A stretch of DNA of 64,000 nt from Eledone cirrhosa (taxonomy: Eukaryota), in assembly GCA_964016885.1 (NCBI GenBank), contig OZ024743.1, forward strand, positions 365,304,001-365,368,000, in the 5' to 3' direction. The notes beneath the pieces were generated by a model that did not search any database, was not told the DNA's origin, and worked only from the letters and a program-made list of their open reading frames with translations. Shown piece after piece: positions 1 through 64,000 of this stretch; positions within the stretch are counted from its first letter, which is position 1, and each line of letters starts with the position of its first letter. The translations under genes and the position numbers were made by a program.

Positions 1-1175
1 GACTCCATAACAACACATAACCTGCTATTTCTTCCTTGCTGCGCCAACAGTGGCCAGCAAATCTGAGTCTCTGTCCACGTGTTGACCTGCTGATAGGTGC
101 TATATTGCCATAGAGATCCTTATTTGTTGGGTGTTCCCTCTAAGACACGTTTAAAGCAGCACGGAGCATACGTGTGTAATAACCGTCTAGCTTTTTCTCC
201 AGTTTCGACGTTAGCGTCCAAGTGATAGAGCCATAAACAAGCACAGATTCCACAGCAGCTCTGAAGAAATTCCTTTTCAGTTTGGCCGGCAGCTTTGATT
301 TCCATATTTTTTCCATTGTATTCAATGCTCCTCAGGCTTTTCTCAGTCTGATGTTAACATCATGTTCCGTGGAGGCGATATAGCTACCCAGGTATTTGAA
401 GTCGTCAACTTGCTTGATTATATCGCCGTTTAGACTTCGCATACCAACTGAGGAGTCTTGGTTCAGGCAAATATATTGTTTTGCCTGCGTTGACATAGAG
501 TCCGATTTCCCTTGCAACTGATTCGATGCTGTGAAGTAGTGATGTTGCATCCTTAAGGTACAGTAGTCAACGAGGACCGCTAAATCATCCGCATAGTCAG
601 CATCAGTGATTTTCTGAGCTGCATGGTGTCTACACTTTCGCTTTGTGAAAGTAAAACCAAGCTCTAAGTTTTCGTCCAGGGCTTTTCTCAATAGATAGTC
701 GAGGCAGATGATAAAAATATATGGTGCAAGAGTATCCACTTGGAGTACTCCTGCAATGATGTCAAAGAAGTTGGTATCTCCATCAGGTGAGCGCACTATT
801 GCGCGGGTGTGTTTATATAACACCATGATGGCATTTACTGTTTCCTTTGGCAAGCCGTAGGCTAGAAGTATCTCTCTCATCCTCCCACGATGGATAGAAT
901 CGAATGCTTTTGAAAGTCAATAAACAGGAGAGTTGCTGGGAGGTTTTTGGCTTTTACGCCTTCCAAGATACGCCGAATAGTAAGTATTTGCCCTGATGTT
1001 GATCTGTTGGTGCGGAAGCCCTTTTGGTTTTTTCTCAGCAAGGGGTCAATGACAGGTCTTATTCTGTCAAGCAACATGAGATTGTATATCTTTGCAGCAA
1101 TTGCCATTAGTGTTATGCCACGGTAGTTTTTAGCCATTCCAAGATCGCCCTTGTGGAAAAGGGAGTATACATCCC
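1..1175 (-). mobile_element. RTE-clade non-LTR retrotransposon, degenerate reverse transcriptase fragment (runs off window start)
   Basis: Frameshifted ORFs 877-1137, 332-880, 140-325 give NYRGITL, QKGFR, FIDF, GVLQ.DTLAP, YADD, FKYLGS and the RTE-type thumb (ESVLVYG..TW). Confidence 0.92.
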
Positions 1176-2004
1176 TCCAGCATTTACTACACTAGCAGAA
1201 AAACCACCTTTCGGGTGGTTTTCTGCTAGCATGTGTAGTGTGCATATTGATATTATACGCAAATATTTATGCATGTTGATATGATATATCAAATAAAATC
1301 GTAATTGACAATATCCACAGAAATTGAACAAAGTCTGTGTTACACTCTCTTCTGCAATCAGTAAAGTAATCCATGAGACATTTAAAAAAGACGATATTAT
1401 ATATAAACTGCATTAGGAGAAAATTAGCGACGGAAATATATGCGATGTTTTTATAAGTGTTATAATATAACCGGAAGTGTTGACATTTGAAAATTTTAAA
1501 GAAGTGAATATTTAAATAAGCAATAAAATATATTTAATCAAGAGTTACAAAATTTACTTATTCAAAGTAATCCAACTTATTTTACAAACGGGGTAAAAAA
1601 AAATATATTCTGGACGCAGTGCCGCACTCCTTTCTTTATTATAGTTAAGATATGTTCTGCACACTATCCTTACATATATCTAGATGTTTGAATCGAAAAT
1701 GTCTGTTGAATTCGCAATTGCTTGTGTACCTCCCCCCCCATAAACATACTTCTACATACACACACCCACACCCACACATTTACATACACACAAACACATG
1801 TACCCACATATTTACACACACATACACACACATCTACATACACACAAACACATGTACGCACACATTTACATACACACACATACAATAAGCTTCTACATAG
1901 TTTTCGTTTCACAAATCAATGGTCAACGCGAGAAAATAGATGAAGATACGTGCCTAACGCATCACTTAATGCTACTAAACCTGAAAACCCGTGGTTTCCA
2001 AAAG

Positions 2005-2052
<48 letters not shown>

Positions 2053-2056
<4 letters not shown>

Positions 2057-2210
2057 CAAAGAGGGTGTGGTAAGATACCAGGTGGACCATAACGCACCAG
2101 AGTACTCAATACTTTGGGTAGTAAAGTGGGTAATAGGAAAAGAGTCAGGACCCCGACGGCTGAGCTCCGGTCGTTTCGGCATCTAAATCCGAACTGAGCC
2201 ACCAGTATTA
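2053..2210 (-). repeat. 3' part of hammerhead-bearing pLTR/retrozyme family A (3' half of ribozyme plus terminal tail), in (TA)n
   Basis: Minus strand reads GAAA-CGACCGGAGCTCAGCCG-TC-GGGGTC followed by the tail also seen at 31122-31260 and 62815-62878. Confidence 0.7.
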
Positions 2211-2535
2211 ATTTATCTAATCTAATCTGGCTGAGTTTACACTCGCAAATAAAAAGAACCAGGGTCACCCCTAGGAGCATTGGATTTGGTGTACTTCATA
2301 TTTGTTTCGGTTGCTGAATACAATCAGGAGTCGCTGTTTCTCCTGAAGGTCAATAGTTCTCTTCTAACTCGAGCGGGAGTGCCTTTCCATTGTCAATTTA
2401 CATTGATCATCTGCAAAGCCGCATTGTTCTCAGAACCACTGCACCAGTCTACACCAGTCTTTCGATGCGTGCAGCTGGAACTACTGCCACCATTGGATTT
2501 GGCAGGATCGCAACTCTTTTCTACACTGGAGCAGC

Positions 2536-2635
2536 GTGAAATAAAGTGTCTTGCTTAAGGAGACAACACATCTCCTGGTCCGAAAATCGAACTCACAACC
2601 TTTCGATTGCAAGCCCAATGCTCTAACCACTAATC
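2536..2635 (-). mobile_element. tRNA-derived SINE fragment (further copies about 24367-24430 and 30065-30175)
   Basis: tRNA-like head with B-box-like GAGTTCGAT on minus strand followed by the shared core CAAGACACTTTATTTCAC. Confidence 0.7.
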
Positions 2636-2730
2636 CAACGGCGGGAATCTAGCTGAACATATCAAGGGGCACAGTCCATATATGGGCATTTGCCTTTTCT
2701 ACTTTGACTGCATGCCCATATATGGACTGT

Positions 2731-2826
2731 ACCCCTTGATAAGGTCAGGTAGATTCCCGCCGTTCAAATACTAGTGGCTCAGTTCGGATCTAGCTGTCGA
2801 AACAGCCGGAGCTCATCTCTCGGGGT
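2731..2826 (+). ncRNA. Type I hammerhead ribozyme, U3:A8 core variant (family A)
   Basis: ACCCC-TTGATAA-long stem II (GGTCAGGTAGATTC..GGATCTAGCTGTC)-GAAA-decayed stem III-TC-GGGGT. Confidence 0.75.
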
Positions 2827-2854
2827 CTTGACTATTTTCATATATATCTATCTA

Positions 2855-2932
<78 letters not shown>

Positions 2933-2933
2933 T

Positions 2934-3250
2934 AAAAGCTAAACAGAAATAACAATACAATTGGTACAGTATTTGGAAGGAATATATAGCAGGAAGAGGG
3001 TCTTAACGTTTCGGACGCTAGTCCTTCATCAGAAGAAAGTGTGAGAAATTAGATAGATTGAAGAGACGGGCAGGGCGGAATCGGAAAAAATGATTTTAGA
3101 GAAAAATAACAGGTCCATTCATGTTGCCATCTCTGGAAAACTGTTGATGCTGGCGTTTGGTGTATGATAATCCTTTTGAAGAAAAGTGGATGATGTATCG
3201 AGTCTACCTGAAATGGAAAAAACCGTTTTGTATACGTGTGCGCGTGCGAA

Positions 3251-3308
<58 letters not shown>

Positions 3309-3840
3309 GTTATACGTCCGTACGAAGCTAAGAGGATATGTGTGTATATGTAAGTAAAAGAGTGTGTGTGTGCTTGTAAGTACGAAGCTGTGAGCAAAAG
3401 TATGTTAATATAAGGGAGTGTGTGTGTGTATACAGAGCTGTGAAGGGAAAAGTAGAGGTGTGTATGCGTATTTTATTGGTCTGTATCAACTGTAAGAGTA
3501 TATGTTTCTGACCATAACAGAGACATAGGAATCTAGGGGTGAATGTACAAGCGCATGTGTGATAACGGACGGGATAAACGTGACCGGGATGAAAGGTAGA
3601 GAAGTAAGCACGAACATATGTGTGTAATATTAAAGAAATTGGGGAGAGGAGTTGAGTAGGGAACACCGAAGGGCATAGTCAATGTGAGTGGAGGTGTGGG
3701 TCAAGTGTTACAGCGAGGACGAGAACAAGAATGAGAGCCGGGTGGAGTTGTAGGAGAGGACGAGAAGGAACTATGTGCCAGGAGGTTGCGGAGTTTACGG
3801 GCGCGCTTAACTGCGGTGATAAGTGGATTGTGTTGTTATT
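2934..3840 (-). repeat. Dispersed repeat with internal (CA)n and hammerhead near its 3' end (PLE pLTR-like); second copy 50289-50950
   Basis: Clear colinear similarity between 2934-3545 and 50289-50950; hammerhead at 3001-3036. Right boundary approximate. Confidence 0.75.
3001..3036 (-). ncRNA. Minimal type I hammerhead ribozyme
   Basis: TCTT-CTGATGA-A-GGAC(TAGC)GTCC-GAAA-CG-TT-AAGA; the homologue at 50375-50410 has a mutated core. Confidence 0.8.
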
Positions 3841-4009
3841 TCTGTTTACCTTTTACATGCATATATATATCAACGCTTACGTGGACCTCCAAAGTTCGCT
3901 GGATTTTCAAACTGGATTTTCACTCTGAAACAAGATCTACACCTGGAGTTTTCAAGAACTTCCACCAGGAAATATTTTCGTATCACTGATATTTTCTTTG
4001 CTTCTTTCA

Positions 4010-4081
<72 letters not shown>

Positions 4082-4559
4082 GAAAACAGGGAAAAAGAGA
4101 CGATTATTAGGAAGAAAAATATATTTTTTCCTTTTTTGTTTCTCTCTCTCTTTTTTCTGGGTTAGAAAATGATTAAAACGAAATGTTTTACTTTGTGTGA
4201 AGTGTTAAGGTATTAGTTGATTTATTTATTATTAAACAATGGCATTTATTTATCTATTTATATATTTAATAATTGACTATTACCGGTTTCACCATTTTTA
4301 TGCATTATCAAATGATAGTGATATGTATTAGTGTGGTGTCGCACATGTTAAACAGAAGGTGCAGAAAGAATAATGTTATTTACAAACAAGGTTTATGAAA
4401 TGAAAAGAAAAAAGAAAAAGGAAAAAAACGTGCATAATGCAGAGCATAAAAAGTCAATATGGAAGAAAAATTAATGTTATTTACAGGCATAGTTATTGAA
4501 GTTAAGCAGATCAAAATGTGTTAATATAGCAAGAGTGCTTAGTTGATATATATATATAT

Positions 4560-5168
4560 GATGGTTGCCCCCTCGTTATCGAGTATGGCCATTGCACGAT
4601 ATAACATTATTAATAATTATCAATTAATGCCATCGTGCAATGTCTGTGCGTAGAGATTTTTTTTTTAAAGTGAAGAAAGACTGTGCACTGAGACAATCCC
4701 ACTCTTTGAGGGACAGTAGCTATAACCCGAAAAGAAGAAAAGATCAACGTCATCGGTAACTAGTAAGCCACAGATTTTATGTCGGCGTTATCCCAGTTTC
4801 CTGAGTTGCTTTCTCCTAGAAGAATGACCTGACAAAGGCTAGGGGCCCTTCACTCCCAGTGGTTTAACCACGCGATCGGATATCCAGCCCGATTATTTCT
4901 ATGTCCTCGCGCATATACATACACATGCATACATGTATATACATTTATACATATACACATATATACATATTTACACATTTTTGGATAACCGTTGACTCAT
5001 GAGTTCCTCCGCCCTTTGTCAGGTTTTGGTTTTTGTCCTGCAGGGTGTCCAAAATCACCTTACTCACCAACTAAACTCGGTGGGGTTGCCGGTTTAGTCG
5101 CCGACGACCCAACCATGCGACAGGTTATACTGGGTTACATATTACCAGTAACACTCAAGAGTGACCCG
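4560..5168 (-). mobile_element. About 0.6-kb non-autonomous retroelement, probably RTE-derived (copies 14122-14684 +, 18449-19078 -, truncated 42493-42550 -)
   Basis: Multiple colinear copies; shared end CTCGATAACGAGGGGGCAGCCATC (consensus) followed by an (ATGT)n tail in most copies; truncated copies keep that end. Confidence 0.65.
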
Positions 5169-5171
5169 ATA

Positions 5172-6593
5172 TCTCTATATATATAAAACGGTAGATGTCT
5201 GTCTGTGTGTGTGTATGATTTTTATGCATTTCCACATTTCTCTACCGATTTTGATGATTTTTTTTCCAATGTGCTCCAAATTTACCAGGGCAGGTCAACG
5301 CGTAATTAATTTTGCCAGAAGTTTCCTGCTTCTATGAAAGAAAATTGATAAAACTAAATACATGCTGTAACCCTCTCTCTTACACGCTTCATTACTCTCA
5401 CTACTACCATCAAAAATATATAAAACTGCATACATGTTGCAACTCTCTTTAAAAGGTTCATCCTTTCCTCTACTCCACTCTCAATCTCCTCTGCAACTCT
5501 CTTTAAAAGGTTCATCACTCTCTCTACTCCCCTTCAATCTCCTCTGCAACTCTCTTTAAAAGGTTACTGCCTCCGTCTACTACTCTATCACCATTACAAT
5601 TTAGAACAACGACAAAATTCTTTTGAAGGAACGCGACACAAACTTTGAAACCTAAGCAACACAACAACCATAGCTTTACTCTCTCCGTTGCTCTTCCCTC
5701 TCTCTACAAGAGATTATTCACCTCTCTATAATTTAACTGCTTTACTCTCTTCACGCTTGAGGTTTAACACTAGCTTCACTCTATCCGTCGCTCTTCTCTC
5801 TGTATATAATAGATCATTCCCCCTATTCGTTCGGGAACGCAAAAAAAACTTTGATAACTAAGCAACACATCATTTTATACAACAACAAACAGTCATAACG
5901 ACACTCATACATCAAATATCAAAATTTAAAAAGCCGATAACACTAAATACATACTGCTCTCTCAACGTTACATTTTACACAGTTACATTTTACATCAAAT
6001 AACAAATATTCAAAAGCAACAGATGAATTTATAAAACAACAAACTCTCTGTCGCTCTTCACTCCCTATATGACAACACTGCAGTGGAGCGTTCCGTATTG
6101 ACATACGGCTTATCTGGGGCATTTTCAATCGGCTTATTGCAAATAACAACCCGCAAAATAACACTTCATGTAACAGATTAATGCTATAGACATATGAATC
6201 GGAATGTAACCCGTGAACTATATATATAAATATACACATACAAATCTATCTATCTATCTATCTATCTATTTATCTATCTAGGGCGGGTAAAATTACCGAG
6301 ATCCATGGACGAGTTCTCTCTAGCGGTCTCTGTCCCTCATTATCGCTGCCATGTCCTGCGTCTCCAATAGATCAGTGTCTGTCCTTAGGGCATCAACATA
6401 TGTTAACTTCGGTCTTCCTCTTCCAGTGTGTCCATGCAGGGCTCCCACAGGAGCACTGAGTGCAGTGTCAACTCTGGATGTCGGTGAGCATGTCCAGTTC
6501 GTGAGTTTTTAACAGGCACTCACAAATAAACGTTTCTCATTGGAGGTGCTATTACCAATGTTCTTACCCGTGCAACGCCGGGATAGGCTGCTA

Positions 6594-6594
<1 letters not shown>
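5172..6594 (+). mobile_element. Non-autonomous Helitron
   Basis: A|TCTCTATATATATAAAA 5' end; 3' hairpin CCCGTGCAACGCCGGG (6567-6582) then CTAG|T; internal short tandem duplications. Confidence 0.8.
6281..6500 (-). mobile_element. RTE LINE 3' fragment nested in the Helitron
   Basis: Minus translation HG..GRGRPKLTYVDAL..DT...MRDRD resembles the RTE C-terminus; adjacent (TAGA)n tail. Confidence 0.7.
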
Positions 6595-6651
<57 letters not shown>

Positions 6652-6660
<9 letters not shown>

Positions 6661-7055
6661 TGTACGTACAATATATTTGATAATATACTGTACATTTATT
6701 TTAAAACATTTTGAAGACCATTCGCTATGAATTTTAAAGTAGTGACTATGTCACGTACTTTCTAATTTTTGCTGGACCGGTATGTAAACATAACTAGAAT
6801 TCTATAAGAATCGAGTCTCTATAACTCTCGGCAGAAGCGAAGGGGTATGTAGTCTTGACAACCACTTACAAGTAAGAAATGGTACTACCGTCGATTACCC
6901 CCCATTACTTTTACCAAGACTAAGTACGTGACGTAGTCACTACTTTGAAATTCATAGCAAATGGTCTTCAAAATGTTTAAAAATAAACATACAGAATATT
7001 ATCAAATATACTATACGTACATTCATATATACATCGCTATTTCAGAGCACCAATA

Positions 7056-7058
<3 letters not shown>
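6652..7058 (+). repeat. Retrozyme/pLTR family B copy with inverted terminal segment, in (TA)n
   Basis: About 105-bp inverted repeat (6655-6760 vs 6922-7030) around a hammerhead; homologous to 24436-24955. Confidence 0.75.
6849..6898 (+). ncRNA. Type I hammerhead, U3:A8 variant (family B)
   Basis: GTAGTC-TTGACAA-weak stem II-GAAA-TGGTACTACCG-TC-GATTAC. Confidence 0.6.
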
Positions 7059-7094
<36 letters not shown>

Positions 7095-7772
7095 AAAGTA
7101 AATAACAACAACAAGGAGTACAGTTACGAAAGGTGTTATGTATTAGGTTCACACTATATATATTGTTTTCAACTGTACAAAGATTGATTTCAAATCAACT
7201 TCTCCATAGAACACCCATCTATTTGTTATTCTTCATGAAATCTTTAAAATGTCAGTAATATCAAAAGGAATTTGTTCTTGTATAATCTCATTTATAATTC
7301 CATAATTACTGAAGACAAGAAACTAATTTATCGAATATTATCATTATTAATTAAACCTTTCTAGGCCCAGAGTTAATAATTCGAAAATATCATTTTATAA
7401 ATGTATTTATATCTTTATGTGTCTAAAAGCTTTAGTAATAAGCAGTAAAACGTTTGTTTGTTTCTGTGTTTTGGATGCCACAGGCTTGATCGTGTTAATT
7501 TTGGTGTATCTTTCTGAAATCGATCCGTTAATTTCAATAATATATGGGGATCAACTCCATCATATGTACCTGATAAATCGTTTTAGTTTGAATCTAAAAG
7601 AAATTCACGTTTGTTTTTATAGTATAAATTACCTAAGGAAGTGTATAATGGAAATTTTATTTAACAATATTAGTTATTCTAGTATTGCAACCAGCACGAT
7701 ACACAATAAATATCGTTTTACTATTTCCATTAAATATTTCAAATCAATTGCTATTAGCCTACATTCAGTGCA

Positions 7773-7966
7773 TAATAATTGTTTCTACTTTAGGCACAAG
7801 GCCAGCAATTACACCAGTGCATTACTGGTACTTTATTTTATCGACCCCGTAAGGATGAAAGGCAAAGTCAACCTCGGCGGGATTTGAACTCAGATCGTAG
7901 AGGGACGTAACTATGCTGGAAAGCATGGCGTCCGACCTTCTACCGATACTGCCAATCCACCGCCCT
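7773..7966 (-). mobile_element. tRNA-derived SINE, abundant cephalopod-type family
   Basis: B-box GAGTTCAAATCCCGCC and core CTTTCATCCTTACGGGGTCGATAAAATAAAGTACCAG; more than 10 copies in the window. Confidence 0.85.
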
Positions 7967-10067
7967 CATTCAGTACATAATAATGTTCCGTATTAAGACA
8001 CAAGTATTTGAGTTTATAATGTAAGTTTATGGATCTTTGGTCTTTATCATTTCGCCGGCGTTGCGTTGTGCCTAAAACTGAGGAACTTGTCTAGCCGTGA
8101 AAAATTTAACTGATGTAAACAATTAAGCACTGTATAACTAGCTAATGTTTTGTCAACTTACAGTGCATAGTCAAAAACTTTGTATAGAAATATTTCATGA
8201 TAGAGACACTCTCATGGCTTCAATTTATTTTCTCATATAACCACGCTGAAGTGGACTTGTTATATGTTAATTACATCTCAGATATATTTTTCCCATAACC
8301 ACGTTAAAGTGGACTTGATGTATGTTAATCATCACCCAGAAATATTCTTTAGAGGTTTCCCAATGTCAGCTGAACACAACTATGATATGAATTTAATTCT
8401 AAAACTAATTTCAAACTATATATTTCATGCATTTAGTTATGCAATAATTCTAGAATACTAGAAAAACAGCAAACAGCAGATATGCTCACATTTAGAAATT
8501 AGCATCCACTTAACACATTAAAACGACTACATTTAAATAGAACCATAGCATATGCAACACACGCTACTAAAACAAAGATATATGTACAAGCACGTACCCT
8601 AATACACAAACGTTTTCGAGATTAATCACACTATGCGATACCTTAAAGAAGTGTTCTCCAAAAAAGTCTCGGATCGACCAAGCTTTGTGAGTGACATTTT
8701 GTAGACGGAAACTAAGTGGAACCAGATCGAGAATATGTTCCTTCTCTTAATCCGTCACCCAGTTTAACACCACCTCCTGGTACTTGATTTGGTGGAGACC
8801 ACTCTGTTGCAAGCATTTGGACTATGTCGGTTAATGTTAAGGTTAGGTTTGGAGTGTTGATTCTGTTTGGCTTAAGGTTAAATCTTAGTTTAGGGTTATG
8901 GTTGTGATTTGGGTTAAGCCCCCCCCCCCCTCCCCCCCCGCCATGTCACCCCTTCTTCCAACTACGCCATAAAAAAGATAGACACATACAAGTATTAGGA
9001 CTATTGGTATAATTTTATCTAAAACTAAAAGGAAATGTTATATGATGTTGAATGTATGTAGATCCAAATAATAAGCTTCTGTTGTGTTGTAATAGCAAAT
9101 GTTTCATCTTCTAAAGAAACAAATTGTTGCCCTTAATATCACTGGAACATCTGGTACGATGTTCCAATAGAAACATTCATGTAAATTTATTTATAAATTT
9201 TTGGTATTCTTCCAAGTTTTTACTCTCTCAAACAGTTTTTTTAACTCAATATTTATATCTCTCTAATTTAGTTTTTCTTTATTTTCTTTTTCCTTCTTTC
9301 TCATTCATCTTTCACTCCCCGTTTCTATACATCCTTTATTATACTTGAACTCAAACACTTTATTCTTTTATTTTTATCTAATTTTCTTATTCCTTTAGCA
9401 CATTTTCTTTATTTCTTTAAAACATGTATTTTATACGCTATATTCCTTTCGTTCTTTTCTAATACACATATTACTTAACCTTCTCGGTTTTGACTTAGGT
9501 AGTTTATATGTTTTTATTATTTTCTCTTCATTTCCTGCTTTCTGTTTCTTTGATTTAATCCATCCGTCCTTTGCTAAATTTTATCTTCTCTCCATATATG
9601 TAGAGTTCTCTTTATTTCATTATTTTACAATATCGTCCCCTCTCTTGCCTTTTCAACGTCCATCATGAATTGCTACCCTTCACATTTTATATTAGAATCA
9701 CACCGAAAAATGGCAAAGGATTGATTCGCGTTATAACATTCACTTCTTCCACGTGAAAAGTTTTATAAACTGATATTCCGAACATAACTATATCTCGCAA
9801 GGAAATGAGAAATTAGAGAAGTGAAATGTATACAGCTTCTAGTATTACTCCTTCCCCCCACCCCCCACACTCTCTTTTCAAGTACTGATTATAACTATTC
9901 AGGTCTCCGCTTAAGCCATTTGGAAAATCAATATATCCCTTGGCCTTGTGTAGACGATTTACAGTGGAATTACAGATTGGTTACAGTTGCTGAAAGGAAT
10001 AATTTTGGACAATAAGAGATCTCATGTACAGATGTTTAATTCTCAAGGACAACTATTATATAATTAA

Positions 10068-10255
10068 ATGGCAGTATCAGTAGAGGGCCGGACGCCATGC
10101 TTTGATGCATAGAGTTACGGCCCTTTCCAATCTGAGTTCAAATCCCGCCGAGGTTAACTTTGCCTTTCATCCTTACGGGGTCGATAAAGTCGATAAAAGT
10201 ACCAGAAATGCACTGGGTAATTGCTGGCCTTGTGCCAAAAGTAGAAACAATTATA
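10068..10255 (+). mobile_element. tRNA-derived SINE (same family)
   Basis: Same head, B-box and core. Confidence 0.85.
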
Positions 10256-10299
10256 TAATTAATTGATACTCTTAAATTAATGTTGAATTCGTTGTGCGG

Positions 10300-11065
10300 G
10301 GAATGGTTTGTTTTGGATGTGGGTTGCGGTTAGGGTTAGGGCTAGAATTTAGGTTAGTGTTTGAGTTTGGGTTTGTGCTAGTGTTAATGTAAGGGTTAAG
10401 GTTAAAGCTAGTTTTTAAGATAGTACTGTGTTAAATTAGAGTTAGGTTTAAGGGTACTTTAGGATTAAGAGTAGTTTATAATTAACGAATTGTTGGGGGT
10501 ATGTTTAGGGTTAGATTTGATGTTAGTTGGTGTACAGGCTGGAGTACGGCTTTGGGTTTTGAGTTAAGGTTATGATTATAATTAGGGTTATAGTGTAAGT
10601 GCAGGGTTAACATTAGGTGCTAAAGATTAACGTTTAGTACCAAGGCCTGGATTAGGCTTAGGGTAAGGAACTAGGTTAGGGTTAAATTCGGGGCTGTGGT
10701 TATGTTTAGAATTAGAGTTATGGTTATCTTTAAACAATTTCAACGTAAGGGTACTGGTTAGGAAAAGTGCTTTGGTTAATGCTTGTAATAGGTTATGGTT
10801 AGTGTTGTATGATGGTTATGTTTAGGGTTAAGTAGAGGGTTGAGAGTAAGTTAGGGTGCCGGCTAAGGTTAGGTGTAATTTCACGGTTAAATTTTGACTA
10901 GCGGTTGGAGTTAGAAATTAGTATTAGGGTATATATATGTATAGATTTATGTTATGTGTTAGTCGTAATGTTATTATGTTTAGAGTATGCATTAGTCTGT
11001 TTAGTTTAGGATTAGGCTGTATTTTATATTTAGGTTTGGGGTTGGGTCTATGATTTGGGTTAGTT
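10300..11065 (+). repeat. Degenerate TTAGGG-like hexamer array (smaller patch 8830-8915)
   Basis: Recurring GGTTAG/TTAGGG/GGTTAA units with about 6-bp periodicity and strong G/T strand bias. Confidence 0.7.
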
Positions 11066-11683
11066 TCTTTCTTCGTCGACCAGAGAGCAGATATATTACA
11101 AAGAAGTTCAGAATAACATTAACACTTAGAAACAATAGAGAGGTAGGTTACTCTAGATATACAGATGCTCTATATACATTGTATTCTTTGAAAATGCATC
11201 CTTAGATAACTGATATACACCATATAAGCACTATGTATGCTCATATATATTTTACTATTACATTGATAAGACATAAACATAGAGTAGAGAAGCTCTCTCA
11301 TTTGTTTGTTGTTATAATTGTATATTAGTACAGTATTTAAATAGACATTTATTAAAGTTCCATGTATCGAAGAACCTGCTTAAGACAGGACACTGTTACT
11401 TTCTTCGAATCTAATACAAAACATTCAAATCAACAACAAACGAAAAATTAACGTCTGTTTACAAAAAAATGAGATTTCATTTTTCATTGCAATAAAATAT
11501 ATGTTTAACATATTTAATTATATATGTGTTTTTTTATTTATCTATTTATTTTTAATATACGTTTAAGTGTCATTTGAATATATTTAAAGAATAGTTTATT
11601 TACTCATATAAATTCAAATTAAAAGAATAAGTAAAATGTCTTTTAAGACATGGGTAATAAATCTTGATTCTAGAACGGATATA

Positions 11684-12394
11684 TTAGGTGGGACAGAAAG
11701 TTTTCGCCGATCTTCAAATATTTATTCTGACGTTTAGGAAAATTTTACAAGTTAAAATAATCGCCATCATTTGCGATTACCATCTGCCATCGTTTAGGAA
11801 GGTATATCCCAGAATTCTTCTGACTTTGATGCAAAGAATTCCGTCAGCCATTGATTTAACTGGGTCTTCATTGGAGAAGGTCTTTGACAGCATTGCATTG
11901 CTCATTGAGAGCAGAATGTGATAGTATGTAGGCGTGAGATCGGGCAAATACGGTGGGTGCGGCAGAATCTCCCAAACTAGCTCCAGCATCTTTTTACGCG
12001 ACCGAATGTTATCATCAAAGAATAAAGCAGGACAATGGTGCAGGCGCATCTCTGCGATTTTCAAGGCTGTAATTACCGGATTGGAAGCGTACGAGCCAGT
12101 CCCTGGTACTGGGTTCAGACATGATGTGTGACTCAAATGCATTGTTAATGCGACGACTCAATGCTGCTGTGCTTAGGCCAGATTTGAAGTCATAAAGTAA
12201 ACAGCCACGAATAAACAATTTGGATAGATCCCTGTTGCTCACCCTTTGACGGTGTAACAGAAAATAAGAAATTCACATTGTGCATACCAACGCACTTCTT
12301 ATATATGTACCCATGCGCAACCATCAACATTTCCAGAAAACTCTATCAAAATACCTCTTTTCGCAAAACGGCAGGAACTTCCTGTTCAACCCAA
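11684..12394 (-). mobile_element. Internally deleted mariner DNA transposon
   Basis: Degenerate TIRs (TTAGGTGGGACAGAAAG / TTGGGTTGAACAGGAAG) flanked by TA; N-terminal HTH (12015-12242) joined to C-terminal HPPYLPDL (YSPDL-like) region. Confidence 0.88.
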
Positions 12395-13129
12395 TAAAAT
12401 TAGGTAATTACAGAAGCGAAGTATTAAAACGCCGGCCGGTTTAGCATCCAATCAGATTCTTTTGTATATTTAGTTCATTCTACTCGAAGAGTTTCTTTCG
12501 TTTCAATAATTCGGTCCACAGCCTTAGTTTCCACCCCACCGCTGTTTTCTTACAGACATCAGCTTGTAAATATTTAGTTTGGACAGTGACCATATTAATC
12601 TCAGTTGCTAGAGAGGATTTATAGAGGTCATAGGTAATTTCTTTCCTCCTTTGACTAACTAATTTTTAAAAAATACAAAAAAAAAAAAAAATAGAACCGG
12701 CAGTGACTATAACTAAGTATTCCCCATTTATTTCATTTCTATATGATAATTTCTTTACCTCCGGGTCAAACACAATGGTTTTCTTTGAGGACCTTAGGAC
12801 AGACAGTTTCTCATAAAAGAAACAAAACCCTGGTTTTCCTGTGATTTATTCTCTAGTGGTATAATTCATTGTTATGTTAAATATTCCTATCTCTGTCATC
12901 AGTGTACTCTAAAGTAATTATTTCTACTTTTGACACAAGGCCAGCAATTACCCAGTGCATTACTGGTAAATGCTACATCATCAACAGAGACTGATAAAAT
13001 AAAAATACTGAATCAGAATGTTGCAACACGTTAATCGGTAACATAAGAATCCCCACTTCTCTCCCCCTCTCTCTAAAGTCAGTACTAGATTTTGTTTCAA
13101 ATTATCATAATTAAACAATTAAGAAACTC

Positions 13130-13927
13130 CATCAACAAGGCTTCTCTCTTTCATGAAACTGTAGACCCAAATCACTGGCACAAGCACGCCTACAGTTGGC
13201 AGTGCACATGTGGTAAATCTTGCTCTGGCTCTTTCTCATGTTCCTTCTTGTATTTTGGATCAATTTAATTCTGCATATTTTACACCTTTCTTTACAGCAC
13301 TCCTCCGCTGTTTGCAGGCAGACGCTGTCGTCTCCCATGCAGTCGTAATCAGCAGGCCACCTAATTAATTGAGCTGACGTTTGATGATATCCTGATAACG
13401 ACATTCTGGCTTCTACATTTCAGCTCACTATAAAGCACAGTCTTGGAGATACTTGTGTCCTCTATACAAATTACAACGTAGCTGTGTGACTCCAGCAGGA
13501 TGGACTCAACGCTAGCCATATCTGAAGAATCACCTGATTGAAGATGTAGTCTTACCAGGCAATATCCATTGTGTATTGTAGATGGCGCAACAGGCAACTC
13601 TTAAGTTTTTAATGTGGCGACGATAGAATGTGTATGTCTCAGCAGAATACAGCAGACAGGATAACACTAATGTTCAGTAAATTTTGTATTTTGTTGACAG
13701 TTTTATGCTACTTTACTTCCACAGACAGTCATTGAGTTTTCTGAAAGTAACTGCAACAGACTGGTTACGGTCATTCAACTCTGCATCTAGGCGGTTGTCA
13801 TCAGAAATTGCATTGCCTAAAAAGGCGAACATCTTCACTACATTCAGAGGCTGACTCGAAATTAGGATAATTGCAGGTTTATATCCCAGTATTCCGGGTT
13901 CCGATTGGCACAAGACTTCAGTCTTTT

Positions 13928-13930
<3 letters not shown>
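13130..13930 (-). mobile_element. Degenerate RTE LINE C-terminal fragment
   Basis: LNVVKMFAFLGNAIS.D..LDAEL and KTVLYSEL peptides typical of RTE ORFs; many stops. Confidence 0.65.
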
Positions 13931-14022
<92 letters not shown>

Positions 14023-14121
14023 TATATTCATGTTTGTTTATATATGTATATATGTATAATTGTATGTGCATGTGTGTGTACGTACGTGTATCCGTGTGCA
14101 TGTACGTATGTATGTATGCAT

Positions 14122-14684
14122 GTCAGGTCACCTTTCAGCGCTACTGGTAACAGGTAACCCAGTATAACTTGTGCAAGATCGGGTTGTCGGTGAATAAACC
14201 GGCAACCCCACCAAGCTTGCTTGGTGAGGAGGGTGATTTTGGATACACTGCGTGATGAAAAACAAAACTCGTCAAAGAGCGGAGGAACTCAGGAGAGTCA
14301 ATGACCATCCAATAAAGATTTTATTGGGGGGAGGGAGTGGGGAGCGAGAGAGACTCTTAGTCTTCATTAAGACATCTCTCTATGAGAAGGTCACACTGAA
14401 ATAAAACCTGCAACTTCGTTTGCATCCATTGTTGTAGACCAGTTCTACTTTTTGGGCAAATGCTTTCGATGTTCAGAGAGTGAGATTGGCTCCGTGGAAA
14501 GCAATTCCTCACTTAAAAAATGCTTCAAGCATAGGCATCGCTTGATATGTGACAATTTTTGCGATGCATGGCATTGCTGGTGATAGGCAAGTCCCGGGCA
14601 GGACTAAAAGGCAACGTCCGTGATGCTCATGCTTAAGTAACAAGCGATGGCATTACTCGAAATAGAGTTGCAGTCATCATGTAT
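14122..14684 (+). mobile_element. Older copy of the 0.6-kb RTE-derived non-autonomous element
   Basis: Reverse-complement similarity to 4560-5168 and 18449-19078. Confidence 0.65.
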
Positions 14685-15155
14685 CTCTCTCTCTGTCTCT
14701 CCCCCCCCCTCTCTCTCTCCCCCCCCTCTCTCTCTCCCCCCCCTCTCTCTCTCTCTCTCTCTCGCTCTCTCTCATATATATATATATAACAACAATAACA
14801 ATAAATAACATAAAAGCAATTCTATACTTTCTGATCAGTGGATACATGCAATTTGTTGGGGGACATGCGGTGTTTTATTTTCTATTTAGTGTTGCATCAA
14901 ATAATACTAAATGCAAAAGTCCCTTTAATGTCTATCTAAAGTAATTATGTACATATATCCGAACATAAATTTCAGGCCGAATCATTGCAACACAGTAAAT
15001 GACAAAGCTGGACTTGTGAATATGACGGCCTTCCAAACAGTTTTTCTAACCTGTCAGGGAGATTAGATAGACGGAATCGTCCAGCCTCAATGGATTGAGG
15101 CTATGGTAAGACACCTCCTAGAATAGAACCTGCATTTATTGACCAAATGAATCTT

Positions 15156-15815
15156 TTAATCCCTCAGATATACCACTCTGGTGTAACACACCTTTAACCA
15201 CTCAGATATTCTACTCAGGTGTAACACACCTTTAACCACTCAGATATTCTACTCAGGTGTAACACACCTTTAACCATTCAGATATTCTACTCAGGTGTAA
15301 CACACCTTTAACCACTCAGATATTCTACTCAGGTGTAACACACCTTTAACCACTCAGATATTCTACTCAGGTGTAACACACCTTTAACCACTCAGATATT
15401 CTACTCAGGTGTAACACACCTTTAACCATTCAGATATTCTACTCAGGTGTAACACACCTTTAACCACTCAGATATTCTACTCAGGTGTAACACACCTTTA
15501 ACCACTCAGATATTCTACTCAGGTGTAACACACCTTTAACCACTCAGATATTCTACTCAGGTGTAACACACCTTTAACCACTCAGATATTCTACTCAGGT
15601 GTAACACACCTTTAACCATTCAGATATTCTACTCAGGTGTAACACACCTTTAACCACTCAGATATTCTACTCAGGTGTAACACACCTTTAACCACTCAGA
15701 TATTCTACTCAGGTGTAACACACCTTTAACCACTCAGATATTCTACTCAGGTGTAACACACCTTTAACCACTCAGATATTCTACTCAGGTGTAACACACT
15801 TTTAACCACTTAGGT
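15156..15815. repeat. 38-bp minisatellite, about 17 units
   Basis: Unit GGTGTAACACACCTTTAACCACTCAGATATTCTACTCA starting every 38 bp from 15180 to 15788; C>T variant in units 3, 7 and 12. Confidence 0.97.
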
Positions 15816-16202
15816 ATAACTCACCCAGCGGTATCATTTCCCATGATATCGCTACTCATTCAGTAACATACTACATTTAACTACTAAGTTCACTGATAGG
15901 CAGTTTACTCTTCCTTGCGTGATTATAGGAAAATTCTTTAAAAATAGAAAGCTGCACACGACTCAATGCATCCACCCACCTCTTTTCTGTCATATCTGTG
16001 TAGTTCCATGTGCTTGATATTTTTGTTGTGTTTTGTTGTGATATGTGGAATCGTTAGTCGAGGGTTTAATGAAATGGTGAATGCAGCTCTGCTTTCGTTG
16101 TAAGCACTTTGCAGCTTGCTGGCCTGGGATGCAAGAGAAAAGTAAATCTATAAATATTGTCCATGTGAGTGTATACACATACATGCATACACTCATGTAC
16201 AC

Positions 16203-16242
<40 letters not shown>

Positions 16243-16343
16243 ATGCAGGTAAGTGCGATTGTGTGCATATGTGCACGTGAGTATATATATATATACATGC
16301 TGCTGCTGCTACAACTGCTGACGACGATGGTGATGATGATGAT

Positions 16344-16775
16344 AATAATTGTTTCTACTTTTGGCACAAGGACAGCAAATTACCCAGTGCATTACTGGTA
16401 CTTTATTTTATCGACCCCGTAAGGATGAAAGGCTAAGTTAACCTCGGTGGGATTTGAACTCAGAATGGCAAGGGCCGTAACTCTATGCGTCAAAGCATGG
16501 CGTCCGACCCTCTACCGATACTGCCAATCCACAATGGTAATACATTTTGATTACCATGATTTCTAGTACAGGCACAAGGCCAATAATTTTGAAGGAGGGG
16601 AAAGTCGATTAAATCGACCCCAGTACGTTACTGGTTCTTTATTTTATCGACCACGTAAGGATGAAAGGCAAAGTAAACCTTGGCGGGATTTGAACTCAGA
16701 CCGTAAAGGACGGTAACTCTATGCTGCAAAGCATGGAGTCTGACTCTCTACCGATACTGCCAATCGACTCGCCCA
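16344..16775 (-). mobile_element. Two tandem tRNA-derived SINE copies
   Basis: Same SINE core at 16344-16533 and 16553-16775. Confidence 0.85.
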
Positions 16776-17399
16776 GTATGATGACCAAAATAATGATTAA
16801 GATAAAGATAATTATAATTCTGGAAGATGATGACAGTGGCAATAACCACCACTATGAATAATTCTGTAGAGGCTCTGTTGACGACATTGCTAAGTACTAT
16901 TTTTGCATTGACATTGTTATTGTTGTATTGTGTTTCAAAAATATACGTTTGCTGCCGAATATAAAACTAAAGGCGAGGACAAAATAAAATACGCACAGCA
17001 TAAATACCCACCCCGCCCCCCGCACACATCACACAAACAAAATGAAAAGAAATATTGTAACAATAATATCAATTGCATCCTAACTATTAACGAAAGTGCG
17101 AATAACAATAATAAACAACTATTAAAGAACAACAGAAGCGGGAACAACAACAACAACAACAACAGCACTAACACAATACAGAACAAACAAAAACCACAAA
17201 CAAATGATGCTTTATGAAAGTAAACATGACAGACTGCCAAATAGCTTCTATTTATAGAATTATTAATAGAGATAAGTATTATATGATATAAATAACAAAG
17301 GTAAAGGATAATACATACATACATAAACACATACATACATACATACATACATACATACATACATACATACATACATACATACATACATACATACATACA

Positions 17400-17476
17400 T
17401 GATGGCTGCCCCCTCGTTATCGAGTATGGCCATTGCACGAGGAGAAAAAAAAATAATAATAAATAAATAAAAAAGA

Positions 17477-17513
<37 letters not shown>

Positions 17514-17640
17514 TACATTAATAACAATAATAATAATAATAATAATAACAACAACAATAATAATAACGACAACAACAATAATAATATACATATACATATA
17601 CATATACACATACACATACACGCACACACATAAGCACATC

Positions 17641-17719
<79 letters not shown>

Positions 17720-17862
17720 TAGCAACTAACAGCGCTGCGATCGAATGTGGCTTTTTAGCCCAGCCAATGATCTAAAATGTCTTGCACAGAGTCGGCAACC
17801 AAAACATTCACTGGGAATAGTCGGCTGTGGTTGGAGTTCGTGTACTTTTGCATGTCGCTTGA
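17400..17862 (-). mobile_element. RTE LINE extreme 3' end (C2H2 finger, microsatellite-filled UTR, terminal stem-loop)
   Basis: CRLCARHFRSLAGLKSHIRS ends at 17726; 17400-17440 is the stem-loop end shared with the 0.6-kb family. Linking the two pieces is inferred. Confidence 0.65.
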
Positions 17863-17930
17863 CATACATACATACATACATACATACATACATACATACA
17901 TACATACATACATACATACATACATACATA

Positions 17931-18432
17931 GGAGGAAGAATATATTGAGACAGATGGCACTAAGGAATACTGGTGGAACCTGAAAATAAAAACTGCCACC
18001 AAATTAAAGCACAACTGGCCTGATATTGTAGTTTGGGACCACACATTGAAAACGTGTTCTGTTGTGGAGATCAGCTGCCCACTTGTGTAAACGTTGTCAG
18101 AAAAATACAGGAGAAGGAGGACATCTACGGACCATTGATGAGGAGCTTACAAATCCAGTATCCAAGATACACCTTTAGCTTCATACCCATCATTATTGGA
18201 GCTACGGGTTATATACCAACCCGCTTGGACCAAAGTATGACTGAACTTGGATTTGCGGACAAAAAGCGCAGCTCCCTAATTCATAGTCTACAAATGGCTG
18301 CGATAGCTGGCACCTTCAAAATATGCAAAACATTCTTGCGATTCAAGGGATGACAATTTCTTTTCTTTTACAACCTTGCCACCAGGAAGGTGGCCGGTCA
18401 AAAAAATATACTCGAAATTAAGAGAAAGAGAA
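17931..18432 (+). mobile_element. R4/Dong-like non-LTR retrotransposon 3' fragment (restriction-like endonuclease), in (TACA)n
   Basis: YWWN....K.KHNWPDIVVWD..KTCSVVEISCP ... EKEDIY ... FIPIIIGATG across a frameshift. Confidence 0.8.
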
Positions 18433-18448
18433 TACATACATACATACA

Positions 18449-19078
18449 TGATGGCTGCCCCCTCGTTATCGAGTATGGCCATTGCACGATATAACATTAT
18501 TAATAACTATTAATTAATGCTATCGTGCAACGCCTGTGCGTGAAGATTCTTTTTAAAGTGAGGAAAGACTGTGCACTGAGCCAATCCCACTCTCTGAGCG
18601 ACAGTAGCTATAACCCGAAAAGAAGAAAGGATCAATATCATCGGGGACTACTGAGCCGCAGGATTTATGTCGGAGTTATCCCAGTTTCCCAAGTTGCCTT
18701 CTCCTATAAGAATGCCCTGACAAAAGCTAGGGTCCTTCACTCCCATTGGTTTAACCGCACGATCGGATATCCAGCCCGATTATTTCTATGTCGCCGCGAA
18801 TATATATATATACATTTGCATACATGTATACACTTATATACATATATATACACATGTATATATATGTATACACATATTTACACACTTTTGGATGGCCGTT
18901 TGACTCTCCTGAGTTCCTCCCCCCTTTGACAGGATTTGTTTTTCATCTCGCAGGGTGTCCAATATCACCCTCTTCCCCAAGCAAGCTTGGTGGGATTGCC
19001 GGTTTAGTCGCCAACGACCTGATAATGCATAGGTTGTACTGGGTTAGATGTTACCAGTAACCCTGAAAAGTGACCTGC
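18449..19078 (-). mobile_element. 0.6-kb RTE-derived non-autonomous element, young copy
   Basis: Highly similar to 4560-5168; flanked by (TACA)n. Confidence 0.65.
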
Positions 19079-19169
19079 CATACATACATACATACATACA
19101 AACATACATACATACATACATACATACATACATACATACATACATACATACATACATACATACATACAT

Positions 19170-20570
19170 ACTCAATTGGACGATAGACGAAATCCGAGCA
19201 GTTGATGTTGGAACTCGAAAAATACTGAACAACACCGGAAACTTCCACATCAACAGTGACATAGACCGCCTTTACTTGAAAACATAGGCAGGGAGGCAGA
19301 GGCCTAACATCAGTCCAGACAACATTTGAATGTCGCATCATATCTCTCCGACAACATCTACGAACCTCGAAGCGTAGGAGCCCGCTTCTCGAGCAAGTCT
19401 ATCTGCATGAAACAGGTAAGATCATGAGAGTTGGGAAGGAACTCCTTGAGAGATATTCCCTGTGTGATAATCAAAAACTCACACCCAGGGATGTCGCTCA
19501 GCAGTATCGCAGTGAATCCATGGATGAAAAACTGCATGCCTATCAACAAAAAATCATGTATGGATATGTTGCCAGGAAGCTCCAGAGTGAGAGTAATATA
19601 GAGAAGGAAAGTAGTCTATCTTGGACCAACAACCGCTATATTGGCTCCCACATTGAAGGATACGCTTTTGCAATCCAAGAACAGGAGATTAGCACGAAAT
19701 ACCTGATTCACAAGAGATAGGGATGCAGGCAAAACTCCTAAATGTGATAACAAGTGCAGACTCTGCAGAACTAACATCGAGGATATCACCCATGTCATCA
19801 GCAGCTGCCCAAAGATGTCATCGCGGTACTATCTACCTATGAGGCATGATGTAATGGCCAAAACACTGTACAATGCAGTTCGTAAAAAAGATAGCCCCGA
19901 TGATAAACACATTAAAAGCTACAACAATGTGGAAGACATCCATGTACATAATATGAAAGAGTACTGGTGGAATGTTCCAGTAAAAAACCCAATAAAATGC
20001 AGGCATATCAGACCAGATATTATGATATGGGACAGGGAGAAGAAAACATGCACAGTAGTGGAAATTAGCTGCCCAGCAGATGCCAATATAATATCAAAGA
20101 TTAGTGAAAAGGAGAATATTTATGCAGAACTGATGAGAAATCTGCAGATACTCCACCCTGATTACACCTTCAGATTTATGCCTGTGATTATTGGGGCACT
20201 GGGATATGTTAGTAACTGCCTCAATACAAATCTTGAGAAGCTAGGCTTCACAGGAACAGAAACAACACAACTAGTTAGGAAATTACAAGTACAATCCATT
20301 AATGGAACAGTAAAAATATGTAAAACATTCCAAACATTTTGCATCTAATAACTGCATATACACATGTACAGATACAAAGCATATACACATGCACACATAC
20401 AACTCAAAACATACACATCCACACATACAATAACATCCATATCTACACATGCATGCATGCATGCAGACATACATACATATCTACCTAGTTGATGTGTAAA
20501 TTCCAATGAGAGAGTCTTGTGTCTATGTTAGAAACCGACTCTCTCTCTATTGGTAAAACTTTGTGAAATT
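19170..20570 (+). mobile_element. 5'-truncated R4/Dong-like retrotransposon (RT thumb, CCHC knuckle, RLE domain)
   Basis: DIDRLYL...GGRGL, AIQEQEI.T, CRLC..NIEDITHVISSC, RHD, RPDI, VVEISCP, PVIIGALG; stops and frameshifts; preceded by (TACA)n. Confidence 0.9.
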
Positions 20571-20724
20571 ATAAAATCAGAAGAACATACATACATACAT
20601 ACAGGCATTTATACACACACACAGACACACACACACACATATATATGTGTGTGTGTGTGTTTATAAGTACCATATATGAAACATATATATCATAAAAATC
20701 TATAGAGATTTTTATACCAAATAA

Positions 20725-20930
20725 TGTTTTCTGATTTAGGCACAAGGCCAACAAATCTGGGGGAGTGGAAAGCCGATCAAATCAACCTCAGTGCATTACT
20801 GGTACTTTATTTTATCGACGCCATAAGGATGAAAGGCAAAGTTAACATCGGCGGGATTTAAACTCAGAACATACAGTACCGTAGCTCTATGCCGCAAATT
20901 ATGTTTTCCGACGCCATACCGATACTGCGA
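20725..20930 (-). mobile_element. tRNA-derived SINE (same family; another decayed copy 21315-21440)
   Basis: SINE core and B-box. Confidence 0.8.
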
Positions 20931-22393
20931 GTAAAACGCCTTTTTACACGAAATAATAAAATAGATTCTCTCCTCACTCATGAATATTAAACGAATAAAC
21001 CAATCAGAATGAAGTCTGTGAAATGGAAATATGTCCAACCATCATATATCGTTCGTAAAGGTTTCTGTTATTCGATTGAGACAATAGCCTGAAGTCCTGA
21101 AGAAGAATTTAAAGAGCCAAGTGCAGTTATAAGAAAGGAAAGGAGTTGATCGTCAGATCAACCAAGTAACAATATTTCTATTACTGATGCTATTTTCCGG
21201 TCGTAAATCCTGGTAGAGGTAGTGTGGTTTAGAACTGATACCTCACAGAGCTGAATTAGATACTGCAAAACATCCAATCCGACGCTTTAACAATTCTGCC
21301 TTCCAGCGTCCTGGATTGGTACTTTATTTATCGATCCCGAAAGGATAAAAGGCAAAGTTGACCTCGTCGGGATTTGAACACTGAGCGGAAGAACAATTAC
21401 GGAAGCATTTAATCCGAACGCTCTAAGAACTCTGCCAATTCACTGTATATACATACTGAAATTCAAAGACAAAATGGATTGGGTGAAGTTTCAATAATCT
21501 TTAGAATTTGTGAAATGAAAAAAAAAAAAAAAAAAGCAAATAGTTCAAAATTTAACATTCTCTTGCTCTCTTTATATTTTCTTTCTCGAATTTAAAGGCA
21601 AATCTTTGAGTGCATTCAATACTTTTTCTTCTTTCACTCAGTATTTTTTTCTGAATTGAAAAGCATGTGTTTTGATATTCATAAAAAAAACTTAAATTTC
21701 ACATCGTGTTGGTGAAATCCAGTTAAGATTGAAATACGTAAATGGGATTAGAATGATGCTAAGATTTTTATTAACCTAATAACTGTAACTAAATACAATT
21801 CTACAGGTGAACTTTACTTTGAATTATATAGGGCAGTTCCCATCCCTCTCATGAAAATTAAAACAAATGGAACTATGAGAATGTACCTTATATATGTATT
21901 ACTTATATATATAGAAGTGTGAAATTATGATAGAAGCATGTGAGAAGAAGGTAGAAGAAAGAGGGAGAGAGAAAGACAGACAGAAAGAAAGAAATTGTGT
22001 GTAAGTGTACCTGTGATTGTGAGTGTATTGGTGTGTGTGTGCATGCATGCGTGTGTGTGGAGTAAAAGTATAACCGGCTGCATTCCAAGTATCTGTTGCT
22101 ATTTATGACGTGAATAAAATGGAAAACAGATGCCAAACGAGGCTCTACATGGTGGAGGTAGGCGGGTAGATGGAGTGTTTTGCTGGATGGTTTAGCTTAA
22201 CTGTTTAACTTCGCCCCTCTCCCTCCCTTTCTCACGCATACACACCCTCTCGGTCTCTCTCTTTCTTAGATTTATTGTTTGGCTTTAGTGTTTTGTTTGT
22301 TGTCTTTATAATGTGTGTGTGGCTATGTGCATGTATCCACGTGCGTCTGTGTGTGAGTGCGTGTGTGCGCGCGTGTGTTTTGGGGGTGTTTCT

Positions 22394-22481
<88 letters not shown>

Positions 22482-22764
22482 AATATATATATATGTGTGT
22501 GTGTAGAAAGGTAACACACGAGTTGATATATATTAAAACAAATAGTAGAAAGGAAAAAGGGTTTTTTTTCCCTGTAGAAAATGTTGAAAAGATATTTTTA
22601 GTGAAATTTGAAAGCATTAATTTATTTACAATACCGGTTTCAGCATTAAATGCATTGTCATTGCGGATATGCAGAATATTGTTAAGTTGCATATTTGTAC
22701 AAATAGTGGAGATATTGATAATAACAAAAAGAGAAAAAAAGAAAATATAATTTAATATACATTA

Positions 22765-24345
22765 CGGAATTCCGTAGAAAACTAAGACTTAGCAAGGAAC
22801 TACACGCCAAGTACAATGAGGACGACTCACTAGCTAGAAACAGAAGCAACTACACCCCATCAAAAGGTAAGAACAAATTCCTTGTCCAATTCTGCGAACA
22901 CATTACAAATTACCCATATCAACACCTACACAGACATAAACACAGGCCAAACCTCAACAAGAAAGAATGGGATGAGCTGAACAGATTAAAGAATGATAAA
23001 ACTATAACAATCAAAGAGGCGGATAAAGGGAGTGCGGTAGTCCTTATGGAGACAAAATATTATACAACCCTAGTACTCTCATCTTTAGAAAACGAAACAT
23101 ACTACGAAAAGGCTCAACACTACAGCCAACAGAAAATAATGAGAAACCTAAAAACTCTAACAACCCTTTACAGAGAAGGACTTGCCGACAAGGAATACAA
23201 CTATATCACTCACTGACTTCAAAAGCAAACTCAGCCTTTTCTACGGTATCCCTAAGATACACAAAAGCGAAATAGTAAGTAAGGTATGCAAGGAAGCTAC
23301 AGACATATTCATCAATGTCCCCTCACCCAACGACCTCAAATTAAGACCTATAATAGCAGGTCGCGCCTGTGAAACCCACCGCCTTAGTAACTTCCTAGAT
23401 ATCCTGTTAAAACCATTCCTGAAACATATTAAAAGCTACATAAGGGACGACCTCGATATTCTCAACCACCTCCCCAAAATATTTAATAATGAACATACCC
23501 TACTAGTGTCTTTTGATGTAATCAACCTTTATTCCAATATCCCACACAACCTAGGAATAGAGGCAATCCAATTCTGGTTAGAAAATTACCCCAATCAACT
23601 ACCACACCGCATCATAAAAGAATTCGTAATGGAAGGCCTCAAATTTATCTTGGAGAATAACTACTTCGAATTCGATGCCAAATTCTACAGACAGAAATCC
23701 GGAACTGCCATCGGCACGAAAACGGCCCCCACTTACGCCAACCTCGCTATGGGATACTTGGAAATCACTCTCTACCGAAAAGCACTAGATAAATACGGAA
23801 ACCCCTTCTATCTCCACATAGAAAAAAACTGGAAGAGATATCTGGATGATTGCTTCATTCTCTGGCATGAAAGCATAGAAAGACGTTTTGAATTTAAAAA
23901 AAACTTCTAAGTGGACTCAACACAAACATTCAATTTACAATGGAATACAGCCACGAACAACTTCCTTTCCTCGACATCCTTATCAAGAAAACCAACAACA
24001 AAATAGAAACAGACATATACTATAAACCCACAGACTCCAAACAGTATCTTCCATCTAACTCATGCCACCCTAGACAAACCAAAATGAGCATTCCCTACAA
24101 CCTAGCCAAAAGGATCTGCACAATAGTATCTGATAAATACACGTGCTACATACGATTAGAAGAATTAAATAACACACTTATTAGCAGGAATTACCCACCA
24201 TCCCTAATCAACAATGGATTCCAACGTGCCCTAAAACTCAACATCCAGGAACTTAGACACCCCAAACCAAGGAATGAATCAAAAATGAATCAAACTCTAC
24301 CATACATCTCCACACACAATCCCCTTAACAATGAGGCATTGTTAT
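22765..24345 (+). mobile_element. Penelope-like element (Neptune-like) reverse transcriptase, disrupted and lacking the GIY-YIG domain
   Basis: ADKG.AVV, FYGIPKIHK, LRPII, SFDVINLYSNI, Q.SGTAIGT..AP.YANL, RYLDD, LPFLD, YYKPTD, SCHP; frameshifts near 23200 and 23900. Confidence 0.93.
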
Positions 24346-24435
24346 ACACGCATATATATATATATGTGAAATAAAGTGTCTTGCTCAAGGACATAACGCA
24401 TCGCCCGGTCCAGGAATCGAACTCACAAATTAGAA

Positions 24436-24948
24436 TTGGTGCTCTGAAATAGCGATATATATATGAATGTATATATAGTGTATTTTGCAATACACTGTAT
24501 GCTTAATTAAAAGCATTTTGAAGACCTTACGCTATTGTTTTAAAGTAGTGACAATGTCACTTACTTCAATTTTCAGCAAACAATGGGAGATAAGCTGACA
24601 GAGCTCTGTTTCGTACTTGTTGGTACTTATCAAAGCTCAGCACTCCTCCTGTCTGCTGAAAATTATGAATGTTGGATTCTTATAGAATTCCAGTAATAAA
24701 GAGGAACTGATTATACAGAGCGGTTGCCGGTCCAGCAAAAATTGAAAATTAGATTTGGTGCTCTGAAATAACGATATATATATATGGATGTATATATAGT
24801 GTATTTTGCTGAAATGGATGTATATATAGTGTATTTTGCTGAAAATTGAAGTAAGTGATATTGTCACTACTTTAAAACAATAGCGTAAGGTCTTCAAAAT
24901 GCTTTTAATTGAGCATACAGTGTATTGCAAAATACACTATATATATAC

Positions 24949-24955
<7 letters not shown>
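24436..24955 (-). repeat. Retrozyme/pLTR family B: about 1.2 tandem units (period about 319 bp) plus inverted end
   Basis: TTGGTGCTCTGAAATA at 24436 and 24755; inverted copy at 24830-24955; hammerhead inside. Confidence 0.75.
24592..24638 (-). ncRNA. Type I hammerhead, U3:A8 variant (family B)
   Basis: GAGCT-TTGATAA-GTAC(CAACAA)GTAC-GAAA-CAGAGCTCTG-TC-AGCTT. Confidence 0.82.
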
Positions 24956-24995
<40 letters not shown>

Positions 24996-24996
<1 letters not shown>

Positions 24997-25420
24997 TACC
25001 TGAATGACCCGGTTACTGCTATTCTTATTCAGATTAGTAGACAATAAATATGAAGATTTTTTTTCTCATAATTATTCAAAATATTTATATTTTATTTTAA
25101 AAATATCAAAATTGTAATGATAATAGAATTTAGAAATGAAAATCTGTCAATCTTGAAGCACCTCAGGATAAACATTATTCATTGTTTAATGTTTTGTTGG
25201 TGTCCAAATGAATAAATTGTTGCTGCTTCCAACTCGTGAGCAACCAACATAGAGTTGACCGTGGGAGAAACATGTAGTAGAGAGATCACGTCAAACTACC
25301 TTGAGGGATTGACCCTGAGATTTGTTAATTGAAATAAAAAAAACTTAGTTTGACTGGAAACTGAACAAATAGAACAGCTGTAGGTATGAGAGGAAGTTTT
25401 AGAATAAAAACATTTGTTTT
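24996..25420 (-). mobile_element. Helitron 3' fragment (PIF1-type helicase motifs V/VI)
   Basis: Minus translation SINKSQGQSLKVV ... CFSHGQLYVGCSRVG; decayed 3' terminus near 24996. Confidence 0.85.
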
Positions 25421-25999
25421 TCAATATTATAAACAATAAGTGTCAACATCCAAAAGAAATATATGTTAATTATTATTTTTGTATGCAGTGTAAATTAACC
25501 AAATATAAACAGATTAACCAAATATAAGCAAATGTATTAACTGCTATTTTAACGGTATAAATGAACAGGCACACATACACTCACACAAACATACACTTAT
25601 AAAAACACACACAGACATACATTCATACAAACATACACAGAGTTTCACCACTTACAGACACACCTACACTCACACAAACTCATAAAAAACACACACAGAC
25701 ATACATTCATATAAACACACACAGTTTCACCCCCAGCGTTTCGTTATATCAGTCATCACAGAAATGTATGTATACTCACACAGACTTACACTCACACACA
25801 TATACTTGTCAGTCATCACATGTGTAGATGTGTGAGTATGTTTAATTCTCTGTGTATCTGATTAAGATGTGTGTATATAACTTACTAAGGCCTAACGTAC
25901 GTAATGAACACGTAAACACACACACGCGCTCACAAACACATACACTCATATACAACATGTGTCGTCGTCGTGGTGTTATAAAATGTCCGTTTATTATAG

Positions 26000-27025
26000 T
26001 TGACTATTGTAGAATAGTTTAGTTAAAATGTTATATTGTTTTAATCCAAATGAAAATAAAAAGTACATGTTGTTAATCCAGCAACTAATACAAAAATGAG
26101 TAAAAATATAAATAACAATAACAAAGAAAAATACAAACAATAGAGTTCCCCAATAGAGGGATAACCCCCGGGATCGACTCAGGTACCCCACTAATCCTTC
26201 GAGGGCACCCGGAAAGGGCAACACTTTCTTCCACAAATTAACCAGCCTACAGGCGGATGCTCAGAGTAGGCCCTTTCACACGGGCCATTCTCGCCACATT
26301 CACCCACATTTTAGCAAATGTAATGGAGGCAGCACTTCTCTCTCCACCCTCACCTTCCTTTCCAAGTAAAACTTGAAAATGCTGATGAGGGATAGGCCGA
26401 AGAGAAAAGTGTCTGTTTTCAGTCCTTTCAGCCTGGTCCACCATACAAAGTCTTCCGCTACTGCCACCAGGCAGAGGAAAATTGCCTGCTATTCCTGGCT
26501 AAAAGAAGGCGGCAGGTCGATATTCACTATGGACTCGGCCAATAGCCGGATCCGGTCTACACGCGACAACTGTTCGACATGACTGAACTCCACAAGTCAG
26601 TAATGCACGGACACTGGACGAATGCATGCAGAACGGTTTCGTCCTTCTGTGCGCATCTCGGGCAGGTCCGGCCAATAACACTTCCGTGCCTGTAGAATTT
26701 ATCTCAAATCGGCAGTACCTTCCGGTAGCACTGCCAAGCTAGGGATTTCTGGAAGTTATCCATCATCCCCGGCTTGAAAGTTCTCCGGAACACACTGGTC
26801 AGATCGATTTCGTCGACGCCCAGAGCCTCTCTGAGTGCATCGTCGCACTTGCCCACCACTTATCCTTTATTATACTCGAGAGTGGAAGTTCCACTGACCA
26901 CATTGCCCGGCTGGTAGAGGGCAGTGAGTTCCTGACAGCATTCATGATGCCAGGCGCCCATTCTCGGTCTCTTCTTGACCCAGGACTGAAGCTCAGTCAA
27001 AGAGACGAGCTGCAGAAAGGCCCGT
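26000..27025 (-). mobile_element. L1/Tx1-clade LINE 3' fragment
   Basis: Minus translation LAWQCYRKVLP ... CPRCAQKDETVLHAFVQC (CCHC) ... FAKMWV; 5' truncation abuts (CA)n. 3' boundary approximate. Confidence 0.75.
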
Positions 27026-27027
27026 CT

Positions 27028-27147
<120 letters not shown>

Positions 27148-27194
27148 CATGTGTGTGTGTATGTGTGTGTGTGTGCGTGTGTGTGTGTGTGTGT

Positions 27195-27282
<88 letters not shown>

Positions 27283-29347
27283 TGTATTTCTCTTAGAAAC
27301 TTGTTGACGTTTCTATGTGGGCTTACTCTACTTATATCTACCAGGGTTTTAACAACTTTATAAATACTCTTTCATTGGATAATTGTTCAACATTCTAAAT
27401 ATTTCCATTTATTCTGTCATTCACGTAGTGCATCATTGTAGTCACATGGTAAATTTATTTTCAATTGTTGTTTGTGCTTGTGGAATTTGTACAATTTCTG
27501 TCAATATATCTAAATATCCCTTATTCACTATCTTCTAGGCTTTCTACCCATATCCCTTAACGTAAACAAATGTTTAAGAATGTATAAGAATGCGTAAGAA
27601 TATGTACATATTTTGAGATACAAATAAATAATATCGTATACAGGAAAATGTAATCATAAACGAAATTTTTTACAATTTCATACATAAAAGCTCAAACATA
27701 AACAAAATAACAATCTAACACGCACGCACACACTCATAAACACAAATGTATACATATATGTATATCGGACACTCTGCCTCACGCTGGTGTGGAGAACAGC
27801 AACTTATATTTTCTTTACAAACCTTTCATCCCCTTAGGCTTAATGCCCCAACCTATAATCCACCGTGCCATATACTCTCTAACACACACTAAACATACCT
27901 CTATAATAAGTCACAAGCTTGTTAAAACATACATGCACTCTTACATACCAATCACAGTTAGATACTTTACACGTACACAATATAAACATCAACATACATA
28001 TACACGTTAAAATTTAACCATGCACTCACAAGAGGAGATATTGATCATAATGTATACAGTCTGTCTCACTTATACTCCCCTAAATAGAGTTTTTATTTGG
28101 CATAAGTTTAATATATAAAATTGATTCTCTGAGTGATATTTTATCAATTCATTGAGATGTATAAGTATTTGTGTGTGTCTATGCGCGCGCGTGCGTTTGT
28201 ATGTGTGTGTATATGTGTGTGTATGTGTGTGTGTGTAGCAAGGTCGTATATAGCCTGTTTGTTATTGTCTCCGAAACGACAGCTATTCTTTTCACAAGTT
28301 CATCGCCATATCGGCCTAATACGAAACAAATACTTTTAACACACGAATCCCAACAAATGACCAAACACAACATGAGGTCGCATTCGCCTATAAAACAGAT
28401 CACAGGGGCCAGCATCATTGAATTCCAGCGATGGTCAAGTATATGGCCACATCAGCTACTCGCTTGCTTCTCTGTATTTTCTCACTCTCTCATATTTCTT
28501 TAGCTTATCTCTCTCTCTCTCTGCACATGCCATCACAAACTCCACTGTTTATTTGCTCAATCGACAAATTCACTCCATATAAACGCAAAATATCTGTAGA
28601 TCACAATTTTGCTCCATCAGGTTGTTATGATTGCCTTTGTTTATCCACGTGATGTCCACGAAGATTTGAAACGAGGTTTTCAAATGCAATATTTGACAAA
28701 ATATATAAAACTTTAGACAAACAGGTGCATTCATGACTTCTACTTGCTTTTGTCAATCTTTTCGTGAAAACAAAGTTATGGATATGGAATTAACAATTTG
28801 CCGAGAACTTTTTAGCATACTTCTTGGGTATAACACAATTTACCAAAATTATAATTCAACCAAACTTCTGTTGGGAAATGCGGCCGACAAATAGTATCAG
28901 TATGGAAAGACAAATAGAAACATTATTTCTTAGTTCGATCTGATAATCGGCTCCTTTATTTTCATTTCTATAGATTTATAAGCAATTCAAAATATACTAG
29001 AGCTATCACTACATCTTTGTGAAACGTGGGACAGAATATAAAGTTTCTCAGATGTATTACCCATAGTAAATCAAGTAAACTACGAACAAAGATTCTGTAA
29101 GAATTTGTATATAACAATACATAATTACTGTAGTGCTAAACGGCGTCCGATTAATTAGTATCGGTCGATGTGGCTACACCAATTAATCGATAATCGGTAA
29201 GTGGACAAAGTGTGTATGTGTGTGTGAGTGAGTGTGTGCGCCTGTGTATGCCCGTGTGTAGGCATGGCACAATTTCAGATTGTTGTATGAAAACACATAA
29301 ATACAAAAAAATATGTAAACGCATCTGAACGTTAATATAATAGTACA

Positions 29348-29386
<39 letters not shown>

Positions 29387-29467
29387 TTGTATATACGCGC
29401 ACACGCATACACACATACACACACACACAAATATATATATATATATAGTGTTATAGTTTGGGAGGAT

Positions 29468-29632
29468 CTTGCTGCCAATGAAAACACACGCACCTGTTGG
29501 ATTTCACTTCAATTTATTACAAATTTCCGGCTGGTTGTTTGGTTCGATAACCGAATGGTTGTTTTTATTGGCAGCATGACCCTCCCAAAGTATAACACTA
29601 TCTGTTTCAACACACGTTTTCAAAAACGAAGT
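29468..29632 (+). repeat. Naiad-related pLTR fragment with internal inversion, in (TA)n
   Basis: ATGACCCTCCCAAAGTATAAC motif shared with 32206, 53041, 57199 and 61666. Confidence 0.7.
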
Positions 29633-30180
29633 ATATATATATATATGCAGACATACATATATATACTAAAATAAAATTATGTCAGTCATATTACACCTTA
29701 AGTAGTTCAAACGCTATATAGGGTAAATACTATTTTGTAGAGCTTCATATTTCCAAAATTATATTTAGGTGTAAAAATTTACAATATATTAAGAGTAAAC
29801 ATTGCAAGCAGAAAAAATACATTTTATAATATAGTATAATTTCTACTTACACATTGCCGTGGCTTCTTCCGACAAAGAACTAGATATTAATTAAGATACT
29901 TAATTAATAAATTAGACACCGAAAACCCATCAATAAGCATTGTTTATATATATATATAAAGGATCGATCGACTTTCGTCAAATCGGACCGAGGAAACAAT
30001 GTTTCCGTCGGTCTTTCCAGTTGCTAGTACTATCTATCGGTCGCAACTCCAGGTAGAAGGAACAACGTGAAATAAAGTGTCTTGCCCAAGGACATAACGC
30101 ATCGCCCGGTCCACGAATCGAACTCACAACCTCAAGATTGTGAATCCAATTCTCTAACCACTCAGCCACTCGCCTTAACT

Positions 30181-30249
<69 letters not shown>

Positions 30250-30496
30250 GTGCGTGTGTGTGTGTATATATATGTATATATATATATTTTTTGAGTATAC
30301 CAACACCTCAGTATGCAGGCTGGAGCACTCGACGAGGTGCGCAGGTTGGTTTGGTTACTCCGGAGTAATGTAAAATATGATATGATTCCAGTTCCTCAGT
30401 GAAATAACAACCCAACCAGGAACAGGGCATATCAGAGTATTGACAATATTATACACCTCAACAACATATGTACTTGTCTATACCACACTAATTCGG

Positions 30497-30551
30497 ACTG
30501 CCTGAAGAGGTCACAGCCAAAGATGGCTGTCACCGAAATATATATAGCAGT
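30497..30551 (+). ncRNA. Type I hammerhead ribozyme
   Basis: ACTGC-CTGAAGA-GGTCACAGCC(AAAGAT)GGCTGTCACC-GAAA-TATATA-TA-GCAGT. Confidence 0.88.
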
Positions 30552-30597
30552 AATAAACGAAGCTAAATTTTAAACATTTGACTTATTTATTTTACTT

Positions 30598-30674
<77 letters not shown>

Positions 30675-30682
<8 letters not shown>

Positions 30683-31075
30683 AGTATGTATGTATGTATG
30701 TATACGTACATACATGTATGTATACAGACGTACAGTAGTATGTATATATATATATACATACATGCACACATCTATATATGCACGTATCGGTTTACCGAAC
30801 ATTTATTATAATGTTCGGTCTGTCCGTTTGTAAACAAACAAATAGCCCGAATTACGCCGTACAGTGTTTAGGCAACCACGTCACCTTTTTGTTCAACACT
30901 GACACAGGAACGATGTGTTAGTTTCAAGCTTATTAGCTATCGTCACCATTGTATACCTTCCTGCCAGATGGTTGAACGTCCGAAAGTATATACTTTCCTT
31001 ATGCATATTAACGGCTGAGCAGTCACTTTGCATATCGAGTGAGTTCAGTCGGCCGGGCACACCGAAAACGATAAA

Positions 31076-31078
<3 letters not shown>
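30675..31078 (-). repeat. Retrozyme-like family C monomer (degenerate hammerhead 30910-30952)
   Basis: Colinear with 62960-63370; the core here reads GTGACGA. Confidence 0.75.
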
Positions 31079-31124
<46 letters not shown>

Positions 31125-31256
31125 CGAAGGAAATGTGGTAAGGAACCAGGTGGACCATAACGCACCAAAGTACTCAATACTTGAGGTAGTAGAGTGGGTA
31201 ATAGGAATCAGTAAGACCCCGACAGCTGGAGCTCAGCTGTCGGGGTCTTACTGGTT

Positions 31257-31296
<40 letters not shown>

Positions 31297-31350
31297 GTAA
31301 CAATGCTTATTGATGGGTTTTCGGTGTCTAATTTATTAATTATATATATA

Positions 31351-31896
31351 TACATATAAAATGAGATCAATATCCCCACAGGTACTAAGTACCCTCGGAA
31401 ATATATAGGGTGTCTATGATACAGTTGTTGTTTAATGGTATTAATTTGACATACCAGAACTATAAAATTGAGATAAGCGGAACAAGTAAAATTCAAACAA
31501 TCTTTCAAAATAAATTCAAAAAATATAATTTAAATATTTACCCATCCATATTGCTTTTACCGACGGTTTCGCCTCACAAAAGATTGGAAATCCGAGGGAC
31601 TTCCAATGGAAAGTTCGGCTCTTCAGAAAGCATTTTCCCTTACATAAGACATAAAGTCCCAGAGCCGGCAAATATATTGCCTTCAGCCAGCTAGTGCAGG
31701 ATCGAATGGGGCCGTAAACCTGACATACACGTGAACTGGTCGTTAATAGAAGCGGGAGTATCATAGACGTGTTGTCTGCCACACCACTAAAAATAGCAGC
31801 TAGGTAAACAACGGATTTTTACTCTACACGTGGGAGAATTTACATAAAATGAGATCAATATCCCCACAGGTACTAAGTACCCTCGGAAATATATAA
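31351..31896 (-). repeat. Hammerhead-bearing element with about 56-bp terminal direct repeats, in (TA)n
   Basis: AAAATGAGATCAATATCCCCACAGGTACTAAGTACCCTCGGAAATATA near 31357 and 31846. Confidence 0.8.
31552..31632 (-). ncRNA. Type I hammerhead ribozyme
   Basis: TGCTTT-CTGAAGA-GCC..long stem II..GGC-GAAA-CCGTCGG-TA-AAAGCA. Confidence 0.85.
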
Positions 31897-32057
31897 TTAT
31901 ATATATATACTCTGTAAGAGTCATGTTGTATTTCACTTCAATTTATTATAAATTTCCGGTTGTGTGGTTGTTTCGATAACCGGAAGGTCTCTCCTTTCTT
32001 CTGTCCTACAACATGTGTAGGACAGAACAAAGGAGAAATACACAAAATAAAGACCTA

Positions 32058-32100
32058 GTCACTGAGGACGTCACAGAATGTGTGACGAAAGAGCTTTGAC
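32058..32100 (+). ncRNA. Minimal hammerhead in Naiad-related pLTR (31925-32290)
   Basis: GTCA-CTGAGGA-C-GTCAC..GTGAC-GAAA-GAGC-TT-TGAC. Confidence 0.75.
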
Positions 32101-32439
32101 AACATATAAACAATCTTCCAATTATCAAACCAACCAACGAACCAACCGGAAATTTATAATAAATTGAAGTGAAAACTAACAGGTGCGTGTGTTTTTATTG
32201 GCAACATGACCCTCCCAAAATATAACAATATCTGTTTCAACACACGTTTTCAGATAAGTTATCTCGCAAAACAAATTAAAAAACGAATTATATATATATA
32301 CGAAGAGAGACAGTATCACGTATACCTCTTCAGTTTTGTTACATCATCCTCTTGTGCACATTACGTTTGATTACAACACAGTTTGTCGATTGATTGATGA
32401 ACCAACACCGATTGCTTGGAACGTAACCTTATTATATAA

Positions 32440-32514
32440 GTTGTCTGATGATGTCACGGCACTGGGTTCACGGAATCGTGTGGCCACTGTCGTCATTGAA
32501 ATATGTATCACAGC
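32440..32514 (+). ncRNA. Type I hammerhead in left direct repeat (32410-32565)
   Basis: GTTGT-CTGATGA-long stem II-GAAA-TATGTA-TC-ACAGC; the right repeat 37202-37363 has a decayed core. Confidence 0.75.
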
Positions 32515-33577
32515 ATTACCAATAAAAGACTTTAACATCTGATACTACTTCGCATTTTCTCATTCTAAATATACTCCGTTTTTCCTATGTGGAAAAAATG
32601 CGTCGAGTGTTTGATTTGAATTGCATCAATATTTGCCGTAAGATTTATGCTTCTATACGTAAAACGCTTTATGGTGTAACCCAGTGGTCGCCAACATGGG
32701 TTCCGCGGAACCTTGGGGTTCCGTAAAACAAACTCCGGATTCCTTAAAAAAATAAATATTTACATTACCATTAATATTTTGGGTTTTCTGAAAAAGGTGC
32801 AAAGAAAAGGCCAAAGGTGCAATGTATAAATGAACAAGTACTATTGTAGTGTACACAGGTTCTCCACTCCAATTCGTGGAAAACACTACTTTCAGTTTCT
32901 CACTTGAATAAGCAGAAAAACACTGTTCTGAGATCCGTGAAAATTGAATACTTTCAATTTCACATCTATTCTTGGAAAGACAAAGTTTTCTGAATTCCGA
33001 GAATTTGACTACTACTGATAATACACTAATTGAACTTAGAAATTGACTAATCACGAACAAGTAAATGTTGGTCGATAACAGCATAACTTTAAACTGAAAA
33101 CTTCAGTTCAGCGAGGTCTTTCAGCCGAGAGACAGGGTCAGTTCGCTGTTCTCACAACGTAAGTTCAGTAGAATGTTTTCAATAGAGAACACGTTTTAAT
33201 CTGCTGTCCTCACAAAAGCTTTAAAGTCGCCTAAAGTTTCCTCACATAGTGAACTCGCTTACTAGTCGTTTTCAACATGCATCCAGCTCTACAGACAATT
33301 CTAAATAAGAACACATTACATTCTGTTGTACTTGCAAAGAAAATATAACGCCTGTATAGTTTCGACTACTAACAAAGGTAATTTTGTATTCCATGCATAC
33401 ACTATAAACTTTGCCACACAATTATGTATTCATTTGATGACATCTGCATTCACAATTGAGAAATTACTTTATACAATAAATATATATGTCCACAAACATT
33501 TGACTAAACTTTATTTGTTCCAATCTAATATATGTTTAACGCAGCCTAAAGCCTTCTTATATTATATCTAACTTTGA

Positions 33578-33671
33578 AGGTTGACTTTGCCTTTCATCCT
33601 TACGGGGTCGATAAAATAAAGTACCAGTAATGCACTGGGTAATTGCTGGCTTTGTGCCTAAAATAGAAACA
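33578..33671 (+). mobile_element. 5'-truncated SINE nested in the hAT
   Basis: SINE 3' core flanked by 17-bp duplication ATTATATCTAACTTTGA (33561-33577 and 33672-33688). Confidence 0.9.
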
Positions 33672-34138
33672 ATTATATCTAACTTTGAGTCAAAATAGAT
33701 AGAAGATATCTGAATTAATTTCCAATACCATCGTCACATCTTCTACACTATCAGCTGATTTGCATTTTTTGCACCTTTTAGTATGGCGGATATTTAAATA
33801 TATTTACATTACCAATAATATTTAATACGACCCTAAAGTAGTATATGCAGGAAGTGCTGGACTCTGAAAAAGATTTCTTCTAGTTGTTTATAAATTTGCA
33901 CCTTTTTCAGTAACCCCTAATATTTTAATATTATTATAAGACTTTAAATAATATGTTTGCCATCCTAAAATGGAGATATTTCAATTTTTAAAAATTAAAA
34001 TTCTTTTTTAACTAGTTAAGTTTTTCCAAATATCTAAAATTAAAGTTAATTTAAGTACTTTTTGTAATAAAAAAACTTAATTTCTCTTGTTTATTAATGT
34101 CATATTAAAAATATTAACTGTAGATAGATAACCTTGAT

Positions 34139-36032
34139 ATGATGTCTACTGCAAAGAAGCTGAAGTTAGATACCAGCAGTAAGGTTAGACAGTGGTGTGA
34201 TGATTATGTTAGATATGGATTTCAAAAAGCTGACACTAAAAAAGATACACCAGATCAGCCCATGTGTTTGCTATGTTCAAAAGTTCTATCAAATAGCTGT
34301 TTAAATCCTGCAAAACTTAAAAGACACCTTGATACTAATCACACCAATGATAAAAGCAAGTCACTGGAATACTTTACTTTGCTGAAAAACAACATCAAAA
34401 AATCACAAGCTAATATGTATGACTTGTTTTGTAAAAAGTCAGATAGAAATAAAGCTTTAACAAGAACATCTTTTGAAATTTCACATTTGATTGGTAAAAA
34501 CAAGAAACCATTTACATTAGGAGAACAGTTAATTCTGCCAAGTATAAAAATTGCTACAGAGAATCTTTTTGAAAGCTGCAGTATTAAGGACAAAGAAAAA
34601 TTAAGCCAGTTACCATTGTCAGCAAATACCGTAAAAAGAAGGATAATTGATATTTCTTCTGATATAGAAAATCAGATACTAACTGCACTAAAGAAAAGCA
34701 CATGTTTTGGTCTGCAAGTGGACGAAACTACGGATATTAATAACAAGGCTCAAATAATTTGCTATGTACGGTTTGTAGACCTTGATAAAAAAGAATTAGT
34801 AGAAGAGTATTTGTTTTGTCTGGTATTAGACATCACAACTAAAGGTCAATATATATTCAATAAAATTGAAGAGTATTTTAAAAAAATGGTGTATCTTGGA
34901 GCAAGTTGACTTCAATAACAACAGATGGAGCAGCTGCAATGACTGGTAAAAATTCTGGTTTGATTGCAAAAATTAAAGAACAGACCCCAATTGTATTTCA
35001 AATCATTGTATGATTCGTTGAGAGGTTTTGTGTTCAAAAAAATTCAAAGACAGAGATGCTCAAATATTAAATGACCAGCTGAAAGACATTGTCAACATTA
35101 TCAATTTGATCCATGCAAGAGCAAAAAATTCTAGAATGTTTGAATCTATTTGTGAATCTTCTGGAAGTAATTATAATAGATTGTTATTGAACAATGATGT
35201 GCGTTGGCTGTCTTTTGGGGATGCTATGAAGAGAGTTTTTGAACTGAGAGAAAAAATAATAGTTTTTCTAAAAAAACAGAATGATGAAAGAGCAAGTGTA
35301 TTAGAAACCAATGAATGAAATGTGCAACTCGCTTATTTAGTAGACATTTTTGGTGAACTGAACAAACTAAATAAGTGTCTTCAGGGTAACAATGCAGATA
35401 TTTTTACTTCAATCAATTTTATTACATATTTTCAATCAAAATTAAACATCTTTATAAAAAGAATTGAATCGGACAATTACTCATTACTTTCAAACCTTGA
35501 AATAGAGCTTAAAAAGAGAGAAGATTTTGACTCCAGCAATCTAAAGAAGATTATTCTTTCTCATTTAAATGTGCTTTCCACAAGTTTTTCAGATTATTTT
35601 GACTTGATGGAAAAAGATATTGTTAGCGGAAATTTATGGATAAAAAACCCGTTCACCGAGATCGAGCAGTTAGTGTCAGAAAATGACGCTGGAAATTGTA
35701 AAAATTTAGTACCTGCACAATGCTTACATCAGTTCATGGATTTGAATTCAAACGAAGACCTAAAAGTGATATTCGAAAGCAGAAAGAAAGAACTATGGAT
35801 CGACTTATTCTTGATTGGGTAGTTTAATGAAATCAGCCAACTTGCATTGAAATATTTGACTTTATTCCCATCTAGCTACTTGTGCGAAGGGTTTTCGCAG
35901 TTGGTAGAAATCTGCACAAAGAAGATTAATAAACTGTCAGCAATTGACGAGTGTATGAGACTGGCATTAACTAGTGTTGAACCTCGATTTTCTAAACTCA
36001 CTGATGAGGCGCAGCAGCAGAAAAGCAACTAG
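34139..36032 (+). pseudogene. hAT (Buster-like) transposase pseudogene
   Basis: BED finger CLLC..LKRHL...H, LQVDETTD, TTDGAAAM (out of frame), VRWLS, LAYLVDIF, FPSSYLCE.FS; broken by frameshifts and stops. Confidence 0.93.
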
Positions 36033-37356
36033 TCAATTGTGTTCGATTACATACACACGCATGAAACACTAAAATAAATAAATACTTTATTTTTTTTTTT
36101 TTTTAAAGTTTTGTATTGTATAGGTTCCGTAAGAATTCAAAATATTTAGAGGGTTCCTCGGTTTTAGAAAGGTTGGCGACCACTGGTGTAACCAATATAG
36201 TGAAGAAGTGAAGGCAACAACCATCAGCTGCACCCGGAAGTTCCCTCCACCATGGATATCCCTACTACTGGATGAACTTAAAATTATAAACAATCTTTCG
36301 ACCAGTGAAATAGGCGGACCTGAAAGCAACGTAAAACCTCTTATTTTCCTGCAGCAATTTGCATTTTGCACTGGGGCCCCCTCATTTCACCCGACAATGG
36401 ATTTTTATATACACTTTTCATGGTCAAATTGACAAACATTTCCACCACTTCTACCTTCATCTCCATACCGATACACATGTTTGCCTTTCTCATATATATT
36501 TTTTTCTCATATTTTTTTCCCATACATGTTCCCTCTCTCATTTTGCATCTATGTACCTTTTCTTTTTGGTTTTGTTTTGATTCATGTGGTAGAAGAAGAA
36601 GATATTAACTAATTCTTTACCTAATTACTACGTTTCATACCTTAATTTATCTTCTGTTCTACTATACGGTACTATCCTTCAATATATTGATAATATATCT
36701 GAAGTATTCAATATTGAACCCCTTTTCTACACTTCTTACTTTAATTTAAACATCTCCCTATTTACTCTTTATATATATATTTTTTATTCACTTCAATCAA
36801 GATTTGAACGTTTAATTTTTAATTTCCACTGTGAAACCATAATATCTAGAAGTAAGTTTATATTCTCATAGCGGGGATGGTCAACCGCATTGTCCAGGCA
36901 TAGATTAGGGGTAGTAGTAAGGCCTATTGAAACTCATACTCTGCCACCACCCCTAGATTTCGGTTAGCTGCCACTCGCAGTATACTTTAACAGTGTCATA
37001 TTACAAATCTGGACGGGGTAATCGTATGGTTGGAGGAGGGGGGGGGCATGCCTAGGCTAGTTTTTGGTGAGTTTGGTGTAGTGGATAGTCAGCTTTCGTT
37101 TGCGCCTGCGCAGGATTGCGGAGGTGAATTGTTGACCACAGGGGAACTGGCAGGCGATTCAAGAACACAGGCCTTGTCCGTTCCTATGTCATTTCTGTTC
37201 GGATTGCCTTGAGAACGTAACCTTTTTATATAAGAAGCTGTATAATGATGTCATGGCACTAGGTACACGGAATCGTGTGGCCACTATCGTCATTGAAATA
37301 TGTATCACAGCATTACCAATAAAGGAACTTAAACATCTGAAACTACTTCGCATTTT

Positions 37357-37509
<153 letters not shown>

Positions 37510-37590
37510 AAATTATATATACATATATATAAAATCATACATGGGAAAAGCAAACAAGATAAGAAAAGATCTTTACCTACCTACTTTAAT

Positions 37591-37668
37591 GTCCCTACTG
37601 CGGTTTCATTGAGAAAATAACGATACTCTGTGTAGAGCATCACGAGAAATCTCAAATCATCAGGAGAC
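37591..37668 (-). ncRNA. Type I hammerhead ribozyme (family D)
   Basis: GTCTC-CTGATGA-T-TTGAGA..TCTCAA-T-GAAA-CCGCAG-TA-GGGAC. Confidence 0.8.
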
Positions 37669-38011
37669 TTTTTTGGTTCAGAAAGAAAATCCAAGAAAAT
37701 ATCGAATGGAAGAACTATCATGTGACAAGTGACCAACAGGAGGGTAGTAAATGTGGACATTGGCAGGCTACGTGCTACTAGAAAAAAGTAGTTCGATTCG
37801 GCCAAATTTTGTCTCTACCATAAGGGAGTGTATTATGAATTAGATGAAGAAGTATATATATCTGTACGCTAGAATAGATACATACAAAGGTGTCCAACCA
37901 ATACTAAATTTGACTGTATGAAAGAATTAACAAAATCAACACATTCAGAGCTTAATAAAATCATATTTGGGAAAAGCAAAGAAGATAAGAAAAAAATCTT
38001 TACAAACTTAC

Positions 38012-38049
<38 letters not shown>

Positions 38050-38190
38050 CATAGACATACATATACATATGATAAAATCCAACCATTACCAGTTTTGCTC
38101 AATGAGGGAATTAATAAAAATCAATTTATCAGAGCATAATAAAATCATATTTGGGAAGACAAGGTAATGAAAACATTACCTATTCACTTT

Positions 38191-38266
38191 GATGTCCCGA
38201 CTGCAGATTCGTTGAGTAATCGCTGTTTTGAGTACAGTAAGAAATCTCAACTCACCAGGGAACGTC
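38191..38266 (-). ncRNA. Degenerate hammerhead, diverged tandem copy of family D
   Basis: GTTCC-CTGGTGA-GTTGAG..CTCAAC-GAAT-CTGCAG-TC-GGGAC. Confidence 0.6.
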
Positions 38267-38541
38267 TCAATCAAGAAAAAATTCTTCCGAGTTATCCCCG
38301 CTATCAGCGATAATTTCGAATGAGAGAGCTATCACGTGATTTACGGTCAACAGTAGGGCAGCGGTTGGTGGCAAGTAACGGGGCTCCTAGCAAAGCAGTC
38401 CGATTCAGCCAAATTTATTCAATCTTAAGGGAGCAACTAATAGTCGAGACATCAAAGTGAATCGGTCAATTTTTCTTTATCTTGTTTACTGTTCCCATAT
38501 ATATATATATGGGAACAGTAAACAAGATAAAGAAAAATGTA

Positions 38542-38585
<44 letters not shown>

Positions 38586-40345
38586 TGTGTGTGTGTGAGA
38601 GAGAGAGATAATCAACACACATTCTTTAGCTCACACACATACATATGCACACATTTATATAATTTATTTCTCCCTTTCCTAATTTGTACTGAACAAGGTC
38701 CCGTGTGGTATTTTATTTATTTATTATTTATATTTTCGTAATTCTGTCAACGATCCCTAGAAATAGTCTAAACATTCCAATTTCATCGGTAGATATTATC
38801 AAAGACTACGTGAAACATCTAGTTTGGTGGGCCCTTATCTGTTTAGAATAAAGCGCCAAACACTTCAATGTCATTCCTTCGCAGCTGCATGGAGAAAGTT
38901 TTCAATAACAACATATAAAAATAACAACAACAAAAACAACAATGTAAATAAACAACAACAGAAAAAACAACAATAAAAAACAAAACAGCAAAACAAATAG
39001 CAAACAAAACAACAACAGAATTGTTATGATAATAAGTTTCGCTCACACATTCGTTGTCATACAAGGTCACACATGTTTAAGGGGAGGGAACTGTATAGTC
39101 GATTGAATCTTACTGAGGCACATAATTTGGGGGCGGGGAGGGAGGGGGGAGGAACAGTAGAGGAATAGCTCGTACAACCTAGGGAAACATAAGGCAATGT
39201 GACTCCAGTGGCTGTTGAACTGAGAATGGGAAGGGCGATGCAACTAAAAACATTTTATTGAGCACTCTATTATGTTTGCTAGTTCGACCAATAAAAATAA
39301 ATATATATTCGTCGTCGTCGTCGTCGTTGTTGTTGTAGTGTTTATTGTTGTTGTTATTATTGTTATTGTTGCTTGGTGGTTGTGTTTAACTCCAGTTTAG
39401 AACCCGATTGAACAGATCTTTGATCAAAAGCGTTTCAGATTTGATCATCCCAATTAAGAAACACGTGTTCCCTTAATTTTATAAGATTTGAAAAGGATTT
39501 GGCCGCCATTTCTAGCAGGTTGAGTTATTACGTAGATACATTATTATTAGTTTTAATATTTGGCAGTAATGTTAGAATGTGAAACAAAATACCTCGTGGT
39601 ATTAGTTCTGGTTCTCTGTGCGCTGAGTTCAAATCCCGCCGATGTCAGCTTTGCTTTTCATCTTAGGGTCTATGAAAGAATGTGTCATTTCAGTGAGGTT
39701 GAATGTGTGCAATTTTTCAGAGCTTCTATTGAGATGTTTTGTAGTGCTTGTTAAATGTCTTTGCATTCTAAGTTCAAACCAAACCACGGCCTATTTAGGC
39801 AGTAGACTTAATCCGTCCCTCAGTTTAAAGCTAGAATCGGGTCCTTGTGTAATTTTACCAGAATCTTCACTGTCGCAGGCATTAACGCCATGTTTTGGGT
39901 TTTGCGATTCGTTCTTTCCTCCACGACTATAAAAAATGATAAAATATTTGATATATACACAATGTCACATTTGTGAGATATTGATGATAGTTGATAACAT
40001 CGGCTCAATGACTGGTACATGAATTTATTGATCTCTGTTAGGAGGAAAGACGAAGTCGATGGATTTTGAACGTAAAAGGATGTAACTAAATAAGGCAAGA
40101 TGATCTACCAATCTACTTTAAATATAAAGTATGATAATGGTTCTAAGACTTTGTTTTTAAACAAATATGTCGCCCATTATCTAGGATTTTTATATATTTG
40201 TAAACATATCGGTACACGCCTCACACACACATATATATACATATTCAAACACACACAGACACACACATTTATATCTATATATATATATGTATGTATATGT
40301 ATATGTATATATATATATATACATATATATGTATAAATATATATG

Positions 40346-40377
<32 letters not shown>

Positions 40378-40424
40378 TATACACATACATATTCATAAAT
40401 ATGTGAATATATATATATATGAAC

Positions 40425-40579
<155 letters not shown>

Positions 40580-40712
40580 CGTCTTTATATACAAATGGAA
40601 ATTTTTGTAAATGTTGGTATTTGTGTGTATTTTACATGTTTGTTTTTATAGTTGTTTTGGTTTGGCATTCTTTATGCTCTGTTTTCAACGAACACTGAAT
40701 GTTCTTCTTTAC

Positions 40713-40749
<37 letters not shown>

Positions 40750-41545
40750 TTGTGTATGTAAAGGAATATTAAAATTCGTTTACAAAATATTATTCAAGTA
40801 TATAATTCGATGTATTTCGTCTGAGAAGCACACTTCAGACCTCCCGTGATGTCTGTTATAGGGCAGCTGTTAAACTACACTAGTTTGTTCTAAGACTATA
40901 TATTATGTATTATGTTTTTTTCTCAGTGCACTAGAAATTGATATAACAATCGTGGGAGGGTAAAGTTTGCTATGGAGAATAAGAATTACATATTTTACAA
41001 TATATACGCCAACGCCTAGTGTTTTCAGTTCAAGTCCCATCAAGGCTGAATTGTCTTTATGATTCAACGAAGTATCAGTTATGGGTTAAAATTCATATTT
41101 TTTTTATTGTTTGCAAGCCAGTGGTATATCGTTTTTACATTTTAGTGAGGGAGAGAAGGGTGCTGCCCAGGACTATTTTCGAGCCTCCGAGACTTATGAG
41201 AGAAGGGAAGAAGGTATTCTGAAACCAAAGACCAGGCTGTAATGCTTGCAACAAAGTTGATCCCGTGAATGGTATCCAAACGCCTGATGGAGTGAAATCA
41301 AGTTACATTCTCCTACATTTGGCAGTGATGGACAGTCTGTGAAAAAGCCAAAACACCACAACCCCGCAACTCACACCAACCATCTCTTCGTTATAATCCT
41401 TCCTCCTCACATATCACACATACCCAAACATTCCTTCCAGCAAAACCAATAATCAAAACAAACTGTAACTGACCACCACAAATGAGTGTGAATCGTTATA
41501 TACTTTTTGTACGCCATAAGAGGTTCATTCTGTCATTACCACAAC

Positions 41546-41637
41546 AGAGGTCTGACGAGCTTTTGATTCCAGATTTGGGCTAGATCGATAGAGATCGAAC
41601 CTTGAGCTGATCAATAGCGAAACGCGCGTCACTACTC
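41546..41637 (+). ncRNA. Type I hammerhead ribozyme
   Basis: CTGACGA-GCT..long stem II..AGC-GAAA-CGCGCG-TC; stem I imperfect (GAGGT / ACTACTC). Confidence 0.75.
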
Positions 41638-41691
41638 AATATACGTAATGAAGACATAACAAATCATCCTTTTATTATTATATTTATCCTA

Positions 41692-41997
41692 AGGGTGGTG
41701 GTTTGGCAGTAACGGTAGAGCGTCAGACACCATACTTTGCAGCATAGAGTTATGACCCTTTACGTTCTGAATTCAAATCCCGCCGAGGTTAACTTTGCCT
41801 TTCATCCTTACGGGGTCGATAAAATAAAGTACCAGTAATGCACTGGGTAATTGCTGGCCTTGTGCCAAAAGTAGAAACAATTATTATATTTATCCTTACG
41901 GGGTCGATAAAATAAAATAAAATACCAGTCACGCATTGAGGTCGATTTAATCCTCCCCCAAAATATGCTGGTCTTGTGCCTATATAAGAAACCATTA
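41692..41997 (+). mobile_element. SINE plus second truncated SINE
   Basis: SINE head, B-box and core. Confidence 0.85.
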
Positions 41998-42583
41998 TTA
42001 TCATCATTATTATTACACTCTGCTTAGTTCTACAGTAGCAGAATACTTCTCTACAGAATCTGTTGTGTATTGGCAGTATTGGACAAATACTTCGGATTAT
42101 CAACAAAGATTAAAATGATCAGCGACCAAATGACTATAAAAACACAACAATTATTGATATAGCCCACAAATTAATTATGGTCATCAACAAAAATTAATAC
42201 AGCTAACATCAAACAATAGATATCGAATCAGTTAATAAAAACATTAATAAATATTGATATCTACCCAAACCAGCGCTAGTTTTCCCCAAAAGCAGGTCTG
42301 CTAGTAACAGTTATGTAAATAAATGTATATTTCCAACAGTCAATTGTACTAACACGGAACCGGTGTATTGATGTTCAGCGACTTTATCCAGTGTGCAACA
42401 CAGGGAAATATACAATATATATACATACATACATACATACATACATACATACATACATACATACATACATACATACATACATACATACATACATGATGGC
42501 TGACCCCTCGTTATCAAGTATGGCCATTGCACGATATACCATTATTAATAATACATACATACATACATACATACATACATACA

Positions 42584-43481
<898 letters not shown>

Positions 43482-44244
43482 TATATATATATTGATATAT
43501 TGATATATAGATAGACAGACATATAGATAGATAGATAGATACATGCATGTGTGTGTATATACATATACACATTTGTACGGTTATTTGTTTTTCTGTCTTC
43601 AATTATACACATATATACGCAAAACAATAAAGATAATTAAAAGTCAACAAGTCGAAGGAGCAGCCACAAGAACCAAACGAAATTTAATGACATATAAATC
43701 ACGTCCATCAGACATTTGCCAACCTAGTAATTAGACTTGCACCAGATAACAGGTACAGTATGTCTCGGCAAATTTACTGATAGAATCATACATGCGTTTA
43801 TATTTGTATCTACATACTTATATAAGTACATACATAATATATAATGCATACATACATACATAAATACATAAATATATACATACATAAATACATACTTACA
43901 TGCACAGAATATATGAAAATGTATAAGAGTACAAAGATATTTATGTAACTCTAATCTTATCGATGTTATTGCGTAGTGTTTAATTAACTGTTATTGAACA
44001 CACGTAGAGACTCCTACCTTTGCTCAAACATAGTACTGGATTTCCAGAACCTGTATAACATCTACACGTTTTGCAATATCTTGTCAAACTGATTATACAC
44101 AAACTCTCACAACGTTTTACATTAGAACAAGGCTACACACGTAAAAAAGAAGTGGAAAATTATGATTGATTATATTGATGTCTCTTTCCAGGACATAACA
44201 GGTGTCTATTGTATCGATACTATGCCGCAGAGGTGCTTGTAAAA

Positions 44245-44284
44245 GGCCGCATGCGGCCCGCGGGCCGCATGTTTGGCATGCCTG
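44245..44284 (+). mobile_element. Isolated hAT/MITE terminus
   Basis: GGCCGCATGCGGCCCGCGGGCCGCATGTTTGGCATGCCTG resembles Charlie-type subterminal and TIR sequence; no partner end found. Confidence 0.55.
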
Positions 44285-46042
44285 ACATAGAGGACCTTCT
44301 GAACATTCTGTTTCCTAGCTATGTCTATCACTTCCAATTACTTAGCTGCTAAACTTATGTTCTATTTTATAACAAAAATCATTATGAACAGCCATCAGTA
44401 ATATCTTTCATAAGTGCTATGTGTTTTCGTGGAATTCTCCCGGAAAAAATAGGAAGGTAGCTTCTCGTTTCCTTGCATCGAGTATTTCGTGCAAGTCACT
44501 ATCTTATCGACTAGATGCAAGCAAGTTCGTGGCTGCCAGATTAGGCTACAGGTAGCAGAATATTGTTTTTCCTTGACAAGTCTGAAAAAAAGCGTCGTTG
44601 CCCATGGCCTTCCGGAGAGATTAACGTCATTGAGGATCATGGTTACAGTTTCCTTTGAGAAAGACATGGCTAGGGAGAGAGTTCCAGAGGGCCACGGTTC
44701 TGGTCAGGAAACACTGTGAATAATGGTTGAAGCGAGGTAGGTTTTATTTAACGCTACTTTTGAAGACTGCACGTTACTATATATTTTTAATTTAAGCAAT
44801 TTTTTACTTTAAAACATTAATTTTTAACGATAATAATTCTGGTGAATACTATATCAAATTATCAAATAAGTAAATTATATACACAAATTTTAATTTGTTA
44901 GTAAACTTTTCATGTTGGGTCACTTTCTTACACAATTCACTAGTTTATAAAATATTGTGTTACGTTTTATGAAATTGATGAAGCGAGCACCGAGTTTATA
45001 ATTCCTTCGACATTCTGAATACCACAAAACCATCTTTTTCAGCGGTTAAAGAATTCCACAAACTCACCACCCAAGACTCGTATTTTATTTTGTTGAGCTC
45101 GTAATGATAAAAGACAGATTTGACTTCAGCTGTATTTAAACACAAAATGTAAAGACTAGGGATATATATTACAAGTACATTTGTCGAACAGGCTAACAAT
45201 TTCACAAACCCAGGACATTTTTTTTTTATTGATTCCAATAGGATCAAAGGCAATGTTGACTGCGACGAGATTTGAATTTAGAATGAATACCGCTAGGCAT
45301 TTTGTCCGAAGGGCTTCATGATTCTACTAAAGATTTTGTGTTAACTTAAGAAATCATTAGAAATTATCAGATTTGAATTGCAGCAAGAGAGAGCGATGTG
45401 CAAATAACCGCGTTATGTAGCGACATCTAATAAATATTTAGAATGTTGATATATGGGAAAAGGTAGATTGAAAGCAAGATTTTAATTTGCAGCTTGGTAT
45501 TTGGATGCTGCAATTACCAATGTGTGTACGGTACATATATAGATGCATGTTTAGACGTACATGTAGCCAACCAGAAAAGCATGCTACTGACATGCATACA
45601 TACATACATACATAAATACAGACGCGCGCACGCACACACACACAGACACACACGCAGACACAGACGCGCGCACGCACACACACACAGACACACACGCGCA
45701 CACTCTCACACACACAGACACACACACACATGTGATAGCTGAAGCATTGACCTCTGCTACTAGCAGCGGCTTACTACTTCATCTCACACCGGGTCAAGGC
45801 ACAGAACGGAAACCTGTTGATAACATGAATCCCCAGTTCGGTCTTCAAACACCAAAAAGTTGCATACTTGCGCAAGTCGGGTTGTTGATTTTGGATCATA
45901 GAAACCTATCGGCGACATGGCGTTCCGAGATGGTCGAGGTTTGTTATTTAACCTGATATTTTTTTCGTTGCTTCGGTGTTGTGGCTAGGCTTGCCTACCA
46001 CAGTTTTAAATTTGTCCTGCTATCTAACCTATGTTATTACTC

Positions 46043-46437
46043 TGGATTGGCAGTATCGGTGGAGAGTCGGACACCATGCTTTCCAGCATAGTTACGTCCC
46101 TTTACGATCTGAGTTCAAATCCCGCCGAGGTTGACTTTGCCTTTCATCCTTACGGGGTCGATAAAATAAAGTACCAGTAATGCACTGGGTAATTGCTGGC
46201 CTTGTGCCTAAAGTAGAAACAGTTATTACTCTGAGCTCGGATGAATTGGCGGTGAATTGGCAGTATCGGTAGAGGGTCGGACGCCATGCTTTGACGCATA
46301 GAGTTACGGCTCTTGCCATTCTGAGTTCAAATCCCGCCGAGGTTAACTTTACGTTTCATCCTTACGGGGTCGATAAAATAAAGTACCAGTAATGCACTGA
46401 TAATTTGCTGGCCTTGTGCCAAAAGTAGAAAGTTATT
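46043..46437 (+). mobile_element. Two tandem SINE copies
   Basis: 46043-46227 and 46256-46437; GTTATTACTCTG occurs before the first copy and after each copy (TSD-like). Confidence 0.88.
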
Positions 46438-46573
46438 ACTCTGAGCTACCTCATCGAGTGCTTGGCTGCATAATTCCTAATTGTATTTTGTTAGCTTGGC
46501 TACAGCCGAAACTTCGATTTTACTAAACTTCCATTCCATTTGTATATATATATATATATAAATATATATATAC

Positions 46574-46604
<31 letters not shown>

Positions 46605-46705
46605 GTTCGGAATATCAGAAAACAAAAAACAAAAAACAGACAAACCCAAGAGTAAATGTTACAAATATTATTAGTTTTGCGCTTAGTGAGAATGGGATGG
46701 GTGGG

Positions 46706-46745
<40 letters not shown>

Positions 46746-46776
46746 TATATGTGTGTATTATATATATTATACAAAT

Positions 46777-46812
<36 letters not shown>

Positions 46813-46907
46813 TATATTGATATCATACCCACACGAAGTCGTTTTTCTTACTGATTAACGAATGTGTACTCTCTGAGTATTGGGCTTTTGTATTTAATAG
46901 GTATACC

Positions 46908-46943
<36 letters not shown>

Positions 46944-47479
46944 CGTGTGTGTGCGCGCGCACACATATATATATATATATATTACACACACACACACACA
47001 CATACACACACACACACATGTATTCATACATATGTATATCCTTGATTACATATTTACATAAATACATAAATGTGTGTATTTGTGAAAGGGTAAGTTTGTG
47101 CGTGTGTATATAGTTGATACCCATGGCAAAATGATGCTGTAGCCGGAGTATTTGTTGATCTTCTCAAACATCATTAGTAATGCTGTTATCTTTTCTACAT
47201 TTTTTCTCTTTTACCTTTCTTCCTAGAAGATAAGAAAACTGATAGTTTCGTGGTTCTAGCGATATAGATAAAACTAAAGGTTTTATATTGTAAACATATT
47301 ATCAAATTCTATTCTCAAATGTCCGTGAAATCTTCCAGACTGCAGGCAAATCTAAGTAATTGTAAAACAACAACCCGGAGGAACTCCGTTATTTATAGAA
47401 TCTGCTTAGGTTTTGAAATTTCGAATGACGTCTTATCTAACGATTGTTAACTTTCGTTTATACTAATGAAATTGAAAGG

Positions 47480-47564
<85 letters not shown>

Positions 47565-47806
47565 TAATCTTTATGTATATATGTGTGTGTCTTACGCACT
47601 CACACACACAAATATATATCTATATAGGTTCCCGAGTTATGTCGGGGGATAGTCGCAATTAAAAAGGTACTCATTGTATTTTGATGGAGTATAGGCATCT
47701 TTATTACATAGAAAGAAATTACTTCTACAGGATTAGAACTGTTTTATTTGTGTGAAATCAACAGGGACATTCCTGAAACAGTTCTAGTCCTGTAGAAGTC
47801 ATTTCT

Positions 47807-47962
<156 letters not shown>

Positions 47963-48107
47963 TTACTCCAAAATCATCATGTTATTTTGCTCTGATCCTT
48001 TCGTAAGAATAAATTATGTCAAATAAACATATACTCTCTCCTATATAGTATTGTGTACTCATTTGAAATGGTTCTCCATTATTTTGTAAGAAAAATCAAG
48101 AAAAAAT

Positions 48108-48183
48108 ATAACTTGATTTACACTTGATTTACACTTGATTTACACTTGATTTACACTTGGTTTACACTTGGTTTACACTTGTT
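48108..48183. repeat. 11-bp minisatellite (ACTTGATTTAC, about 7 units)
   Basis: Direct reading. Confidence 0.9.
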
Positions 48184-48974
48184 TCTCAGGTGATTTCATC
48201 CGAGATTGTGTTTTGGGACGAGAAAAAGTAACGTTGCGGTAATGTCATTATAGGAATTAAAACCGCACACAGACACTGAGTCAGACACACACAGACAGAC
48301 AACAGATAGACACACAAAGTCAAACATACATACATACACAGACACACAGACTCACACAAGCGCATATACATATACTTTTATGCGTATGTGTGTGTGTGCG
48401 CGCGCGCGTATGTGTAAGATAAATATTTACATATTTACATGTGAAAGCAATTATTCCCTTTAGAGAAAATTAGACGAAGGAAAAAATGAAATATGTGACG
48501 GACTGAGAAATATGTCATACATAAATTAATTGGGTTCATGTTGTAAATGCTGCATTGCAAAAATGAAGCAGACAAAATCTTGCTTTTACTAGCAAAATAT
48601 ATATATATATATATGTAATATTTATGGAAGTAAAGAATAGGATTTACTTATTTACTAAGTGTATTGTAGCTCAATGCTATGGTGGGATCGAGCAGAGCCA
48701 ATATATAATTATAATGTAGTTACAAACCAAAATTAAAAGTTTAAGACATTTAATTACTGACAATTATTTCGTCCTATAAGAATATATATCTAAGAGCAAG
48801 TTATTTTATTGAACAATTTGCTGTTAGGTAGCACAAAAACTAGGAATCATCAGAGTGTATTAGAACCAAAAGCGATTTTCATGAACCAAATTCATAAACG
48901 ATTAATATAATATCAAGAACAATATATAATATATAATATATAAGAACAAAAGATGGTTAAAAGTGTTTCATGTA

Positions 48975-49041
48975 TTTTATTATGCGCATTTCAAAAACAA
49001 ATATCATCATGCAATAATATCTGTGTTTTCATCAGATAAAA
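48975..49041 (-). ncRNA. Type I hammerhead (family E)
   Basis: TTTTAT-CTGATGA-long stem II-GAAA-TGCGCA-TA-ATAAAA. Confidence 0.82.
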
Positions 49042-49299
49042 CAGGAAGACATGATATGAAAGTTAAAAAACACTTGTGGATAGTGCAGTTTTAAATCAAC
49101 ATATATATAATATATAATATGTATAACTTATCGAATTACATAGCACGTCAACAGAATAAGATGTCAGATGTGTTACAATAATCAAATATTTTTGTCTTGA
49201 TATTATATTAATCGTTTATGAATTTAATAAATTCTCATGATTTCTAGGGTTTGTGCTCACAGCAAATTTGGCTTGTAACTACATTATAATTATAATATA

Positions 49300-50005
<706 letters not shown>

Positions 50006-50174
50006 AAAATTGAGTAAAAGGTAACGTTTCCAAGGCAATTGTGGGTGGAGGGAGCGGACTAAAAAATGTATGTTTTTACTTTGGGAGCGGACATCCAAAG
50101 CAAAAACATACATTTTTTAGTCCGCTTCGTTCCACCCATAATTACCTCGGAAACGTTACCTTTTACTCAATTTT

Positions 50175-50225
50175 GCTGTCTGAAGACATCACGATATCTA
50201 TCGTCATGGAAATATGTTTAACGGT
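50175..50225 (+). ncRNA. Type I hammerhead, right arm of the palindrome
   Basis: GCTGT-CTGAAGA-CATCACGATA..TATCGTCATG-GAAA-TATGTT-TA-ACGGT. Confidence 0.75.
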
Positions 50226-50633
50226 TTAATTTATAAAAGACTCCACAACTTCACATTTTCCTCCTTAAATATATTATTTATATGTATGTAAAAGGTAAAC
50301 AGAAATAACTACACAATCGGTACAGTATATGGAAGGTATATATTAGGTTAGCTCTTGAAATAGCAGGATAAGGGTCTTAACGTTTCGGATGCTAGTCCTT
50401 CAATAGAAGAACATATGAGAAATTAGATAGAATGAAGGGACGGGCGGGGTGGAAATAGAAAAAATGTTTTTAGAGAAAAATGACAGGTCCATTCATGCTG
50501 CCATCTCTTGGAAAACTGTTGATGCTGGCGTTTTGTGTATGATATTATTTTTTAGAAAAGTGGATGATGGAGCGCGTCTACTTGAAATGGAAAAAATACT
50601 GTTTTGTATAAAGAGCTATACTTATGCGCGCGC

Positions 50634-50712
<79 letters not shown>

Positions 50713-51505
50713 TGTGTGTGTGTGTGTGTGTTACTATACGTCTGTACGAAGCTAAGAGGATATGTGTGTGTATCTATAAGTAAAAGAGTGTATGTGTGCT
50801 TGTAAGCACGAAGGTATGAGCACAAGTATGTTAATATAAGGGTGTGTGTATACAGAGCTGTGAAGGGAAAAGTGGAGTGTGCGTATTTTGTTGGTTTGTG
50901 TAAGAGTATATGTTTCTGACCATAAGAGAGACATAGGAATCTAGGGGTGAATCTAGGGGTGAATCTAGGCTATAGCAATATTGAGAATGTCATTGTACAC
51001 GAGTTAAGCATCCAGGCAGTGGAACTGACGTACAAGAGACGACCCTTGAAAAATATTTCAAGGGACGTCTCTTGTACGAGAATACTGCGACTCTAACGCT
51101 CTTAGTAAAGACATGAATGTCTTTCATATTGTCACCCATTATATATAGGGCCATTGTGAACCAACAAAGAATCTTCTATGTCTGAATGAATAATGAAGTT
51201 TTGGTATATAGAATTCCGCACCACAATGAGCCAAATCTAGAGCTCCTAGATTTGGCTAGAATTGGCACGAAAATCTTTCTAAAATATTACTCTACTGACA
51301 TTCAATAAAAAAAGAACACATTATATGATACTGGTTGGACCCGAGGAAATTCCTCCGTTATTGTAATCTCAGACAATAATTACTCTGAAATATATTTGTT
51401 ATTTCATTATTGTATCATTTCAATCATTATAACCATGAACTATCATAATTTATAGCATTAATATGATAGTTCCTTATATACTATGGTTTTATACAATATT
51501 GCCAA

Positions 51506-51511
51506 TATCAT

Positions 51512-51573
<62 letters not shown>

Positions 51574-51850
51574 GGTGGCCTCAGCCGAAATCGATTCAAC
51601 AATTGATCCCACGCGGGTCTGTCGTTCATTGCCGCTGCCAAATCCTGGATTTCAATACCAGAATCTCTGGAGATGATATCGGGATAGGAGACCTTGTGCC
51701 CCCTGTTATTAGTGACTGGTTGTGGTTTCCAAAGCACTAATGGGGACACAGTCTAAGAGGTAGACGATGGCAATAGCCAGCAAATCTTACTCTCCTTTTA
51801 CGTACAACGACAGATATGCGTGGGAGGTCAGCATATATCTCACTCAAAGT
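51506..51850 (-). mobile_element. RTE LINE 3' end with (GAT)n tail
   Basis: RRVRFAGYCHR..LVLWKP..RG..SYPD.I.RD...AMNDR..W then (GAT)n. Confidence 0.85.
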
Positions 51851-52607
51851 CATAACACGACTAAATACGAAGAATATTCTCGGGAATCCATTCCATTTTT
51901 TTTTGTATTTGTTTCACAAGATTTCTAATATGAAATCTCATGTAGGGAAACATTTATTGTTGTAATTTGGGAAGGCCATTCTGCTCAAAAGCATACGCAC
52001 TTGTCATATTTCACTTTATTTAAGACCAAACTTGTGATTTAAGACCAAACTATATTTAGTGACGTTAAATATTTTTCAGAGCTCAACACGCAACGAGACA
52101 ACATTGTCCCTTTTCCTTTAATGATTTAGTTGAAAGCTTTTGGGTATAAGGAAATAACGCTTGTGTGTGTGTCTAAAAATTAGGTGTCCTCATACCACTG
52201 GTTTGTATTAATTCCACAGAGAAAAGAGCAAAGTCTATTGAAGTTTCTTATGATCCCATTTCTGTCATTTCACACCTATCATAGAAACTATTATGATAAA
52301 ATGAAACGAACTTAGAATATATAATAATATATTTACCTACAATAAAAGAAAAACATAGCAACATCATGCCTTCACTGATGTTAACATGAGTAAGAAAAAT
52401 AAAATAAAATAAAACAAAGCAAAAAAAACAAAACAATTTACAGTTTCAGCTGCTTCTTTGGAAGTACATGGTGTTTTGGAAGGCCTTGCATATAACGCGA
52501 AAAACCCTCACCAAAATATAGTGTTTATTGAGAGAGCACAGTTTCAAAAGCTAATTAAAAGGAGTAAACCAAATGACACTTTGTCCATGACGAAAATATG
52601 ATGGGCA

Positions 52608-52682
<75 letters not shown>

Positions 52683-52898
52683 ATATATATATATATATAT
52701 ATATATAAACGGAAAAAATGAAACAAAATTTCATTTCCCACTCTTAGTACGGCTGTTACTTAAATATAAGTATGTACACGTACATACATATATGTATACA
52801 GACGTACAGTAGTATGTATATATATATACATACATGCACACATATATATATGTACGTATGGATTCACCGAACATTTATTATAACGCTCGGTGTGTTGG

Positions 52899-52959
<61 letters not shown>

Positions 52960-52960
<1 letters not shown>

Positions 52961-54853
52961 ACGGCGATGAATTAGTTTTGCGAGGTTTTTTATATGAAAT
53001 CGTGTGTCGAAACAAATATTGTTATACTTGGGGAGGGTCATATTTGTGTAATAATATTGCCAGAATTAATAGCTATATTTGCTCCGAATACAGGTTTTGT
53101 TGGTGGTCCTGTTGTCGGGTCGTCGACTGTCTTGTGGTCTTTGCGGAGCCCATACAAGGGTGGTATGCCATTGTTGGACGCCTGGAAGTTGTTGGCAGTG
53201 CGTCTGCTTGGCTTTAGGATGTCGGTCCACATCATCATGTGAGCGTTGAGGATTTTCTCTCTCCCATCATGTATTTGCTGTGCAATTTGGCTCATGTTGG
53301 TGATGTGGGGTTGCATAGCCTTGATGTAGTTCGGCATGCTGTCTATTGACATCCTACCAGACCTATCCGTGGGTAGACATACTACCTCACCATCCCTTGT
53401 GCGCTGCTTGAGGCTAACCAAGCCTTCTACAGGTTTCCTCCCAAGTTGTTGGACCCCTGGTCTGCTCTGTCTCTTAATATACCGGTCTACTATTTGTCTA
53501 ATCTTATTTCTAGCTATGGTGAACTGTGCCTCTGTCTCGTCATCTATTTGTTGTGGTATGCAAACTCTTTTATTAAAGGGTAACCTCGTAGGATAGATAT
53601 TACCTATCTTATATGTTTTGTTAGCTGGGTTGAAGAATAGTTTCTCTAAAGGGTTGTCATTATATCTATCATCATAGTTGTGTGTGTTGCTATTATTGTT
53701 ATTATGGTGGTTGTTGTTGTTCCTTTCATTAGCATTATTATTATTGTTATGATTGCTAGATGTATTGTTGCTGCGATTGTTAGGTGTATTGTTGTTGTTT
53801 TCTTCACCGTTATTGTTGTTGTTACTGTTATTTCTACCATTGTGGTTGTTACTTTTATTATGTTTCTTGTTTTTGTTGTGTCTATCATTAATGTTGCTAC
53901 ATATATTATTTCTATTATTACCACTGTGGTTGTTGTTGTTATTCGTATTGTTACCGTTATTACTACTGTGGTCGCTGCTGCTGTGTCTGTAGTTAATATT
54001 TATATTATTATTATTATTGTGGTTGTTGTTGTTGTTCTGTCTATCGTTAATATTACTACCATTATTACTATTTCTCACTCTCCAGCTATTGTTATTGTTA
54101 TGACTATTACTATTATAGCTGTTATTTCTATACTCAGAGTTATTGTTTATATTACTACTATCGTTATTATTGTTGTTGTTGTCCGTATAGTTGTTGTTGT
54201 TGTTTACTTTTGCATTCCAACGTATTTTTGTCAAACACTTTTCCAGCTCCGTTTTGCACTCAATAGGGTTAATCTTTTTGTAGATGGCAAATTTTGGTGG
54301 TAGCTGCAGGATTTGTTGCTCTTGTTCACTGATTAAAGTGTTCCCATAAATATTTACTGTGTGGTCATTGGTAAATTCTTCCGGTAGTTCTACATCAGTC
54401 ATACGGATATTGTTGATGTTATCTGAGTATTTTTGTAAATATTCTATTTTTCTTTCTTCTAGTTTTTTCTTATTCATCCATTATAATTTCTTATTGAAAT
54501 GCCTATTGCATTCGTTTCGGGCGTATTTCGTTTCACGTCGAATGACGCTCATGAAGTCATCCCTCTCGTTTGGGGTGGTGAGATTTCGGACTTCCTTACC
54601 GTTAATGCATTTCTGTCTGTAAAGTTCGTTAACTTTTGTGTATGTTGTTCTTTTCATATTAACTGTTATTGTGTGTTTTAGTCGTTCAGCTTGTGTTTTG
54701 TTCAATAATAAATTATTTACTTGTTTTGATATGTTTGTTGTGATATGTTTTGATATGTTTTAACAAATATTGTTATACTTGGGGAGGGTCATATTTGTGT
54801 AATAATATTGCCAGAATTAATAACAGAACACACTCACTGTTTGGTTGGTTTTT
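52960..54853 (-). mobile_element. Naiad-type Penelope-like element, 5' half (inverted relative to the 3' half)
   Basis: ORFs 54481-54705 and 53038-54477 are in frame across one TAA: LQLPPKFA, K.RW, PTDRSGRM, LYGLRKDHK, P.KPV.GA; pLTR-end copies at both boundaries. Confidence 0.85.
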
Positions 54854-56702
54854 GCAAAGACCACAAGACAGTCGACGACCCAACAACAGGACCACCAACA
54901 AGACCTATATGCGGAGCAAATATAGCTAGCAACTACAGGATCTCCTACTTCCTCTCAATGGTTATACGCCCCATAATCAAGATGTCCCCAGATGTATGTG
55001 ACAGTACAGAGGACCTCCTCAGCAGAATCAGTGAGTGCAACAAAAACAGGAACATATCCAACTGCATAATAGGCAGTATGGATGTGGTATCACTATACCC
55101 ATCCATTAACATTAATTTTGCTGTGGAAAAATGTGTGGAGATGATCAGATAGAGTGAGGTGGAGTTCTGCGACCACGACACAGACGAATTGGGCCTCCTA
55201 TTTAGACTTACCTACGACAAGGACTACCTAGACAGCCATGACCTTAGACGTTTCTGCCCCCCAAAAAGACTCCCATGGGAAGGTGGATTGGGTGGACCAA
55301 AGCTATACGAAACCCCCAAAACAATGATCAGGTAAGAAAAATGGTCGCACATGCAATAGGGGCTAGTATCAAAACTCCTCTAAAGGGCCACATATTCAAG
55401 TTCAACGAGATCTACACCCAAAATGAAGGAGCAGCTATTGGCGTCAGCATAGCTGGTGACGTTGCCAACCTTTTTATAGTATGGTGGGAAAGGAGACTCA
55501 AAGATCTCCTTGATGAGAGCTCCATAGACGTCATCATGTACTCTCGTTACGTAGACGACATCAATATAGTAATAAGGACATCCCCACAAGAGAGCACTAA
55601 CAAGTTTGATTTAGAACGTAGCACAATGGAAAGCATCCAGCAGATAGCTAATTCCATACACCAGAGTATAACTGTAACTATCGACTACCCTTCCAAACAC
55701 CCTAACAATAGACTACCTGTATTAGACACGGAACTCTGGATTAACACTATAGACGACAGAGCCCAAATTCTCCACTCACACTATGCTAAACACATGGCCT
55801 CCAAATACCTGATACTCAAAAACTCAGCAATGTCCAGTAGTGCTAAGTTTAATATTCTGATCGCTGACTTGGTACGAGTGATGAAGAACGTGTCCCGCAT
55901 GTGCGACCCAACAGAAATGGAAAGACACATCCAACACGTCATCAACCGCATGCAGTTCTCTGGCTACAACCAAAGAGACAGAGTCAGAGTATACGAAGGA
56001 GCCACGGAAAAGTATAAGACCTTCATAGAACTGGACATGAAAGGAATTTGCCCATTATACAGGAGCAAATCATGGAATAGCTTAGATAGGACTAGACATA
56101 AGATCGGGAAAGCCACCTCATGGTACGACAACCAGAGATACCAGAGTGTCATGTTTGTGGACGCTACCCCTGGAGGGAAATTAGCTAACCAGTGTAGAAA
56201 GGCCCTGAGAAAGACCCACTTAAAGATTAAGGTGGTAGAAAATCCAGGAACCACCATAAAATCCCTGATCAGCAGAACCTACCCTTTTAAGAAAACCCAC
56301 TGTACTAATAGGAAATGTATCATATGTAGAGTAAACCCCCGGATAAACTGTAAAACTAGAAACGTAGTCTATAGCATAAGATGTACAGAGGGTACTTGCA
56401 GAAACATGACAACAACATACATAGGCGAGACAGCTTGTAGCATAGGTGAAAGGATAGACCAACACTTGGGAGAACTAAAAGGACGAAAAAACGGTTCAGT
56501 ACTATACGAACATGCCAGACAACAACACAACGGTAACATAGACAACATAGAAATTAGAATAATATCTAAACATAGAAATGGCCCAGCAGATAGGCAAATC
56601 AGAGAGGCCAGCGAAATAGAACTTAGAAGGCCAAGGCTAAACAGAAAAAATGAATGGAATAACAACAACACCCAAACAAACAACATTGACCTAAGAGAAG
56701 TA

Positions 56703-56741
<39 letters not shown>

Positions 56742-57216
56742 ATACATACACAAGCACAATAACAACAAACACATATAAACACACACTAGTAAACTAAGAT
56801 AGAATACATTAACCAATACACAGTCACCCAAACAAGAACACACATCAAACAAAACACTATACACACACGCAAACGCATGCGCAGAGAAGACAAAAAAAAA
56901 ACAACAAATAAATAAATAAATAAACAGACTAAATAAAGATGACGTAAGCATACAATGCAACGGGAGGAAACATAATAGCACCACTGACGATGTTGCAGAT
57001 GTGCAACGAAAGAACTTTGATAGACTATATATATGTGTTTGTGTCTATATTGTATCTGTATTTTTGACCGTTGGTCAGTCAATGGCAGCATTGAGGACCG
57101 AATAAATTAAATTAACCGATATAAAGGACACAGAAGCGAAAACCAACCAAACAGTGAGTGTGTTCTGTTATTAATTCTGGCAATATTATTACACAAATAT
57201 GACCCTCCCCAAGTAT

Positions 57217-57225
<9 letters not shown>
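54854..57225 (+). mobile_element. Naiad-type Penelope-like element, RT core, GIY-YIG endonuclease and 3' pLTR
   Basis: KDHK, RPICGA, SMDVVSLYPSI, ELGL insert, Q.EG.AIG, RYVDD, LPVLD, C4 linker, VVYSIRC..YIGET with CCHH; TAG at 55150 and a frameshift/deletion near 55275. Confidence 0.9.
56981..57020 (+). ncRNA. Minimal hammerhead in the Naiad pLTR
   Basis: CTGACGA-T-GTTGCA(GATG)TGCAAC-GAAA-GAAC-TT-TGA; stem I weak. Confidence 0.7.
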
Positions 57226-57255
<30 letters not shown>

Positions 57256-57263
<8 letters not shown>

Positions 57264-57462
57264 TGAAAAAAAGAAAATCAGTGTTGCGACGAATGGAATT
57301 TACTGGACATATTACAATCGTTTCTCTGGCGACCAGCTCGAGGCACGATCGATGTGATGATCGAACCTGACTCTAAAAATCGCAAGATCCTCAGATTCAT
57401 CTTGATTCTACGAAGCAGAATTCCATTCGTCGCAACACTGATTTTCTTTTTTTCTGTGATAT
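57256..57462. repeat. Fold-back element with about 45-bp inverted arms next to (TA)n
   Basis: GAAAAAAAGAAAATCAGTGTTGCGACGAATGGAATT and its reverse complement at about 57419-57455. Confidence 0.8.
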
Positions 57463-57885
57463 CATACTCTGCTCTATGAGAGCATCGAGTGCTCATACGG
57501 CCTACCGCATACGGACGCTTTAAGCATCCAACACCAATTATATATATGCATGTATGTATGCATGTACACACACACATATGTATGCATGTATCACCTCTTC
57601 TCTTCTTACTGTTTCACCACTCTATTCTTTTCTTTCATATTGCCCTTGCTCTATTTATTCTTCTCACTTCGAGATTGTTTCGTCAAAGTCTGATGGAGAA
57701 ATTGGTGGGAAGAGGAGTAATTTAGCAGCATTTAAGCAATCGGCTTTGAGGATTTTATAGCACTAACTTCTCAAACATAACATTGAAACAAACGAATGAA
57801 TAACATTTGTCATTGAAAGAGTCGGAACATAAGTGATGAAAAATATATGAAAAGAGCTAAAACGAATACATGTGTGTGTATATAA

Positions 57886-57916
<31 letters not shown>

Positions 57917-59505
57917 TGTATGTATGTATGTATGTATTTATGTATGTATATATGTATGTATTATGTAGTTAGGTAGATAGTTATATAGGTTAGTATGTAT
58001 GCATGTATGTATATATTTATACATATATATATATATATGCGTGAATGTATATATGAGTGTGTGTGTGTGTATAAATACAATTCACTGTTACTGAAATATT
58101 CTGAAAAATATACCTGAAAGGATTTTCTTGTTCTTTTTTGTTGTTTTATGTTACTTTATTTAATCATTATCACTAGTTTTATGTTTTATTTCAAATCTTT
58201 TTTTTTTTTTTTTCAAAATAGATAAATAGGTTTGGATGGGTTGGTGGTGAGGGCTGATATTAGTAAATTGGTTTACTTTATGATAGAAGTAATAGTAATA
58301 TTATCCTAAAAGAAGATAAAAAGAGCCGTTAGAAATAGTAATAGCAACGTCAAGCGCTCCCGGTCAACTTCTATGAACTCGATTTCAGTTCAGTCATACA
58401 TTGGACTTCATAAATCTGTGGCTTGCACATGTATATCTATTTAACTATGTTATTTTATTATTCGTTATAATTCTTTTGATGCCTTCCTTCTTTTCTTTCC
58501 TTTTTTCTTTTTTACTTACTTTTCTTTCGCCATATATTTATTTATCTATTTGTTTAATATTTTTATTTCCGTCTTTTATTATTTTATTTTTTATCTGTCT
58601 TAATTTGCTGTTTCTTTCTTCTTTCTCTGCCTTCCTCCACCCCCAACAAAAATTGTTGACCTTGTTCCATTCAATGCATTTATTTTCTAAAACTTTATTT
58701 AAGTCTCGATTGCCCTTGAAGAGTCTGTGTTACCAATATCACTAACAAGTTTTGGTTCGACTCGAGGCCATAAGTGCATGAAATTGAAAAAAAAAAAACT
58801 AGAAATTGTATTATAACTGTTTTAACTATTTAATCATAGCAGGCGTACGTGCGAAGGGCATATGACTTTTCTGAACCTCCGAGATTGGGACGAGGTAGTA
58901 TAAACTTGGGCGGAAAGTATAAACAAACTGGAGACATAATCTAACTGCTTGCATCAAAGGGCCAGTGAGATTCGAACTCAGGAACCAAAGCACCGAGAGA
59001 AATACCGTAAAGCATCTCATTTAACTGCTAATCCACCCACATGAAATTACATTCTGATTTATCGACCACGAAACACACGCATAAACAAATATGTGAGTTT
59101 TCATTTTTTTTCTACTGAGATTATTTTACACCTCAACTTTAGAAAATGTAATATTTATAAATTAAGAGTAATGATGTTCTTATCAAAAATGTCGTTGCAT
59201 CATATATTTATAGAAATGAAGGTATCCAGTTTCGTGTTACTATGTACAAATTCAGAAATTAAGATACCTGATAACGAATGGTAATCAAACTGGTTGAAAC
59301 CTAGTGTTAATTTATATATAGAGTAAATATACCTTTTTCTTCAAAGATGAAATTAATAGCCCCCCAAATATAGTGTAATCTTATTTACAACAACTCAACT
59401 ATATTTCATACGTCTACGTATACGCATGTAAACACTATATATATATATATATATATACAAAATACAAAATATAAAACAATCAAATTTTAGCTTAATACAT
59501 TTAAT

Positions 59506-59552
59506 TGCTGACGATTGTTTCTTCCAGACAACTGTCTGGATTCATCGGAGCA
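59506..59552 (-). ncRNA. Hammerhead with one core substitution
   Basis: TGCT-CCGATGA-A-TCCAGACA(GT)TGTCTGGA-A-GAAA-CAATCG-TC-AGCA. Confidence 0.68.
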
Positions 59553-59668
59553 TACACAATGTTTAAACAAGTAATTATAATCCTAGTCTCTTCGGAACAT
59601 CATAAAGATACATTACTATATATATATACTAAATGAGTCTCGAACATTCTTTGCTCTTCTCGGGACTT

Positions 59669-59756
<88 letters not shown>

Positions 59757-59799
59757 ACAGCCGTTACAAACCATGACTAGTTTCTTCAGATTCTAGATA

Positions 59800-60240
59800 T
59801 CATCCTATATATGGACACTACTCCCATATCTAAGGTGGTACTTCTGCTGCTGCTACACACGGAGATAGACATCCTTGACTGCATCAGAAAAGTCCCCTTA
59901 TTTGGAGTCATTAAACTACACCCCAGCATCAGAACTACAGCCATGCTTACGCTTCGATCTACTGTGACCTATGTTCTTTGGAATCGGATGGCCTGATGTT
60001 GTCTCTACCCAATCAACTTGTCTACCCTTTCGCCATCCATATTGTGTCTTCCTCATTCAGCTCTTCACCATCTACTATGTCGAGTGTAAATCTTTCTCCC
60101 AAGAAAAGGTTTGAAATTTAAAAAGTACTCATTCCTTTTCCTATGGTTGTCAACATGCAGTTAACCACAAGTAGCATCAGTCACATCATCCTCACTTGCA
60201 CGTAGAGCTTGCGAAAGCTATGGTCAAGACCCCTTTTATT
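59800..60240 (-). mobile_element. Highly degenerate RTE/BovB-like 3' fragment
   Basis: Remnants of a G.RGR..W-type C-terminus; heavily decayed. Confidence 0.4.
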
Positions 60241-61497
60241 CGACGAGTCTATTAAAAAAGTACTTTAAGTTCTTTTCTTTACCGCTTTCTCGTGAGAAAA
60301 AGCAGTGTATTTGACCTATTTCTAGAACTTCAAGACTAACTGGAGGCAGAGAGGAAGGTACCTTCAAACCAGACACCTGGTTTGAATGTCCGAATGCTTA
60401 CAACTCCCATTAAAAACACAAAATGACCTGGTGTTGGTGGGAAACCAGGCGACTGATTACATTTACCATTCAAGTAGGTCTAGGAGATATTTGAATTCAG
60501 AACGCAAAGAATCAGAAGGAATAGCAAAAGGCATTTTATCTGATGAGCTTACATTTCTGCCATCTTGCCTCCTATTGTGTTACAAACATAATACATTTTG
60601 CTAATAATTTTTAGTGTGAAGTTTCACAAGTATATATTTTTTATAAACTGTATTATTAAAATGGTAGAGAACAGCTCCTGTAATGAGACTACTTTTTGAC
60701 GGCTTTTGACCAATTATGAAGACTTATTAAATCTCATGTTTAAATACGTTCGGCGTTCATTGTTAAAAAGTACACTAGCTGCTAGTTTTTCTGATGTTGG
60801 TCGAGTATTTATATGTCTCACTTATTCCAACTCCCTCTTATTATCTACATGGTATATCTGTGTGTGTGTGTATATATCTGTACGTGTGCGTGCGGGTGTG
60901 GATATCTGTGTCTGTGTGTTTATGTGTGTGGTTTCAGATATATTGGAGCATAAATGGGGAAAGACGTTTTTTTTTTCAAGTACATTTAATTGAAAACACC
61001 GACTTTCTTCTGTTGTTACTATTTTACAGTGTTCTATTTGCAGTTTCTCCTATTTCCTTATTAGTTTCTTCCGTGTTATTATTAGCTAGCTGTAAGTTCT
61101 GCTAGATCATGTTCATGGAAAAACAAGATAACTAAAAGAGTTTAACGGTATACACTTCATCGCCTAGACATACATTCACACAGACATTCATATGCAAACT
61201 TACTCATATACATGCGCATATACTTAAATATGTATATACATATATATATATATGTGTGTGTGTATGTGTATGTGTTACAAAGAGTGAGAGCCCGCCGGCT
61301 GAGCTCTTGCCGTTTTAACAACTATTTCCGGACTATTAACCGAAAGGCCTTTCGGCATCTGGACCTAGCAGGAGCTCAGCCATCGGATCCCGACTCTTTA
61401 TAACCTAACCATATTCTACTACCCCAAGTATCGAGTATTCTGTTGAGTAATGGTCTAAATAGATTTAAACTGGTTATACCCTGATATACAGTATATC

Positions 61498-61583
<86 letters not shown>

Positions 61584-61586
<3 letters not shown>

Positions 61587-61954
61587 CGTTTCTGAATTTG
61601 TTTAGCAAGATTCTTTATCTGAAATCGTGTGTTGAAACCGATATTGTTATACTTTGGGAGGGTCATGTTGCCAATAAGAAACACACGCACCAGTTGCTTT
61701 CACTTCAATTTATTATATATTTATAAATTTACAAATTTACAAACTTATAAATTTCTGGTTGGTTGGTTGGTTCCACAACCAGATAGTTGTTTATATATAT
61801 AGTCATAGTCCTTTCGTCACACACTCTGTGACCTCTTCAGTGACTGGGGATTCCTTTCTTCGTTTCTGTGCCTTTCCTTTCTTCTATACTACGCCATTTT
61901 GTTTCTGTTTCACACAGAAAGAAAATGGCGTAGTATAGAAGAAAGGAAAGGCAC
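61584..61954 (-). repeat. Naiad-related pLTR copy with fold-back 5' end
   Basis: MTLPKYNN start at 61666, hammerhead 61801-61845, hairpin 61867-61954. Confidence 0.78.
61801..61845 (-). ncRNA. Minimal hammerhead ribozyme
   Basis: AGTCA-CTGAAGA-G-GTCAC..GTGAC-GAAA-GGAC-TA-TGACT. Confidence 0.8.
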
Positions 61955-62050
61955 ATGCTTTGCAGCATAGTTACGTCCCTTTACGATCTGAGTTCAAATC
62001 CGGCCGAGGTTAACTTTGCTTTTCATCCTTACGGGGGTCGATAAAATAAA

Positions 62051-62113
<63 letters not shown>

Positions 62114-62163
62114 AATATATATATATATATATAAGCTCAAAAGATGGTTAAAAGAGTTCCAAG

Positions 62164-62234
62164 TATTTTATTATGCGCATTTCAAAAACAAATATCATCA
62201 TGGGGTGATATCTGCGTTCTCATCAGATAAAATA
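62164..62234 (-). ncRNA. Type I hammerhead (family E, second copy)
   Basis: TATTTTAT-CTGATGA-long stem II-GAAA-TGCGCA-TA-ATAAAATA. Confidence 0.82.
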
Positions 62235-62555
62235 GGGAGACATGATATGAAGCTTAAAAAGCACTTGTGAAGAGTGAAGTTTTAAATCGACATATGAAAA
62301 ATAAATTAAGATTGATGTATGAGATTGGTAAAAGTGAGGGGGGGGGGGGGTGGAAAATGTAAGGAAGGGCAAGAGATGAGAGTAAAGAATGGTGGGGGAG
62401 GAGCATAAGAAGGAAGGATGAGAGAGGAGAGATGGGTGATAGAGAGATAGCCTTTACAACTTATATTATTTATACTCCAGTCCTACAAACTGTAGAGTGC
62501 TACTTATCCGATATTTGCATTGCTTTATTGTGCTACAATAAAACTCACCTCCTAC

Positions 62556-62591
<36 letters not shown>

Positions 62592-62601
62592 AACAAGTAA
62601 G

Positions 62602-62695
62602 ACCCCGACGGCTGAGCTCAAGCCGTTTCGACGGCTAATTCTGGACTGAATGAAAATTTATTCTGGTATTTAAATAGCCGAGCTTATCAAGGGGT
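62602..62695 (-). ncRNA. Type I hammerhead, U3:A8 variant (family A)
   Basis: ACCCC-TTGATAA-G..CGGCTA..TAGCCG.C-GAAA-CGGCTTGAGCTCAGCCG-TC-GGGGT. Confidence 0.82.
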
Positions 62696-62874
62696 AATTC
62701 CATATATGGTCAAAGAGACAATCACCAGGATTGGTCACATCACAAGTTAGTAGTAAATCGGTGATGGCAAATTGGTGGGGGAAGGGGTAGCTAAACCTGC
62801 CGGTAGGAGAAAAAGGGAGTATTGAGTACTTTGGTGCGTTATGGTCCACCTGGTTCCTTACCACATTTCCTTCG

Positions 62875-62935
<61 letters not shown>

Positions 62936-62959
62936 TATATATATATATAAATATATATA

Positions 62960-63630
62960 TAAGTATGTATACGTACATACATATATGTATACAGACGTAC
63001 AGTAGTATGTATATTCATACATACATGCACACATATATTTATGTACGACTGGGTTTACCGAACATTTATTACAATGTTCGGTTTGTTTGTAAACAAACAT
63101 CCCGAATTAAGCCGTACAGTGTTCGGCAAACATCGTTGCCCTTATGTTCAACACTGACAAAGGAACGATGAACTACTTTCTAGCTCCTTAGCTGTCATCA
63201 GCACCGTATACCTTCCTGTCAGTCGATTGAACGTTTGAAAGTATATACTTTCCTTATGCATATTAACGGCTGAGCAGCCTAATGTGCATATCGAGTGAGT
63301 TAGTCGGCCGGGCGAACCGAAAACGATAAATGGAAAAAATGAAATTTCATTTCTCACTCTTAGTACGGCTTATAACAGTGTTGAACATAAGGGCAACGAT
63401 GTTTGCCGAACACTGTACGGCTTAATTCGGGCTGTTTGTTTACAAACAAACCGAACATTATAATAAATATTCGGTAAACCCATACGTACATATATATATG
63501 TGTGCATGTATGTATGTATATACATACTACTGTACCTCTGTATACATATATGTATGTACGTATGCATACTTATATTTAAGTATCAGCCGTACTAAGAGTG
63601 AGAAATGAAATTTCATTTTTTCCATTTATA
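62960..63630 (-). repeat. Retrozyme-like family C monomer plus inverted, permuted partial copy
   Basis: 62960-63370, then an inverted copy 63376-63630 spanning the monomer junction. Confidence 0.8.
63165..63207 (-). ncRNA. Minimal hammerhead (family C)
   Basis: ACGGTG-CTGATGA-C-AGCT(AAGG)AGCT-A-GAAA-GTAG-TT-CATCGT. Confidence 0.68.
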
Positions 63631-63639
63631 TATATATAT

Positions 63640-63854
63640 TAGAAATAGAATAGCTTTCACCGTATTTTTTTTTACTAGAGAAATTTTAGTCTGATAATGG
63701 GGTTTAGAACCCTCAGATAAATGGAAAAAGATGAGTTTTGATGTACATGTACATCAATACTCATCTTTTTCCATTTATCTGAGGGTTCTAAACCCCATTA
63801 TCAGACTAAAATTTCTTTAGTAAAAAAAATACGGTGAAAGCTTTTCTATTTCTA
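63640..63854. repeat. Near-perfect palindrome of about 215 bp, between (TA)n tracts
   Basis: Centre TGTACATGTACA near 63747; arms differ at only a few positions. Confidence 0.92.
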
Positions 63855-63891
63855 ATTTCAAACCTGTTCACTGTTTCAAAACACACTTACT

Positions 63892-63949
<58 letters not shown>

Positions 63950-64000
63950 TTATAAAATATTTACAATAGATTTATCATCATAAAATTATAATTATATAAA

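Follow-up and report, generated by a model that had tools for sequence, protein, structure and literature searches.

A short hammerhead-bearing repeat with a retrozyme-like unit, very probably derived from a Penelope-like element (PLE), in the genome of Eledone cirrhosa

The locus described here raises the question of whether a short repeat built around a single hammerhead ribozyme was copied from a small circular RNA or is a fragment of a longer retroelement. In the window (the whole stretch of 64,000 nt of Eledone cirrhosa DNA that was analysed), whose AT-rich sequence abounds in microsatellites and dispersed repeats, a 16-mer is found at 24436 and again 319 bp further at 24755, with one inverted match at 7038-7053. 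Its 18-nt version has three matches against 0.08 expected, a number reached in none of 100 shuffles. The 319-bp period around one hammerhead, which a preliminary description of this locus had reported, is borne out, and a single minus-strand motif lies between the two positions of the 16-mer. The two copies, B1 and B2 (Table 1), are 73.5% identical over 272 nt, and their units of 319 and 294 nt are non-coding, with a GC content of 0.34-0.35 and without an LTR layout. No loci were found when bacterial and archaeal genomes were searched for exact 22-nt matches.

Our study suggests, on balance, that B1 and B2 are independent insertions of a non-autonomous mini-PLE of retrozyme-like character, for which a circular or head-to-tail RNA would have served as template, with the enzyme supplied in trans. 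It is highly probable that the element derives from a PLE and was inserted by PLE machinery; the presence in cells of a 319-nt circle joined at the GUC site is, judging from the sequence, doubtful. The preliminary description had spotted a real feature correctly, had drawn it incompletely and had somewhat over-read it. The inverted arms, the one-sided tail, the (TA)n flanks, the intron-like signals and the adjoining PLE RT had been overlooked.

Table 1. Coordinates of the two copies, of their parts and of the neighbouring features in the window
Feature	Position	Strand	Description
Unit of B1	24428..24746	-	319 nt, without long ORF, GC 0.34; defined by the repeat period
Type I hammerhead of B1	24591..24639	-	U3:A8 core, U3 at 24633; pattern scan and fold
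Extended stem I enclosing the ribozyme, B1	24565..24665	-	about 25 bp with internal loops; constrained fold
Intron-like segment of B1	24444..24564	-	121 nt, GTAAGT donor, TTTCAG acceptor; short hairpins when folded
3' tail of B1	24427..24454	-	missing from the inverted arm; about 26-28 nt, at most 38 if the arm begins within the internal AT run
5'-truncated second copy (read-through, partial tandem), B1	24746..24809	-	tail plus about 35 nt
Perfect 30-bp tandem duplication across the B1 inversion junction	24784..24843		found with TRF
Inverted 5' arm of B1	24835..24962	+	copy of 24455-24584; 126-128 bp; 125 matches, 3 mismatches, 2 gaps
(TA)n run at the outer end of the B1 arm	24938..24995		likely target
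Dispersed-repeat fragment forming the B1 3' flank	24366..24428	-	63 nt, 96.8% identical to 30067-30129; presumably SINE-like
Unit of B2	6761..7060	+	period of 294 between CTAAT motifs at both ends
Hammerhead of B2	6849..6898	+	U3:A8 core at 6855, cleavage after 6892
Intron-like segment of B2	6924..7045	+	122 nt, GTACGT donor, TTTCAG acceptor
Inverted 5' arm of B2	6648..6760	-	copy of 6922-7034; 113 bp, 103/113 identical
Broken PLE ORF	22725..24344	+	N-terminal part and RT with two frameshifts, no endonuclease part; outside B1, about 85 bp away

The U3:A8 core of the B1 hammerhead is a known PLE-associated variant, with about 1,300 matches in Schistosoma (PMC4209133). The ribozyme has a stem I of 6 bp, a stem II of 4 bp with a 6-nt loop followed by GAAA, and a stem III that is a 12-nt perfect palindrome; its cleavage site falls between 24597 and 24596, after the C of GUC. 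The duplex of the extended stem I arms has a predicted energy of -27.6 kcal/mol. None of 200 shuffled windows contained a motif as strong as this one, and the earlier claim of a U3:A8 hammerhead within a unit of about 320 nt holds. A strict pattern scan of the window gave four hammerhead motifs (none in 30 shuffles) and a relaxed scan gave eight hammerhead-like motifs against a mean of 0.045 in shuffles. With Rfam there was no match in the window at the gathering level; HH9 matched B1 below threshold over a 261-nt stretch (20.1 bits, E 0.011; the gathering score is 52), and at E up to 10 the matches listed (150 of 313) were of the repeat-driven miRNA type. The ribozyme of B2 was missed by both pattern scans and by Rfam.

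Comparison of the two ribozymes covered 14 stem pairs, nine of which have changed, and seven of these nine still pair (P about 0.01 in a simulation), which argues that the source lineage was selected for the ribozyme fold. Stems I and III of B2 have covaried, and both broken pairs among the changed ones sit in its stem II, where two of the four pairs are lost. When the stem I arms are cross-paired between the copies 3 of 6 pairs are formed, against 6 of 6 within each copy. With its stem II half broken, the B2 ribozyme is probably impaired. Folded as a circle, the B1 unit reaches -85.6 kcal/mol (z -6.8), a value as low as which was found in none of 100 shuffles; the B2 circle has a z of -0.6, and 26 of 100 shuffles are as low. 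The lowest-energy circle of B1 has its ribozyme core mispaired, and 6.4 kcal/mol must be spent to reach the active fold.

The longest ATG frames in the units have 28-32 codons. In B1 the sole ATG frame terminates within the tail and no frame that begins with an ATG runs out of it. We do not regard the 28-codon frame that terminates there as coding, as 9 of its 28 residues differ between B1 and B2 and the B2 arm has an in-frame stop.

Read in the ribozyme sense, B1 is made up of (TA)n, an inverted arm, a truncated copy of 64 nt, the 319-nt unit and the 3' end, while B2 consists of (TA)n, an inverted arm, the unit and (TA)n again. In both copies the 3' end is placed 168 nt downstream of the cleavage site, and the copies are therefore co-linear; the circular permutation between copies that had been claimed is contradicted by this, and no variable start point was seen among the two. 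Head-to-tail multimers had also been anticipated, whereas neither of the two copies in the window has two complete ribozymes. With a single ribozyme each, neither B1 nor B2 can release a unit-length monomer. Reverse transcription for more than one unit length stands for B1, where 64 nt are read through, but it is limited to this copy, the partial tandem in B2 being at most about 7 nt. The proposal that the second copy is bounded by the junction is correct in that the start of B2 differs by 0-8 nt from the junction that B1 reads through, a range due to one short indel whose placement is ambiguous, and B2 spans the interval between junctions to within about 8 nt; its start, however, is fused to the 113-bp inverted arm and is not a free end.

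The tail is present on one side only in both copies, with a length of 26-38 nt, its inner edge being blurred by an AT run, and both arms begin in this internal AT run, 26-38 nt inside the 3' end. The B2 arm ends at the base of the long stem I and the B1 arm ends inside it. Each arm is closer to its own unit (125/128 in B1, 103/113 in B2) than the copies are to each other over the same stretch (90/111), and therefore each arm was made anew at insertion, the B1 arm being the more recent. The 64-nt read-through aligns with the 3' end of B1 with 59 matches, 3 mismatches and 1 gap. The inversion junction of B1 has a 5-nt microhomology, and the 30-bp duplication across it shows template switching. 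Three of the four flanks of B1 and B2 are (TA)n, those of B2 lying at 6595-6657 and 7059-7090. When target-site duplications of more than 4 bp were checked, B2 was found within (TA)n on both sides and the two flanks of B1 differed from each other. The 3' flank of B1 has a 9-nt in-register match to the sequence that follows the tail in the read-through, which is one case, noticed after the fact (a match of this kind is found at 112 of 127,940 positions, self hits counted, and the duplex energy is reached by 98 of 17,947 positions). ARAGORN detected no tRNAs in the window.

Intron-like signals are found in both units, with the donor at the base of stem I and the acceptor 15-17 nt ahead of the 3' end. 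A splice-signal rule in its broader form was passed by 270 of 12,760 background windows (2.1%) and by three of nine insert ends, namely B1, B2 and the unrelated insert 32008-32290; the six ends that failed include three relatives of the 32062 family. Introns of a similar kind are known from PLE repeats (PMC8557442, PMC4209133, PMC6765202). The signals lie in conserved hairpin and tail blocks, and other constraints could keep them. Back-splicing in B1, which would join the upstream acceptor at about 24763 to the donor at 24564 around a 198-nt exon with inverted-repeat flanks, was ranked low, since the arm would cover the donor.

The broken PLE ORF next to B1 gave a Pfam RVT_1 match with an E of 1.7e-7 and shows 43-55% identity to named molluscan RT/GIY-YIG proteins; the best named matches of the RT at 23161 are from Mytilus, Saccostrea and Octopus bimaculoides, and the relatives carry a C-terminal GIY-YIG domain. 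Its missing endonuclease part was not found beyond B1. A tblastn search of the window with five named molluscan PLE proteins gave matches only at 22767-24344 and 55413-56480, so no RT plus GIY-YIG ORF lies within the unit. The earlier statement that no RT ORF is present is thus right for the unit itself and overlooks the broken PLE RT on the opposite strand. This RT, which does not resemble the unit at the DNA level, was also considered as its parent and rejected, being on the opposite strand and having a dissimilar 5' region (best score reached by 8 of 200 shuffles, in one of 24 tests). In comparisons of the PLE ends in the window with the unit, none of 24 beat all 200 shuffles, and a profile search found only the five known pieces at E < 0.5. 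At 24344-24428 the RT stops abruptly at a short (AT)n, followed by a fragment without both ends, which we take to be SINE-like; this arrangement may be due either to local deletions or to copying of the fragment in the same cDNA as B1 by template switching. A 67-nt intron-like stretch with a donor and a pyrimidine-rich acceptor is present at 22511-22577, before the broken ORF and just past a microsatellite.

Another PLE, at 53041-57224, with an RT and a GIY-YIG-like end, has its parts permuted and inverted. Its Asn-rich N-terminal part lies on the minus strand, and its 3' repeat contains a ribozyme-like motif near 56984. The best named match of the ORF at 55248 is from Octopus vulgaris (65%). 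This PLE is related to the short inserts 61572-61960, 32008-32290, 29445-29640 and 52961-53071. The first two, which are ORF-less and carry ribozymes, align with the 3' end of the ORF-bearing PLE 54754-57224, and therefore short ribozyme inserts here can be derivatives of PLE repeats. Moreover, the PLE ORFs in the window indicate that enzymes for trans-mobilisation existed in the genome.

In the mechanism that we prefer, a PLE pseudo-LTR with its ORF lost would travel as a self-contained unit of about 300-320 nt. A source locus outside the window would be transcribed as a head-to-tail multimer, which the hammerhead may cut at GUC; the ends, kept close by the long stem I, would then be ligated into a circle. 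In the case of PAc, AT-rich DNA is nicked, both strands are extended and two internal start sites bound the tail (PMC11167929). By analogy with this in vitro work, a PLE RT/GIY-YIG protein acting in trans would nick both strands of AT-rich DNA, and the cDNA would begin at two internal RNA sites about 26-38 nt apart. The main strand would come from the outer start and, in B2, extend for about one unit, while in B1 it would continue for 64 nt of a second round. The inner start, in the internal AU run able to pair with (TA)n, would yield the short inverted arm with its end at or inside stem I. Finally, microhomology would join both cDNAs head to head. The layout in the DNA consists of a fixed 3' end, a tail, a regenerated arm, a cleavage site crossed without indel and one read-through.

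That the unit is self-contained is suggested by the start of B2 so close to the B1 junction, by the lack of a B1 frame leaving the tail from an ATG, and by the canonical 6-bp/4-bp shape of the ribozyme, which is not the minimal PLE shape. A circular or multimeric template is favoured by the B1 3' flank, which matches sequence following the tail only in a circle or multimer, and by the B1 circle, which folds far better than shuffles. Several points weigh against the reading: there are only two copies and one junction, none with two ribozymes; B2 has a half-broken stem II and a circle that folds like shuffles; the lowest-energy circle of B1 mispairs the core; the intron-like signals suit a Pol II pseudo-LTR origin and fit the rival explanation equally; and template switching could also have made the 64-nt repeat. 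Further, PAc ribozyme mutants insert normally in vitro, no RNA-seq reads of PAc end at the cleavage site, and its initiation is reported not to be homology-directed (PMC11167929).

The rival just mentioned, a solo pseudo-LTR of a longer PLE (autonomous or internally deleted) for which no small circle is needed, is an appreciable possibility. On a long transcript the RT would start at the tail, close to the 5' end, and run off at the transcription start, leaving a fixed piece of about 300 nt, and in B1 a re-priming or template switch prior to the inversion would add the truncated copy of 64 nt. The fixed 5' boundary seen here would equally result from a transcription start, template switching is evident at the B1 junction, and the B2 circle folds no better than chance. 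The inverted arm, the tail, the (TA)n target and the intron-like signals are all features of PLE pseudo-LTRs, which hold a start site and a 5'-UTR intron (PMC8557442); donor and acceptor signals are present in both copies over a background of 2.1%. Solo pseudo-LTRs and opposite-strand ribozyme pairs are on record (PMC4209133, PMC3846280), the inserts 61572-61960 and 32008-32290 match a PLE 3' end in this very window, and in both copies there are 7 nt over which the start of the unit resembles the end of the tail, in line with discrete pieces having been joined end to end. This explanation is weakened in that no PLE end in the window resembles the unit, the ribozyme is canonical in shape, and no B1 frame leaves the tail from an ATG, unlike in pseudo-LTRs with an ORF start (PMC11167929, PMC3846280); the 9-nt flank match would also be left unexplained.

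It is improbable that the element is a PLE-derived monomer whose 64-nt repeat and 30-bp duplication arose at the DNA level, by repair or slipped replication at a TA-rich site with inverted repeats, or in the assembly. The tandem duplication at the junction is perfect, and the neighbouring RT and SINE-like fragments are cut off with their missing parts not nearby, a sign of local rearrangement, but the repeated tail differs from the 3' end at 3 of 62 positions and by a gap, hence it is no recent assembly echo, and it joins the unit just where B2 begins. Very improbable is a MITE-like DNA transposon with a TA-run target, or a DIRS-like element. MITE-like elements have long terminal inverted repeats, and DIRS-like elements have inverted ends with an internal junction copy. 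Long inverted repeats and TA flanks do occur in both copies; however, the repeats are asymmetric, with the tail on one side, the arm length differs between the copies, and the repeats are homogeneous within a copy and 19% apart between copies. Moreover, a covarying ribozyme lies in the middle, and the internal repeat has a direct orientation and is nearly missing from B2.

Returning to the preferred reading of a non-autonomous mini-PLE, its likeness to metazoan non-LTR retrozymes (Cervera & de la Pena 2020, PMC7229834; bioRxiv 10.64898/2026.07.22.740005) lies in a size of 150-450 bp, a GC content below 50%, the lack of an ORF, one canonical type I hammerhead per unit and, in B1, a strongly self-paired predicted circle. 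Mussel units are 350-390 bp long, and the units here 319 and 294 nt. PLEs have been proposed as both the mobiliser and the origin of non-LTR retrozymes; mobilisation of animal retrozymes by PLEs was proposed in PMC7229834, and co-occurrence and repeat similarity back it (Li, Clavereau & Pollet 2026, bioRxiv 10.64898/2026.07.22.740005). The canonical ribozyme shape is the type linked to retrozymes (PMC7229834), and the minimal shape is that of PLEs (PMC4209133). According to the 2026 definition, an active retrozyme needs a tandem with two ribozymes (bioRxiv 10.64898/2026.07.22.740005), whereas the present family has monomer-type copies in the window and is therefore filed here as a non-autonomous PLE derivative with a retrozyme-like unit. 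No account of an inverted arm, a tail or intron-like signals of the kind seen in B1 and B2 was found for retrozymes in the consulted text of these two papers.

The layout of the two copies conforms to the PLE insertion pattern, which includes partial tandems, inverted 5'-truncated copies, a 30-40-bp tail and microsatellite targets (PMC8557442, PMC3846280, PMC8969392). As far as the available text of the sources goes, EN+ PLEs (Penelope/Poseidon, Neptune) share with B1 and B2 the tail-less inverted 5'-truncated copy and the tail (both copies), the partial tandem (one of two), the ribozyme inside the repeat, the U3:A8 variant, AT-rich or microsatellite targets, microhomology junctions and an intron in the repeat, for which only the signals are present here. 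On the other hand, EN+ PLEs carry an RT/GIY-YIG ORF, which the present unit does not have, and no parent element of the unit was found in the window; their ribozyme is minimal, not canonical; and the distance from the cleavage site to the 3' end, 168 nt in our copies, is 85-92 nt in PAc (derived from PMC11167929). Non-autonomous Chlamys PLEs such as MRC1 (PMC8557442) are likewise ORF-less, with pseudo-LTRs and head-to-tail insertions, but MRC1 is algal, from a clade without canonical hammerheads, and likeness to autonomous families is known there, whereas none was found in the window here. The idea that circular templates give more-than-unit cDNA has been published for PLEs (PMC4209133). No account of cephalopod retrozymes or of this family was found in the literature consulted, in which few subscription papers and repeat databases are covered, and so it may have been catalogued before.

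A stronger form of the preferred reading, which we hold to be rather unlikely, would have a retrozyme circle of about 320 nt in a cephalopod, one whose U3:A8 hammerhead is active, and the genomic copies would record a PLE-type enzyme copying that circle. There would then be two fixed internal start sites, B2 would be a stall at its own start after one round, B1 would represent strand displacement into a second round, and the target would pair with RNA 3' of the tail, which is present only in a circle or multimer. A pseudo-LTR intron would also have been kept, and a spliced unit of 198 nt may accompany the 319-nt unit. If this is true, animal retrozymes would be tied to the PLE machinery by insertion signatures instead of by co-occurrence and repeat similarity. 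Small ribozyme-bearing PLE derivatives are common and one more family is ordinary; the modest value of this one is mechanistic, in a retrozyme-sized unit with a PLE tail and inverted arm. Whether a PLE RT copies circles could conveniently be asked with a template of about 300 nt whose start sites are fixed.

Other observations were made in the window. Seven further hammerhead-like motifs, at 3032 (-), 30502 (+), 32062 (+), 49035 (-), 50180 (+), 61840 (-) and 62226 (-), belong to at least five other repeat families, and several of them have fold-back or inverted 5' ends and (TA)n flanks. At 49955-50230 a head-to-head inverted pair with ribozyme-like sequence on both strands adjoins a long (TA)n. 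A repeat family with a 203-bp inverted arm and TA-rich ends is found at 30609-31076 and 62876-63640, and also at 52695-52900; the pattern scans found no ribozyme motif in it. A broken reading frame on the minus strand at 25160-25340 has motifs that we take to resemble the end of a Helitron/PIF1 helicase, and the broken ORFs at 34124-35819 presumably derive from a hAT-type DNA transposase. A 38-bp minisatellite at 15155-15817 has 17 copies which are 97% identical.
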